Shown piece after piece: positions 1 through 64,000 of a stretch of DNA of 64,000 nucleotides. Position 1 is the stretch's first letter, and every line of letters starts with the position of its first letter. The stretch comes from Planctomycetota bacterium. Lineage in GTDB: Bacteria > Planctomycetota > B15-G4 > SIAN01. A program made the translations under genes and the position numbers. The notes beneath the pieces were generated by a model that saw only the letters and a list, made by a program, of their open reading frames with translations, had not been told where the DNA came from and made no database searches. The stretch is taken from contig JANNXA010000050.1 in NCBI GenBank assembly GCA_031409275.1, positions 128,001 to 192,000 of the forward strand, in the 5' to 3' direction.

Positions 1-1
1 C

Positions 2-934
2 GCGGGGCTCGGCGCAGTGCCCTCCGACTACGACGGCGACGGCGACGTCGATCTCTTCGTCGCCAACGACTCGACGCCGAACTTCCTCTGGCGCAACGAC
101 GGCAGCCTGCGCTTCACCGAAGTCGCCGGTGACGCCTGGGTCGCGGTGGATGGGTCCGGCGTCAGCACCGCGGCGATGGGCAGTGACTTCGGCGACGTCG
201 ATGGCGACCTCGACTTCGACCTCGTGGTGGCCAACCTCGCGATGGAGGTGAACAACCTCTACCGCAACGATGGTCACGGGCGCTTCGACGATCGCAGCCA
301 GGCGAGCGGCTTCGGGCCGCCCTCGCTGCTCTACGTCGGGTTCGGCTGCGAACTCTTCGACGCCGACCTCGACGGTGACCAGGACGCGCTGATCGCGAAT
401 GGACACGTGATCGACAACGTCGAGCGCTACGAGCCGGCGCAGACGTTCCGCCAGCCGCCGCTGTTCATGGCCAACGACGGTCACGGCAAGTTCCGCCGAC
501 TGCCGGCCGAGGAGGCGGGCGCCTACTTCGCCACGCGGCAGGTCGGACGCGGACTCGCGCTCGGCGATCTCGACAACGACGGCGACCTCGACGCGGTGAT
601 CGGCCACTGGAACGGCGCGCCGGCGTTGCTCGAGAACCGGACCTGCCACGACGGCGGCGGGCCGCGCTGGATCGGGATCTCTCTCGTCGGAGCGGCGAAG
701 AATCGGCAGGCGCTCGGCGCACAGGTCCGCATCACCGCCAACGGCCAGTCAGAGGTCGACGAGGTGCGCGGCACCAGCAGCTACCTCGCCTTCCACGACA
801 CACGACTCTTCTTCGCCCTTGGCGAAGCGGCGGCGGCCGAGTCGATCGAAGTGCGTTGGCCCGACGGGCAACGATCGACCCACGGGCCGCTCGCCGCCGG
901 CGCCGTCCACCGCATCGAGGCACCCAAGCGCTGA
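2..934 (+). CDS. CRTAC1/ASPIC-UnbV family FG-GAP repeat protein (5' truncated by window edge)
   Basis: Repeated DxDGDGDxD motifs, GRGLALGDLDNDGDLD, C-terminal ASPIC-UnbV-like NRQALGAQVR...LFFALG...IEVRWPDG; frame open from base 2. Confidence 0.92.
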   Translation, partial: AGLGAVPSDYDGDGDVDLFVANDSTPNFLWRNDGSLRFTEVAGDAWVAVDGSGVSTAAMGSDFGDVDGDLDFDLVVANLAMEVNNLYRNDGHGRFDDRSQASGFGPPSLLYVGFGCELFDADLDGDQDALIANGHVIDNVERYEPAQTFRQPPLFMANDGHGKFRRLPAEEAGAYFATRQVGRGLALGDLDNDGDLDAVIGHWNGAPALLENRTCHDGGGPRWIGISLVGAAKNRQALGAQVRITANGQSEVDEVRGTSSYLAFHDTRLFFALGEAAAAESIEVRWPDGQRSTHGPLAAGAVHRIEAPKR

Positions 935-999
935 AGGCGAGCGGAGCAGCGACGCGATGGTGCGTTCGCCAGCGGCTCCGTCACCCAAATGTCATCGGC

Positions 1000-1024
1000 G
1001 GAACCCCGGGCACCCCCGCTCGTT
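1000..1024 (+). promoter_or_regulatory. Putative ECF sigma promoter GGAAC-N16-CGTT
   Basis: ggaac (1000-1004), 16-nt spacer, cgtt (1021-1024) in the intergenic region upstream of 1206. Confidence 0.45.
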
Positions 1025-1205
1025 CCAAAGATCCGCCGGTGAGCGGCACCGAAGGCGCAACGGCGCGCGAACTAGATCGACCGCCGGTGGTCTTAGGTCA
1101 GCACAAGGCGCCGTTTCCGGGCGACCGCTAACCTGCCACGGCCTTCGCACCGCTAGGCCGCCCGGCCGGTAAGTTCGCACCAACGTTCGCAGGGGGAGTT
1201 CAACG

Positions 1206-3011
1206 ATGCAGTGGATCAAGAGTCTCGTGGTCGCCGCGACGTCGTTCGCAGCCGTCGGCTTCGTGCCGCACGCAACGAGCGCGGCGCTCGATGTGCCGAG
1301 CCGCTCCTACCGCGATCCGGTCCACAAGTTCTCGTTCAAGATGTACGCCGAATGGGAGCAGGTACCCGTCGAGATCACCGAGAAGTACGAGGTCGCGAAG
1401 TTCTACGAGAAGGGCGATCGCGGCGACTGGTTCACCCCCGAGATCAATGTCTACCGACTCGACAAGAAGAGCGGCGCCGCCGGACCGGTCACCGGAGTCG
1501 ACCCGAAGAAGATCAACGACGAGGAGGTACGCCGCCTGCTCGAGTCGGCGAACGCTCCGAAGTCCGTCTTCGATCTCGCGTTTGGCACCTTGATCCCGGG
1601 GAAGGGCGACAAGCCCTGCGACCCGGCGTCGTTCAAGAAGATCACCTCGTACGACAAGGTCGACGGGAAGCTCTGGACGCACGAGATCCAGCGCGGCAAC
1701 AACCCCAAGGATCAATCGACGACGCTGTTGGTGATGCTGGTCGCGTTCGAGAAAGAGGGGATCGAGTACGGCATCCGCTTCACGGGGCCGGGACGCCGAC
1801 GCAAGGAGTTCGAGCCGGCGCTGAAGACGATGGCCAAGTCGTTCGTCTTCTTCGACGACAAGGCCAAGGACGTGGTCAACCTCGACAAGGTGCTCGACGG
1901 CGTGAACATCTCGCCCAAGCGCCGCGGCGAGATCCAGAAGGGGCTCGTGAAGGGCTGGGGAGTCGAGATCAGCCCGAAGAAGAACTACGTCATCATCTAC
2001 AACACGAAAGGCGCCAAGAACCGGCTGCTGGCGGAGACGCTCGCCAAGCGAATCGAAGGCATCCGCGAACAGATCTATGAAGTGCAGTTCCCGCCGGCCG
2101 AGCCGATCAAGTCGGTCTCGATCGTGCGCGTCTGCGGCGATCGCAACGAGTACCACAAATACGGCGGACCGGGCGGCTCGGCGGGCTACTGGAACAGCTA
2201 CGCCGAGGAACTCGTCTTCTACGACGCGAGCCCGGCCAAGCAGATCGACGACGACACGCTCGCGGTGCTCTACCACGAGGCGTTCCACCAGTACATTTTC
2301 TACAGCGTCGGCAGCGTCGCCCCCCACTCCTGGTTCAACGAGGGCCACGGCGACTACTACGCGGGCGCCAAGTGGAAGTCGAACAAGTGGAAGATCGGCC
2401 CGTTCGATTGGCGAGTCGGCACGGTGAAGGCGGCGATCCGGCAGGGCCCGCGCGACTCGGCGGTGCAGAAGGATGAGAAGAGCGGCAAGGAACGCCGGAT
2501 CTACGCCAGCGACAAGGGCTACACCCCGATCAAGGACCTCGTCGCCTTCAGCCAGGGCGATTACTACAGCTACCCGGGTGTGAGCTACGCGCAGGGCTGG
2601 AGCCTCATCTACTTCCTGCGCGAAGAGGTTCCGAACAACAAGAAGTACGCCGAGAAGTGGGGCAAGATCCTCGACACCTACTTCAACACCTTGAAGCGCG
2701 AGGTGAACAAGGAAGGCAAGCTCAAGCGCCGCGGTGGAGACGAAGAACCGCCAGCGCCGGACGATCCGAAGAAGCCCGGCGGCCCCGACGATCCGGACGA
2801 ACCTGCCGATCCGACTGAACCGGCCGACCCGACCGAACCGGGCGGCGAAGGGGGCGACGAACCGCCGCCCGATCCGGGGTTCCAGCCGATGCAGGAGGGC
2901 GAGGTCTCCGAGTCGGCACTCGACACCGCGCTGCGGGAAGCGTTCGCCGGAGTCGACTTCGCCGAGTTCGAGACCGCGTGGAAGGAGTTCACGCTCAAGG
3001 TTTCCGGCTGA
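1206..3011 (+). CDS. Secreted zincin-like (DUF1570/peptidase MA-like) protein
   Basis: N-terminal signal peptide, GGGGGAG RBS, YHEAFHQY followed by WFNEGHGDY (HExxH...NEG), YAQGWSLIYFL; acidic Pro-rich insert near the C-terminus. Confidence 0.82.
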   Translation: MQWIKSLVVAATSFAAVGFVPHATSAALDVPSRSYRDPVHKFSFKMYAEWEQVPVEITEKYEVAKFYEKGDRGDWFTPEINVYRLDKKSGAAGPVTGVDPKKINDEEVRRLLESANAPKSVFDLAFGTLIPGKGDKPCDPASFKKITSYDKVDGKLWTHEIQRGNNPKDQSTTLLVMLVAFEKEGIEYGIRFTGPGRRRKEFEPALKTMAKSFVFFDDKAKDVVNLDKVLDGVNISPKRRGEIQKGLVKGWGVEISPKKNYVIIYNTKGAKNRLLAETLAKRIEGIREQIYEVQFPPAEPIKSVSIVRVCGDRNEYHKYGGPGGSAGYWNSYAEELVFYDASPAKQIDDDTLAVLYHEAFHQYIFYSVGSVAPHSWFNEGHGDYYAGAKWKSNKWKIGPFDWRVGTVKAAIRQGPRDSAVQKDEKSGKERRIYASDKGYTPIKDLVAFSQGDYYSYPGVSYAQGWSLIYFLREEVPNNKKYAEKWGKILDTYFNTLKREVNKEGKLKRRGGDEEPPAPDDPKKPGGPDDPDEPADPTEPADPTEPGGEGGDEPPPDPGFQPMQEGEVSESALDTALREAFAGVDFAEFETAWKEFTLKVSG

Positions 3012-3136
3012 GTGAAGCCGCAGCGGGGCGAGCGCGGCGGCGCGGCCGAACGGGTCGCACCGCTCGCTCGTAGTGGCCGCTCCTGCCACGGAAGAGTCGT
3101 CGACTCGTGGCCTCGCTCCAACCAGGGATCTCCGCG

Positions 3137-3520
3137 ATGGCAGGCGCCGGTCGCAAGTGCTCTTCGTGCGCAGGCAACCTCGCCGACGCCGCCGCCGATC
3201 GTTGCGAGTGGTGTGGCGCCGCGCTCGGCGGCATTCCAGTCGCCAGCCCGGCGCCGCCCATCGCGCGCCCGGTTGCCCCCGCCGACAGCGGCCGCTTCGA
3301 GGACGCGCTGCGGCGCCTCGAGTCGATTCAGCGGCCCGTCCACAACAGCGCGCGCGGCTGCAGCTTCTTCGTGCTGCTCGCCGTGGCGGTGCTCGTCGTC
3401 CTCGTGCTGCTGTTCCTCAGCGTCGGCGACCCTGAACCGACCGACCCGGCGCCCCCGAAGTCGACTCCGGCCGCGCCGTCCCAGGAACTCCCTCCCGTCG
3501 AGCGGCCAAGCGACCGCTAA
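3137..3520 (+). CDS. Small zinc-ribbon membrane protein
   Basis: CSSC...CEWCG at N-terminus, one hydrophobic TM (FFVLLAVAVLVVLVLLFL), Pro-rich tail; ATG 3137 preferred over GTG 3107. Confidence 0.7.
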   Translation: MAGAGRKCSSCAGNLADAAADRCEWCGAALGGIPVASPAPPIARPVAPADSGRFEDALRRLESIQRPVHNSARGCSFFVLLAVAVLVVLVLLFLSVGDPEPTDPAPPKSTPAAPSQELPPVERPSDR

Positions 3521-3550
3521 CCCTGCGCCACGAGTGGAGCCACCGCGCTC

Positions 3551-4735
3551 TCAGCCAACCGGCGTCGCGGGATCGTGCCGCTCGGGCAGCCGTCGATAGA
3601 GCAGCACGCTGCACAGCCCGACCGCGGCGATCGCCGCCCACAACACGTGCGGTCCGTAGTGCTCGAGCAGCGTCATGCCGAACTTCGGCCCCACCGTCAG
3701 CCCGGCGCCGAACGCGAGCGTCAGCGTGCCCATGTAGAGGCCGCGGCGATTCGGCGGCGCGAGCTCGTTGATGAACGCCAACATCGCCGGCATCGCGATC
3801 ATCTCGCCGAAGGTCCAGATGACGACGGTCCCGACGATCGTCCACCACGTGTCGGCGAACGCCATCGCGCCGAAGCCCGCCGCGGTCAGCAGGCCACCCA
3901 CCACCAGCGAACGGCGATGGCTCCAGTGCGCGAGTTGCGTGTTGACCTCGACTTCGAGCAGCACGATCAAGAGCGTGTTGACCGTGATCGTGAGGCCGTA
4001 GTCGTACTTGCGCATCCCGAGGTGATGCGTCATGTAGTAGGCCATCGTCGAGTCGTGCTGGAAGAACATGACCGCGTTCAGCACGGTCGCCGCGAAGAAG
4101 CAGAGCAACGCCCGGTCGCGCATCAGCACGCCCAGCGCCGAGCCCTTCGGCCGCTCGTGGCGAACGGCAGCCGGCAGCGGCGTGCGCAGCAGCACCAGCG
4201 CTGCCACCAGGCTCGCCGCCGCATCGACCCAGAAGATGACCAGGAAGTCCCATTCGGCCAACAGCCCGCCGAGCGCCGGGCCGATCGAGAGCCCGAAGTT
4301 GACCGAGAGGCGCGACAGGACGAATGCCTGCTTGCGCAGGTGATCGGGGGCGACCTCGGCCACCAACGTCATCAGTGCGGGCCGCGGCATCTCGTTGCAC
4401 AGCGCGAAGGCGAAGGTCGCCAGCAGCACGGTCTCGAGCCGTTGCGCCAGCGGATAGCAGGTGACCGCAAGCGCCGCCGCCACCAGCGAGATCCGCAGCA
4501 CCCGCCGCGGCTCGAAGCGATCGGAGAGCCATCCCGAGAGCGGCGCCGCCACCAGCGTCGTCGCGCCGTAGAGCGACAGCACCCAGCCGGCCGTCGCCTC
4601 CTCGAAACCCAATCGCTGCACGAGGTAGAGGACCAGGAACGGACGCACCATCACGCCGGCGCGATTGATGAAGGTGGCCAGCGCGATCAGGAAGCTCGCG
4701 CGCGGGAGACCGGCGAGGCCGCGCCAGGGATTCAC
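3551..4735 (-). CDS. MFS transporter
   Basis: About 12 hydrophobic segments, motif A-like GWLSDRFEPRR, GPALGGLL, APPNRRGLYMG. Confidence 0.92.
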   Translation of the reverse strand: MNPWRGLAGLPRASFLIALATFINRAGVMVRPFLVLYLVQRLGFEEATAGWVLSLYGATTLVAAPLSGWLSDRFEPRRVLRISLVAAALAVTCYPLAQRLETVLLATFAFALCNEMPRPALMTLVAEVAPDHLRKQAFVLSRLSVNFGLSIGPALGGLLAEWDFLVIFWVDAAASLVAALVLLRTPLPAAVRHERPKGSALGVLMRDRALLCFFAATVLNAVMFFQHDSTMAYYMTHHLGMRKYDYGLTITVNTLLIVLLEVEVNTQLAHWSHRRSLVVGGLLTAAGFGAMAFADTWWTIVGTVVIWTFGEMIAMPAMLAFINELAPPNRRGLYMGTLTLAFGAGLTVGPKFGMTLLEHYGPHVLWAAIAAVGLCSVLLYRRLPERHDPATPVG

Positions 4736-4858
4736 GTCGGAACTCCACGATTCGATGTGCTACCGCGCCTTCGCGCGCCGCCCGATGGGGCGGAGCAACT
4801 TAGCGCGCGCGCGGCGATCTCATGCCACTCCCGATGGCACCGCTACACTCCCCGTCCC

Positions 4859-5725
4859 ATGGCCATCGACCGCCCGATCTTCATCGTCGCCCCGCCGCGC
4901 TGCGGCACGACGCTGCTCTACCAGTGCCTCGTCGCGCATCCCGACGTCGGCTACTTCAACCGCGCTAACCGCAACTACCCCGACTCGCCGCGCCTCGCCC
5001 ATTGGGTGACCAAGGTCGGAGGCCTCATCGGCGCCTATCGCGACACTCCACGCGAGTCGCGCAGCATCTGGTTCCACTTCTTCCCGCGCCGCGATCTCGA
5101 CGTCGCCGACGCAAACGATGCGACGCCGCAAGTGCGCGCCTGGTACGAGGAGCGCATCGCCGCCGTGCTGCGGCTGCGCGGCGCGCGCCGCTACTCGAAC
5201 AAGCTTCCGGCCCACTCGCTGCAGGTGGAGTTCCTGGCGGCGCTGTGGCCCGACGCCCTTTTCCTGCAGCCGCTGCGCGACTGGCGTGCGGTGGTGGCCT
5301 CCACCATGGTGAAGCGCGAGCGTGACTTCACCGGACAGTGGTTCGGGGTGCGGGCTCCCGGCTGGCAGGAGCAGGCGCGTCGGCCGCAGCACCTCGCCGC
5401 GGCATGGCACCACCGCGTCGTCCACGAGTCGCTCGCCGAGCAGGCGCGGGCGCGCCCCGGCCGCTTCCTGCCGGTGCAGTACGAGGAGTTGCTGGCGGCC
5501 CCCCAGGCCGCGATGCGCCGCGTCTTCGACTTCTGCGGACTGACGTACGACGACGCCTTGCTCGCGAGGGCGACGGCCGGAGTGCGCGCGACCCACGACA
5601 AGTGGCGCGAGACGTTGACGCCCGCGATGCTCGCTGAGATCGAGCGCGAACAGGGTGACGCGATGCGCCGCTACGAGTTCCGCGCGTCGGCCAGCAGCGC
5701 CGCTGCGACCGCCGCCGCCCCCTGA
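4859..5725 (+). CDS. Sulfotransferase family protein
   Basis: PIFIVAPPRCGTTLL (5'-PSB loop), LRDWRAVVAS (3'-PB), VQYEELL; C-terminal part of track ORF 3575..5725. Confidence 0.85.
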   Translation: MAIDRPIFIVAPPRCGTTLLYQCLVAHPDVGYFNRANRNYPDSPRLAHWVTKVGGLIGAYRDTPRESRSIWFHFFPRRDLDVADANDATPQVRAWYEERIAAVLRLRGARRYSNKLPAHSLQVEFLAALWPDALFLQPLRDWRAVVASTMVKRERDFTGQWFGVRAPGWQEQARRPQHLAAAWHHRVVHESLAEQARARPGRFLPVQYEELLAAPQAAMRRVFDFCGLTYDDALLARATAGVRATHDKWRETLTPAMLAEIEREQGDAMRRYEFRASASSAAATAAAP

Positions 5726-7161
5726 AGCACTGCGGGCGTGCCCTGGCCCGGGAAGATCGTGTCGCCCACCAAGTAGAGGCCGCGCAACGGCGAGCGCGCG
5801 CCAGCCCACTGCCACGGCGGCTTGGCGAGGCTGTGGCCGAGCCCTCCCACCTCGCCATCGACGCGCCCGGTGTAGCGCTCAAACGTCCGCGGCGTGCCCG
5901 GAAGGAACGGCGCGAAGGGCGTGCGACCGAGTTCCGGGAACGCGGCCACGATCGCTTCGCGCATCGCCTCCGCGACTTGCGCTACCGCCGTCGCATCGGC
6001 GCAATAGCGGCCTCGCGCCCACTCCTTCGGTTGAGCGACATGGGTGGAGACGGTCAGCGCGCGTCGACCCGGCGGCGCCCGCCCCGCCTCGCCTCGCCGC
6101 GAGAACGAGAGGAAGAGCGAGCGCGCCGGCAGGTGTGGCAACGGCCGCTCGAGCTCGAGCTGGTGGAACGGCGTGCCGAGATCATCGAAGTCGTCGCTCA
6201 CCCCCGCGTAGAGCGTGAACGCGCCGACCGCAACGCCGCCACGCAGCTTCCTCGCCGCGAACGCCGACAGCTCGGGCAGCAACATCGCCAGCGTCGACAG
6301 CGGAGTGTTGGCTACCACCGCGCGCGCCTCGAGCGTCGCCCCGCCCTCGATGTCGATGCGCCACGGTTCGACGCGCGTGCCGCGTCGCAAACCGACGACG
6401 CGCGCACGCAGGCGCAGCTCGCCCCCGTCCTGCCGCAGTGTGTGGGCGAGCGCCTGCGCGAACGCTGACAGGCCGCCGTCGACCGCCCACGTATCGCGCG
6501 GATAGGCGAGTCCGAGCGCCCCGAACAACCACGGCGTCCGCTCCGCTTCGTGCTGCGTGGTGATGGCGAGCTGCTCGCCCACGAAGCGCGCGCAGCGGCT
6601 TTCGGACGCGATGCCGTGACGGGCAAGTTCCGTCGCCACGCTGCGACGCAGCGCCGGCAACAGCGGCAGCAGCGCAAGCCGACGCGGCGACAGCAGCGCG
6701 AGCACCTCCCGCCACGAACCCGGCGGCACGCCGCCCGCCAACGGCAGCAGCGCCCACGCCCGATCGGCAAGCGCTTCCGCGGAGGCGAAGAAGCCGGCGC
6801 AGTCACCCTCGCCCGCGAACGCGCGCGCTGCCTCCGCCTGCCAACGCTTCGGATCGGCGAAACGGCGCACGACCCCGTGCCGGTCATGGAAGACGACTCC
6901 CGGATCGCACGCGACGCGCGGCAGGTCGAGCGAAAGGTGTTCAAGCAACTGCGCCACCGGTTGGCCCGGCTGCAGTCCCGAGAGGGTCGTCGCACCCACA
7001 TCGAAGCGGCAGCGATCGCGCGTGAACCAGGAGGCGCAGCCGCCGGGAAGCGCGTGCGCTTCGATCACGACGACGCGCAGCCCCGCACGCGCCAATCGGG
7101 CGGCGGTCGCGAGGCCACCAAGCCCGGCGCCGATCACCGCCACGTCGCAGCTTGGCGTCAT
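5671..7161 (-). CDS. FAD-dependent phytoene desaturase family oxidoreductase (CrtD-like C-3',4' desaturase type)
   Basis: VIGAGLGG Rossmann motif, PGGCASWF..FDVGAT, TPRTFERYTGR..G.VGG, GLYLVGDTIFPGQG; ATGA overlap with upstream gene. Confidence 0.8.
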   Translation of the reverse strand: MTPSCDVAVIGAGLGGLATAARLARAGLRVVVIEAHALPGGCASWFTRDRCRFDVGATTLSGLQPGQPVAQLLEHLSLDLPRVACDPGVVFHDRHGVVRRFADPKRWQAEAARAFAGEGDCAGFFASAEALADRAWALLPLAGGVPPGSWREVLALLSPRRLALLPLLPALRRSVATELARHGIASESRCARFVGEQLAITTQHEAERTPWLFGALGLAYPRDTWAVDGGLSAFAQALAHTLRQDGGELRLRARVVGLRRGTRVEPWRIDIEGGATLEARAVVANTPLSTLAMLLPELSAFAARKLRGGVAVGAFTLYAGVSDDFDDLGTPFHQLELERPLPHLPARSLFLSFSRRGEAGRAPPGRRALTVSTHVAQPKEWARGRYCADATAVAQVAEAMREAIVAAFPELGRTPFAPFLPGTPRTFERYTGRVDGEVGGLGHSLAKPPWQWAGARSPLRGLYLVGDTIFPGQGTPAVLQGAAAVAAALLADARNS

Positions 7162-8084
7162 TCGTATCCGAGCGCGCGCGCCGCCGGCCGGAGCGCCTGC
7201 TCGAGCTCGGCACGCAACGGCGCGTCGAGGTCGCGCCGCCAGCGGCCGATCGATGCCTGCGGCGACTCCGAAGTGAGGTGGCTCTTGCGCTGCGGCTCTT
7301 CGCGAAAGGCGCTCGCCATCGCGGCGACGCCGTCGACGGAGAGGCCCGCCCACTGCGCCACCTGCGTGAGAGCCGCCTCCGTCGCCGTCAGCAGCTCTTC
7401 GTAGCGCACGATGTGAACGGTGACGCCCGCTGCGCGCGCCGCGTCGAGCCGCGCGGGCAACCGCGTCCATGCCTGGCCGTAGTTGCCTGCGAGCAGCTCG
7501 GCGAGCGCCTGCGATCGCCCCGCGCGCGGCGCCGCGCCATCGCCCTCGCGATAGAAGAAGTCGGAGGCCGAGACGACGGCGTCGCGCGGATCGCGGACCA
7601 GCAGCAGCATGCAGGCGTTCGGCCATTGGCGCGCGAACTCGACCATCAAGTTGACGTAGACCTTCTCCGCGAAGCCGCGCACGGCCGCCTTGCCGAGCGA
7701 TCTTGCGAGGCGCCGATAGAAATCGGAGACGCCGGCGCGCGCCGCGGCAGCGAGCGGCGCGAGCACCGATTCGGCGTAGTCCCGTTCGAGTTCTTCCTCG
7801 CGACTCGAGAAGGGCGAGCGACCATTCTCGTAGACGCTCTTCGCCGGCTCATGGCCGGACGGTTCGACCGCCTCGACGAGGCGCAGCGAAGCGTGCGCGA
7901 AGGCGACGTACGTCGCCGGGCGCTGCTCGTGCGGCCAGCGCGGGCAGACCACGAGCTCCGGATGGCGAGAGAGCGCTTCGAGCAGGATGGTGCCACCGCT
8001 GCGACCATTCGCCAGCACGGCCAGCGGTCGCAACGCCTCGAGCGACTCCGTCGCGGGCGGGTTCCCTTTGCGTCCGAAGATCAC
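7158..8084 (-). CDS. Sulfotransferase family protein
   Basis: NGRSGGTILLEALSRHP, LVRDPRDAVVS, VRYEELL, SIGRWRRDL...ALGYE. Confidence 0.85.
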   Translation of the reverse strand: MIFGRKGNPPATESLEALRPLAVLANGRSGGTILLEALSRHPELVVCPRWPHEQRPATYVAFAHASLRLVEAVEPSGHEPAKSVYENGRSPFSSREEELERDYAESVLAPLAAAARAGVSDFYRRLARSLGKAAVRGFAEKVYVNLMVEFARQWPNACMLLLVRDPRDAVVSASDFFYREGDGAAPRAGRSQALAELLAGNYGQAWTRLPARLDAARAAGVTVHIVRYEELLTATEAALTQVAQWAGLSVDGVAAMASAFREEPQRKSHLTSESPQASIGRWRRDLDAPLRAELEQALRPAARALGYE

Positions 8085-9268
8085 CGTGGCCTCCTTGCCG
8101 TTCGCTGTGCGACGACTTCCGCGTAGACCGCGGCCAACCGCTCGCCCTGGCGGCCGACGTGGTACTCCGATTCAACGTGGCGGCGCCCCTCGGTCACGAG
8201 CGCGAGCCACTGCGCCGGATGATCGACGAGCCAGCGCAGATGGCGCACGAGACCGGGGACATCATGCTCGCCGGCGAGCAGTCCGGTGCGGCCGTCGAGG
8301 ATCACCGACGGGATGTCGCAGTGCGTCGAGCTCACGATCGGCATCCCGCTGGCGGCGACGTCGATCAGGCTCACGGGCGCGCCGCCCTCCGTGTCGCCGT
8401 CGGCTGCGGTCACGCTCGGCGAGACGAAGACGTGGGCGCGATACGCCTCGGCGAAGAAGACGGCGTGCGGCTGGTAGCCGAGCAGTCGCGTCTTCGCGCG
8501 CAACCCGTGGCGGTCGATGGCGGCGAGGATGCGCTCTTTCTCGGGGCCGCTGCGCGGGTCGGAACTGGCGTCGCCGATGACGGTGATCTCCAGATCCGCG
8601 TGATGGCGCTTTAACTCGCCGATCGCGTCGATGGCATCGGGGAAGCCCTTCTTCTCGCGAAACGAGCCGGCGATGAAGAAGCGCAACGTGCCACCGTCCC
8701 ATCGACGCGGCCGGAACTCGATCGCTTCGACATCGACCCCAAGGTGCTGCACCACGACCTTCTCGGGGGGGCATCCCAACGCGACGAGGCAACGCCCCAT
8801 GTGCGGCCCTTCGCAGAGCACGCGATCGACGGCCGCGAACATTTGCCGGTAGCGCTCCAGCCACTTCGGCTTCTGCCGCGGCAGGAAGTTGACGTCCTTG
8901 CCATAGAAGGTCGCGACATGCGCGAGGCCGGCCGAAGCGGCCGCCTCGACGTCGCGACAGGCGTGGTCGCCCCAATGCGAGTGGATCAGGCGCGCACCGG
9001 AGCGACGCGCGGCGTCGACCACGAAGCGGGTCCAGCTCGGCTCGCGCCAGGCACGCCAGAACGGGAGCTTCTGCCCGCGCTGCTTCCTCTGCTCGATCGC
9101 CGGCCAGGCGAACTGATCGAGGTTCTCGACGCCGTCGCAAACGACCCGGCTCTCGACCCGCGCCGCCGGAAGGCTCTTCACCTGGGCGAAGAGCCAGGTC
9201 GACGTCAGCGGCAACCAGTACGGCACGCTCTGCAGCGCGACGATCGACCGCTCCTGCACCTCACTCAT
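8081..9268 (-). CDS. GT4 glycosyltransferase (WcaL-like)
   Basis: IHSHWG, TFYGKD, GSFREKKG, PSVTAADGDTEGG.PVSL, STHCDIP. Confidence 0.88.
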   Translation of the reverse strand: MSEVQERSIVALQSVPYWLPLTSTWLFAQVKSLPAARVESRVVCDGVENLDQFAWPAIEQRKQRGQKLPFWRAWREPSWTRFVVDAARRSGARLIHSHWGDHACRDVEAAASAGLAHVATFYGKDVNFLPRQKPKWLERYRQMFAAVDRVLCEGPHMGRCLVALGCPPEKVVVQHLGVDVEAIEFRPRRWDGGTLRFFIAGSFREKKGFPDAIDAIGELKRHHADLEITVIGDASSDPRSGPEKERILAAIDRHGLRAKTRLLGYQPHAVFFAEAYRAHVFVSPSVTAADGDTEGGAPVSLIDVAASGMPIVSSTHCDIPSVILDGRTGLLAGEHDVPGLVRHLRWLVDHPAQWLALVTEGRRHVESEYHVGRQGERLAAVYAEVVAQRTARRPR

Positions 9269-10197
9269 CCTCGGCCCCGCTTCGCCGCACGGAAGTCGAG
9301 CAGATTCCGCAGCTGCCGAGTCCAACGCAGGCGCGGCAGCACGCGGATCTTGCCCTCGCGGTGGGCCACGAAGTAGCCGGCGCCGTCGCGCGCGACACGG
9401 CCCGCCGAACCGGTCGCCGCGAGCGAAGAGGCGCCGCGTTCGAGCGCCCCGATCCCCCACTTCGCGCCGCGCCAGCGTCCTTGCGGCCAGTCGACTCCAT
9501 CGAGCCAGTTCTGCGTGCCGCGCAGCGCATGCCAGCAGTGGTCGAGCGGCCAGTTCGCGAAGTCGATCAGCTTCTCGTCGCGCCGCACCGCGCGCGCGCG
9601 CGGCGTCGGTCGCGCGCCTTGCGGCTGCGGCTGCGGCTGCGCGGTGCCTGCCGCCAAGGCGTCCGCCACCGCCGCCATCAGCCGCGCTCCGATCGGCTCG
9701 ACGCGCGCGGTGAGCTCGGCGAGCGGGAGTCCGACCTCGACCGCGACGCGCTCCTGCGCATAGATCGGGCCGCTGTCCTCGCCGGCATCGAGCGCGTGCA
9801 CCGTGACCCCGATCTCGCGCTCGAAGGCGAGGTACTGCCAGAGCCACGGGTAGGGCCCGGGCCAGCGCGGCAGCAGCGACGGATGGAGGTTGATCGCGCC
9901 GTGACGCGGGAGCGCGAGGATCGCCGGCGCGAGCAGCTGCGTCAGCGAAGCGATCGCCAGCAGGTCAGGCGCAGCGGCGCGCACGAACGGCTCGAGCGCG
10001 TCGCGATTCGCGCGATCGAGCTCGAGGTAGGGCACGCCGCGTTGCTGCGCGAAGGCCGCCAGAGCGCGGTCCCGCAGCGAGCGTTTCGCTCCGCGCCCGG
10101 CAGACTCGACGACGGCGACGATCTCATGGTGCTCGGCGAGCGCCAGGAGCGGCGCGAGCGAGAAGCCGTGGCTGCGGCCGAGGAAGAGGACGCGCAT
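9265..10197 (-). CDS. Formyltransferase (Fmt-like, probable sugar N-formyltransferase)
   Basis: INLHPSLLPRWPG, GVTVH, DAGEDSGPI; downstream of a sugar aminotransferase. Confidence 0.85.
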   Translation of the reverse strand: MRVLFLGRSHGFSLAPLLALAEHHEIVAVVESAGRGAKRSLRDRALAAFAQQRGVPYLELDRANRDALEPFVRAAAPDLLAIASLTQLLAPAILALPRHGAINLHPSLLPRWPGPYPWLWQYLAFEREIGVTVHALDAGEDSGPIYAQERVAVEVGLPLAELTARVEPIGARLMAAVADALAAGTAQPQPQPQGARPTPRARAVRRDEKLIDFANWPLDHCWHALRGTQNWLDGVDWPQGRWRGAKWGIGALERGASSLAATGSAGRVARDGAGYFVAHREGKIRVLPRLRWTRQLRNLLDFRAAKRGRG

Positions 10198-10214
10198 GGA
10201 ATCGCGCGACCGCG

Positions 10215-11405
10215 TCAGGCCCGCAGCGAGCGGCGGACCGCCTCGACCACGTCGGCGACGTCGGCGTCGGTGAGCTTCGGCGTCAACGGGAGGCTCACCG
10301 TTTCACGGCCGAAGGCGAGCGCGTGCGGATAGGCGTCGGGCTTCCAACCGAGTTCGCGCTGGTAGTAGGGGTGCTCGGCAAGCGAGAGGTAGTGGACGCC
10401 GACGCCGATGCCTTGCTGCGTCATCCGCTCGAGGAAGGTGTCCCGCTCGACGCCGCACCGCTTCGGATCGATGCGCACCTGGTAGAGGTGATAGGCGTGC
10501 TTCTCGTGCGCGACGACTGGCGCGGGGAGGCCGATCGGGAGATCGGCGAAGGCGCGGTCGTACGCCTTCCAGATCCCTTCGCGGCGCTGCCAGCTCTGCT
10601 CCACGCGGGCGAGCTGGTGCAAGCCGATCGACGCCTGCAGGTCGGTCATGTTGTTCTTGAAGCCGCATTCGACGACCGAGTAGTGCTTGTAGCCCGAGTC
10701 GGAGAAGCGCTTCCAGGCGTCGCGGCTCATGCCGTGCAACGCGAGGATGCGGATGCGATCGAGATCCTCGGGCCGGCGCGCGATGACCATGCCGCCTTCA
10801 CCGGTGACGACGTTCTTCGTCACATAGAAGCTGTAGCAGCCAAAGTCGCCGAAGGTGCCCGCCGGCTGCCCCCGCCATTCGGTCTCGATGGCATGCGCGC
10901 AGTCTTCGATGATCCACAGTCCGTGGTCGCGCGCGATCGCGGTCAGCGCGTCCATGTCGCACGAGCGGCCGGCGAGGTGAACCGGGAGCAGCGCCTTGGT
11001 GCGCGGCGTGATCTTGCGGCGCACGTCGGCGGGATCGAGGTTGCCGCTCACCGGGTCGATGTCGGCCAGCACCGGCGTCCCGCCCGCATGCAGGACGGCG
11101 TTGGCGGTGGCGCAGAAGGTCAGCGCCGTGGTGATCACTTCATCGCCCGGCTTCAGGTCGCGCGCGACCATGCAAAGGTGGAGCGCCGCGGTGGCGGAAC
11201 TGACTGCGACCGCCGCCGGAACGCGTCGGTAGGCGGCGAAATCGGCCTGGAAACGGGCCGTCTTCGGCCCGGTGCCGATCCAGCCGCTCTTCAGCGTGGC
11301 GACGACCTCGTCGATCTCCGCCTGCGTGATCTCCGGCGCACCGAAGACGAGGAAGCGCTCGCGAGGGCGAACGGGATCGCGGACGGTCGACGGAGCATCA
11401 GGCAC
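10215..11405 (-). CDS. DegT/DnrJ/EryC1/StrS family sugar aminotransferase
   Basis: SGWIGTGP, VSSATAALH, EDCAHA, SFYVTKN (PLP lysine), GEGGM; GTG 11405 with GGGAGAAGG upstream. Confidence 0.93.
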   Translation of the reverse strand: MPDAPSTVRDPVRPRERFLVFGAPEITQAEIDEVVATLKSGWIGTGPKTARFQADFAAYRRVPAAVAVSSATAALHLCMVARDLKPGDEVITTALTFCATANAVLHAGGTPVLADIDPVSGNLDPADVRRKITPRTKALLPVHLAGRSCDMDALTAIARDHGLWIIEDCAHAIETEWRGQPAGTFGDFGCYSFYVTKNVVTGEGGMVIARRPEDLDRIRILALHGMSRDAWKRFSDSGYKHYSVVECGFKNNMTDLQASIGLHQLARVEQSWQRREGIWKAYDRAFADLPIGLPAPVVAHEKHAYHLYQVRIDPKRCGVERDTFLERMTQQGIGVGVHYLSLAEHPYYQRELGWKPDAYPHALAFGRETVSLPLTPKLTDADVADVVEAVRRSLRA

Positions 11406-11553
11406 GGGGACCTTCTCCCGGAACGCGGGGGACGGCAAGCAACACGAACGGCACGGAGTTTCGCACAACGGCGGCGCGTTTGCATCGCGACAGCGGCCGC
11501 CACCCGCGGCGAGATTGTCCCTCCGCCGGTCGACCGGCAAGATCTCCGAGGCC

Positions 11554-12411
11554 ATGACTGAACCGATGCGGATCTACTGCGGGACCGACGCTTCGCAAGA
11601 CGTGCCGACGCGCGTCCTCGAATGGAGCTTCCGCAAGCACGCCTCGGGTCCGATCGAATTCCATCCGATGCGCGACCTCGCGATCCCGGCGCCGCGCGAT
11701 CCCGCCAACCGGCCGCGAACCGCGTTCAGCTTCTTCCGCTTCTGCATCCCGAAGCTCGCCGGCTACTCGGGGCGCGCGCTCTACGTCGACGCCGACATGC
11801 AGGTCTTCGGCGACGTCGCGCCGCTTTGGCGCTTGCCATTCGGAGCGCAGCCGGTGTTGTGCACCGTCCAGTCCGAGGCGCCGCCCCACTGGAAGGGCCA
11901 TGCCTTCTTCCGGCCGGGGCGCCAGTTCAGCGTGATGCTGCTCGACTGCAGCCGCCTGGACTGGGAGATCGGCGAGATCGTGCGTCGGCTCGATGACGGC
12001 CGCCTCGACTACCACGCACTGCTCCACGACTGCGGCCTCGTCGCGCACGACGCGATCGGCGAGACCTTGCCTTCGACCTGGAACCACCTCGACCACTACG
12101 AGCCGGGCGAGACCCGGCTCACCCACTACACGGTCGTCTCCACGCAGCCGTGGAAGAACGACAAGAACCACCTCGTGCCGATGTGGATGCGCGGCTTCGC
12201 CGAAGCGGTGCAGGACGGCGCGGTCGAGCGCGACCTCGTCGAGCGCGCGGTGTCGGCAGGCCACGTCAAGCCGCGCCTGCTGCGCGCCTTCGACCGCGCC
12301 AAGGCGGGCGACCTCGAGGACAGCGTCTTCGCGAAGGCCTACGTGAGGATGCGGCAGGCGCTGCGTGGCGCGGGTCGCACGAAGTGGGCGGGCGAAGCCG
12401 GCGCGAGTTGA
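11554..12411 (+). CDS. GT8-like glycosyltransferase
   Basis: TAFSFFRFCIP, ALYVDADM (DxD), FSVMLLDC, WNHLD, HYT..QPW. Confidence 0.8.
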   Translation: MTEPMRIYCGTDASQDVPTRVLEWSFRKHASGPIEFHPMRDLAIPAPRDPANRPRTAFSFFRFCIPKLAGYSGRALYVDADMQVFGDVAPLWRLPFGAQPVLCTVQSEAPPHWKGHAFFRPGRQFSVMLLDCSRLDWEIGEIVRRLDDGRLDYHALLHDCGLVAHDAIGETLPSTWNHLDHYEPGETRLTHYTVVSTQPWKNDKNHLVPMWMRGFAEAVQDGAVERDLVERAVSAGHVKPRLLRAFDRAKAGDLEDSVFAKAYVRMRQALRGAGRTKWAGEAGAS

Positions 12412-12427
12412 CGCTCGCGCGGGAGTC

Positions 12428-13216
12428 TCACGACCCGGTGCTCTCGTAGCGACGCACGCCCAGTCGCCAGCAGAACCAGGCCACCAGCGCGAGCGCGAGC
12501 GTGACCAGCGGCGCCGCGATGGCCAACCCCGCGAGCGGACTGCGTCCGAGCAGCGCCGTGCTCGGGTAGTAGGCGACGAAGCCGAACGGGATCACGAAGC
12601 GCAGCAGCCCGCGAATGGGCCACGGAAAGATCTCCTGCGGCCAGCGCCCGAACGGGATCACGTTGAACACGGGCGGGGCGACGCCGACGCGATCCTCGAA
12701 GTGGAACGAGACCGACGCCAGGATCGTGAAGACGAAGACGTAGATCAGCGCGCCGCAGATCACCGTCACGGCGACGAAGAGCCACTCGAACGGGCCGAAG
12801 CCGACGTGGAGCTGCCGCAACGAGTGAGCGACGACCCCGGCGCCGATGAACGTCTCCGCCAGCACGGGAATGCGGAATTGATCGCACAGGATCTGCGCGA
12901 AGCTCGACAGCGGGCGCAGCAGCACGCGATCGAAGCGCCCTTCGATGATGTAGCGATCGCCGAACTCGAAGAGGTTCCAGGAGACGGTCGCGAAGAGGCC
13001 GTAGCTCATGCTCGACAGGCCGACGATCAGCAGCACCTCGTCTTTCTTCCAGCCGGCGAGCTCGTCCACCGGGACGAAGAAGAGCAGCACGAAGAAGAGG
13101 CTCGACAACCCGCCGAGCGCCGTCGCGAACAGGTCCGCGACGAAGTCGCCTCGATAGCTGAGGCGCACCTTCAGCATCTGCGCGAAGAGGGCGGCGTAGA
13201 TCCGGAGCGTGCGCAC
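12428..13216 (-). CDS. ABC-2 type transporter permease (DUF990-like)
   Basis: SYRGDF, GW...EV, GRFDRVLLRP, IPFGFVAYYP, RRYESTGS. Confidence 0.9.
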   Translation of the reverse strand: MRTLRIYAALFAQMLKVRLSYRGDFVADLFATALGGLSSLFFVLLFFVPVDELAGWKKDEVLLIVGLSSMSYGLFATVSWNLFEFGDRYIIEGRFDRVLLRPLSSFAQILCDQFRIPVLAETFIGAGVVAHSLRQLHVGFGPFEWLFVAVTVICGALIYVFVFTILASVSFHFEDRVGVAPPVFNVIPFGRWPQEIFPWPIRGLLRFVIPFGFVAYYPSTALLGRSPLAGLAIAAPLVTLALALVAWFCWRLGVRRYESTGS

Positions 13217-13220
13217 GCGA

Positions 13221-14072
13221 TCACCCGCCCTGCACGGTGAGACGGCGCGACGCGAGGCGCCAGCAGAAGGCGCCGATCGCGGTCAGCGCGACCACCCACG
13301 CCGACTGCACCAGCAGCACGCGGGCGATCAGCGTCTTGTCGTCGCCCAGCCACTCGGCGCCGGCGCGCGCGCGGCCGAGCCAGATCGAGCTCGGGAGATA
13401 GGAGATCGCCTGGAACGGCAGCCAGGAGGTGAAGCCCTGCAACCAGCCCGGGAACATCGACACCGGGATCAGCAGCCCGGAGAGGAGCTCGATCAAGTAG
13501 TGCTTCGCGCGCATCACGCCGTCGATGTTCTTCAGCGGGAAGGCGCACAGCCCGACCAGGAAGTTCACTTGCGTCAGGATCGCGAGAGCGAGCACGCACG
13601 AGATCAGGAACGCGGCGGCATGCAGCGGCGAAGCGGGCGGCGCGACCGGGAAGAGCAGGAAGAGCAGGACGCTGATCGGCAGCGTGAAGAAGAGGAAGCG
13701 GAACAGCCCTTCGCCGAGCGTCGCGGCGACGATCGTGCCCTGCAACGAGACGGGTCGCGACAGCGCGACGGCGATCGTGCCGTTCTGCACCTGCTCGGAG
13801 AGTTCGCGGTCGACGTTGTTGAAGTAGAAGCTGCGCGCGATCCAGCCGATGGCGACGTAGGTGAACATCTGGTTGGCGGAAAAGCCCGCCAGCGAATCGC
13901 CCGGCGGACGATGCGAGTAGACCGCGCGCCACAGGTAGTAGTAGGTCGTGACGTAGACGAGGTAGGAGATGATCCCCGTCACGTAGCGCGTCCGGTAGGC
14001 CAGCATCTTGTGGAACTGGCCGACGAAGAACCCGGCGTAGGCCGGCAGATGGAGCGCGCGCACCGGGTTCAT
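13221..14072 (-). CDS. ABC-2 type transporter permease (DUF990-like)
   Basis: LAYR, GTIAVALSRP, LSGLLIP..FPGWL, LPFQ, C-terminal VQGG; ATGA overlap with ATPase stop. Confidence 0.9.
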   Translation of the reverse strand: MNPVRALHLPAYAGFFVGQFHKMLAYRTRYVTGIISYLVYVTTYYYLWRAVYSHRPPGDSLAGFSANQMFTYVAIGWIARSFYFNNVDRELSEQVQNGTIAVALSRPVSLQGTIVAATLGEGLFRFLFFTLPISVLLFLLFPVAPPASPLHAAAFLISCVLALAILTQVNFLVGLCAFPLKNIDGVMRAKHYLIELLSGLLIPVSMFPGWLQGFTSWLPFQAISYLPSSIWLGRARAGAEWLGDDKTLIARVLLVQSAWVVALTAIGAFCWRLASRRLTVQGG

Positions 14073-15115
14073 CGCGCCGCGCCGCTCGCCGCGCCCGCCG
14101 CCTTCGCCGCCACCATCGCGGAGCGGCCGGTCTTCTCGTAGATGCGGCGGATCACTTCCTCGATCGAAGGCTCGGGCAGCGCGATGTCGGCCACCTTGAC
14201 CGCGCCGACGAGCCGCGACAGCAGCTCGGCCGCGGGAATCTCGCGCTTCGAGAAGTGCGCGCGCAGCTTGAGCGGGTTGTCCTGCTCGAAACGCACGCGC
14301 GGCAGCAGTCGCGCCAGGTCGGCAAGAGCCACCGGCTCGAGCAGCTCGATCTCCGCAGTCGACTCCTCGCCCGCCTCTTCGCGCAGCGCCTCGAGGCTGC
14401 CGTCGTAGACGATCTTCCCGCCGTCGATCACCATCACGCGCTGCGCCAACGCCTCGATGTCGCGCAGGTCGTGGGTGGTCAGCAGGATCGTCGTCCCGAA
14501 ATCGTCGTTCACGCGCTTCAGCAACGCGCGGATCGCCTCCTTGGCGACGAGGTCGAGCCCGATGGTCGGCTCGTCGAGGAAGAGCAGTTCCGGACCGTGC
14601 AGCAGGCTGGCCGCGAGGTCGGCGCGCATGCGCTGGCCGAGCGACAGCTTGCGCACCGGGATGTGGAGGAACTCGTCGAGCGCGAGCAGCTCGGTCAGCC
14701 GTTTCAGTCGCGCCGCACCTTCGGACGCCGGCACTTCGTAGATCTGCAGCAGGAGCTTCAGCGACTCGACCACCGCGAGGTCCCACCAGAGCTGGGTGCG
14801 CTGGCCGAAGACGACGCCGATGCGTCGCACGTACTGCTTGCGCTGCCGGTGCGGCGAGAGACCGAGCGACTCGATGCGACCGCCGCTTGGCGTGAGGATG
14901 CCGGTCAGCATCTTGATGGTGGTCGACTTGCCGGCGCCGTTGGGGCCGATGTAGCCGATGCGCTCGCCGCGCTCGATCGAGAAGCTGACGCCATCGACCG
15001 CGCGCAACGCCTCGTAGTCGCGCTGGAAGAGGTCCTTGAAGGCGCCGGCGAGTCCCTCGCGGCGACGGAAGCGGCGGAACTCCTTCACCAGATTTTCGAC
15101 GACGACGGCCGGCAT
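14069..15115 (-). CDS. ABC transporter ATP-binding protein
   Basis: GPNGAGKST, VFGQRTQLWWDL, LSLGQRMR, LFLDEPT, TTHD. Confidence 0.95.
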   Translation of the reverse strand: MPAVVVENLVKEFRRFRRREGLAGAFKDLFQRDYEALRAVDGVSFSIERGERIGYIGPNGAGKSTTIKMLTGILTPSGGRIESLGLSPHRQRKQYVRRIGVVFGQRTQLWWDLAVVESLKLLLQIYEVPASEGAARLKRLTELLALDEFLHIPVRKLSLGQRMRADLAASLLHGPELLFLDEPTIGLDLVAKEAIRALLKRVNDDFGTTILLTTHDLRDIEALAQRVMVIDGGKIVYDGSLEALREEAGEESTAEIELLEPVALADLARLLPRVRFEQDNPLKLRAHFSKREIPAAELLSRLVGAVKVADIALPEPSIEEVIRRIYEKTGRSAMVAAKAAGAASGAAR

Positions 15116-15199
15116 GGGGCGCAATCTAGCAGCCGTTCAGATTCGCTTGCGCGCCGAGTCGGCGAGCGCAAGACTTCCGCGCCTCTCCGAAAGGCACTG

Positions 15200-15976
15200 A
15201 TGGACCTCACCCAGCTCTTCACGCCCGAGAACCTCGTCGCGCTCTTGACGCTGACCAGCCTCGAGATCGTCCTCGGGATCGACAACGTCGTCTTCATCGC
15301 GATCCTCTGCGGCAAACTCCCGCCCGAGCAGCGCGAGAAGGCGCGCAAGGTCGGTCTGTCGCTGGCGATGCTGATCCGCATCGCACTGCTGCTGGCCATC
15401 GGCTGGCTGGTGAAGCTGACCGATCCGCTCTTCAGCGTCGGACTGCCCTCGGTGCTCGGAGGCTGGAGCCACGGATTCTCGGGGCGCGACCTCATCTTGT
15501 TGGTCGGCGGCCTGTTCCTGGTCGGCAAGGCCACGCTCGAGATCCACCACAAGCTCGAAGGGGTCGAAGGAGCGGGCCCCGTCGGCACTCCGCGCGCGAG
15601 CTACGGCGCCGTGCTGACGCAGATCCTCGTGCTCGACATCGTCTTCTCCCTCGACTCGGTGATCACCGCCGTCGGCATGGCGAACTCGAAGGAAGTGATG
15701 ATCACGGCGGTGGTGATCGCGGTCGGCGTGATGCTGATCTTCTCCGGCCGCATCTCGACCTACATCGAGCACCGTCCGACCCTGAAGATCCTCGCCCTGT
15801 CGTTCCTGCTGCTGATCGGCGTGACGCTGGTCGTCGATGGCAGCGGCGGCCACGTACCGAAGGGCTACGTCTACTTCGCGATGGCCTTCTCGCTCGGCGT
15901 CGAAATGGTGAACCTCAAGATGCGGGCGAAGAGCGAGCCGATCCGCCTGAAGGACTCGCACCTCCCGCCGAGCTAG
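15200..15976 (+). CDS. TerC family membrane protein
   Basis: LEIVLGIDN, LDIVFSLDSVITAVGM, KGYVYFAMAFS. Confidence 0.93.
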   Translation: MDLTQLFTPENLVALLTLTSLEIVLGIDNVVFIAILCGKLPPEQREKARKVGLSLAMLIRIALLLAIGWLVKLTDPLFSVGLPSVLGGWSHGFSGRDLILLVGGLFLVGKATLEIHHKLEGVEGAGPVGTPRASYGAVLTQILVLDIVFSLDSVITAVGMANSKEVMITAVVIAVGVMLIFSGRISTYIEHRPTLKILALSFLLLIGVTLVVDGSGGHVPKGYVYFAMAFSLGVEMVNLKMRAKSEPIRLKDSHLPPS

Positions 15977-16153
15977 CCCGGTTTGTTCCCGAGCCCCTGC
16001 TGCGGCTCGGTCTGTCGACTCATGACATCGTCGGAAAACCGCGTTCCTTCCTCAGCGGGTCGGCAGACCCGCATCGTCGGAGCCGCGATTTTCCTCCTCG
16101 CCCTGCGCCGACATCCCGTCGCCTCGCTACGGGGCTCGGGAACGAACCGGGCT
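15975..16153. mobile_element. MITE/REPIN-like non-coding long hairpin (179 bp)
   Basis: 23-bp terminal inverted repeats (15975-15997 vs 16131-16153, 1 mismatch), inner arms 16033-16043/16084-16094 and apical stem gcgggtc-ggca-gacccgc, all symmetric about 16064. Confidence 0.65.
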
Positions 16154-16232
16154 TGGGCCGCTTCGCTACGCTGCGGACCGCCGCGGCGCCCGCTCGGGAC
16201 GGCTTGCGGCGCCAAGCGCCCTGGAGTCCGCG

Positions 16233-18584
16233 ATGCCTGCGCCCACGTTGCCGACCGCCTCGCTTTCGCTCGTTGCGGTGGCCGCCACGACGCTCTTCGC
16301 GTGGCTGCCGATTCGCGACGACCTCGCCAACAAGGTGAAGGCGCGCGAACCCGAGGATCGTGTCGCCGCGGTCGACACCATCCGCCGCGATGGCCACAAG
16401 GACGCGGAGAAGCTGCTGCTCGATGCGCTCGACGATCGCGACTGGGAGGTGATGGAGCATGCGGCACTGGCGCTCAGCGAGCGCGGCAGCGCCGCCAACT
16501 GCGCGGCGCCGCTCTCGAAGCTGACGCTCGAAGGACCGATCCGCCGCGTGCGCCTCGCCGCCGCGCAGGCGCTGGCGAAACTGGCGCCCGATACGGCAGG
16601 CGACCTGCTGACCAAGGCCGCGAAAGGGGCGAACCTTCCGCGCGCGTGCGAAGGGCTCGCCGCCATCGCCGCCACCGTCGGCGAGCGGGCGCGCCCCGGC
16701 CTCGAGACCGGCCTGCTCTCGAAGGAGCCTTCGACGCGCGCGAGCGCCGCGGCCGGCCTGCACGCCTTCGCCGCTGCCGAGCGCGCCACCCACCTCGCCA
16801 CCTGCCTCGACGACGAGGAGCTCACCGTGGGCGCCGCCGCGCTCGACTCGGCGTCGCGCCACCCCGACGCCGCGCTGCTGCCGGCGCTGCTGACCGCACT
16901 GGCGAAGAAGGGGTTGCCTGAGGTCTTCGAGCGCCGCGTCATCAACGCCATCGAGGCGCTCGTCACCGCCACGGCCGAGGCGTCACGCGGCTCGCTGCAG
17001 AGCTCGATCTTCGACGCGGCGCAGAAGATCAACAGCGATCCGCCGCTCTCGCGCTTCGTGCGCCTGGTCGGCCGCCTCGCCGCGAAACCGGTCGACGCTG
17101 CCGCGAAGCCGCTGCTCGCGGCCGACAGCGCGCTCAGCTGGCTCGAGCCGGTCGGCAAGCGCGGCAGCGATGGCGCCGCTGCGGCCGCAGCGCGCGCGAT
17201 CGGCCTCGTCGCCACCAAGAACGCGCTCGAGAAGCTCGCCACGATCGCCAGCAAGAGCAGCGCACCGCGCGTGCGCAGCGTCGCGTTGCGCGGCCTGACC
17301 GCCGCCGCGGGCAGCGACACGGAGCTCTACCGGACCACGGCGATCGAGCTGCTCCGCGACGCCGACGCCGACGTGCGCGAGGACGCAGCCGTCGCGCTCG
17401 GCCGCCCGCTGATGAGCGGCGCCGTCGCGGCGCTGCTGCCGCTGGCGAAGGACCCCGAGTGGCAGGTCGCCGTCGCCGCCATCGTCTCGCTGGGCAAGAC
17501 GCAGGAGCTCGACGCCCTCGCGCCGCTGACGGAGCTGGCCAAGCACAAGGACTGGAAGCTCGCCGGCGCCGCGCTGGTGGGACTTGGCCACATGAAGCAG
17601 AAGGGAGCGATCGCGCCGCTGATCGCCGGGTTGGGCGAGAAGGCGCCGACGCTCAAGTTCACCGCGTTCGAGTTCCTGCGCCGCATGACGCGCGACAAGG
17701 TGCCGGCGAAGGAGAGCTCCTGGAAGAGCTGGTGGACCAAGGCGGAGCCGAGCTTCCAGTTCCCCGATCCCGCCGAGAACGCCAAGCAACAGCAGAAGTA
17801 CGGCTATGCGCCAAGCGCCTACGGCGTCTACGAAGACCTCGACCTGCTGGTCTTCCAGAGCCGCGGTGACCACATCGAGAAGCTGCTCGAGAAGCTCAAG
17901 ATCGACCACCGCAAGACGCATGGCGGCGGCGTGCCCGACTCCGGCGTCTCGCCGCTTGGCATCTACGTGGCGAACTGCACCGGCGAATGCGGGCAGGACG
18001 ATCTCGAGCAGGTGCAGTGGGCCGTGCACGCGGGCGGCTACCTGTTCAGCTCCTGCTGGGCGCTCACCCACCACGCCTCGTTGGTGCGCCCCGGCTTCGC
18101 GCGCATGCTGCCGACGCCCAAGGGCCAGGTGCTCGACCTCGTCACGGCCGAACCTTGCCGCGACAGCCCCTACCTCGCCGGCGTCTTCGATGGCGCCACT
18201 CGCCCGAAGTACGTGCTGGAAGGGGCGCACCTGATCGACGTGATCGACCACGAACGCGTCGAGGTGCTGATCGACAGCCCCGAATGCGCGACGCGCTGGG
18301 GCGGCGGCAACCTCGCCGCCTGGTGGACGATCGGCCACGGCCTGATCCTCGACTCGGTGAATCACTTCGACCTGCAGGGCTTCGAGCGCGCCCCGGTCAT
18401 GAAGGAGCCGCAGGAGCGGATGGCGTACGCCGTCGACGTGCTCGGACTTTCCTACACCGACCTGCGCGACGTTCCGAAAGGCGCCTGGCAGAGCCAGCAG
18501 AAAGCCTCCGAGGAGGTCCGCGACCTCTCCGCTTTCCGTTTCATCACCAACTTCGTCCGCCAGATGCGCAAACGCGGCAGCTGA
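16233..18584 (+). CDS. Secreted HEAT-repeat protein with C-terminal alpha/beta domain of unknown function
   Basis: Hydrophobic N-terminus, repeats such as LLRDADADVREDAAVALG and LAKDPEWQVAVAAIVSLG, W..WW linker, C-terminal DHIEKLL..IYVANC..GGYLFSSCWAL domain. Confidence 0.85.
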   Translation: MPAPTLPTASLSLVAVAATTLFAWLPIRDDLANKVKAREPEDRVAAVDTIRRDGHKDAEKLLLDALDDRDWEVMEHAALALSERGSAANCAAPLSKLTLEGPIRRVRLAAAQALAKLAPDTAGDLLTKAAKGANLPRACEGLAAIAATVGERARPGLETGLLSKEPSTRASAAAGLHAFAAAERATHLATCLDDEELTVGAAALDSASRHPDAALLPALLTALAKKGLPEVFERRVINAIEALVTATAEASRGSLQSSIFDAAQKINSDPPLSRFVRLVGRLAAKPVDAAAKPLLAADSALSWLEPVGKRGSDGAAAAAARAIGLVATKNALEKLATIASKSSAPRVRSVALRGLTAAAGSDTELYRTTAIELLRDADADVREDAAVALGRPLMSGAVAALLPLAKDPEWQVAVAAIVSLGKTQELDALAPLTELAKHKDWKLAGAALVGLGHMKQKGAIAPLIAGLGEKAPTLKFTAFEFLRRMTRDKVPAKESSWKSWWTKAEPSFQFPDPAENAKQQQKYGYAPSAYGVYEDLDLLVFQSRGDHIEKLLEKLKIDHRKTHGGGVPDSGVSPLGIYVANCTGECGQDDLEQVQWAVHAGGYLFSSCWALTHHASLVRPGFARMLPTPKGQVLDLVTAEPCRDSPYLAGVFDGATRPKYVLEGAHLIDVIDHERVEVLIDSPECATRWGGGNLAAWWTIGHGLILDSVNHFDLQGFERAPVMKEPQERMAYAVDVLGLSYTDLRDVPKGAWQSQQKASEEVRDLSAFRFITNFVRQMRKRGS

Positions 18585-18761
18585 CCCCTCGCGCCCCCCT
18601 CTCGCGCGACGCTGGTGTACCCACCAGCCGTCGCCACCACCCTCGCGCGAAGCCGTTGCGCGGCGCTGGCGTCCTCGCCAGCCGCCGCCTCCACCCGCTA
18701 CCGCGCGACGGCGGCGCCGACCCGCGCTCGCTCCGCGACCCGCAAAGTCGCCGACCGTCGC

Positions 18762-18824
18762 CTCGAACCATTCAGCTGCGAGCCGCGCACCGCGCGGCTT
18801 CGTCAGCTGCAAGAGCAGATCGGC
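18762..18824. other. Degenerate attC-like hairpin 1
   Basis: ttcagctgcgagccgcgc / gcgcggcttcgtcagctgcaa arms with unpaired bases flanking CAGCTG; outer R-box-like ctcgaac and gatcggc imperfect. Confidence 0.5.
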
Positions 18825-18832
18825 GCCGGAGC

Positions 18833-18935
18833 GCGCCGACTGCGGTGATCAGCTGCGAAGGCGCCGTTCGCGTCGCGCCCAACGTCGCTCGGCCGATTCG
18901 GCGCCTTCGTCAGCTGCATCACCGACTTCGTCAGC
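18833..18935. other. Degenerate attC-like hairpin 2
   Basis: cggtgat-cagctg-cgaaggcgccg pairs with cggcgccttcg-T-cagctg-C-atcaccg: 24-bp stem with two extrahelical bases 6 nt apart; R boxes eroded. Confidence 0.6.
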
Positions 18936-19234
18936 GAATGCGCCATCGCGCCACCTGCCCCCTCGCTCAACGCCGGCGTCCCCACCAGCCGTCGCCTCCA
19001 CCGCCTACCGCGCGACGGCGGCGCCGACCAGCGCTCGCACTAACCGCACAGGCCCGGACGCGGCCACCCGCGTTTCCCAAGGAGAACATCAACTCAGCGC
19101 GAGTACCAAGCCGCGATCGGCGCGCCCATCCTGCCGAGCGCACCGGCGGGTTTCGCCGCGCCCCGGCTGTCGAGATCTCGACGGAAATCTTCGGAACGTC
19201 GTGGTGAGGAGCAGAGCTCGCGCCCGTCGTCCGA

Positions 19235-19864
19235 TCAGTCGTCGGCCACCGGCGGATCGACGATGACGGTCACTTGTTCGACGTAAAGGCGGGTGGGCGG
19301 TCGCGGCAGGCTGGCCAGGATCGGGCGACAGCAGTAGGTCGGCACTCCGCGGGAGCGACCCGAATGCCGAACCGCGACCGAACCATCGTCCGACCGCAGA
19401 ACGAACTGGCTCCCGGGATTAGTCGTCGCCGCACTGTCGGCCTCGCGCTCGATCGCCACGCCGCGCAGCAGCACCAGCACGTGATCGTCAGCAACGGGGA
19501 GCGGCGGCTCCGAGAAGTCCGCCACCCGGTCACGCTCGAGGAGCCGCCAGGGCTGCTCGGCCAACAGGGAGATCGCCTCGTGCAGATGCGCCCCCGTAAC
19601 GACGGCGAAGCGGGCGCCATCGAGGTTCTCGAATGCTCCACGCGGCAGGTCGCGCGGCCGGCGCGTGAGCCACGACGAGGGGTCGGCAACTACCGTTGAG
19701 GATGAGACCGCGACCTCGATGCTCCGGCCCGGTTCGGACTCGTTCAAGCAGCCCACGCACGTCACGATTGGGACGATCGTGACCGGTGTGCCCGCACAGG
19801 CGGACAAGACAAACACAGTGGCGACGAGTAGCCGTCGCCGGAGTCCCGCGGGATGTCGAACCAC
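19235..19864 (-). CDS. Orphan putative lipoprotein
   Basis: RRRLLVATVFVLSA-C lipobox-like signal; TAATCT -10-like hexamer at 19878-19883; start uncertain (track start 19942). Confidence 0.55.
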   Translation of the reverse strand: MVRHPAGLRRRLLVATVFVLSACAGTPVTIVPIVTCVGCLNESEPGRSIEVAVSSSTVVADPSSWLTRRPRDLPRGAFENLDGARFAVVTGAHLHEAISLLAEQPWRLLERDRVADFSEPPLPVADDHVLVLLRGVAIEREADSAATTNPGSQFVLRSDDGSVAVRHSGRSRGVPTYCCRPILASLPRPPTRLYVEQVTVIVDPPVADD

Positions 19865-20023
19865 GTCGGATGCACCTAGATTAGTTGCCGCCGGGCGTGT
19901 TCCTGCCCGACGCTTCCGCATCGGCACGGTCGTCGCCGCCACCTGCCCTCTCGCGCAACGCCGGCGTCCCCACCAAACGCCGCTTCACCCCCTCGCGCGA
20001 ACCCGCGGGGCACCACTCCAACC

Positions 20024-20959
20024 TCACTGCCCGAGGAGCTCCCCCTCGCTCTGCGTCAGCTCGCGGTGCAGCGCCTGCAGGCGCGCGGTCAACGGCCCGC
20101 GCTGCCCGTCGCCGATGCGGCGGCCATCGACTTCGCTGACGGGAGCAAGCTCGCCGAGCGTTCCGGTCGTGAACATCTCGTCCGCGGTCCAGATCTCGGT
20201 GAGGCTCAGGTTCTTCTCGAGGCACGGGATCGCGTGCTTCGTGCACAGCTCGAGCACGATGGCGCGCGTGATGCCGGGCAGGCAGGCGTCGGCGAACGGC
20301 GTCAACACGACGCCGCGCCGAACGACGAAGACGTTGGTCGAGTTGGTCTCGGAGACGAAGCCCTGCAGGTCGAGCATGAGCGCTTCGTCGACCCCGGCGA
20401 AGTTCGCCTCGATCTTGGCGAGGATGTTGTTGATCAGGTTGTTGTGGTGGATCTTCGAGTCGACGCACTGCGGCGGATTGCGGCGGATCGCCGCGGTGAT
20501 GAGGCGCTGACCGCGGGCATCGTCGACCGCGACGCCGCGCGTGTCGACGCGCCCCTTCCACTCGGGCAGCACGATGAGCGTCGGCCCGTACTGGTTGTTG
20601 CGCGGGTCCATGCCCGAGGTGACCTTGCGGCCGCGCGTCAAGGTGAGGCGCACGTGAGCGCCGTCGCGCATGCCGTTCCTCGCCAGGCACTCGACGATGG
20701 CGCGCTTCACTTCGTCACGGGTGGGCACGGCGGCGAAGGCCATGGCATGCGCCGACGCCAGCAGCCGATCCAGGTGGCGATCGAGCGCGAAGATGCGGCC
20801 GCCGTAGACGCGCAGCCCCTCCCACACCGCATCGCCGCCCTGCACCACGCTGTCGAAGACGGAGACCTTCGCCTGGTCGCGCGGCAGGAGCTCGCCGCCG
20901 ACATGGACCCAGATCGACTCGTTGCGCGGATCGGGCAGCTTGGGGTTCGCAGGTTTCAC
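20024..20959 (-). CDS. Class IV (branched-chain/D-amino acid type) aminotransferase
   Basis: AKVSVFDS..QGGDAVWEGLRVY, HLDRL, DSKIHHNNL, CLPGITR, ADEMFTTGT. Confidence 0.92.
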   Translation of the reverse strand: MKPANPKLPDPRNESIWVHVGGELLPRDQAKVSVFDSVVQGGDAVWEGLRVYGGRIFALDRHLDRLLASAHAMAFAAVPTRDEVKRAIVECLARNGMRDGAHVRLTLTRGRKVTSGMDPRNNQYGPTLIVLPEWKGRVDTRGVAVDDARGQRLITAAIRRNPPQCVDSKIHHNNLINNILAKIEANFAGVDEALMLDLQGFVSETNSTNVFVVRRGVVLTPFADACLPGITRAIVLELCTKHAIPCLEKNLSLTEIWTADEMFTTGTLGELAPVSEVDGRRIGDGQRGPLTARLQALHRELTQSEGELLGQ

Positions 20960-20981
20960 GGCGGTCCTTTCGATCGAGCGC

Positions 20982-21797
20982 TCAGGAAGCGGGCACGCGC
21001 GCGCGAATCGCGTGCTGCATGAGCCGCGCGTACCAGGGACGACATTCGTCGGCGAGCGGCTTCAGGCTCTCCGGCATCGCCTCCGTCTTCGGGCGCCAAC
21101 GGTCGAATCCCGTCGAGCGCTGAACGTTCTGGTACCAGTGAGGTGCCCAGACGCCGTCGAACGGCCGCGGGCCGGCCGGCCACGCCAGCATCGCTCGATC
21201 GAAGGGCAGCGCGATCCGGCGACAGAGCTCGCCGAGCACCCCTTCCGGGTCGTTCAGCAGCTCCTTGGAATCGAGCACCGGCGGCACCTGGCCGGCCGCA
21301 TGCAATTCGTCCAGCAACTGCGACTGCGACTGGATGCCGACGTCGCGCAACGTCGGCGCCTGGATCTGGTGGCGCAGCGTCAACACCACTTCGGCCGGGT
21401 CGCGGATCAGCAGCACGTTCATCGTCTGGCGCAGGAACCCGCGATCGAGATCGACGAGGTGATGCGCCATGTGCTTCTGGAAATGGAGCGGCCGATCGCA
21501 TGGACCGAAGATGACGTCGCGAACGACGGCCGCGCCATCCTGGTGCTGCGCGCGCAGCACGTCGTTGCGACCGGGGTGGTCGGCACCGCTGACGCGCAAG
21601 TAGTGGGCGTAGAGCGGCTCATCGACGCAGCGCGTATCGCGGCGCTGCCCGAAGGCGTACATGAGCGCCGTCGAGACGTTGCGCGGCCCCGACCAGAGAC
21701 AGAGGCGCCGCACCGCGGACGCTTCGCCCGGCGCGCGAAAGAGCCCTGGTGGCGGCAGGTTGCTGCCCAGTCGATTCGGCCAGGTCGGACCACTCAT
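20982..21797 (-). CDS. Sulfotransferase-like P-loop protein (partner of BCAT-like aminotransferases)
   Basis: LWSGPRNVSTALMYAF, DEPLY, FQKHMAHH, LIRDP, DGVWAPHWY; start uncertain (21797 or 21713). Confidence 0.82.
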   Translation of the reverse strand: MSGPTWPNRLGSNLPPPGLFRAPGEASAVRRLCLWSGPRNVSTALMYAFGQRRDTRCVDEPLYAHYLRVSGADHPGRNDVLRAQHQDGAAVVRDVIFGPCDRPLHFQKHMAHHLVDLDRGFLRQTMNVLLIRDPAEVVLTLRHQIQAPTLRDVGIQSQSQLLDELHAAGQVPPVLDSKELLNDPEGVLGELCRRIALPFDRAMLAWPAGPRPFDGVWAPHWYQNVQRSTGFDRWRPKTEAMPESLKPLADECRPWYARLMQHAIRARVPAS

Positions 21798-21835
21798 CGC
21801 ACGCTCGCTCCGTAGGCGCCGCGCACGACCTGCGG

Positions 21836-22684
21836 TCAGGCGCTGGCGGTCGCGATCGTAGGCGCAAAGAGGCCGCGTGCACGCGTCCCGCAACGCGGGC
21901 AGCGGCGGCCGTCGGCGAGGAAGCTCTGCGGCTGGCCGAAGAAGCGCTCGATCAGGACGACGTCACGGCACACCGGGCAGAAGGTGATCTCGCGATCGCC
22001 GCTCGCCGCTTCGGGAGCGTAGACGTTCTCGAGCCCGGCGCGCTCGCCCGCACGGACGGCCTGGGCGACGACGCTCGTGGCGAGCTGCTTCTGGTGCGCG
22101 ACGAGCTGACGGACGCACCGCAGGTGCCACGGCATCGCGCCATCGATCGCCTTGAGCGAGAGCGCCGTCTCGACGAGGTCGCGGGCGGACGCGTTCCCAT
22201 CGAGCAGCGTGACGACCTCGACCCACACGCCGGCGTGGCGCAGCCGGGCGAGCACTTCTCGCATCGGGTGCGACGCGTCGGCTGAGTCGTTGCGTGCGCG
22301 GAATGGCGCGATCTCGAGGACCACCGCGTCGAGGCTCGGCGCGAACGCGTCGCACTCCGGGACGCTGAGCCGCTCGCCACAGCGCAGCACGGTGGCGAGG
22401 CCCGACTGACGCGCGAACGCGAGCGCTGCGAGGAGCGGCCCGACCGGAGCGCGGGGCCCCTCGTGGGTGAAACCGACCGAAGCGCAACGACCGGTGGCGG
22501 CGAGCGAAGGCAGTGCGTCGAGCGGCCAGGAGGGCCCCTCGATCGCGTCCACGCTGCCGTCATCACCCTCCGCGTGGGCGAGCCCCACCACGAGCGCGCG
22601 GCTGCCGGGCAGAACGTGATAGAGGCCAAGCGATTCGATTGGCCGCGAAGCGACGCCGACCAGCACTGGTTCCTTGTTCGTCAT
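21836..22684 (-). CDS. AmmeMemoRadiSam radical SAM (AmrS)-like protein lacking the CxxxCxxC motif
   Basis: PIESLGLYHVLPGS, VGFTHEGP, GVWVEVVTLL, PWHL, GLENVY, TFCPVC...LIER...CPRCG follow the AmrS layout; no Cys triad after PGS. Confidence 0.65.
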   Translation of the reverse strand: MTNKEPVLVGVASRPIESLGLYHVLPGSRALVVGLAHAEGDDGSVDAIEGPSWPLDALPSLAATGRCASVGFTHEGPRAPVGPLLAALAFARQSGLATVLRCGERLSVPECDAFAPSLDAVVLEIAPFRARNDSADASHPMREVLARLRHAGVWVEVVTLLDGNASARDLVETALSLKAIDGAMPWHLRCVRQLVAHQKQLATSVVAQAVRAGERAGLENVYAPEAASGDREITFCPVCRDVVLIERFFGQPQSFLADGRRCPRCGTRARGLFAPTIATASA

Positions 22685-22793
22685 CCGCGAACCCCCGTCC
22701 GCGACGGAGCGTCGCGCGTCCGCCTCTAGGACGGCTCACGAACGGGGGTAACCCCGGGGCAACCCGGTGAACGAAGGCGCGGCCAGCGACCTC

Positions 22794-24266
22794 TCAGCTG
22801 TTTCCCGCCGCGTTCAGCTTGTCGATCTCCGCTTGGGCGAACGGGAAGCCGGCGGCCTTGGACGCGTCGACCGCCTTCTGCCCGGCCGCCTTCAGTTCGG
22901 CGACGAGCTCCGGCAACCCCGCCAGGTTGTTGGCGGCTTTGATCGCGTTGCTCAACGCCTTGGCGTAGTTGGTGCTGACGGTCGCCCGCTCGCCCTTCGA
23001 GAGTTTCTCGGCCGCGGCTTCGAGGCTGCGGTTGATCTCGGTGATGAACGACTTCGCGTAGCTGGTGCCTTGGCGCAGCTCGAACGCGACCTCCTCATCG
23101 ACGTCCTTCAGGTTCTTGTAGTTGGGGTTGTTGTCGCGGAACTTCTTGCGCAGCGTGTAGGCCTTGCCGTAGTGCTCGAGCTTGCTCTCGAACGTCGCGT
23201 AGATCTCGGTGTCCCACCAGATGTCGGGTCGCGGGAAGGGGTCCGCCGAGTTGTAGCGCCGCTTCAAGGACTCGGCCCACGCGCGCACGGTCCCGGCGTT
23301 GGCGCCGGTCGGGAAGCGCTGGAGGTAGTAGTCGAGGCGCTGCTCGACGAAGTAGCGGGCCGTCGCGGGATCGTTCAGGTAGTCCTTCCCCTTGAACGTC
23401 TTCGACTTCTCGTCGACGTACATCTCGTAGAAGGGCTTCAGGTTGGAGAAGAAGTAGGCGTCCTCCTGACGCTCGTCATGCACTTCGACCGTCTTCGTCT
23501 TCTGGAGCATGATGCGGTCGCGGATGACGGTGGCCGACATGTGGTCGCCACTGCCTTCCTTGACGCCTCGCAGCACGGCGTTCACCTCGGCGAGCGCCTC
23601 ATCCACGTTGTTCTGCGCGGCGAGACTCTCCGCCTTCGCAAGGCGCACCTTGACGTCGTCATCGCTGTTCATCGCCTTGAACAGCAAGAAGATGAGGATG
23701 CCGAGCGAGACGACCGAGATGCCCACCGTCATCATCGGGTTGCGGCCCGACCCGCGGCTCAGCTTGCGTTCGGCGCGCGACGACCCCGATTCGGGCTCCT
23801 CCTCCTCTTCTTCTTCGCGGCTCCGGCGACCGCCGCGCGCCGCGGTCACCCGCGACGGGCGCCGCGCCGAACTGCTCGAGGCCGCACGACTAGGCGCCGG
23901 GCGCGGGGCCGGCGCGGGAGCGGCCGGCGCCGCGGCAACCGGACGCGCGGGAGCGGCGGCCGCAGGGCGCGGGGCCGCGGTGCTACCGCCCGCCTTGAAG
24001 CTGAGCTGAGTCGCGCCGACCTGCACGACGTCGCCGTCGAGCAGTACCTTCTCCTTCACCCTCTGACCATTGACCTGAGTGCCGTCGGGGCTGCCAAGGT
24101 CGATCAACTTCAGGTTGGCGCCGCTCTTCAGGATCTGGCAGTGCTTGGGGGCGCCGCCGGCGACGCGAATCTCGCAATCCTCGGCCGAGCCGATGAAGGT
24201 CACGTCATCGAGGAGCTCGTGACCACGCTCTTTGCCGCTCGCCAGCTTCACCATCAACCAAGCCAT
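22794..24266 (-). CDS. FHA-domain membrane protein
   Basis: N-terminal FHA fold (LIDLGSPDGTQVNG..LLDGDVVQVG), Ala/Pro/Arg linker, poly-Glu, one TM, helical C-terminus; AAGGAG RBS. Confidence 0.85.
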   Translation of the reverse strand: MAWLMVKLASGKERGHELLDDVTFIGSAEDCEIRVAGGAPKHCQILKSGANLKLIDLGSPDGTQVNGQRVKEKVLLDGDVVQVGATQLSFKAGGSTAAPRPAAAAPARPVAAAPAAPAPAPRPAPSRAASSSSARRPSRVTAARGGRRSREEEEEEEPESGSSRAERKLSRGSGRNPMMTVGISVVSLGILIFLLFKAMNSDDDVKVRLAKAESLAAQNNVDEALAEVNAVLRGVKEGSGDHMSATVIRDRIMLQKTKTVEVHDERQEDAYFFSNLKPFYEMYVDEKSKTFKGKDYLNDPATARYFVEQRLDYYLQRFPTGANAGTVRAWAESLKRRYNSADPFPRPDIWWDTEIYATFESKLEHYGKAYTLRKKFRDNNPNYKNLKDVDEEVAFELRQGTSYAKSFITEINRSLEAAAEKLSKGERATVSTNYAKALSNAIKAANNLAGLPELVAELKAAGQKAVDASKAAGFPFAQAEIDKLNAAGNS

Positions 24267-24345
24267 CACGATCTCCTTTGCAGCGGCAGGCGGCGCCGCG
24301 GTTGCGTCCTTGCTCGGAGCCGACAGGGTAGCCCGCTCGCAGCGA

Positions 24346-27300
24346 TCAGTCGCGGATCAGGTTGCCCTTGTACTCGCGGCCGCCGCCGAAGCACTGGGTC
24401 CAATAAGAGCCGCTCTGGCCAGCTCCCATCTCGGTGTGACTTTCGTAGAGCAGGTTGCGGTGGTGGCCGGATGAATGGCACCAGCCGTCAAGCACTTCGA
24501 GCGGCCCGGACGAGCCGACCGCGCAGTTCTCCCCTGCGCCTTGGACGTACCCAGCCTGCTTCATCCGCAGCTCCGGCGAATAGCGCGCGGCGTCGCCCTC
24601 CTCGAAGTGGGAGAGCTGGCCGTTCCTCGCCATCCACTCGCTGTGGCTGTCCGCCGCCTTCCAGAGCTTCTCGTTCAGCGCGAGCACGCGTCGGCCGAGC
24701 ATCACCCGATAGAGGTTGGTCACCCGCACCTGCTCGATCTCCTCGCGCGTCGGCCCGTCGTCGCGCGGAGCGACGCTCCCGTTCAGGATCCACACCTTGG
24801 CGTCGAGGTCGAGTCGCGCTCGCTCGTACTCGTCGAGAGCGAAGTTGCGGACACTCACCGCGCGCGCATGCAGCGGCAGCGACCAGGCCGGTCGCAGCTC
24901 TTGGTCGACCTCGTCGTTGGCCGCGCCAAGGTCGGACAGCATCGCGCGCACCAGCTGAAGCTGCTCGAGCGTCGTGCTGAGCGCCGCCCCGATCGCGACC
25001 TGCAGATCCGGCGGCGGATCGCTCTCCTTGCCCCAGTACGCGCGCACGGCGTCGACGCGCAGGTCGACCTCCTGCTGGACGGCCGGATAGAGCTGCGCAC
25101 GCTCGGGAGAGCAGCCCGGCGGGTGGTAGGGATAGAAGTACTTTTCCTCGTCGAAGATCAGCTCGAGCGCGTGCCGGCGCGCCTCATGCAACGTCACGGC
25201 GCGCTCGTGCAGCTTGGCCAGACGTGGCTGCTCCGGCGCCTTCTCGAAGTCCGCCTTGAGCTTCAGGCGGCGCCCCTTGAGCTCGGCAATCGCGATCGCG
25301 GGTGCCGCCGCCGCGAGCTCTAGGATGCGGCGGCGCACGACGGACGGCTCCTCCCTCCCGCTCAGCGCCGCCGTCAGCGCCACGCGAATCTCGTTGGCCA
25401 GCGACTCGCGCGCCTGCTCCTCCCACGTCAACCAGCGGTCGCCGGTGCGAACGAAGCCGCGCGGCGGGACGCGGTCGAGCCCGCGCTGGAACGCCAGCGC
25501 GGAGTCGATCGAGCCCTGCCACTCCGGATGGTTGCCAACCTTGCTCAGGGCGCCGAAGAAGTCGTCCGTCGCACCGACGGCGAGCGCGAGGAAAGCGCGA
25601 TTCAGCTGCTCTTCCCCCTCGAGCGGCAGTCGGCTGCTGACGCTGAGCAGCGACGCCGCGTCGAGTTCGATGGCGGGAAGCGCCAAGGTCTCGGCGCCGA
25701 CCTGGAGCGACAGGAGGCGTCCGTCGCTGCCGAGGAGCCGCCCCCGACGTCCGTCGCGAAGCTTCACCTCCGCATGGGTCGGCACCTTGGTGGCCAGCAG
25801 CTCCGTCACGCGCGTCGCGAGCTTGAGCGGTCGCGCCGCACGTTCGTGATCGCGCGCGATCTCGCCGCGCGAGTCGCCCAGAGCGGGCGTGTCGAGCGCC
25901 TGTTCGAGCCGCGCGCGCGCCCCTTCGAAGTCGCCGCCGGCCAGCAGCGCGCGCGCCTGCTCTTGCAGGGGGGAGGTCGTGGAGCGGAGGGCAGGCGACG
26001 TCGACGATTCGGCCGCGGCTCCGTCGGCTGCCGCGACCGGCTTGCGGCCGACCAGCGAATCCTCGGTCAGTTCGAGCAGCGAGGTCTTCTTCGGCTCGCT
26101 GCCGGGTTTCTCGCGGTGGTGTTTGCGGCGCGGAAAGGGTCGGTTGTTGCCGAACTTCTTGTCGACGATGTCCTCGATCTCGTCCGCCTTGTCGAGCATC
26201 TCGTACCAGATGTCGGTGCCCTTGAAGGGGCGCATGTTGTCGTCGTCGAACTCGCCGATCGCCACGAGCGCCTGGCCGGCCTCGAGCTGCTCCTTCACTC
26301 GCGCCAGGATCTCCTCGCCGACTTTCCTCGCCGCGCTGTTCACGCGGGTGAAGGCCTCCGCGAGCTGCTTCTTCTCCGCCTCGCTGGTCGCCTCGACGCG
26401 CGAAAGGATGAAGTGAGCCTTGCCGAATTCCTGCTTGGCGAGCCAGCCATTGGCGTCAGACACGCAATTGGCGACGGTCATCTGCGCCGGCAGCGTGATC
26501 CCCTCGAGATCGAGCGCGGTGGCGACGGTCGGCTGCTTGCTGCGGATCTCGAGCTCGTCGACGAGCTTCTGCCCCTGATCCGCCAGCGGTGCGAGGTCGG
26601 AGTTGCGCGCGACGAAGCGGTTGAGGTCGCCGATCGAATCACCGCGCAGGTCGGCCGCGGCGCGACGCCGCAGCACGTCGAGCTCGTTCTTGCCGTCGGC
26701 GTAGCGCTGCTTGCGCAGCTTGATCAGCCGCTCCTGTTCGAGCGCGGCGTCCTTCTCGGGTCCAGCGCCACCACCGATGACCGCGGCGAGCTGGGTGAGC
26801 GCTTCATCGAAGCGGCATTGGCCGTTGAGCTCGATCGCCTTCGCAATCTGTTGCTGATTCAGGAGCGCGCTCGAGCCGCTGTCATCATCGCCGCCGGTGA
26901 ACAGCACGAAGGCCACGATGATCATCCCGATCACCGCCATCACGCCGATCAACGTCCCCGCCGAGGAACTCTTTTGGGTGCGACCGCGCGGAGCGGCCCG
27001 CTCCTCGCGCGGTGCCGGGCGGGCGGCGGGCCGCGCGCGCGCGGCGGACGGCGCCGGCGTCGCCGCGACAGGGGCGGCGGACGCGGGCGGTTCGATGGGC
27101 GCGGAAACGGGCGCGGGCAGGACGGTGATCTGGTAACCGCCGATGCGAAGGACGTCGCCGACGTTGAGCGTGGCGCGGCCGACCGCGCGGTCGTTGAGCA
27201 GCGTCTCGTGGTCGGTTCCGAGGTCGACGACCCGCAGGGCTCCGTCGATCGATTCGACCCGGCACTGCTTCGGCGCGACGTCACCGCCGGGAAGCACGAG

Positions 27301-27399
27301 GTCGCAGTCGATGGCGCTGCCGATGACGAGCGCTGCGTCGGTGACGGGCACGGCACGCCGAGCACCGCTCTTGGTGTCGAATAGCTGCAGTTGGAACAC
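24346..27399 (-). CDS. FHA-TM-helical-CAP/SCP domain protein
   Basis: FHA fold, TM (LIGVMAVIGMIIVAFVLF), C-terminal CAP motifs NLYR..G, HSEWM...SH, GENCA, W.HSSGHHRNLL, YWTQCFG. Confidence 0.85.
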   Translation of the reverse strand: MFQLQLFDTKSGARRAVPVTDAALVIGSAIDCDLVLPGGDVAPKQCRVESIDGALRVVDLGTDHETLLNDRAVGRATLNVGDVLRIGGYQITVLPAPVSAPIEPPASAAPVAATPAPSAARARPAARPAPREERAAPRGRTQKSSSAGTLIGVMAVIGMIIVAFVLFTGGDDDSGSSALLNQQQIAKAIELNGQCRFDEALTQLAAVIGGGAGPEKDAALEQERLIKLRKQRYADGKNELDVLRRRAAADLRGDSIGDLNRFVARNSDLAPLADQGQKLVDELEIRSKQPTVATALDLEGITLPAQMTVANCVSDANGWLAKQEFGKAHFILSRVEATSEAEKKQLAEAFTRVNSAARKVGEEILARVKEQLEAGQALVAIGEFDDDNMRPFKGTDIWYEMLDKADEIEDIVDKKFGNNRPFPRRKHHREKPGSEPKKTSLLELTEDSLVGRKPVAAADGAAAESSTSPALRSTTSPLQEQARALLAGGDFEGARARLEQALDTPALGDSRGEIARDHERAARPLKLATRVTELLATKVPTHAEVKLRDGRRGRLLGSDGRLLSLQVGAETLALPAIELDAASLLSVSSRLPLEGEEQLNRAFLALAVGATDDFFGALSKVGNHPEWQGSIDSALAFQRGLDRVPPRGFVRTGDRWLTWEEQARESLANEIRVALTAALSGREEPSVVRRRILELAAAAPAIAIAELKGRRLKLKADFEKAPEQPRLAKLHERAVTLHEARRHALELIFDEEKYFYPYHPPGCSPERAQLYPAVQQEVDLRVDAVRAYWGKESDPPPDLQVAIGAALSTTLEQLQLVRAMLSDLGAANDEVDQELRPAWSLPLHARAVSVRNFALDEYERARLDLDAKVWILNGSVAPRDDGPTREEIEQVRVTNLYRVMLGRRVLALNEKLWKAADSHSEWMARNGQLSHFEEGDAARYSPELRMKQAGYVQGAGENCAVGSSGPLEVLDGWCHSSGHHRNLLYESHTEMGAGQSGSYWTQCFGGGREYKGNLIRD

Positions 27400-27458
27400 G
27401 ATCGCTCCCGAGCAGCCGCTGCGCGCCGGGGCGTCTGGAGACGGCGGTGGGCGGCACG

Positions 27459-27490
27459 AAAAAGAGGGCGGAGTGTAGCGACGCCCCCTT
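27459..27490 (-). terminator. Putative intrinsic terminator after the sigma-54 activator gene
   Basis: Minus strand agggggcg-(11 nt loop)-cgccctct followed by a T run. Confidence 0.5.
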
Positions 27491-27514
27491 CCTACGGCAG
27501 GTCAGGCGCGCGGG

Positions 27515-28540
27515 TCACGCTCCGGCGCCAGCGCGGACCTCATTCGAGAGGTCGCGCGCCTCGACCGGGCGCCCGGGATCGGCCAGCGCGACCATTCGCT
27601 GCACCTCGTTCTGCAACTCGCGAACGTTCCCCGGCCATCGGTAGCGACGGAGGATCGCGAGCGCCTCGGGAGAGTAGATCGGTGGCGCCTCACGCCCCGA
27701 CTTTCGGGCGGCGTCGACGCTCAGTCGATCGAGCAGCAGCATCAGGTCGTCGCCACGCTCGCGCAGGGGCGGCAGCACGATCTTGATCGGACTCAGGCGG
27801 AAGAAGAGGTCCTCGCGGAAGAGCCCCTTCTTCACCAGGTCCGCGAGATCCTTGTTGCTCGCCGACAGGAATCGCACGTTGATCTTGATCGCAGCGGAGG
27901 CGCCGACCGGACGGATCTCGCCCTCCTGGAGCGCGCGCAGCAGCTTCTTCTGCAGCGCCTGGCTCATGTCGCCGACCTCGTCGAGGAAGAGCGTGCCCTT
28001 GTCCGCCATCTGGAAGCGCCCTTTGCGCGTCCGATCGGCACCGGTGAAGGCGCCCTTGTTGTGGCCGAACAACTCGCTCTCGAGGAGCGATTCAGGAAAT
28101 GCGGCGCAGTTCTCGGCGACGTACGGGCCGTTGCGGCGCGCCGAAAGCTCGTGGATCGAACGGGCGATCTGCTCCTTGCCGGTGCCGCTTTCGCCGTGGA
28201 TCACGACGGTGGCATCGGTCGGCGCCACTTTCAGGATGAGTCGGAAGACCGCCAGCATCTTCGGCGAGCGCGCGATGATCTTCGGGAACTGCGCGCAGAG
28301 CGCGTCGTCGCCCACCGCCGCCACCTGGGCCGGCGTCGCGGCGGGCACTGCGGGTGCGCCGATCACCGTCGCGTCGTCGGGAACCATCGCCACGCCGCCA
28401 AGCGCGAGCAGGTCGGCGAGGTCGTGCTGCAGCGCCGCCGGCCCCGCCGCACCGAGTTCGCCGCGGTAATCGGCGAGGACTCCCGCGAGGCCGAGCTTGA
28501 GCGCTCGACGAACCGGATCGGAGCGGCTCTCAGAAGTCAT
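27515..28540 (-). CDS. Sigma-54 interaction (bEBP AAA+) protein without C-terminal HTH
   Basis: [49 protein letters not shown]; stops about 30 aa later. Confidence 0.9.
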
Positions 28541-30740
28541 GCGAGCGCACCTTCTTCAACCGCGCATAGTTGAGATCGAGCAGCTTCTCCCCGCTGCGGA
28601 ACGCGACGCGCACGCGACTCGAGCGCCCACGCCCGATCACGTCGAGGATGCGGCCGATGCCGAACTTCTCGTGCTCGACCCTCTCCCCGGCCGCGAACCC
28701 TTCGCTTTCGGCGACGTCATCGTCGAGCACGACCTGTACGGCCCGCGGCGAAACATCGAAGGTCGGGTCGGCGCTCTCGCCGCCATCGAGCAGATGCGGC
28801 GGAATGTCGTGCAGGAAGCGCGAAGGGGTGGCGGGTTCCTGGCGGCCGAAGACGAAGCGTTGCCCCGCATTCGAGAGGTAGAGGCGCTCGCGAGCGCGCG
28901 TGATAGCGACGTAGAAGAGTCGACGCTCCTCTTCGAGCTCCAGCGGAGATTCGGCGCGCCGATGCGGCAGCCTCGTCTCCTCGAGCCCGGCGAGGAAGAC
29001 CGAGTGGAACTCGAGCCCCTTGGCTGCGTGGATCGTCATCAGCGACACCGCACCGGCCCCCTCTGCTCCCGCATCGTCGGCATCCTGCACCAGCGCGCGC
29101 TCCTCGAGGAAGCGTTCCAGCCCCGCCTCGGGGTTGGTCACGTCGAAGTCGTTGGCGTCGGCGACGAGCTCGCGGACGTTGTCGACCCGCTCGGCGCCAT
29201 CGACCAGACCGTACGCCTCTTCGAGGTACGACTCGTAGCCGATGGCCGCGGTCAGCTCCTGCAAGAGTGCTGCCACCGGACGATCGGGTGCCATTCGCAG
29301 CCAGCGCAGCATCAGAGCGAGCGCGACCGCACCCTTCGCGGCGACCCCCTTCAGGCGCGGCCGCCGGGACTCGTCCTCGAACAGCGTGAGGTAGTCGACG
29401 CCCGCCGCTCGCGCCGCCTGCAGCAGCTGCCCCTGGGCAACCTCTCCGATGCCACGGGACGGCGTGTTCACGACGCGCAGGAAGGCCTCTGGATCACGCG
29501 GATTCGCCTTCAGCCGAAGCCACGCGAGGAGGTCCTTCACCTCCTTGCGCGCGTAGAACTCGAGCGCACCGACCACGCGATACGCGATCCCGCGCGCGCG
29601 TAGCGCCGCCTCGAACGGCCGCGACAGGGCGTTCGTGCGGTAGAGCACGGCGATCTCGCGACTCGGCACTCCGCGGTCGGCGATCAGCCCGAAGATCTCG
29701 CGCGTGACCAGTTCGGCCTCGTCGTTGTCGGTCCAACCGAACAGCACACGCGGTCGCTCGCCGTGATCGAGGACCGGGACGAGCCCGCGCTCGACGCGAT
29801 GGACGTTCTTCTCGATGACCGCCGACGCGACCGCGAGGATCGCCCCCTTCGAACGGTAGTTCTGCTCGAGGCGCACCAGCTGCGCGGTCGGATAGCGACG
29901 GGTGAACTCGAGGATGTTCGAGAGGTCGGCGCCACGCCACGCGTAGATGCTCTGGTCCGGGTCGCCGCACGCGGCGAGGTTTCCGTGGCCCGACGCCAGC
30001 AGGTCCGCCAGTTCGCTCTGCACCTTGTTGGTGTCTTGATACTCGTCGACGAGGACGTGCTCGAAACGGCTGCGCCACGGCGCTCCCGCGACCGGGTCGG
30101 CGACCAGGCGCCGCGCTTCGATCAGCAGATCGTCGAAGTCGAGCAGTCGCCCCTCGCGCAAGGTCGTCGCCAGCTCAGGCCAGAGCTCCGCGGCGACCGC
30201 GCCGAGCGCCGGCGCTCCCGGCCGCCACGACGGCTCGTGCGCCTGCTCGTGCGCCTGCTCGCGCGCCAGCTCGGGTGCGAGACCGTGGTTCTTCCACAGC
30301 GAGATCTGCTCCACGATCCCTTCGGGGCGGACCTCCTTGGGATCGAGGCCGCGCGCCTTCAGCAGCCGGCGCACGATGGCGACGAGGTCATCGCGATCGC
30401 AGATCGTGAAGTCGCGCGGCAGGCCGATCGCGTCGCCGCCGAGACGCAGCAGCTTGGCCGAAGCGGCGTGGAAGGTGCTGACCCACGTGCGCGAGCCAGG
30501 CAGCAGCTGCTCGACGCGCGCCGCCATCTCGCGCGCCGCCTTGTTGGTGAAAGTGATCGCCAGCAGCCGATGCGGCGCCACACCGCGCGCGACGAGCGCG
30601 GCGATGCGCCGCGTGATCACTCGAGTCTTGCCCGAACCGGCGCCGGCGACGATCAGCAGCGGACCGTGCTGGTGCGAAACCGCTGCGCGCTGCGCATCGT
30701 TCAGGCCTTCGAGCAGGGTTTGCGGAAGGGGACGATCCAC
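28530..30740 (-). CDS. pcrA: UvrD/PcrA superfamily 1 DNA helicase
   Basis: [67 protein letters not shown], Tudor-like C-terminus; GTG 30740 chosen. Confidence 0.95.
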
Positions 30741-30815
30741 GCGCGAAACGCTCCAGATTGAGGAACCGCGCAGGCTAGCGAAGCGCGCGGTTAACGTGGC
30801 GAGCCGGAGGCCCCG

Positions 30816-31193
30816 GTGATCGTCGGAATCGGAATCGACGCCGTCGAAATCGACCGCATCGAGGAGCTGCTCGCTCGCCATGGCGAGCGTGCCTCGACTC
30901 GTCTCTTCACCTCACGAGAGGTGGAACTCGCCGCCACCGGGGCACGCCGCCGCGAGACCTTGGCCGCGCGGTTCGCCGCCAAGGAGGCGGCGATGAAGGC
31001 CCTCGGCGCCGGGCTCGGTCAGGGCGTCGCGTTCGCTGAGATCGAGGTCGATCGCATCGCGTCCGGAGCGCCGCGGCTTCTGCTGCACGGCGGCGCCGCG
31101 CAACGCGCCGCAGCGATCGGCGCCACGCGTTGGCACGTCTCGCTCACGCACACCGCGACGACGGCGAGCGCGATCGTCGTGCTCGAGAGCTGA
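30816..31193 (+). CDS. acpS: Holo-[acyl-carrier-protein] synthase
   Basis: IVGIGID, LAARFAAKEAAMKALG, HVSLTH; GGAGG RBS. Confidence 0.95.
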   Translation: MIVGIGIDAVEIDRIEELLARHGERASTRLFTSREVELAATGARRRETLAARFAAKEAAMKALGAGLGQGVAFAEIEVDRIASGAPRLLLHGGAAQRAAAIGATRWHVSLTHTATTASAIVVLES

Positions 31194-31204
31194 AGCGAGA
31201 CGCT

Positions 31205-31255
31205 TCGAAAACGGAGCCGGCGGCCCCCTCGCAGGAGCCGCCGGTGAATTTTCGA
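31205..31255. terminator. Hairpin between convergent genes (possible bidirectional terminator)
   Basis: ccggcggc/gccgccgg stem (31217-31244) flanked by tcgaaaa/ttttcga. Confidence 0.45.
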
Positions 31256-31281
31256 TCCGGCGCGATCGCGGCGTAACTCGG

Positions 31282-32070
31282 TCAGCGGATGCGGATCTCG
31301 ACATCGAACAAGGCGCGCGTGTCATCGGAGTGGAAGGCGGCCCATGCCTCGTCGATCCCGCGCGGCGTGACAGTCGAGAGCATCACTGCAATGTCGACGC
31401 CAGTACCCGCGTGCGTCGCCAACAACTCTTCCCGCAGTGCCAGGAGATCGACCGCACCATCCACGAGCGTGTCGGTCACCGTGGCGTCGATCTGCGTGAA
31501 CGACGGACCAACGGCACCGGCGTGAGTCGCGCGCTGGCCGATGATCACGGTCAGCAGCGCCGGCTTGCGCTCGCGACCCACCAGTTCGAGCCGCTCCTTC
31601 GCGTCGAGCACTTCGAGTTCGAATCGGCCGTTCAGGTTGAGGTAGGCCTCGCCGCCGAGCGCTCCTGCGCTCGGAACGAATTCGCCGTAGCTCAGCTTGC
31701 GATTGCCCTTCGTGAGCAGATCGAGCGTCGTGACTGCGATTGGATCGGGCTCGGAACCGATGGTCCCGAGGAAGAGATCGGCTCGCTCGTGGCCATGGAC
31801 GACCAAGCCGGTCTGCTGCGCCATCCCGTTGGCGTCGAGCGTGACCTTCTTGCCGTGGACCGCGATCCAGCCGAGTGGCGCGTGAGCCGGAACGGCCGCG
31901 CCGCTGGCTCCATCTGCGCCCGAACTCGAGGCGTTTCCGCCGCGGAACGACGGAAGGATGTCGACGCCCTCGTCCCCGCCGCCGGCGAACAGCAGCGGAG
32001 GAACAGCGAGAGCCGCAGCGCCGATCAGCGCCGCACCGAACCATCCACCGAGAAGATTCCGGCACCCCAT
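31282..32070 (-). CDS. Hypothetical secreted protein
   Basis: N-terminal hydrophobic signal, Gly/Ser linker, beta-rich remainder; third gene of the ECF unit. Confidence 0.65.
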   Translation of the reverse strand: MGCRNLLGGWFGAALIGAAALAVPPLLFAGGGDEGVDILPSFRGGNASSSGADGASGAAVPAHAPLGWIAVHGKKVTLDANGMAQQTGLVVHGHERADLFLGTIGSEPDPIAVTTLDLLTKGNRKLSYGEFVPSAGALGGEAYLNLNGRFELEVLDAKERLELVGRERKPALLTVIIGQRATHAGAVGPSFTQIDATVTDTLVDGAVDLLALREELLATHAGTGVDIAVMLSTVTPRGIDEAWAAFHSDDTRALFDVEIRIR

Positions 32071-32094
32071 GGTCTCTACCTCGCGTGCCTTGAA

Positions 32095-33138
32095 CTAGCT
32101 GGCGAAGAGCAACGGGTAACGACCTCGCAAACGTGTCAGGAAGCTGCGATGGCGCAGCAAGACCTGGCGGAAATCGCGCGCCCGCCGGAAGGCGGGAGCG
32201 GTCATCGTCTCGAGGTGTTGGGGGAACTGCGTCGCAAGTCGATCGATCGCTTGCTCGGCGTCGTCGAGGCGCCCGAGCTTGACGCTGTAGATCGAGATGT
32301 TGGTCAGCGCTGCCGCCTGATACACGTCGTTGCGATCGAGCTCCGCGCGCGCGAGCACTTCACGCTCGAGTTCGACGGCGCGGTCGAATTGCTGCGCCGC
32401 CGAGTAGACACGCGAGAGCTGCTGCAGCGCGAAGAACTGGTGAGCGGCGTCGGCCTTGGAATGGAGCACACCGCGCAGCAGCTGTCGGGCCCGGTCGTAG
32501 CGACCGGTCATGCTGAAGTACTTGGCGAGATAGATCCGCGCAGCGTGGTGATCATGCTGCAGGCGCAGGCACTGCTCGAGGCAGGCGCGGCCGGCCTCGA
32601 ACGCCGCGTCGGCTTCCACGTCGTCGTCCGACGCGAACAGCCCCTTCTTGGTGCCAAGGGTGTCGCGCGCGCGCGCGCCGGGCTGCTTCGCGAGGCCATG
32701 GTGCTCGCGAAAGAGCGCTTGCCCCTTGTGCGCGAGCTTGCTGATCGAACCGGGCTTCTTGGCGAAAAGGCGAACGCCGCGGAGCCCGGGGCTCGCTGTC
32801 AGCCCCTTCGCAACGAGCGCCTTGCCGAGTTCGTAAAGCACCGTCGCGAGCTTGCCGCAGTTGTCGTCGAGCAGGCGACGCGTGAGGTCGCCCCAGAGTT
32901 CCGTACCGCTCGGCAGCTCGCCTTCGCGTTGCGCCGCACCGAAGAGGTGCATCCGCGACATGCCCGCAAGCGCCTCGACGTAGGCGCGGCAGCCGTCGCA
33001 GCCCGAAAGATGGAGCGCGATCTCGTCGCTGTTGAGGGCGGTCTTCTCGCCGTCCACGAACGCGGAGAGGTCTGCCTCGAAGCGCGCGCAGGCCGACTGC
33101 GCATGGCGAGCGCGATCGTGCAGCGTCGTTTCGCTCAT
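32095..33138 (-). CDS. Zinc-finger (ZAS/zf-HC2) anti-sigma factor with TPR-like region
   Basis: C..FEADLSAFVDGE...HLSGCDGC; helical TPR-like C-terminus; no TM seen; ATGA overlap with sigma stop. Confidence 0.8.
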   Translation of the reverse strand: MSETTLHDRARHAQSACARFEADLSAFVDGEKTALNSDEIALHLSGCDGCRAYVEALAGMSRMHLFGAAQREGELPSGTELWGDLTRRLLDDNCGKLATVLYELGKALVAKGLTASPGLRGVRLFAKKPGSISKLAHKGQALFREHHGLAKQPGARARDTLGTKKGLFASDDDVEADAAFEAGRACLEQCLRLQHDHHAARIYLAKYFSMTGRYDRARQLLRGVLHSKADAAHQFFALQQLSRVYSAAQQFDRAVELEREVLARAELDRNDVYQAAALTNISIYSVKLGRLDDAEQAIDRLATQFPQHLETMTAPAFRRARDFRQVLLRHRSFLTRLRGRYPLLFAS

Positions 33139-33926
33139 GGCCGCGCCTCCAGGGTGTCCGACATGGCGCGCAACAGCTTCTTCCGCGCCCGGCAGACGAT
33201 CATCTTGAGGTTCTCTAGCCGAACCCCCATCCGCTCTGCCGCACGACGGTACTTGAGGCCCTTCACTTCGATCAGTTGCAGGGCTTTCTTTTCGCGATCT
33301 TTCAGTTCCGACTCGAAAACCGCGCGATAGGCCACCAGGCACAACGCGTACATCTGCGCCGCGCGCGACGATTCCTCGATGTCGGAGAGGACGGCATCGG
33401 GCGGCGCCATGCGCTCGTCCTCGACCACTTCCGCGAGCGGATCGAGGTCGACTTCGGCGCGCGGAACGTTGCGAAGGTGCTTCAACAGCGTGTTGCGCAC
33501 GATCGAGAACGACCAGTTGCGGAACGAGCAGTCCTTCTCGTTACGGAAGCGATACGGATAGCGATAGATCGAAAGGAAGACGTCTTGCAGGACGTCCTTC
33601 GCATCGATCCCAGGATGCGCGAATCGCAATCGCTTCAGGATGACGAGCAGGATCTGCCGGTGGCAGAGCTCGTACAGCAGCGAGAAGCAATCGAGATTTT
33701 GCGTTCGGGTGAATGCCTCCATCAGGAGGCTCGCCAACGCTTCCGGGGAGTGCTGGCCTTGTTCGCGAAGCACCGCGCTGCGATCGCGGAACTCCTCGCG
33801 CATGCCGACTGGTAACGCCGCGAACGCCGCCGGAAGGCGGTTGATCACGACAGTCGGAATCGCGCCGGGAACGTCCGGCACGATCGCCACTGGCTCCTCG
33901 GATCGACTGGTTGTCGATCGACGCAT
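33135..33926 (-). CDS. ECF RNA polymerase sigma factor
   Basis: Region 2 DAKDVLQDVFLSIY...FRNWSFSIVRN; region 4 REKKALQLIEVKGLKY..AAERMG...RARKKL; start uncertain. Confidence 0.85.
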   Translation of the reverse strand: MRRSTTSRSEEPVAIVPDVPGAIPTVVINRLPAAFAALPVGMREEFRDRSAVLREQGQHSPEALASLLMEAFTRTQNLDCFSLLYELCHRQILLVILKRLRFAHPGIDAKDVLQDVFLSIYRYPYRFRNEKDCSFRNWSFSIVRNTLLKHLRNVPRAEVDLDPLAEVVEDERMAPPDAVLSDIEESSRAAQMYALCLVAYRAVFESELKDREKKALQLIEVKGLKYRRAAERMGVRLENLKMIVCRARKKLLRAMSDTLEARP

Positions 33927-34214
33927 CGCCACTTCCGATCCTGGAAAGGCTTCGGGGTCGGCCGCCTCCCGCTCGCCCGCGCGGAAGGGCCCATCGGCTC
34001 GACACCTCGCATTCGCTCGGACCGATCGCGAGAGCGTTGCTACCGGTCGTCGGCGGAAGCGCTACTCGAGCTCCCGAAGCCGGTCGGCGGCGCGCGCACG
34101 CGCGATTCCCGCAAAGCCGAGGAGCGCTTTGAGCCACTCCGCGATTCGCGGGACGCGCACTGAGATAACGCCGAAATCTTTGCGCGGCTAGTGGCGAAAT
34201 CCTGACGAGCGGTT

Positions 34215-35345
34215 TCAGGACTTCCCCGGCCGGTCGTCGAATCGCCGTTCGTTCGACGAGCGTTCGTCATTTGTCGCCGCTTTGCCGAACGGGTCGACGT
34301 GACCGATCCAGGCTGGGGGCAACTTGGCTCGCTCCCCGGGATCACGGAGCGCCTCGCCGGGGATGAACAGTGGAAGACCGGAGTTGTCATCCTCGACGAT
34401 GACGGGCAGCGGATCGCCCGGCCGCGGTGGCGGCGCCCCCCACGGATAGCTGCGCAACTCGTCCAAAAAACTTTGGCGCTGCATCGGCAGCAGTCGTTCG
34501 AAGCGAGTGAGTGCGGGCGGCTCGCTCACCGCGAAGAGGCGAACCCAACTCGACGCGTCGCTGAGCAGCGGCTCCGTTGCCGACTCGTCTTCTCCCTCCA
34601 CCAACCGCACGCGCGAGAGCGCCTCCTCGAGCGCGCGCCCGACGAATGGCAGCTTGCTCCACTCGAACGCAGCGCCGAGGCGGCGCGCGATGCATTCGCA
34701 GAGTTCGTCGAGGCTGAGCGGCGGAGTGCGCCCGATGTCGACCGTCTGACCGACGACGCGATGATCATCGAGCGCGCTCGCCATCGCGATGGCCGCGTCG
34801 CCGGCAGCGATCGGCTGCACGCGGCCGCCGCGCAGCAACGGCAGTCGCAATGCGCCGCCGCTGCGAGCCAGTTTCGCGAGCGCCACCAGCGCAGGAGCCG
34901 CGGGCGCCGTGACGAGACTCGCGCGCCAGATGACGAACGGCACGCCGCTGTCGCGCAGCAGCGCCTCCGCTTCGCCCTTTGCACGCAGCCACGCGTGACC
35001 TGAATCGACGGCAGCGCCGCACGCCGACAGGAAGACGAAGCGCTCGACGCCGCGCGCGCGCGCGACTTCGAGCAACGAGCGCATGGCGGCAAGCTCGGCG
35101 TCGGGACGGGTCGGCTTCTGGCCCGGAGCGACGCCTGCGAGGTGAAGGATCGAACGCACTTGCGGCAGCGCAGCGAGGAGCGCTGGCGTATCGGCGACAT
35201 CCTGCGTCAACACCGTTCGCGGACCGGAGTCCCATCCGGCGGCGCGCGGCCGCAACGACAGCTCGGTCCACGGTCGCCGTCCCGACGGCAGCAATTCGGT
35301 CAGCGCGCGCCCGACCACTCCGGTCGCGCCAGCGACGAGGATCAC
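34215..35345 (-). CDS. NAD(P)-binding epimerase/NDUFA9-like atypical SDR
   Basis: VILVAGATGVVG, HLAG, GVERFVFLSA, AKGEAEALLRDSG, VQPI; GTGA overlap. Confidence 0.8.
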   Translation of the reverse strand: MILVAGATGVVGRALTELLPSGRRPWTELSLRPRAAGWDSGPRTVLTQDVADTPALLAALPQVRSILHLAGVAPGQKPTRPDAELAAMRSLLEVARARGVERFVFLSACGAAVDSGHAWLRAKGEAEALLRDSGVPFVIWRASLVTAPAAPALVALAKLARSGGALRLPLLRGGRVQPIAAGDAAIAMASALDDHRVVGQTVDIGRTPPLSLDELCECIARRLGAAFEWSKLPFVGRALEEALSRVRLVEGEDESATEPLLSDASSWVRLFAVSEPPALTRFERLLPMQRQSFLDELRSYPWGAPPPRPGDPLPVIVEDDNSGLPLFIPGEALRDPGERAKLPPAWIGHVDPFGKAATNDERSSNERRFDDRPGKS

Positions 35346-36292
35346 GAGGCAACCACCCGCGCCGTCACCGGCGACGCGAAGATGCCGCGTGCGCGTAGAT
35401 GGTCGCGGAACTCGTCGAATCCATGCATCGTGTAGACCTCGCGTGGCCGCGCGACCTCGACGTATCGCATCAGCTCGTCGAAGTCCGCGTGGTCGGAGAG
35501 AGGGTAACTGCGATCGGCGCGGTAGGGCGGCGCGCCATCGCGCGCCCAACCGGTTGCCGCGATCAGCACGGGCCGGTGCGCCTGCAGCACGAGCTGCGAT
35601 GTCGAAGCGTGCGGCGGCACCAGCACCACCTTGCCGCGTGTCTGGCCCGGTCGCGCGAGTTCGTACGGACCGAAGCGCACCCCTTGCTCCTCGTAGACCT
35701 TCACCATCGCGTGCAGCGCCGGCGCTAGCGCCAACGTGAAGTCGTACGGCTCGAGCAGCTTCATCAGCTCCTGCCCGCGGCCAACGGCGTACGCCAGCAG
35801 CATCGGCGTGCCGCCCTCCGCCAGCACGGCGCGCAGGTCGGCGACGATCTTCGGCACCACCTCGGATCGCGGCGGAAAGCGGTAGTGCGGCCGCCCGAAC
35901 GTGCACTCCATCACCAAGACGTCGCACGGCACGATCACGGCCGACTCGCAGGTCTCCGACTTCTCCAGCCGGAAGTCGCCGGTGTAGACCAGCCGTTCGC
36001 TGCCGCGCACGATCTCGGCCTGCGCCGCGCCGAGGATGTGGCCGGCCGGATGGAGGCGCAATCGACAGTTTCCGCGCAGGTCATGCCACTCGCCGAACGC
36101 CAGTTCGGTGATGTTGAGCGGCCCCAACCGTGCGCGCGTCAGCGCTGCCGTCGCCTTGGTCGCGAAGATCTGCTGGTGGCGCCCGATGTGGTCGCCGTGC
36201 GCATGCGAGACGAACGCGCGCCCCTTGCGATGGCCAGGATCGAGCCAGAGATCGGCAGCCGGGACGTAGAGATCCTCGCGCCAGACGAACAT
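35342..36292 (-). CDS. MBL-fold beta-CASP nuclease (ligase-associated exonuclease-like)
   Basis: SHAHGDH, AGHILGAA, YTGDF, MECTFG, LSDHAD, MHG. Confidence 0.88.
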   Translation of the reverse strand: MFVWREDLYVPAADLWLDPGHRKGRAFVSHAHGDHIGRHQQIFATKATAALTRARLGPLNITELAFGEWHDLRGNCRLRLHPAGHILGAAQAEIVRGSERLVYTGDFRLEKSETCESAVIVPCDVLVMECTFGRPHYRFPPRSEVVPKIVADLRAVLAEGGTPMLLAYAVGRGQELMKLLEPYDFTLALAPALHAMVKVYEEQGVRFGPYELARPGQTRGKVVLVPPHASTSQLVLQAHRPVLIAATGWARDGAPPYRADRSYPLSDHADFDELMRYVEVARPREVYTMHGFDEFRDHLRARGIFASPVTARVVAS

Positions 36293-38001
36293 CAGCGCTC
36301 CGAGTTCCACCACGTCAACTGCAGCCCGCCGCTCGCGCGCTGCATCGCGACCCAACGCGCCTCACCAGCGGCCGCGCCGGCGAAGCGCATCAGCGCACAC
36401 GCCTTTTCCGGCACGTCGGCCGGCAACGCGTGCCAGTTCTCGGCCGGCGCCTCCAGCCGCTTCCACTCGCTGCGCACGACCGCGCTCGCCTTCGCGCCGA
36501 CGGCCTCGACGCACCCGCCCCCTCCGCGCTGAACGGAGTAGAAGGCCAGCGCGCCCATGCGCAGGTACTGCATCGTCGCTTCGGAGAAAAGGCCGTCGAG
36601 CGTCGCGGCGAGCAGCGCTTCCGAGGAACGGTCGTCGCGCAGCTCCCCCCAGACGCGAGCGACCATCGCGCCACTCTCTTCGCCGCTCGGCGGCGACGGC
36701 GCTTCGCCCGCTGGCTCGCGCGCCGGACCAAGCCCCATGCGTTCGAGCAGGCTCTTCTCTTCCACCGCGTCGGCGGGCGGCGGCCCCACCGCAACCCAGA
36801 AGCGCCCGCCGAAGGAGTCGAGGAACGGGGCGTCGTCGCTCTCCACGGTCGGCAGCGCGGCGGCGCGCGCCGCCTCGCGCTGCGCGCGCCGCATGCGACG
36901 GCGGGCGCGCGCGTCGAAATCGCGCTCCCATCGATCCGGCAGCTCTCCGACCACCTCGGGTTCGACCGAGGCCGCCAGCAGGATCGGCACGTCCGAAGGC
37001 GCTCCCGCGAGCAGCTCCGCGACCGGCCGCTCGCGCCACAGCCCGCTGACCGAATCGAGCAACCTTCCCGCTTCCGAGCGCAGGAAGAGGTCGAAGCGCG
37101 GCCCGCGCTGCAACAGGAAGAGGTGCTCGACGGAGACCGCCGCGTCGAGCACGACCTGCGTCGCGTTCCACGCCGCCATCTGCAGATCGGAGTAGACGTC
37201 CCAGCGCTGCTCCCCTTCGCGCTGGATCAAATCCTGCGCGAACGATTGGTTCAGCACCATCGACGAGACCATGTTTCCGACCCACTGCTGCAGGTCCTGC
37301 TTCGCCTCGCTCACCGCGGCGCCGAGCTCGAAGCGCAGGCACGCTTCCGGACCGGTCTCCGCGTCGAGCAGGCCGGTCGTCGCGAGCGTGGCCGCCACGT
37401 GCGCCGCACCGTCGCGCGCCGGAAGCAACAGCGAGAGTCCATCGCGCTCGACGAGGTGGTAGCGCACCGTCGGCGCCGCGACGTCGGCCTTGTCGTCGTC
37501 GCGACGCATGCTTCCCATCGTGTCGAAGACGAGCGTCGCAAAATCTTCGATGCGACCACGTCCGGGCAGCGCGATGCTTTCGCCGTCCATTGCGAGGCCG
37601 GCGGCGCGCGCGATCGACCGGAACTTCTCGCCACCGCCGCGCCACGCAAAGCCAAGGAAGGCGCCGTGCACGCTCGGATCGAGGAACAGCAGCGCCAGCG
37701 ACTGATCCGGAGCGATGAGATCGGCGTGGCGGGCGGCCTCCAGCACGAACAACGCCGGCCCCGCGAGCGTCTCGCGCAGCGCCTTCGGCAGCTCGACGGT
37801 TCGGTCGAGCCACGCGCTGACCGCCGGATCGGCCGGGCGCACGCGCAGGAAGCCGAGCACGTCGAGGTAAGGCAGAGTCTGGGCCAACCGACCGCCGAAG
37901 GGCGCTACCGCCGGCGTAGGAGGTCGGGCGCAACCGCAAAGCAGCGTCGTCGCCGCCAGCGTCCAAACTGCAACGGCCTCGCGCAAGCCGCGCAAGCGCA
38001 A
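36292..38001 (-). CDS. Hypothetical lipoprotein
   Basis: Lipobox-like TLLCG-C after hydrophobic stretch; stop overlaps next ATG (TGATG); start uncertain (track 38079). Confidence 0.6.
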   Translation of the reverse strand: MRLRGLREAVAVWTLAATTLLCGCARPPTPAVAPFGGRLAQTLPYLDVLGFLRVRPADPAVSAWLDRTVELPKALRETLAGPALFVLEAARHADLIAPDQSLALLFLDPSVHGAFLGFAWRGGGEKFRSIARAAGLAMDGESIALPGRGRIEDFATLVFDTMGSMRRDDDKADVAAPTVRYHLVERDGLSLLLPARDGAAHVAATLATTGLLDAETGPEACLRFELGAAVSEAKQDLQQWVGNMVSSMVLNQSFAQDLIQREGEQRWDVYSDLQMAAWNATQVVLDAAVSVEHLFLLQRGPRFDLFLRSEAGRLLDSVSGLWRERPVAELLAGAPSDVPILLAASVEPEVVGELPDRWERDFDARARRRMRRAQREAARAAALPTVESDDAPFLDSFGGRFWVAVGPPPADAVEEKSLLERMGLGPAREPAGEAPSPPSGEESGAMVARVWGELRDDRSSEALLAATLDGLFSEATMQYLRMGALAFYSVQRGGGGCVEAVGAKASAVVRSEWKRLEAPAENWHALPADVPEKACALMRFAGAAAGEARWVAMQRASGGLQLTWWNSER

Positions 38002-38059
38002 CGCCCTATGCTCGCGTCCCGTTTCCACTCCAGCACCCTCGTCGAGAGATCGCCGCACC

Positions 38060-39157
38060 GTGAGGCGCGCAGAAGACACGAACGCGCTCTACGGCGCAAC
38101 CGACGATGCGGCTCAGCGAGCTCAACTGAAAGTCGAGCTGAAGGAGCAGGCGCGCGCGCTTGGGCTCGCCGACCTCGGCGTCACCACGAGCGAACCGCTG
38201 CCACGCGGCGAGTACTACGAGGCGTGGCTCGCGCAAGGCCGCAACGCCGGCATGGCGTGGCTCAAGCCCGGCGAACGGACGCGCCCGACCGACCTGCTCC
38301 CTTCGGCGCGCACGCTGCTGGTCGCCGCCCTGCGCTACGCCAAGCCCGCCGTCGAGCCAGCCCCGATCGCCGCGTTCGCGCTCCACGACGATTACCACCT
38401 TGTGATGCGCCAGGCGCTGCGTGCGCTGTCGCGGCGCCTGCGCGCGTTCGCGCCGGGCAGCGAAACGCGCGTCACCGTCGACAGCGCCCCGCTGCGGGAG
38501 CGCGAGGCGGCGCAACGCGCCGGCATCGGCTGGATCGGCAAGAACACGATGCTGGTCCACCTGCAGCACGGCTGCTACACGCTGCTCGGAACGCTGTTGT
38601 GGAGCGAGGAGCTGCCGCCCGACGCGCCCGCCGTCGACCATTGCGCCGACTGCCGCCGCTGCCTCGACGCCTGCCCGACCGGCGCCTTCCCAGCCGCCTA
38701 CGAGCTCGACGCGCGGCGGTGCCTCTCCTACTGGACGATCGAGCAGCAGGGCGCGCTGCCACCCGAGCTGCACGCGCCGCTCGCGACGCGCGCCTTCGGC
38801 TGCGACGCCTGCCTCGCCGCCTGCCCCTTCGGCGGTCGCTCGCTGTTCGCAGAGAGTCCGCTCCTGCCCACCCTTGCGACCCACGCCAGCCTTTCGCTGC
38901 GCGAGCTGCTCATCCAGGCGCGCGACCGCTTCTGGAAGTGGTTCCGGCATACGCCGGTGTCGCGCGCACGTCGGCGTGGACTCCTGCGCAACCTGCTGAT
39001 CGCCGCCGGCAACTCGGGCGACTCCACGCTGCGCGAAGTCATCGCACCGTTCTGCCAAGATGGCGACACGCTGCTCGCCGACCACGCTCGAATGGCTCTC
39101 GACCGCCTCGACCTCGCCCGCTGCCCCGCCCCCTCTGCCCCAAAGGAGCTCCCGTGA
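38060..39157 (+). CDS. queG: tRNA epoxyqueuosine(34) reductase
   Basis: DYH, VDSAPLRER, AGIGWIGKN, CADCRRCLDACPT, CLSYWTIE, GCDACLAACP. Confidence 0.93.
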   Translation: MRRAEDTNALYGATDDAAQRAQLKVELKEQARALGLADLGVTTSEPLPRGEYYEAWLAQGRNAGMAWLKPGERTRPTDLLPSARTLLVAALRYAKPAVEPAPIAAFALHDDYHLVMRQALRALSRRLRAFAPGSETRVTVDSAPLREREAAQRAGIGWIGKNTMLVHLQHGCYTLLGTLLWSEELPPDAPAVDHCADCRRCLDACPTGAFPAAYELDARRCLSYWTIEQQGALPPELHAPLATRAFGCDACLAACPFGGRSLFAESPLLPTLATHASLSLRELLIQARDRFWKWFRHTPVSRARRRGLLRNLLIAAGNSGDSTLREVIAPFCQDGDTLLADHARMALDRLDLARCPAPSAPKELP

Positions 39158-40065
39158 TCGTCCACGGACTCGACCTTCGACACCTCGAGATCTTCGCCCG
39201 CGTCGTCCAGGAGGGCGGCATCACCCAGGCCGCGAAGAGCCTCGGCCTGACGCAGCCGACGGTCAGCGGCCACATCCGCTCGCTCGAAGGCGAAGCCGGC
39301 GCCGTCCTGCTCCATCGCGGTGGCGGCCGCGCCAAGCCGACCGCGGCCGGGGAACTGCTGTGGCGCTTCGCGCGCCAGATCTGCGAGCAGAAGGCGCAGG
39401 CGCAGCTCGAACTCGATCGCTTCCTCGGCCTGCATCAGGGCGAGCTGCGCGTCGGAGCCTCGACGACCCCGGCCACCTACTACCTCCCGCCGTTCCTGTC
39501 GCGCTTCGCGCAGGCGCATCCGGCGATCGAGATCGTGCTGACGGTCGGCGACACGCGCGAGATCCTCGAGGCGCTCGACCTCGGCAAGATCGAGCTCGCG
39601 CTGGTCGGCGACGAGGTCGATCCCGATCGCTACCGCACGCAGCGCGTGGCCACCGACGAGATCGTCCTGACCGTCGGCCGCGACCACCCGTGGTTCGCAC
39701 GCAGCAGCGTCTCGCTGCTCGACCTGAAACAGACGGCGCTCGTGCTGCGCGAAGAAGGCTCGGCCACCCTCTCCTCGATGGAGCATGCGCTCGCCGCCGT
39801 CGGGCAGAAGCTCGGCCGCGACGTGAAGGTCGCGCTGCGGCTGCCCACCAACGAAGCGATCCGCGAAGCGGTGGCGCGCAGCACGTGCGCCGCCTTCCTC
39901 CCGAAGGTCTGCATCGCTGGGCGCGACAGCGACCTGAAGGCGCTCACGATCAAGGACCTCAAGATCGAACGACCGTTCGCGACCGTGCTCAGTTTGAGCC
40001 GCGAACCGGGCCCGGCAGCGCACACGCTGCTCGCGATGATCGGGACGGCCGCGCTCCCGAAGTGA
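39154..40065 (+). CDS. LysR family transcriptional regulator (CysL-like)
   Basis: ITQAAKSLGLTQPTVSGHIRSLE HTH, GASTTPATYYLP, REEGSAT; AAGGAG RBS, GTGA overlap with queG. Confidence 0.92.
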   Translation: MIVHGLDLRHLEIFARVVQEGGITQAAKSLGLTQPTVSGHIRSLEGEAGAVLLHRGGGRAKPTAAGELLWRFARQICEQKAQAQLELDRFLGLHQGELRVGASTTPATYYLPPFLSRFAQAHPAIEIVLTVGDTREILEALDLGKIELALVGDEVDPDRYRTQRVATDEIVLTVGRDHPWFARSSVSLLDLKQTALVLREEGSATLSSMEHALAAVGQKLGRDVKVALRLPTNEAIREAVARSTCAAFLPKVCIAGRDSDLKALTIKDLKIERPFATVLSLSREPGPAAHTLLAMIGTAALPK

Positions 40066-40096
40066 CCGGGAGCCGGTCGGGGCGCCCGTCGCGCGT

Positions 40097-40609
40097 TCAC
40101 GCGCCGGCCGGCGGCGGATCGATTTCGGTCGGCTCGATCTGCGCCAGATGGCGTCCGATCGCCTGAGTCGCAGCGGCGAACGCGCCGCCTCGGACGTAGT
40201 ACGCCAGCGGCGCACGCTTCGCATCCCGCCAGAGCAGGACGACTTCGCGCGCGCCGCGGCGCGCCGTGAAGGCAGAAAACTGCTCCCACGGGTAGCAACG
40301 CTCGTCGAGGATCAGGCCGGCGCTGCACGTGGCCAGCAACCGGAGCGACCCGGCCGCCGCGATCGGAGCGGTGATCAGCGCCATCACGAAAGCGATCGCC
40401 ACTCCGCCCTTGCCCATGAAGCTGACCATCAGCGCGGCCACGATCCAGACCACCAATCGCGGCGCTCGCGGCGAGCGCACGAACCAGCCGCCCTCGAGCG
40501 TGCTGCCGGCGGCGTTCGCGGCGGCGGCGGCCTGGCGCGGCCGGCGCTGCAGCGTCAGGAGCAGCGCGCCGGGATAGATCAGCACGAGCGCGATCCGGAC
40601 CCAGAACAA
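40097..40609 (-). CDS. Hypothetical membrane protein
   Basis: Three hydrophobic segments followed by a PH-like tail (GLIL..R.YPWEQF); TTG start with GGAG upstream. Confidence 0.6.
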   Translation of the reverse strand: MFWVRIALVLIYPGALLLTLQRRPRQAAAAANAAGSTLEGGWFVRSPRAPRLVVWIVAALMVSFMGKGGVAIAFVMALITAPIAAAGSLRLLATCSAGLILDERCYPWEQFSAFTARRGAREVVLLWRDAKRAPLAYYVRGGAFAAATQAIGRHLAQIEPTEIDPPPAGA

Positions 40610-40670
40610 GGCGGCACTCCGAAGAACGTTCGCGGTCGACGCTTTTTCCCGCCCAAGGGGTCAGACAACT

Positions 40671-40698
40671 TCAAGCGGGACGACGGGATTAACCGATG
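40671..40698 (+). promoter_or_regulatory. Sigma-28-like promoter TCAAG-N16-ACCGATG
   Basis: tcaag 40671-40675, 16-nt spacer, accgatg 40692-40698, upstream of the PilZ gene. Confidence 0.45.
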
Positions 40699-40754
40699 GC
40701 GGGCTACGTGGATGTGCTGAATCCCGGTTCAGCCGTCACCGCTGGAGCCATCGC

Positions 40755-41549
40755 TTGGACCAAGGGCTGCTTACCACGCTCGGCCGCCGCAGCGCGCAGC
40801 GCATCTGCCTGCGCGCAGACGTCGGCATCCTCGATGAGGCGACCGGCGAGCGCACGCTCGGCCGATTGCGCGACCTCTCGGCCACCGGCGCCAGCCTCTC
40901 CACGCCGACCCTCCTGCCGATGGGCAAGCCGTTGCGCCTCGCCTTCGAGTTCTCCCAGACCGAAGCACCGATCCGGCTGCACGCCGAGGTCACGTGGACC
41001 GGTCGCACCGCCGCCGTGCGCGCCTCGGTGCTCACGGGACTGCGCTTCCTCGACCTCGCCGGAGCCGACTTCGCGCGGATGCGCGAGTTCATCGATGCGA
41101 AGCTCTGGGAGGTGCAGCGCTTCGTCTGCTCCCTCGACCTCTTCGCCGACCTGAACGATCTCGAGAAGCTGCTGCTTTCCACCGTGCTGCTCGACCGCTC
41201 GCTCAAACCGGGCGAGGCGCTCGAGGAGGAACTCTCCGAAGGCACGCTGATCATCGTGCGTTCCGGCACCCTCCACGGCAGCGAACGGCTGCCCGACGGC
41301 CGCATCCATCAGCGCAAGACGCTGCAAGCCGGCGACCTCGTCGGCGCGCTCCCCGTCGATCCGGGCGGCCCGACGCGGCTCACGATGCGCGCCATCACCG
41401 AAGGGGCGCTGCTGGTGGTGCCGATCGACGGCTTCGAGTACCTCCGTACGCGCCACCCCGAGACGGCATTCAAGCTGCTGTCGGCGTGGACGCTCGCGCT
41501 GCGCGATCAGCTGATGACCGTCGAGCCATCCGAGCCCGAAGCGAGCTGA
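40755..41549 (+). CDS. PilZ domain plus cyclic-nucleotide-binding-like domain protein
   Basis: RRSAQR (RxxxR) and DLSATG (DxSxxG), GLRF; C-terminal LFADL..LKPGE..LIIVRSG..GDLVG..TMRAIT cNMP-like fold. Confidence 0.82.
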   Translation: MDQGLLTTLGRRSAQRICLRADVGILDEATGERTLGRLRDLSATGASLSTPTLLPMGKPLRLAFEFSQTEAPIRLHAEVTWTGRTAAVRASVLTGLRFLDLAGADFARMREFIDAKLWEVQRFVCSLDLFADLNDLEKLLLSTVLLDRSLKPGEALEEELSEGTLIIVRSGTLHGSERLPDGRIHQRKTLQAGDLVGALPVDPGGPTRLTMRAITEGALLVVPIDGFEYLRTRHPETAFKLLSAWTLALRDQLMTVEPSEPEAS

Positions 41550-41592
41550 GGATCGCGGCGCCTCGCGACTTCCGATCGATCGGACCGATCGA

Positions 41593-41925
41593 TCAGGCGA
41601 AGACGTCGAGCAGGGTTCCGGTGCGCTCGTGCAGCGCGCGCAGTCGCGCGGCATCGACCGCGCCGCCTTCGCGCGCCGCGAGCAGCTCCCCCACGGCATC
41701 GACGAGATCCTCGCGCGCCGGATCGACCTGCACGCGTCCCCCGGCGGTGTAGAGCGCGAGCGGCTCCGCGATCTCTTGCGCGGGCTCGGGCGACGCGGTG
41801 CGCAGCGCGGCCCGCATGGCCATCGAAGCCACGCCGCGCGGGGCGGGAGGTGGCGACGCGCGCACCTCGCTCAGCAGGCGAGCGGCGAGCGCCGAGTCCG
41901 TGGTCGCAGCGATCGGAAACGTCAT
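41593..41925 (-). CDS. Small protein with flagellar rod/hook C-terminal-like helix
   Basis: C-terminus [13 protein letters not shown]...[16 protein letters not shown] resembles the DL..EM..L...GTLLDxxA ending of small flagellar basal-body rod-like proteins. Confidence 0.5.
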
Positions 41926-41933
41926 GCCGTCCG

Positions 41934-41961
41934 CATCGACGCGCGCGCCGCGCCGCCTTGA
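41934..41961 (-). promoter_or_regulatory. Sigma-28-like promoter TCAAG-N16-GTCGATG
   Basis: Minus strand tcaag 41961-41957, 16-nt spacer, gtcgatg 41940-41934, 8 nt before ATG 41925. Confidence 0.5.
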
Positions 41962-42091
41962 GCCTGCGGGGAACTCTTTTCCGCGGCGGCGCCCGCAGCG
42001 CTCTCGACCTCGACCGGCAGCGCGAGCACGGTCGATCCACGTCGCTGCACCGGAGCCCGCTCCCACTCATCGCCGGCCCAAGGATCCTCCA

Positions 42092-44812
42092 TTGACGCTG
42101 CGTCGCCAGACCACCTGGACCATCGCGGTCACGCTGCTGCTGCTGGCGATTCCGTTGCAGTGGCTCCTCGATCGGATCCTGCTCGAAGGTTTCGGCCGCA
42201 TCGAGCACCAAGCGACGGCGCGCAACGTCGAACGCGTGGCGGATGCGTTCCGCGCCCAGACCGAGCAGCTCCATCTGAAGGCCACCGACTGGGCATGGTG
42301 GGACGACGCCTACTCGTTCGCCGAGGATCGAAACGACGAGTTCATCGCCTCGAACATGATGAGCTCCGGTCTGGTCTCGCTGCGCGTGAACGCCATCCTC
42401 TTCTTCGATCCCGATGCTGAGCTCATCACGTCGCGCTGCGTGGACCTCGACACCGAAGCCGAGGTCCCGCTGTTTCCTGCGTTGGTGGCGCGGTTCCACC
42501 CAGGATCCCCACTCCTGCGCCGCACCGAGTCCGATCGCGCGAAGTACGGCTTCTTCATCCATGGTGACGAAACGTGGCTGTTCACGGCGGTAGCGATCCT
42601 CGATAGCAACCAGGCTGGACCGGCACACGGCACGCTGGTGTTCGCCACCAGATTCGGTCCCTCCAAGGTCGCTGATCTCGCGGCAGTCACCCATCTCGAT
42701 CTCGCCTTGCATCTCGCAACCGACTTCGAGTCGCTCCCGCCTGACCTTGCGGCCGCGTTGCCCTCGCTGGAGCAGGACCACTCGGTCGTCGCCCCGCTCA
42801 GCGAGGACCTCATCGTCGGCGCCGGCGCGATCGAGGACGTCGACGGCGATCGCTCGCTGCTGGTCCGCATCACCGAACCGCGTGCGATCCACGCGCAGGC
42901 CCTCGCGACCTGCCGCACCGCGCAGGTGGCGTTCGCCGCGACGGCGATCGTGCTCGGCCTCGCGCTGCTGTGGCAACTGCGGCGCGGCGTCGTCGCCCCG
43001 TTGTCGATCCTCTCCACGAAGGTACGTGCCATCGAAGAGAGCGGCGACCTCGACACGCGCATGCCCGAGACGGGCGCCAGCGAACTCGCCGCGCTCGGCC
43101 ACGGCATCAACCAGATGCTCGGCGCGCTCGGCCGTCAGCGGGCGGAGCTCGCCGAGCTGTCGACTTCGCTGGCGACCGCGCGCGACGAGGCACTCGATGC
43201 GGCGCGCGCGAAGTCGGAGTTCCTGGCCAACATGAGCCACGAGATCCGAACGCCGATGAACGGCGTCATCGGCATGACGGGAGTCCTGCTCGACTCGAAG
43301 CTCGACCCCGAGCAGCACGACTACGTCGACACGATCCGCGGCTGCGGCGAGGCGCTGCTCGACCTCATCAACGACATCCTCGACTTCAGCAAGATCGAGG
43401 CCGGGAAGATGACCATCGAGGTGGTCGACTTCGACCCGCGCCACCTCGTCGAGGAGTGCCTTTCGCTGCTGGCCGAACGTGCGCAGCAGAAGGGGCTCGA
43501 GCTCTGCTGCCAGCTCGCGCCGGAGGTGCCCGCCTTCGCCGCCGGCGACCCGGGACGACTTCGCCAGATCCTGCTCAACCTCGTCGGCAATGCGATCAAG
43601 TTCACGGCGAAGGGCGAGGTCGTGGTCCGCGTCAGCGTCGAGCGCGCCGAGGCCGACGCCGACGTGCTGCGGTTCGAAGTCGCGGACACCGGCATCGGCA
43701 TCACGCCCGAGCAGCAGAAGAAGCTGTTCCAGTCGTTCAGCCAGGCCGACGCCTCGACGACGCGCAAGTTCGGCGGAACCGGGCTCGGGCTCGCGATCAG
43801 CAAGCGGCTGTGCGAGCTGATGCAAGGCACCATCGGCGTGCGCAGCGAAGCGGGCCAGGGCAGCTGCTTCTACTTCACCGCGTCGCTCACCCGCCGCGAG
43901 GGGGCGGCGCCGAAAGCCGCTGCGATCACCGCCGAACTCGTCGGCAAGCGCGCGCTGATCGTCGATGACAACGCCACCAACCGCTTCATCCTCGGCAAGC
44001 AGCTCGAGCGCTTCGGGCTCAAGTTCGCGGCGGCCCCGGGCGGCGCCGAGGCGCTGACCCTGCTGGCGCAAGAGCGCGCAGCCGGCCGCACGTTCGACCT
44101 CGCGATCCTCGACTACATGATGCCGGAGATGGACGGCCTGCAGCTCGCCACGCGGATGCGCGCCGATCCGGCATGCGCGACGTTGCCGCTCGTGCTGCTC
44201 TCCTCGGCGGTGGCGCGCAGCCAGGTGCGCGCGAACGAGCCGCGAACCTTCGCGGCCTACCTGCTGAAGCCGGCGCGCGTCGAGCAGCTCCACGAGTGCT
44301 TGAAGATCGTGGTCGGCCACGCGCAGGTCACGAGCCAACCGCCCGAATCTGGCGCGCGCGTAAGCACGACGACAGCCGCGTCGGCGCCGCCGGCGCCCGG
44401 CTCGCGCGGCCGACTGCTGCTGGCCGAGGACAACGCGGTGAACCAGAAGATCGCAGTTCGCCTGCTGCAGACGCTGGGCTGGCAGGTCGATGTCGCCAAC
44501 AACGGCATCGAAGCGGCGCTCGCCGTCACGCAGCGCCGTTACGACGCCGTGCTCATGGACTGCCAGATGCCGGAGATGGACGGCTACGAGGCCACGCGGG
44601 AGATCCGCAAGCGCGAAGTCGCGACCGACGGGGGCGGACACGTCATCGTCCTGGCGATGACCGCCAATGCGATGCAAGGCGATCGCGAGCTCTGCCTCGC
44701 GGCCGGGATGGACGACTACCTCGCCAAGCCGATTCGCCGCGAGGAGCTGCAGCGCGCGCTCGATCGTTGGGTGGCGCCAGCTGCCAACCGAACCGCGCCC
44801 GTGGTCGGGTGA
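42092..44812 (+). CDS. Hybrid sensor histidine kinase (CHASE4-HAMP-HisKA-HATPase-REC-REC)
   Basis: DWAWWDDAY (CHASE4), [38 protein letters not shown], two receivers (ILDYMMP, LMDCQMP); TTG start after AAGGA. Confidence 0.93.
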
Positions 44813-44822
44813 TTCCGCTGGG

Positions 44823-45488
44823 TCAGCCCCTTGCCCTGCGCGGCGCCGGCCAGCCTTCGAACAAGACGTACGCGGCGAAGGCGATCGTGTAGGCACCGAC
44901 CACGTCGATCGAGTAGTGCAGGTGCGCCAGCAGGACCACCGCGGTCGTTGCGAACTGGGCCACGAGCGCCGGCCACGCGAGCCCGCGCACTCGCCGGCAA
45001 TAGAGCCACAACAGGAAAGTGCTGGCCACGTGGCCGCTGAAGTAGAGGTCCTTCGTCAGCGCGACGTGCGGCGCATCGGTGAAGAGCGCCTGCACCGGGT
45101 TCACGATCGCAAGCCACGCCGCGCGCAGCTGCTCGCCGCCGGCGCCCGCGTTGCGATCGACGCCATCGACCGGGCCGAGCCCGGTCAGCACCACGCATGC
45201 GCCGCGCGCGAGGCTCAACCAGCCGCCGAGCCACAGGAATCGCACGCCGGCGTCGCGATCGCGACGCAGCAGGAGGATCGTCAGCGGCACCCACGCCGCG
45301 AGCCACAGCCAGTAGTTGGCGTGCGCCACCCACTCGATGCGCGGCAACAGATCGAGCACGCGATCGGGCAGCGACGGCGCCGGCTGCGACTCGTGCCACA
45401 GCGCCGCGGCCACCATCGCGGCGTGCGTCGCGTAGCGCCAGGCGATGCCGAGCGCGATCGAGTCGCGCCAGCCGCGAGCCCCGCTCAT
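44823..45488 (-). CDS. Sphingomyelin/IPC synthase-like PAP2_C membrane phosphotransferase
   Basis: LPDRVLDLLP, KDLYFSGH, HLHYSIDV; several TM helices; ATGA overlap with GT2. Confidence 0.78.
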   Translation of the reverse strand: MSGARGWRDSIALGIAWRYATHAAMVAAALWHESQPAPSLPDRVLDLLPRIEWVAHANYWLWLAAWVPLTILLLRRDRDAGVRFLWLGGWLSLARGACVVLTGLGPVDGVDRNAGAGGEQLRAAWLAIVNPVQALFTDAPHVALTKDLYFSGHVASTFLLWLYCRRVRGLAWPALVAQFATTAVVLLAHLHYSIDVVGAYTIAFAAYVLFEGWPAPRRARG

Positions 45489-46180
45489 CGCCCGCCCCGT
45501 CGCAGCACTCCGTAGCGGAAGATCGTCCAGAGGATCTTCCAGCTCGCGCGCAACGTGCCGCTCACCGTCCCGGTGATTTTCGAGACGCCCTTGCGCCTTC
45601 GGTAGCTCACCGGCACCTCGACGATGCGCAGCCGCTGGTGCAGCGCCTTCAGCTGCATCTCGACCGTCCACCCGAAGTTGGTGTCGACCATGCCGATGCG
45701 CGTCAGCGCCTCGCGCGTGATCGCGCGGAACGGGCCGAGATCGCTGTAGCGGAAGCGAAAGAGCAGTCGCATCAGGAAGCAGGCGAGCTGGTTGCCAAAG
45801 CGCGCCTGCGGCAGCAACGCTCCCGGCTCGGCAACTCCTCGCATGCGCGAGCCGACCACGAAGTCCGCCTCACCGCGCTCGATCGGCGCGAGCAACCGCG
45901 ACACCTCGTCGGGATGGTCGGAGTAGTCGGCATCGAGGAAGACGACGACATCACAGTCGGCGGGGAGCGCCGCGATCCCGGCCAGGCAGGCCGATCCGTA
46001 ACCCCGACGCGGTTCGCGGACGACGATCGCACCGGCCGCCTCCGCGACCGCCGCGGTGCGATCACGGGAGCCGTTGTCGACGACGAACACACGCGGCACC
46101 AGGGCGTCGGGAAGGTCGCGCAGCACCAGCCCGATCGAGGCCTCCTCGTTCAGTGCCGGAATGATGGCGCAGGCGCGCAT
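45485..46180 (-). CDS. GT2 glycosyltransferase (polyprenol-phosphate glycosyltransferase-like)
   Basis: IIPALNEE, VVDNGSRD, RGYGSAC, FLDADYSD, VVGSR, DLGPFRAI, SKITGT. Confidence 0.92.
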   Translation of the reverse strand: MRACAIIPALNEEASIGLVLRDLPDALVPRVFVVDNGSRDRTAAVAEAAGAIVVREPRRGYGSACLAGIAALPADCDVVVFLDADYSDHPDEVSRLLAPIERGEADFVVGSRMRGVAEPGALLPQARFGNQLACFLMRLLFRFRYSDLGPFRAITREALTRIGMVDTNFGWTVEMQLKALHQRLRIVEVPVSYRRRKGVSKITGTVSGTLRASWKILWTIFRYGVLRRGGR

Positions 46181-46321
46181 GACGACGGGCGGCTCCTCCG
46201 GGGCCCACGGGGGAACGAAGAACATCGTTCCCGCCGACCTCCCCAGTCTGGGATGCGTGCTATATCCTCCGCGCCTGCATCCCCCCGGTGACTTCGCTTC
46301 CCTTCGACGGGTTCGATTCGC

Positions 46322-47428
46322 ATGCAACTGCCCTGCATCGCCCCTCCATGCCTTGCCGCGCTCGCCTTGGCATCGCTGCTCGCCGCGCCGGCTCCCGCTC
46401 AGGTGTGGGTCAACGCCGGCCAGGACACGATGCTGCCGGCCGGTCATTCGATGATGCGCCTCGCCGGCAGCGCCGGAGGTTTCTCGCCCCTCGACTTCTG
46501 GGTTGCGGATGGCGACGGCCTGACGGAAAACCGCCTGCTCAAGTGGAACGACGTCACCGGACTCACCGTGGTCGGCCCTCTGCAGACCGCCGCCGGCCGC
46601 GTCTACGGCTGGCCGAGCGACTTCGAGCGAGTGCGCGGCACGGTCTACGGAATCGAGACCTTCGACAAGAAGCTCTACACGCTCGACGGCAACACCGCGA
46701 TCTGCACCGACGTCGGGCCAGCGCTGTCGTCGTACACGCGCCTGTTCGGCTTGGCCTACGACTTCGGCAACGACCACCTCTACGCGGTCGACAACAAGAC
46801 GCGCAAGATCATCAAGATCGATCGCACCACGGCGGTGTCGAGCGTGGTGATGACGCTGCCGAGCAACTTCAGCGACGTCCGCGGCCTCGCCTACCGTGTC
46901 GGCGACGGAAAGCTCTATTTCTGCGACGACGCCACCGAGACGCTGCAGCGGATCAACCTCGCGACGCTCGCGATCGAGCACGTCATGGACTTCAATGACG
47001 GCCCGAACGCGAAGGTCGACGAGATCGAGTTCTACGAGGGGCAGCTCTTCTGCTGCTACCGCAGCTATGACTCGCTCACCGACATCTGGTCGGCGCAGCT
47101 CGCTCGCCTCGACGTCGAAGACGAGATCGCGATCCCGTACGGGCCGCTGATCACCGACGTTTCGGCGCACAGCCTCGTGATCTTCTCGGTCCCCGAGCAT
47201 GCGCGCTGGGTGCAGGTCTCCGGTCCCGCCACCGCGCAGATCCTGCAGCAGAACCAGCTTGACTCGCCCGTCACGTTCCCGGCGCCGGGCCAGTACGTCT
47301 TCGAATTGCGCGCGGAACTCTTCCGGAACGTCGTCACCGCCGATCAGGTGACGATTCGCGTGCAGCCGAAGCGCCCGCCGAACTCCGCCGGCGGGCCCGG
47401 TGGCAACGGCCCCGCGCCGGTACACTGA
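46322..47428 (+). CDS. Secreted beta-propeller protein with split PKD-like domain
   Basis: Signal peptide, VNAGQD start, repeats FGLAYD/RGLAYR, C-terminal WVQVSGP...F.APGQYVFEL. Confidence 0.72.
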   Translation: MQLPCIAPPCLAALALASLLAAPAPAQVWVNAGQDTMLPAGHSMMRLAGSAGGFSPLDFWVADGDGLTENRLLKWNDVTGLTVVGPLQTAAGRVYGWPSDFERVRGTVYGIETFDKKLYTLDGNTAICTDVGPALSSYTRLFGLAYDFGNDHLYAVDNKTRKIIKIDRTTAVSSVVMTLPSNFSDVRGLAYRVGDGKLYFCDDATETLQRINLATLAIEHVMDFNDGPNAKVDEIEFYEGQLFCCYRSYDSLTDIWSAQLARLDVEDEIAIPYGPLITDVSAHSLVIFSVPEHARWVQVSGPATAQILQQNQLDSPVTFPAPGQYVFELRAELFRNVVTADQVTIRVQPKRPPNSAGGPGGNGPAPVH

Positions 47429-47486
47429 CGCCCTCGCCGCGGCGACCTTTCCCGTCCGCAGCGCCGCGCAGAGCCGTCAGGATCCG

Positions 47487-47963
47487 ATGACCGAACCGCC
47501 GATCAATTCGCCGACCTTCCTCGCGCTGCTGTCAGCGCACGCCTCGATGATGACCCTGCTCGAAGAGCACCAGGCGGCGCTCCTCGATCGCGACTTCGGC
47601 CGCGCGCTCGAGCGCCTGCTGGAACTGCGGCGCGAGTTCGAGCACCACGTGCGCGGCGAGGAGGAGCTCTTCACCCGTCTCTTCGCCCAGGTCGATCAGG
47701 TGCGCGGGACGCCGCTCGACCTCTTCACCGGCGAGCACAAGCACCTGCGCGAGATGCTCGGCGAGTTCGAGACTTCCTTGCGGCGCTTCGACGCCACGGC
47801 GACCGGCCGCAACGTGATCGAGCTGATCGAGGATGAGCTCGTGTTCAAGTCCTTCTTCCGCCACCACGACGAGCGCGAGAAGAACCTGCTCTACCCCGCC
47901 TTCGACACCGGGACCTCCGAGGCGAAGCGCGCCGAACTGCTGCGCCGCTTCCACACGGGCTGA
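47487..47963 (+). CDS. Hemerythrin (HHE) domain protein
   Basis: H...HVRGEEELF...EH...HDEREKNLLYP. Confidence 0.82.
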   Translation: MTEPPINSPTFLALLSAHASMMTLLEEHQAALLDRDFGRALERLLELRREFEHHVRGEEELFTRLFAQVDQVRGTPLDLFTGEHKHLREMLGEFETSLRRFDATATGRNVIELIEDELVFKSFFRHHDEREKNLLYPAFDTGTSEAKRAELLRRFHTG

Positions 47964-48006
47964 CCTACCGACGGAGCGCGCGGCGCGACTTCCACGGCCT
48001 GCCGCG

Positions 48007-48765
48007 TCACGCCAGCGCGAGCGCCCCCTCGATCAGCAGCTTGCCGCCGGCGATCAGCAGCACGACACCGAGCAGACGCCGCAGCCGTCGCGGATCGATC
48101 CGGCGCACGCCGAGCGAACTGCCGACAAAACCGCCGGCCAGCACCACCGCCGCGAAGAACGGCAGCTCGTGCGGCAGCGACTCCGCATGGACCCGGTGAC
48201 CGACGAGTCCGGCCACCGACGTGACGAGGATGAAGACCGACGCGAGCGCCGAGATCTCCCGGACGCGTGCCCAGCGGCACAGCAGCGCGAGCGGCGACAG
48301 GAAGATGCCGCCGCCGGTGCCCGTGATTCCCGACACGAAGCCGATCGCGGCGCCGACCGCCAGCGCCACCGCACGCCGCGGCGGCCGCGGCGCTTCCACT
48401 TCCTGCTCGCCCTTCAACAGCAGCAGTCGCGTCGCCGCCGCCAGCAGCACCACGCCGAGCAGCGGCTTGTAGATCCGCGCATCGAGCGCGAGCCGACCGC
48501 CGAGGAATGCGAGCGGGACGGTCGCCACGCCGAACGGCCAGAAGAGCGACCAGGAGAAGAGCTTCGCGCGCACGAATCGCCACGCGCCGAGCCCCGCCAC
48601 GACGATGTTCAGCACCAGTGCGGTCGGCTTCATCTGCTCCGGCGCGACGTTCAGCAGCGCCATCGTCGCGAGATATCCCGACGCTCCCGCATGACCGACC
48701 GACGAGTAGAGCGCCGCGACCGAGAAGAAGGCGACGCAGAGCGTGACCGTCGTGGTCAGTTCCAT
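48007..48765 (-). CDS. Sulfite exporter TauE/SafE family protein
   Basis: LYSSVGHAGASGY, SGITGTGGGIFL, multi-TM. Confidence 0.9.
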   Translation of the reverse strand: MELTTTVTLCVAFFSVAALYSSVGHAGASGYLATMALLNVAPEQMKPTALVLNIVVAGLGAWRFVRAKLFSWSLFWPFGVATVPLAFLGGRLALDARIYKPLLGVVLLAAATRLLLLKGEQEVEAPRPPRRAVALAVGAAIGFVSGITGTGGGIFLSPLALLCRWARVREISALASVFILVTSVAGLVGHRVHAESLPHELPFFAAVVLAGGFVGSSLGVRRIDPRRLRRLLGVVLLIAGGKLLIEGALALA

Positions 48766-48810
48766 CGGGAGGGTCCCAAGTCGCCGCTCGCGCGAGTCAT
48801 GCGTCGCGCC

Positions 48811-50466
<1,656 letters not shown>

Positions 50467-50751
50467 GGCGTGATTCTCGGAAGGTCTCGAAGAGCCCGGA
50501 GCGGGCGCGCGATCGTAGCCCCAACCCGCGACGCCGCGACCGCTCACGCCAGGGCTATCGTTGCGGCGCATCTGGAGCCCGCGATGCGCAAGCTGCTTCC
50601 CGCCATCGCCGCAGTCACCGCGATCGCGCCCCTCGACGCCGGCCACCTCTCCGTCGTGATCCCGGGTTCGAGCGCGCGGAGCCGCCGTCCACCGCCTCGC
50701 GCTGGTGCAGGAGTGACGAAGCGTCGCGAGAGTTTCAAAAGGAAGTGAGCC

Positions 50752-52926
50752 ATGCGACGGATCGCCGTTCCGTTGGTCGTCGTCCTGTCGATCGCGCTGC
50801 TGGCGTGGCTCTTCCGTGGTGAAAGGCCGCCGCGCCTCGCGGTGCAGCCGGCCGCGCCACGATCCGTCGCGGACCAGCCCTCCGAGCCGCCCGCCGCCGT
50901 CGAGGCCACGGCAGTCGCCGCACGCGAACCACTGCCCGACTCGCCAGCGGAGCGCGCGGCGCCGCCTCCAGTCGCCGACAGCGAAGCAGTCGCGCCGTCG
51001 ACGACCAGTGACTACCCGGGCCGCATCGTGCTGCGCGACGTCGAAGGACACCCGATCGCGGCTGGATCAGGGATCCTGGAAGGCTGGCTCAAAAGCACCG
51101 GGAGCAGCTTCGGAAGCGGACCGATCGCGGTGCATGAAGGGAGCTTCCGCCTCCCCTTGCCCGACCGCTGCGGCTTCGTGCCGTCGCGCCTCGACCTCAA
51201 CGACGAGCTGGTGTGGACCGATGCGACCGCGGTCGAACTCGATTCGCACGGCGAGTTGGTGATCGAGGCGCGCCGCGTTCCGCCGATGCGGCTGCACGTC
51301 GTCGACGCGAATACGCAGCAGGACCTCGAAGGAGTCGATGTCGTCGCGCTCGCCGGCGGGGTGTTCGACGGCGTCGACCAACCGGGCGAGATCGCTCCCG
51401 AGGACCGGCTGGTCGTCGACGGACGTTCGCCACTGACGCTCGCCCCGCGACTCCGCCACGGCGACATCCGCTGGACGCTGACGGTCGCCGTCCACGCACC
51501 CGGCTACGCATGGCGCCTCCTGCCGCTCGACTTCGCGCGCGGCGGCGACGAGATCGTCGCGCTCGATCGGGGCGCGGACCTCGACGTCACGATCGCTGGC
51601 GAGTTCGAGCGCGGCGAACCCGGGCCACTCCGCTGGGACGACTCGCGGCCGCAGCTGCGCGTGCGCCACCTCGCCGCCGATTCGGAGCCGGCGCTCGATC
51701 GCGAGAGGTTGTTGGAACGCGCCCGCGCGGCGATCGCCGAACTCGACGAGGAGGAGCGCGACGAGCTCTTCCCGGACGGTGTCGTGCCCGACGAATCGAT
51801 GCTGCTCGAATTCATCGAAGCGCAACGCGAGGCGGCGCTGAACTTCCGCGCCATGGCGCGGCTCATCGCGCAGCGGCTCCCCGAGCCTGCCGGCGCGACC
51901 CGCTTCAAGGGGCTTCCGCTCGGACGCGTTCTCGTGGCGCTGGAGCAAGGCGAACACTGGTCGAACCCGAGGGTGCTCGCCGAGAGCGTGATCGAACTCA
52001 CCGCCGGCACGACGTCCGCGGTGCAGCTTCAGGTGCGTCCCGATGATCGGCCGGCCGGCGTGCCCCTCGCCGGACGGATCCGCCTCTCGCCGAGTTGGAA
52101 CGACAGCGACCCGCTCGACCTCTGTTTCGAACCGATCGCCGTACCGGGCGCGACGAGTGCGGAGGAGTTCAACATCGACGTGAAGCTGATCGGCTCGCCG
52201 GATGGGCCGGAGTGGCACCGCTTCGACGCCGGCCGAAGGCTGCCGGGTCGCTGGCTGGTCACTTCCTACGCCTACGACTTCCAGGTGATGGTCGACACCG
52301 GACCGGCGGGACGCAGCGATGCCGAGATCGTGATCGGCGATCCGGCCGATGCGTGGATCAAGCTGATCGACGCGAGCAGCGGCCAGACCATCGCCGTCGA
52401 GGACAAGCAGGGGCTCCACTGGTGGTGCCAGCGACCCGCCGAGAGCAACGGTGGAAGCCTCGAGAGTGCGCGCTTCAACGAACCGGCCGACGCGTGGTAC
52501 TTCCGCGCGCCGGAGGGCCGCGTCGGACTCTCCCTTCGCGACGAAGCGGGACTGCGCTACCGCGAACCCGACGATTGGGTCGTCACCCTCTCGCCCGGCC
52601 GCAACGACCTGACGTTCACGCTGCAGCGGGTGCAGTCGCTCGAGCTGCGCTTCGAACTCGACGGGCGCCCGCTCCCTGAATCGACCCTCGCGTTCCAGTT
52701 CGAGATCGACTCGAGCTCGGCTCGCGCCATCAACACGGCCAATGGCAAGAAGCTGCGCGGCTCCAGATGGAGCCGCTCGAAGCTCTGGTTCACTTTCCCG
52801 AAGCCGGGCCGCTGGCGGATCGAGGTGGCCCCGCTGCCCGGCTATGCGTCGGTCGAGCCGTTCGAACTCGACATCGCGGAAGGAGAACTCGTCGTCCACC
52901 GTCTCGCGCTGGTGCGTGAGGAGTAG
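50752..52926 (+). CDS. Membrane-anchored beta-sandwich (carboxypeptidase-regulatory-like) repeat protein
   Basis: N-terminal TM, Pro/Ala linker, repeated beta-rich modules (VHAPGYA, F.GLP.G, PGRW.IEV..LPGY). Confidence 0.7.
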
Positions 52927-52944
52927 GCGCGCGAGTGCTACTCG

Positions 52945-55191
52945 CTACGGCGCCCCCGCCGGCTTGCTCGCGGCGCCGGCGGCCGCGGCGGCGGGCGCCG
53001 CCTTCAGCCGCTCGATCTGCTTGGCGAGGAAGTCGACGTCGCTGAACGGGTCGCCGCCGGTGCGCTTCCAGCGGACGCGGCCCTGCGCGTCGACGAGGAT
53101 GGTCGAGTGGAGCTCGATCTCCTCGAAGTCGTCGTAGCTCGCGAAACGGCGCGCGTTCTCGTGGTTCGCGTCGGAGAGCAGCCGGAAGGCGAGCCCGCCG
53201 AGCTTCTCCGACTCGCGATTCTTCTCGGGCGGCGTGCTGCTGACGCCAAGCAGGACCGTGTCTCCGAAGCCACCCTCCTTCGCTTTCGCGTTCAGCTTCT
53301 GCAGTTGCTCGACGCAGTGGACGCACTCTTCGTCGAGATAGAAGACCAGCAGCACGTTTTTGCCGCGGAAGTCGGCGAGGCGGACGCGGGTGCCGGCGGC
53401 ATCGACGACGTCGAGCTCGGGCGCAGCGAATGGTTCCCAATCGAGCGGCCCGACGTCGGCGTTGGTGTTGCGGTCGTAGGGCCGTTCCGGAGCAGGCGTC
53501 GCGGCCACCGGCTGCTCGCCGAGCGCCAGCGCCGCGAGCTCGCGCGGCCAGCGCAGCCCAGGATCGGCCGCTGACCAGACGTCGGCGAAGCGGCCAGCCG
53601 CGTCGCGCGCCGCCTCCTTCTCGCCGAGCGCGTGACGCGCCTGCGCGAGCGCCGCCAACACGAAGGCGTCATTGGGCAACGCGTCGAGCGCTCGCTGGTA
53701 GGCGGCGACGGCGAGGCGGAGATCCCCGTGGCGGCGGAAGAGCTCGCCGAGCACGTACCACGCAGACCACGGATCGTCGGGCGGGTCGTTCTCGTAGCCG
53801 TCCACGGCGCGCTGCTCGGTCTCGAACTCGCCGGCCTGCGTGAGGCGCTGAACCGCGCCCAGCAGGTCGCCGTCCGCCTCGCGCAACAGCCCCTCCGCGA
53901 TCGCGAGACGCATCGACAGCGGCCCGCCCACGGCGTCCCCCTTCTCCACCGCCTCGACCCGCTTCTTCAGCTTCGCGAGTCGCGGACGCGCCTCTTCCGT
54001 CTTGCCCGTCGCGAGGAGGGCGATCGCCTCGGCGAACGCGCGCGAATCCTTGTCGCTGTCGAGCTCGCGCCACGGGATCGCGCCCGATTTGAGGATCTCG
54101 TCCCACCGCTCGAAACGCAGCAGTCCTCGCACCAGCGCCTTCATCCCTTCGTCGATGTCGCCGTAGCTGCCGTCCTTGTTCTTCTCCGGATCGCGCGGCG
54201 CATCGATCAGGTCGCGCGCGCCGGAGCGCGCCGCCGCCTCCATCCCGAGCTGCTCCTGGATGTGACAGAGGTAGTTCCTGTTGTGGGCGAAGTTCCACGA
54301 CTCGAAGGGGAAGGCGAGGTGGTCGTTCATGTACTGCAGCTCGACGCGCGTCGCGCGGTCCATCGAGCGCGCCGCCTCATGCCACATGCCGATCTTGCTG
54401 TAGATGTGGCCGGGCATGTGGTTGGCGTGGCCGCTCTTCGGCGCCACCGGGCCGTAACGCGCGCAGCTCGCGAGCGCTTGCACCGGATCGGCGCGATCCC
54501 AGTTGTGGATGCGGTAGTGGTGGGCGCCAGGATGATCGGGCTGCTGCGCGAAGACCTGCTGCAGCACGAGCTCGTTGCCGATCGCGTTCTTCTGCCGGAT
54601 CGAGAAGAGCGCGAACAACGCCTTGGCCTCGACGTCGTCGGGATAGGCCAGCACGACCTTCTGCAGCCTGGAGGCCAGCCTCTTCTGCGGCTCCTTCTCG
54701 CCGGCGCGGTAGGAGTCGGCCCACGCCTCGAGGTAGGCGCGCTCGCGCGGCGTCACCTTCGCCTTGCGCTTCACCGCCTCGGCGAGGAAGTCGCGATAGC
54801 GCTGGTTCTCCGGCTCTTCGAAATTGGCGTCGACGAACCAGGTGAGCCCCGTGCGCGCGAGCCCCCAGTAGGCCATGGCGCACTCGGGATCGAGCTTGAG
54901 GCACCAGCGGAACGACCGCTCCGCCTCCTCGAACCAGAAGTTGTGCAGCAGCGTGTTGCCCTGGTCGAACCACTGCTGCACCTCGGCCTGCACCGCTGGC
55001 ACGTTCACCGTGATCGGGAAGTGCGTCGTGCCGATCCCTTCGAACTTCCAAGGCCGCTGGCGCATGCCCGAGTCGAAGGCGCTGCCGTGCTTGCTGTGGC
55101 CCGGGCCGTCGCTGACGAAGGGCGCAACCAGCGGCGTGGCGAGCGGCGCAGCGAACACGAGGGCGACGGCGGCGGCGAGCGCGGGGTGCAT
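52945..55191 (-). CDS. Secreted TPR protein with C-terminal AhpC/TSA redoxin domain
   Basis: Signal peptide, LDPECAMAYWG, PGAHHYRIH, HMPGHIY, C-terminal LADFRGKNVLLVFY..CVHC..LLSD. Confidence 0.85.
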   Translation of the reverse strand: MHPALAAAVALVFAAPLATPLVAPFVSDGPGHSKHGSAFDSGMRQRPWKFEGIGTTHFPITVNVPAVQAEVQQWFDQGNTLLHNFWFEEAERSFRWCLKLDPECAMAYWGLARTGLTWFVDANFEEPENQRYRDFLAEAVKRKAKVTPRERAYLEAWADSYRAGEKEPQKRLASRLQKVVLAYPDDVEAKALFALFSIRQKNAIGNELVLQQVFAQQPDHPGAHHYRIHNWDRADPVQALASCARYGPVAPKSGHANHMPGHIYSKIGMWHEAARSMDRATRVELQYMNDHLAFPFESWNFAHNRNYLCHIQEQLGMEAAARSGARDLIDAPRDPEKNKDGSYGDIDEGMKALVRGLLRFERWDEILKSGAIPWRELDSDKDSRAFAEAIALLATGKTEEARPRLAKLKKRVEAVEKGDAVGGPLSMRLAIAEGLLREADGDLLGAVQRLTQAGEFETEQRAVDGYENDPPDDPWSAWYVLGELFRRHGDLRLAVAAYQRALDALPNDAFVLAALAQARHALGEKEAARDAAGRFADVWSAADPGLRWPRELAALALGEQPVAATPAPERPYDRNTNADVGPLDWEPFAAPELDVVDAAGTRVRLADFRGKNVLLVFYLDEECVHCVEQLQKLNAKAKEGGFGDTVLLGVSSTPPEKNRESEKLGGLAFRLLSDANHENARRFASYDDFEEIELHSTILVDAQGRVRWKRTGGDPFSDVDFLAKQIERLKAAPAAAAAGAASKPAGAP

Positions 55192-55278
55192 GGCGGCTCC
55201 GTGCGAGCGAAGAGAGGTGGCGACGGCACGATCGGCGCGGCAAGCTATCGAGCCGCCCGACGAAAGGGGAAGTCCCCG

Positions 55279-58050
55279 ATGCGCGGACACTCGATCGGAC
55301 GAAGCAGCCGGCGGGCCGCGCGCGCGATCGTCGCGCTGCTGCTGCTGATCCCGGCACTGCTCGCGTGGCTCCTCCTACGCGAACCGCCGTCGCGCCGTGC
55401 AGCACCGGCCGTCGACGACCCGACACCACGGGACGCGACGTCGCACGACTTGGGACACGACGACCCGACGAGAACGGGCGACGGCGACGCGGTGTCGAGC
55501 GCGCCATCGGTCGAAGTTCCCGATCCCGCGCGCGAGTCGGTCGTCGCCGACTTCGTCGAGACGATCGGCCCCACCATCGTCGTCCTCGAACGCGAGACGG
55601 GCCGGCCGCTGCCCGATGCCGGCGTCTGGTGGCTCGCGCGCGACGAGGTCGAGGCGGCTCGATGGCGCGAGCTGCAACGCGGCGACGCGGCGACGCTCGA
55701 AGCGCTGGAGCACGATGGCCACGCGGTCGAACTCGACGCGTTGGCCGGTGCCGAGCTGCCGTGGCGCGCGAGCCTCGCCCGTCTTTGGGTGCGCGACGGC
55801 GACCGCGAGGCGCTGCGCACGATCGCGCTCGATGAGCGCGCGCACCATCGGATCGCGCTGGCACGCGCCGAAGCGCTAACGCTTCGCGCCGTCGATGGCG
55901 ACGGCCGCCCAGTGCGCGACGTGCCGGTGGCGCTGGCCGCGTGCCCCGTCGTCGACGGCAACCTCACGCCGCAGCGCGAGGAGCCGCTCCACCTCGTCGA
56001 TGCCGTGACCGATCGCGATGGCGAGGTGCGTTGCGAACGAGGGAGCCGCTGGCTCGACGAGCACGTCGATGGCGACGGGCTGGCGACGCGACAAGCGCTG
56101 ATCGCTGCGCTGGCGTTTCCGTGCCGCGACCGTCGCACGACCGCGATCGACCCGCGCGACGGCTGCAAGGCGCCCATCGAGCTGCGCCCGCCGCTTCTGG
56201 CGGACTTGCGATTGCGCGCGGCGCTGGCGAACGACGCGCCGCGCCTGGTGCCGGTGATCGTCCAGATCGCCTGCGCCGAGCCGATCGCAGGCCCGCTGCC
56301 GAGCTTCGTCGCGCAACGGGCGCTGCCGGCGGGCGAAGCGATCGAACAGGTGATCGAGGCTGCGGGCCGCTTCCGGATCGAGGCGGAGAGCGACGACGGG
56401 AAACTGGTCTCTGATCCGATCGTCGTGACTGCCGGTGCCGTGGCGACGACGACCGAGCTGCTGATCCGGCTGAAGCCGCGCCCGCCGCCGCCGCTCGGCA
56501 CGATCGTCGTGCTCGATCCCGGCAACCGGCCGCTGGCGACGACCGAGGTCGCATGGCAGCCGGCCGACAAGGTCGACTTCCCGAAGCCAGCGGCGATGCT
56601 GCTCGGCACGACCGATCCGCGTGGCCGGCTCGCGGTGAAGCTCGAATCGCTGCCGCGGCCGCTTCCGGGAGAGTCGTCGGCGCTGCAGCTCTACGCCGGC
56701 CTGATCGACGGAGGCGACGGCGGCGCACGCCTGCGCGGCCAGCTCGTGCTGGTGAAGTCGAGCTACGCGGATGGCGAAATGCTGGGACAGGTGGTGATGG
56801 CCGAAGTGCCGCGGATCGTGGCGGGACGCGTCGTCAGCGGGAGCGGCGCCGGGCTGCGCGACGTGGCGCTGTCGATCGTCGATCGCGATCGTGCGTGGAT
56901 GGACCACGGGCGGCTCGCGCTGGTCGAGCAGTCGCTTGGCCTGCGGGTCCATTGGAACACGCGCAGCGGCGAGGAGGGACGCTTCGAGGTCCACTCGAGG
57001 CCAACCTGCACCGATGTGGTGATCCGCGCCGAACTCCGGGGCTGGCACCATGTGGCGACCGTGGAGGAAGCCCGCCTCCAGCCGCACGACGAAGCATCGG
57101 TCGGGGCGGATCAGGCAACGGTCGTGATGCGGCGCAACGGTCGCGCGCGCGGTCGGCTGCTGGTCGAGCCGGGCGTCTCGATCGCCCGCCTCGCACTGCG
57201 AAGCGATCCCGACGATCCCGATGGCGCTCCGCTGTTGCGCGCAGAGCTCGCCGACGACGGTCGCTTCGAGGTCGAGGGAATCCCGGGTCGCTTCACGCTG
57301 CAGGTCGTGTCGCGCACCGACCCGGCCGTCGCCGGCCAATCGTGGACGAGAGCGGCACACGTGCTCGCGGAAGTGGCCGACCTCGCGTGGGTCGAGGATC
57401 AGTTCATCGTCGACCCGCGCCTCGATCCGATCGACCTGCGCGGCGCACTCGAGACGATCGAGGTCGTCGCGCGGACACCGGAGGGCGAGCCGATCGCCGG
57501 CGCGCGCCTCTTCCTCGTGGGCAGCCGGGACGATGTCATCGAGCTCGCACCGACCGCCGATCCCTTCGGCCGCGCGGTCGTCTCTGTGCCGATCGGAACG
57601 CCGCGCCTCGTCGTCGGCACTCGCGATCGGTTGGTGCAGTGGACGCGTTTCGATCGACCACAGTGGGAGCTCGTGCTGCCGCCAGCTCCGCGCGTGCGAC
57701 TCGTGCTGCCCGGCGCCGACCACCCGCTGCGGGGCATGCCGGCGGTGCTCGAGCTGCGCCAAGCCGACTTCGGCGACGCCACCAACGACGTTGCGCGGAG
57801 CCTGGGCCCGTTCGAGTGCCGCCGGGTCGGTGACGACGACTCCCGCGAGATGTTGCTGGAGTCGGGTGTCCCCTTCTTGGGCACCTGGTACGCCCGCTTC
57901 CTCACCTCGCCCTCGGATCGCAGCGCGCTCTGGTCGGTCCGTGTCGAAGTCCGCGCAAACGATCCGATCGTCGAAGTGCGCGTCGAGCTGACCGCGGCGC
58001 AGGTAGAGCAGATCGAGCAGCGGAGGGGCCCGCTACCATCCCGCCGATGA
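55279..58050 (+). CDS. Membrane-anchored beta-sandwich repeat protein
   Basis: N-terminal TM ([17 protein letters not shown]), repeated VD.DGRPV / TD..G / GRVV modules; AGGGGA RBS; ATGA overlap with next gene. Confidence 0.7.
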
Positions 58051-58988
58051 TCGAATTCCAGCGCTTGATCCTCGGCGATGCGCGGCGCAACGAGCTCTTC
58101 ACCGAGGCGCTGCGGCGCGTGATCGTGCCGGGCAGGACCACGGTCGCCGACCTCGGCGCCGGGACCGGGTACCTCTCGTTCGTGGCGCGCCGGCTTGGCG
58201 CCAGGCACTGCCACCTCGTCGAGATGTCGGAGCTGATCGGGCTCGCGAAGCGGCTGGCAAAGGCGAACGGGATCGACGGCTGCACCTTCGTCTACGGCCA
58301 CTCGACCGAGATCGACCCGCCGCCGCAGGTCGATCTCGTCGTCAGCGAGACGCTCGGCAATCTGGCGTTCGAGGAGAACCTGCTCGAGACGATGCAGGAC
58401 GCGCGGCGCTGGCTGGCGCCGGGCGGGACGATCGTGCCGCAGCGCGTGCGGCAGTTCGCGGTCCCGATCACCGAGCCGCGCTACTTCACCGAGCTCGACG
58501 TCTTCTCTCGTCTCGGGTCCAGACTCGACTTCACGTTGGCGCGCACCATCGCCACCGACAACGTCTACGTGCGCCGCTTCGCGCCCGCCGACTTGCTGCA
58601 GGAGGGGCGCGCAGCGCAGTGCCTCGACGACGTCGACTTGCGCAAGCGAACGGGCAGCGTGCGACGCGGCACCGCGGAATGGCGGCTCCCGAAGGCGACG
58701 CCGCTGCTCGGCTTCGCGCTGTGGTGGGAGTGCGAACTGATCGCCGATGCGCCCGACCTGATCCTGTCGACCTCGCCGCTGGCGCCGCCGACCCACTGGG
58801 AGCAGATCTGGCTGCCGCCGCGCGCCACCCTGCAGGCCAGGGCGGGCGATACGTTGCGGCTCGAACTGGAATGCGACTCGCGGCCGCAGGTGAAGATCAA
58901 CGTGAAATGGAAGACGACGCTGCTCGATCGCGCCGGCAAGGTGCGCGAACAGACGCAGCAGGACATGAAGAAGGGGTACATCGAATGA
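58047..58988 (+). CDS. PRMT-like (protein arginine methyltransferase fold) SAM-dependent methyltransferase
   Basis: [60 protein letters not shown]. Confidence 0.85.
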
Positions 58989-60202
58989 CGTTCCCTGCGC
59001 TCGCCGGCGCCATCGCCCTGCTCGCTGCCGGAATCACGCTCGCGCCGCAGGAGTCGACCGCGGAGAAGGCGCGGCGAATCCACGCCGACCTGCCGGTGAT
59101 CGATGGCCACAACGACCTGCCGTGGGAGATCCGCGAGAAGCTGAAGGGCGACGCGCAAGCCGTCGACTTCCGCCAGCTGCAGCCGCAGTTCCACACCGAT
59201 CTGCTGCGGTTGAAGCAAGGCGGCGTCGGCGCGCAGTTCTGGTCGGCATGGGTCGCCTTCGACGAGGAGAAGTCGACCACCAGCCTCTTCATCGAGCAGA
59301 TCCTGCAAATCCATCGACTGGTCGCCGCCTACCCCGAGCAGCTCGAGTTCGCGCTCACCGCCGATGAGATCGAGTCGATCCGCAAGCGCGGCAAGGTCGC
59401 GTGCCTGATCGGCGTCGAAGGCGGCCACGCGATCGACGATTCGCTGGCGAACCTGCGCGTGCTCTTCCAGCTGGGCGCGCGCTACATGACGCTCACCCAC
59501 GGCGGCACGCTGTCGTGGGCCGACTCGGCCACCGATGTCGCGAAGCACGGCGGCCTCACCGCGTTTGGCGAAGAGGTCGTCCGCGAGATGAACCGCCTCG
59601 GGATGCTGGTCGACCTCTCGCACGTCTCGCCGGAAACGATGGACGATGCGCTGCGCGTGACGAAAGCGCCGGTCATCTGCTCGCACAGCTCGGCGCGCGC
59701 CATCGCCGACCATCCGCGCAACGTCCCCGACGCGCAGCTCACCGCGATCGGCGCGAACGGCGGCGTGGTCATGGTGAACTTCTTCCCCGGCTTCGTCGTG
59801 CCAGGCTCCGCGCAGACGCTGGTCGACGGCCTCGCCCATCGCTTCGAGCTGAAGGCGCAGGGCATGAAGGGCGAGGAGCTCTCGAAGACGATGGATGCGT
59901 GGAACGCCGACCATCCGCTCGACCGCGGCTCGCTTGACGACGTGATCGCCCACATCGAGCACCTTGCGCAGGTCGCCGGCAAGGAGCATGTCGGGATCGG
60001 CTCCGACTTCGACGGCATCCCGTCGGTGCCGGTCGGCCTCGAAGACGTCTCCAAGTACCCGGCCATCACCGCGCGGCTGCTCGAACGCGGCTGGAGCGAG
60101 AAAGAGGTGCGCGGCCTGCTCGGCGCCAACGTCCTGCGCGCCCTGCGCGAGGCCGAGCGCGTGGCGCGCGCCGCCCGCGACGCTCGCGACGTCCGCAAGT
60201 GA
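58985..60202 (+). CDS. Membrane dipeptidase (peptidase M19), secreted
   Basis: [38 protein letters not shown]; signal peptide; ATGA overlap. Confidence 0.94.
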
Positions 60203-60218
60203 GCGGGCGGTCGCTGCG

Positions 60219-60992
60219 ATGACCACCGCGCCGCGCGTGCTCGCGCTCTTCGCCCATCCCGACGATGCCGAGCTCCTTTGCGGCGGCACGCTCGCGCTGC
60301 TCTCCGAGCTGGGCTGGCGCGTCCACCTCGCCACGATGACGCCGGGCGACCTCGGCTCGGCGACGCTCGATCGCGAGGCGATCGCGGCGATCCGTCGCGA
60401 GGAAGGGAAACGCGCGGCCACGCTGCTGAAGGCGACGTGGCATTGCCTCGAAGCGCGCGACTTCGCCGTCCTCTACGGCGAAGAGATCTGCCGTCGCGCG
60501 ACGGCGCTGATCCGCAACGTCGTGCCCGACCTCGTGCTGACCCACTCGCCGATCGACTACCTCGCCGATCACGAAGAGACCGCACGCATCGCCGCGCAGG
60601 CGTGCTTCGCCGCGCCGGTCCGTCTTTATGCGACCGACGACGACGCGCCAGCGACCGCCACGATCGCGCCGCTCTACTACGCCGATCCGGTCGAGGGGAT
60701 CGACCGCTTCGGCGACGTGGTGCGACCGCGCCTCGTCGTCGACGTCGAGTCGACCTGGCCGATCAAGGAGCTGTTGCTGCAATGCCACGGCAGCCAGCGC
60801 GAATGGATGGCGCGACAGCACGGCTCCGCAGACTTCGTCGCGACCGCGAAGTCATGGGCCGCGAAGCGCGGCGCGTTGGCCGGGATGGCGCTCGGCGAGG
60901 GTTTTCGCCCCCACCACGGCCACGCCTTCCCGCGGACCGCGATCCTCGAGACGACGCTCGGCCGGAGGTGTCGGGTGCCGATGTCGTCGTGA
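60219..60992 (+). CDS. PIG-L family deacetylase
   Basis: AHPDDAE..CGGTL, RREE, LTH...Y..DH, HGSQ. Confidence 0.9.
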   Translation: MTTAPRVLALFAHPDDAELLCGGTLALLSELGWRVHLATMTPGDLGSATLDREAIAAIRREEGKRAATLLKATWHCLEARDFAVLYGEEICRRATALIRNVVPDLVLTHSPIDYLADHEETARIAAQACFAAPVRLYATDDDAPATATIAPLYYADPVEGIDRFGDVVRPRLVVDVESTWPIKELLLQCHGSQREWMARQHGSADFVATAKSWAAKRGALAGMALGEGFRPHHGHAFPRTAILETTLGRRCRVPMSS

Positions 60993-61038
60993 CACGCGCC
61001 GCGAGTCGCGGCGTCGGGAGGAAGTCCTTCTCAGGCCC

Positions 61039-62571
61039 TCAGTCCACTCGCCCCCCCGCCGCGCGGGCGGCCGCGACCAGCGCGCCGCTCTTCACCAGCT
61101 CGGTGAGCGCTTCGAGGTCGGGGGCGAGGTAGCGATCGTCGGCCAGCGTCTTCACGCGGCGACGCACCAGCCGATGGACCGCCTGCAGCGGGGCCGTCGT
61201 GCGCAGCTTCTTCTCGAAGTCGAGCCCCTGCGCCGCGCACAGCAACTCGATGGCCACGACACGCTCGGCGCACTCGACGATCTGCAGCGCCTTGCGCGCC
61301 GCGATCGGCCCCATCGAGACGTGGTCCTCTTTGTTGGCCGAGGTCGGAATCGAGTCGACCGAGGCGGGAAAGGAGAGCGCCTTGCACTCGCTCACCAGCG
61401 CGGCGGCGACCACCTGCGGGATCATGAAACCGGAGTTGATGCCGGGCCTGGGCGTGAGGAACGCGGGCAGGCCGGAGAGATCGGGATTGACCAGGTTCTC
61501 GGTGCGCCGCTCGCTGATCGAAGCGAGGTCGGCGATGGCGGCCGCGATGCGATCGGCGGTGGCGGCGATCGGTTGCGCGTGGAAATTGCCGCCCGAGAGC
61601 ATCTCGCCCTCTTCCGCGAAGACGAGCGGGTTGTCGGTCGACGCGTTGATCTCGATCTCGACCACGCGGCGCGCCTCGACCAGCGCGTCGCGACAGGCGC
61701 CGTGCACCTGCGGCGCGCAGCGCATCGAGTAGGGATCCTGCACGCGCCCGCAGTCGGCGTGCGAGGCGAGGATCGGGCTGCCGTCGAGCAAACCGTAGAG
61801 GTTCTTCGCAACGCGAAGCTGGCCGGGATGGGGCCGCGCTTCGTGGATGCGCCGATCGAACGCCTTGTTCGTCCCCTTCAGCGCCTCGATGGTGAGCGCG
61901 CAGGCGAGGTCGGCCGTGCGCGCGAGGTTCTCCGCCCGCAGCAGTGCCTGGGCGCAGATCGCGGTCGTCACCTGCGTGCCGTTGATCAGCGAGATCCCTT
62001 CCTTCGCCTGCAACCGCAGCGGCTCGATGCCCGCCTTCTTCAGCGCCGCCGCGATCGGCAGCGAGCGACCGCGCAGGCGCGCGTCGTCGCCTTCGCCGAT
62101 CAGCGCCAGCGCCAGATGGGCCAGCGGTGCGAGGTCGCCCGATGCGCCCACCGATCCCTGTTCCGGCACCGCCGGGACGAGGTCGGCCGCGAGCAGCGCC
62201 GCGAGCTTCTCGACGACCGCCAGGCGCACGCCGCTGCGACCGGTCGCGAAGGTGCGCGCGCGCAACACGATCAGCACCCGCACCAGCTCGGGCGAGAGCG
62301 GACGGCCGACGCCGCACGCATGGCTGCGCAGCAGGTTCACCTGGAGCTGCTCGAGCTCGGCCGCGCCGATCCGCTCGCGCGAGAGTTTGCCGAAGCCGGT
62401 GTTGACGCCGTAGACGGTGGCGCCGGAGCGCAGCATCCGCTCGACCACTTTGCGAGCGGCCTTCACCTTGCGCCGGACATCGGCACCCACGGCGAGCGTG
62501 ACCGCTTCGCCGGCGAAGATCGGAGCGAGGTCGTCGAGGGTCAACGGCGTGCTGGTGAAGGTGAGCTTCAT
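61039..62571 (-). CDS. hutH: Histidine ammonia-lyase
   Basis: YGVNTGFG, SHACGVG, GSVGASGDLAPL (MIO ASG), QDPYSMRC, SGGNFH, EDHVSMG. Confidence 0.97.
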   Translation of the reverse strand: MKLTFTSTPLTLDDLAPIFAGEAVTLAVGADVRRKVKAARKVVERMLRSGATVYGVNTGFGKLSRERIGAAELEQLQVNLLRSHACGVGRPLSPELVRVLIVLRARTFATGRSGVRLAVVEKLAALLAADLVPAVPEQGSVGASGDLAPLAHLALALIGEGDDARLRGRSLPIAAALKKAGIEPLRLQAKEGISLINGTQVTTAICAQALLRAENLARTADLACALTIEALKGTNKAFDRRIHEARPHPGQLRVAKNLYGLLDGSPILASHADCGRVQDPYSMRCAPQVHGACRDALVEARRVVEIEINASTDNPLVFAEEGEMLSGGNFHAQPIAATADRIAAAIADLASISERRTENLVNPDLSGLPAFLTPRPGINSGFMIPQVVAAALVSECKALSFPASVDSIPTSANKEDHVSMGPIAARKALQIVECAERVVAIELLCAAQGLDFEKKLRTTAPLQAVHRLVRRRVKTLADDRYLAPDLEALTELVKSGALVAAARAAGGRVD

Positions 62572-62676
62572 GGTGGGCCGAGAGCGTAGCAGCCGTCCGC
62601 AGCGAGGGCGTAAGCTCGCGCCCCGCGTCTCGTCCTCCCGCCGTCCCCTGCCACTCCCCTGACGGAACGCCACGCC

Positions 62677-64000
62677 TTGAGCGCCAAGCCAAATCGCCCT
62701 GTTGCAGCGCCGGTTCGTGAACCGGCCCGCGAACCCGCTCGCCCCGAGTCGGCCGAACCGTCGCGATCACGACGCTTCGTCGCCCACCTGCCGCGCGCCG
62801 GGCTCGTCCTCTTCTTGATCGCGATCGTCATCGTCTTCCGCGAGGTGCTGCTGCCGTTCGTCCTCGCGATCTTCGTCGCGTACCTCATCTATCCGATCGT
62901 CTCGCGCCTCGAGCGCATCCCCGTGGGCAAGCGCCACCCGCCGCGCTGGCTGGCGGTGGTCAGCGTCTACGCGCTGCTCTTCACGCTGGGTTGGTTCGGC
63001 GTGCCGCCGTTGGTGGGCAACGTCTCGGCGCAGCTGCGCAAGCTCGGCAGCGACCTCCCCAGCCACTTCCAGTGGGTCCAGAAGCAGCGCAAGGGGTTCG
63101 ATGAGTGGGTCGCCAACAAGCTCGAGGTCGAGCACCTCACGGCGCCGACTCCCGAACTCCTCTACGCTGACATCGACGACCTCGCCACCGACACGCTCGA
63201 AGCGCTTCCGGCCAACGAGGAAGAGCTGCTGCTGCCGCCGCCACCGAAACTCGATCCGCCGCCGGCCAAGGGCGAGGCGACCAGCGCGCCGACGATCGTG
63301 CAGCTCTTCGCCATCAATTTGACGCTGGGAGATGGCAGCAAAGTGCCGCTTGTGCCAGCGGCCGCCGGAGGCGACACGAACGCCACGGATCCGCCGGCGC
63401 CCGACGCCCAGAACGGTGGCGAGACGATCGAAGAGGGTGACGACCACCGCGACTCGTCGAGCTTCAACGCGCCGGCCACCCTGCGCTTCGACGCCGAGCG
63501 CGGCACGGCGCTGAAGAAGGAGCTGTTCGACGCGATCAACGCCGAGCTCAAGCGCCCCGGCCTCGCGAAGGGCGTGGCGGCGAAGGTCGAGCGCGAGATC
63601 GTGCCTGCGCTCGCGGCCAAGCACCTCGGCCTGCCAGACGGAGATCCCGGGATCGCCCGACTGGCTCGCAACGTCGGGCTGCGCGTTCGCGATGCGGTGA
63701 AGCAGGAGGACTACGCCAGCGTCGTCAACGCCTACGTCGTCGCCGGTCTCGAAACGGCACGGCGCTGGGTCCAGGCAGAGCTCGCTGGACTGCTCGGCTG
63801 GGTCACCGGCCTCGCGCACGGCGTCTTCGACTTCTTCATGGTGCTGATGCTCACCGCGTTCTTCCTGATCTTCTTCCCGACCATCCGCGACTACATGCGC
63901 GATCTCGTCGCACCGCCCTACCGAGAGGACTACGGCGCGGTGCTGAAGCGCATCGACACGCGTCTGTCAGGCGCCATCCGCGGCCAGGTGCTGATCTGCC
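62677..64000 (+). CDS. AI-2E family transporter with large insertion (3' truncated)
   Basis: Frame from TTG 62677 reads VLLPFVLAIFVAYLIYPIVSRLE and ends LTAFFLI...IDTRLSGAIRGQVLIC at the window edge; absent from the ORF track because there is no stop. Confidence 0.85.
   Translation, partial: MSAKPNRPVAAPVREPAREPARPESAEPSRSRRFVAHLPRAGLVLFLIAIVIVFREVLLPFVLAIFVAYLIYPIVSRLERIPVGKRHPPRWLAVVSVYALLFTLGWFGVPPLVGNVSAQLRKLGSDLPSHFQWVQKQRKGFDEWVANKLEVEHLTAPTPELLYADIDDLATDTLEALPANEEELLLPPPPKLDPPPAKGEATSAPTIVQLFAINLTLGDGSKVPLVPAAAGGDTNATDPPAPDAQNGGETIEEGDDHRDSSSFNAPATLRFDAERGTALKKELFDAINAELKRPGLAKGVAAKVEREIVPALAAKHLGLPDGDPGIARLARNVGLRVRDAVKQEDYASVVNAYVVAGLETARRWVQAELAGLLGWVTGLAHGVFDFFMVLMLTAFFLIFFPTIRDYMRDLVAPPYREDYGAVLKRIDTRLSGAIRGQVLIC

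Follow-up and report, generated by a model that had tools for sequence, protein, structure and literature searches.

A stand-alone bacterial protein with a predicted PRMT fold, retained in several unrelated lineages

Results and Discussion

The 313-aa protein P0001, encoded at 58047..58988 on the forward strand of the 64,000-nucleotide stretch of planctomycetotal DNA analyzed here (the window), carries all core motifs of protein arginine methyltransferases (PRMTs). Based on Pfam and PDB matches and on a predicted model, it is a stand-alone methyltransferase with a true PRMT fold and intact arginine-binding residues, and not PrmA. On balance, we favor the reading that it is a cytoplasmic, predicted homodimeric enzyme whose substrates are arginines in the cell's own proteins, one or several. 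A housekeeping role is preferred over natural-product tailoring because its clade is kept across lineages, usually as one copy, and this mode of retention in several unrelated lineages is what is new here. Since the PRMT fold has already been noted in bacteria, the surprise is moderate.

Fold and core motifs

The reading frame is open throughout, with no internal stop, and compared with the orthologue in a related genome (G004) substitutions amount to 0.09 at second and 0.24 at third codon positions, the second positions differing least. Pfam PRMT_C (PF22528) matches P0001 with 32.3 bits (cut-off 27), no NCBIfam profile scores above its cut-off, and the matches in the ESM Atlas are bacterial clusters labeled PrmA that carry PRMT_C. 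The best 60 of 65 PDB sequence matches are all PRMTs, led by CARM1 (E 1.4e-23). The predicted model (pLDDT 96.8) was searched against 48,161 chains, and PRMTs took all of the top 15 places (Z 23.4-31.2 over 283-306 aligned residues), followed by PrmA at Z 13.3; superposition on PRMT1 (1or8) gave a TM-score of 0.86. The beta-barrel and dimerization arm of the PRMT family are found by PF22528, in the model and in the fold searches. The structure prediction, superposition and profile comparison proposed in the earlier note all gave PRMTs as the best matches.

The motifs occur in the order read in that note. The N-terminal helix (residues 1-15, 58047..58091) contains ILGDARRN at residues 8-15 and carries the conserved E3, H/Q5, R6, D11, R14 and N15; in the 132 rows of the core alignment, D11 and R14 are invariant, N15 is kept in 128 and R6 in 126. 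Motif I for SAM binding (VADLGAGTG, residues 33-41) lies at 58143..58169, and the double-E loop (residues 100-110) at 58344..58376, with E101 and E110 nine residues apart as in the PRMT structural family; both, as well as G104, are present in every row (132/132). A further 10-residue motif occupies residues 122-131, the arm (residues 140-176, three helices in the model) lies at 58464..58574, and the THW loop (residues 249-251, within the motif region 240-253 and read as THWEQ) at 58791..58799, H250 and W251 again being invariant (132/132). A clade-specific C-terminal DxxxG, D306-G310 (58962..58976), follows the last barrel strand, with D306 in 125 and G310 in 129 of 132 rows. All these features are on the forward strand. 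Following the definitions of motifs I, post-I, II and III for PRMTs (PMC12925635), P0001 has motifs I, II and III and the acidic post-I residue (E59, 131/132) but no counterpart to the post-I G/A.

Two features of type I enzymes are missing, as the earlier note had observed. YFxxY was found within the first 40 residues in none of the 132 rows, there is no such helix ahead of residue 1, and 118 rows have only 1-3 residues ahead of position 2; in the structure alignment, residue 1 of the model pairs with residue 156 of CARM1. The two active-site Met residues are replaced as well: I8 and L112 stand where the eukaryotic type I rows have the two Met residues, taken here to be M48 and M155 of PRMT1. 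Position 8 is L in 77, I in 44 and M in 10 rows, and position 112 is I in 66, L in 48 and M in 4. The loss of YFxxY could mean a different acceptor, and counts to that extent against the function favored here.

Arm and predicted dimer

The arm had been described as probably short; at 37 residues it equals that of the insect PRMT6-like rows, the other eukaryotic type I rows having 41-47. The prediction of a canonical dimer held by the arms scored 0.80 versus 0.05 for the best of three controls, a mark reached by 20/30 solved pairs and 1/23 single chains, although similar complexes have been solved and the score may possibly reflect memory of them. At least 93% of contacts agreed between runs, with pLDDT of at least 94. 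In the predicted dimer, arm residues 150-174 contact residues 1-19, 40-49 and 61-74 of the partner, and both residues 310-313 and 1-3 lie inside the interface. The conserved DxxxG tail may, more tentatively, take the place of the missing N-terminal helix.

Genomic context

P0001 overlaps both neighbors by ATGA, and both overlaps are real. They had been taken as a sign of a native gene; nativeness holds (GC3 of 0.93, like its neighbors; presence in six of eight genomes of the source family), while the upstream overlap is not conserved. The upstream gene (55279..58050, forward strand, GC3 0.85) encodes an exported-type protein of about 920 aa, is an insertion particular to this lineage and without linkage to the PRMT, and had no match at the relatives' loci (L102-L105 and L084). 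A -10-like hexamer, TACCAT (58034..58039, forward strand), lies 7 nt 5' of the start codon within the last codons of this upstream frame. TAnnnT occurs 7-58 nt upstream in all six family carriers, as exact TACCAT in four, and was not found in G053; the genome background of TACCAT is 0.001 per 100 nt. Judging from the sequence, it is likely the PRMT gene's own, near-leaderless promoter. Since the upstream gene is absent from relatives and the hexamer is conserved, the upstream overlap is incidental, and coupling of the PRMT to this gene was ruled out.

On the 3' side, an M19 dipeptidase with a hydrophobic N-terminus (58985..60202, forward strand; PF01244, E 1e-114) adjoins the PRMT also in G004, G001 and G002 but is missing at the loci of G005 and G007, so that the link is confined to the genus. 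The PRMT is divergent from hutU (urocanase; 48811..50466, reverse strand) in 6/6 family carriers, directly so in G002 and G005, and its setting in the family consists of amino-acid catabolism genes (hutU, hutH, M19 dipeptidase and PIG-L deacylase). Across 89 loci, clustering of open reading frames revealed no partner common to the lineages: gene order (77/80 loci) is lineage-specific, and only generic families recur between lineages (alpha/beta hydrolase, ABC transporter and acyl-CoA dehydrogenase). A system formed with the neighbors is thus not supported. In 15/31 alphaproteobacterial loci, a co-oriented SpoU/TrmH RNA methylase lies directly upstream, with gaps mostly of 3-90 nt. The Pfam scan of neighbors covered the 52 recurring clusters of 167 groups (the other 115, singletons, lay outside it), and among those no NRPS, PKS, radical SAM or PqqD was found and no secretion genes recur. 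As weak evidence, none of the 12 matches among 7993 long candidates was a fusion of a close relative. No carriage on mobile DNA was found, either in viral contigs or, at E 1e-15, in plasmids.

Distribution and phylogeny

The clade is present, usually in single copy, in 69/121 genomes of one Peribacteria order (0.8-1.7 Mb), 71/101 of Hyphomicrobiaceae and 25/101 of Nevskiales; it occurs in 6/8 genomes of the source family but only 5/251 across Planctomycetota. The gene is probably dispensable in its carrier lineages, since it was not found in 43% (Peribacteria order), 30% (Hyphomicrobiaceae) and 75% (Nevskiales) of the sampled genomes, some of these misses being due to incomplete assemblies; this weighs against the favored function. 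Cultured carriers include Hyphomicrobium sp. GJ21, Solimonas variicoloris DSM 15731, Solimonas terrae and Fontimonas, which makes the function directly testable.

The earlier note saw in the motifs a signature defining eukaryotic enzymes, and in the gene something undescribed. Neither claim is supported: PRMT-like peptide methylases have already been described as having radiated in bacteria (PMC3417536), 22 among 120 relatives listed are already labeled "protein arginine N-methyltransferase 1" by JGI, and related 50% clusters number in the thousands. In the tree it had called for, a quick one without bootstrap whose eukaryotic rows are PRMT6- and CARM1-like only, the bacterial clade is distinct from eukaryotic type I PRMTs (SH-aLRT 99 and 100) and P0001 falls outside the latter. 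Recent gain from eukaryotes was ruled out by the tree and GC3. Monophyly of Peribacteria was not rejected (p-AU 0.355), and a donor role for them is not supported.

Proposed function and alternative explanations

In the favored reading, SAM would be the methyl donor, and the acceptor would be the terminal guanidino nitrogen of arginine in at least one protein of the carrier cell itself. Prediction gives each subunit a Rossmann fold and a beta-barrel and pairs the two subunits head to tail, the arm of one lying on the partner's SAM domain. By analogy with characterized PRMTs, E101 and E110 would clamp the guanidinium and H250 orient it, while D11, R14 and E59 would bind SAM. The product might be monomethyl- and possibly asymmetric dimethyl-arginine, as the THW His is present but YFxxY and the active-site Met residues are not. 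The methylated arginines could lie exposed in disordered tails that are basic or rich in Gly, on proteins that bind RNA or belong to translation, and the set of targets may vary with the host.

In the source genome, RGG-rich tails are found in an RRM protein at G000:C33:144537-145124, a DEAD-box helicase at C27:93578-95212 and uS5. The substrate survey, RGG tails included, covered PRMT-positive genomes only, five in number, and none of the candidates was common to all five. DEAD-box tails with RGG/GGR were found in 4/5 (none in Peribacterium), an Arg-rich uS5 N-terminus in 3/5, the RRM family in 2/5, Arg-tipped EF-P in 1/5 and the histone fold (PF00808) in 0/5; these were rejected as universal substrates, the histones as far as PF00808 covers them.

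A bolder version, in which the clade is a dedicated bacterial PRMT acting on conserved RNA-binding or ribosomal proteins, spread between four unrelated lineages and using the DxxxG tail in place of YFxxY, is possible but doubtful. Within it, retention in the roughly 1.2-Mb genomes of Peribacteria would be a sign of importance. If true, bacteria would thereby have their first demonstrated protein writer of the PRMT fold, and the clade would serve as a model of a minimal ancestral PRMT. Bacterial protein arginine methylation has been reported, e.g., at R112 of PhoP, with CheR and further enzymes proposed (PMC8546571). Our literature search, with most subscription papers outside its scope, found no biochemically characterized stand-alone bacterial PRMT. 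In addition, a natural PRMT without YFxxY or active-site Met tests the rules of product specificity.

It is unlikely that P0001 methylates a small guanidino compound instead, such as free arginine or agmatine. A guanidinium clamp of this kind would suit such compounds equally, the N-terminal helix that type I protein enzymes possess is missing, the PRMT of the source family sits among amino-acid catabolism genes, and SznE and a 31% identical homologue from the saskemycin cluster have been described (PMC12637814); yet linkage to hut is seen in one family only, neighbors in other lineages being unrelated, there is no biosynthetic cluster, and the gene is retained in more than half of the small genomes of the Peribacteria order. 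Peribacteria are generally metabolically reduced, as is stated for CPR (PMC9166423). Still less probable is a PRMT scaffold moved to a non-arginine acceptor, e.g., guanine N2 in RNA or histidine. The SpoU/TrmH and hutU neighborhoods and the two replaced Met residues would suit it, but neither link crosses lineages, all arginine-binding residues are invariant, and RNA m2G methylases reach only Z 11-12 in the same fold search versus 23-31 for PRMTs.

Arginine methylation of a ribosomal or non-ribosomal peptide encoded elsewhere seems very unlikely. More distant bacterial relatives do so or seem equipped for it (see also PMC3417536): some are embedded in NRPSs, some have 375-390 aa with C-terminal extensions, and one in G050 (29% identical) adjoins a radical SAM enzyme, a nucleotidyltransferase and a PqqD-like ORF; the P0001 clade, however, has neither the extension nor such neighbors in the 52 recurring clusters, forms its own branch (SH-aLRT 99) and is inherited within lineages like a core gene. 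Action on proteins of a host or competitor is the most improbable reading: a host-associated lifestyle has been proposed for CPR, which includes Peribacteria (PMC9166423), and the patchy occurrence in different phyla would fit an interaction gene that can be transferred, but P0001 starts directly at the SAM-domain helix with no export signal, no secretion genes recur nearby and most carriers are free-living.

Comparison with known systems

PrmA, the uL11 lysine methyltransferase whose label is often given to P0001 relatives, shares the SAM-binding stretch (PF06325, 25.4 bits), covering positions 153-256 of the 296 in the profile; a full-length match with the N-terminal substrate domain was not seen. 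NCBIfam PrmA models score 19-22 bits versus cut-offs of 188-269, and the structural match (Z 13) aligns just 139 residues. Full-length PrmA coexists with the PRMT in G062 and G063 and was not found in G000, G061 and G064. Identity with PrmA, or substitution for it, is ruled out by the NCBIfam scores, the fold and this coexistence.

The published placement of the closest bacterial PRMT relatives is in secondary metabolism (PMC3417536), whereas the P0001 clade behaves like a housekeeping gene; that placement, together with SznE, counts against our main reading. PRMT-like peptide methylases embedded in NRPSs or encoded in operons share the homologous domain and the double-E loop with P0001, and the profile matches nine long NRPS proteins at E 5e-15 or better. 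They lack THW, or have extensions and biosynthetic neighbors, whereas genes of the P0001 clade stand by themselves in housekeeping surroundings. SznE acts on free arginine. It is a bacterial SAM-dependent arginine methyltransferase of the streptozotocin biosynthetic cluster (PMC12637814), a kind of cluster that P0001 lacks, and is likened here by description only.

PRMT5 and PRMT7/PRMT9 have the same core fold (Z 24.7-28.9) and likewise lack YFxxY, and many P0001 relatives match Pfam PRMT5_C. P0001 itself begins at the SAM-domain helix and has neither a TIM barrel nor TPR nor a second module. It also lacks PLxxN, which type II PRMT5 carries (PMC12925635). It keeps the invariant H250 at the THW position where the type III enzyme TbPRMT7 has Q329 (PMC8226133).

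The eukaryotic type I PRMTs (PRMT1, 2, 3, 6, 8 and CARM1) resemble P0001 in Rossmann fold, arm and barrel; PRMT2, PRMT3, CARM1 and PRMT6 superpose on the model with Z 29.8-31.2 and an rmsd of 2.5-3.1 A over 294-306 residues. The double-E loop and THW with its His are common to both, and an arm-mediated dimer is predicted for P0001. However, identity is only 21-25%, and P0001, in its separate clade, lacks the YFxxY helix, has Ile and Leu for the two active-site Met residues, reads SETLGNxAxEE in the loop where type I enzymes have SExMGxxLxxExM, and carries the additional DxxxG tail as a feature of its own clade.

Sequence, fold and conserved residues

The PRMT gene at 58047-58988 (+) is an intact ORF of 313 codons, and the GC content of the window is about 70%. 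Relatives of its product, P0001, at about 79% and 58% identity fall in clusters labelled Planctomycetota, which points to this phylum as the source of the window. Using motif definitions from PMC12925635, PMC8226133, and PMC12153873, all of the PRMT motifs named in the earlier note were found in this ORF. Pfam assigns a class I methyltransferase domain to residues 31-135 and PRMT_C to residues 212-278 (32.3 bits versus a cut-off of 27), the PrmA match being confined to the SAM-binding stretch; no NCBIfam model reached its cut-off on P0001. When searched against PDB sequences, the best 60 of 65 matches were PRMTs, with CARM1 at the top (E 1.4e-23), and a 150-row profile had PRMT6 as its top match (4e-55).

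The structure prediction that had been proposed as a check bears out the fold: the AlphaFold2 model, built from alignment A2 (pLDDT 96.8, pTM 0.92), retrieved only PRMTs among the Foldseek matches listed (TM 0.86 to PRMT1, 1or8), and in a fold search of 48,161 representative chains, ranks 1-15 were PRMTs, including PRMT2 (Z 31.2), PRMT3 (30.9), CARM1 (30.8), PRMT5 (28.9), and TbPRMT7 (27.3), with PrmA at rank 16 (Z 13.3). Two copies predicted together with SAH scored 0.80 (best control, 0.05); of the reference cases, 20 of 30 solved pairs attained that mark, as did 1 of 23 single chains, counts that are only rough for this case. At least 93% of contacts agreed between runs (pLDDT at least 94), and in the predicted dimer, arm residues 150-174 lie on partner residues 1-19, 40-49, and 61-74, an arrangement also seen in PRMT dimers of known structure, with residues 310-313 also part of the interface. 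This result may reflect the predictor's memory of solved PRMTs.

Across the 132 core rows of A2, D11, R14, E101, G104, E110, H250, and W251 are invariant, E59 is kept in 131, and YFxxY occurs in none. Positions E3, R6, N15, N105, N172, S204, R206, D277, D306, and G310 are conserved specifically in the clade, and the bacterial core rows mostly have Leu or Ile at the two columns occupied by Met in the eukaryotic type I sequences. The dimerisation arm, previously called short, has 37 residues, which holds against CARM1-like rows (46-47) but not against insect PRMT6-like rows, where the length is the same.

Genomic context

The gene lies between hutU (48811-50466, -) and hutH (61039-62571, -), in an interval without hutI or hutG, and is directly followed by an M19 dipeptidase and then a PIG-L deacylase (58985-60992, +). 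The upstream neighbour, a 920-aa exported-type ORF (55279-58050, +), and a second large exported-type protein (50752-52926, +) have no Pfam family over the cut-off, a lower GC3 (0.85) and no match in the relatives' loci; both are lineage-specific insertions in the hutU-hutH interval. A 748-aa TPR protein with a C-terminal AhpC/TSA redoxin (52945-55191, -) is kept in the genus (G001, G004). The earlier note called the gene native on the strength of ATGA overlaps with both neighbours; the upstream ORF is missing in relatives, and the dipeptidase follows the gene only within the genus.

A divergent hutU, by comparison, lies upstream of the gene in 6/6 family carriers. A -10-like hexamer, TACCAT (58034-58039, +), is found 7 nt before the ATG, within the last codons of the upstream ORF; TAnnnT occurs 7-58 nt upstream in all six carriers, and exact TACCAT in four (background 0.001 per 100 nt). 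Given this conservation and the absence of the upstream ORF from relatives, the gene probably has its own promoter. The hexamer's position further suggests that transcription begins within the upstream ORF and yields a near-leaderless mRNA, and the overlap is probably incidental.

In other lineages, the neighbours are lineage-specific housekeeping genes (NnrU, acyl-CoA thioesterase, HrpB, NAD-dependent ligase, MscL), with a SpoU methylase in 15 of the 31 alphaproteobacterial loci among those listed. In Hyphomicrobiaceae (L025, L034, L044, L053, L060, and other loci), the PRMT gene comes last in a tightly packed group of co-oriented genes that also includes a SpoU/TrmH methylase and another SAM methyltransferase, presumably RlmI-like.

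Distribution and phylogeny

Among 7999 scored candidates, 664 proteins were retained at E 1e-3, and 22 of the best 120 carry the JGI label PRMT1. Out of 1.84 billion representatives, 7123 matched at 1e-3, 3519 at 1e-10, and 134 at 1e-30, totals that take in other methyltransferases and eukaryotic PRMTs. At least 80 GTDB loci, from 19 of 64 database parts and grouped by record titles, hold the gene: at least 25 in Peribacteria and kin, at least 31 in Alphaproteobacteria (mainly Hyphomicrobiaceae), and at least 24 in Gammaproteobacteria including Nevskiales. With profile A1 at E 1e-25, and the seed genome included in each count, the gene was found in 69/121 genomes of the Peribacteria order (0.8-1.7 Mb, no completeness filter), 71/101 of the Hyphomicrobiaceae, and 25/101 of the Nevskiales (24/100 without the unpublished G288); since kin are not independent, these counts are descriptions rather than tests. 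Nearly all carriers have one copy, double matches being mostly a gene split over contigs. The window genome's own family has a full-length orthologue in 6/8 genomes; none was found in 34 genomes from other families of its order, and the phylum as a whole has the gene in 5/251 genomes, in two families only. It was not found on viral contigs or plasmids. The pattern is that the gene has rarely moved between distant groups and, once acquired, has long been kept by vertical descent.

In a quick IQ-TREE phylogeny of a chosen subset of 110 rows with SH-aLRT support only (46 of the at least 80 loci, 4 own-phylum, 46 unlabelled or second-tier proteins, 12 named non-human eukaryotic, and 2 NRPS domains as root), P0001 falls inside a 71-row clade (SH-aLRT 99) separate from the eukaryotic type I clade (SH-aLRT 100). 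Hyphomicrobiaceae, Nevskiales, and the window genome's family each form a compact sub-clade, and Peribacteria rows are spread over the clade base; as Peribacteria monophyly was not rejected (p-AU 0.355), no donor lineage is claimed.

P0288, labelled as a Deltaproteobacteria MAG, groups with eukaryotic CARM1-like rows (SH-aLRT 99), and many metagenomic relatives are labelled CARM1; it is possibly a eukaryote-to-bacterium transfer or a mis-binned record. Two eukaryote-type CARM1-like proteins, P0273 and P0274, were retrieved because they have the SETLGN loop of the bacterial clade; P0274, the one placed in the tree, sits on the eukaryotic branch, and the common loop is probably convergent.

Candidate acceptors

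Guanidino acceptor chemistry is well supported by homology. We lean, by a modest degree, towards P0001 being a dimeric SAM-dependent protein-arginine N-methyltransferase that would act on the cell's own proteins. A protein acceptor is preferred because of stand-alone, single-copy retention, above all in the small Peribacteria genomes, and because biosynthetic context is lacking; a free guanidine, which would fit the same chemistry, is a distinctly less probable acceptor, and RNA or histidine an improbable one. Peptide tailoring would have a parallel in a 29% identical relative in genome G050 (L107:6431-11010), which adjoins a radical SAM enzyme, a nucleotidyltransferase (NTP_transf_5), and a 93-aa ORF with no Pfam match at 1e-12 that we take to be PqqD-like, a cluster that, judged by its gene content, looks like ribosomal peptide tailoring. 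For P0001 this role seems slightly more improbable still, as the 52 recurring of 167 neighbour groups scanned, from composition-based heuristic gene calls that miss some genes, include no NRPS, PKS, radical SAM or PqqD family. A foreign protein as target is very improbable beside the cell's own proteins.

Proteins with RGG-rich tails in the window's genome are uS5, a DEAD-box helicase, an RRM protein, and two that resemble a pseudouridine synthase and a TPR protein; some of these names are putative. The strongest RGG array in this genome is in a protein of about 850 aa (G000:C9:179220-182147, -), with a long RGG/DRGPR-repeat N-terminus and then a helical repeat region. Across five PRMT-positive genomes of different lineages, the only ones counted, DEAD-box RGG/GGR tails were present in four, an Arg-rich uS5 N-terminus in three, the RRM family in two, an Arg-tipped EF-P in one, and a histone fold in none; no candidate is common to all five. 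The EF-P tip loop in Peribacterium L136 (G061:C12:12214-12381) reads KQGRQGG, an unusual Arg-bearing tip, and PGKG in the other four.

Comparison with known systems

A bacterial radiation of PRMT-like peptide methylases, tied to secondary metabolism, has been described (PMC3417536), SznE is named as an arginine methyltransferase (PMC12637814), and PhoP R112 methylation is reported (PMC8546571). The literature searched, mostly outside subscription papers, describes neither a stand-alone bacterial PRMT that has been characterised nor the P0001 clade. P0001 genuinely belongs to the PRMT structural family and is well conserved, but falls outside types I, II, and III as defined. What the earlier note put forward as the best candidate for an undescribed system is a single uncharacterised bacterial PRMT variant, neither multi-gene nor categorically new. 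More distant PRMT-like domains within long NRPS proteins are without the THW loop, whereas the P0001 clade has it.
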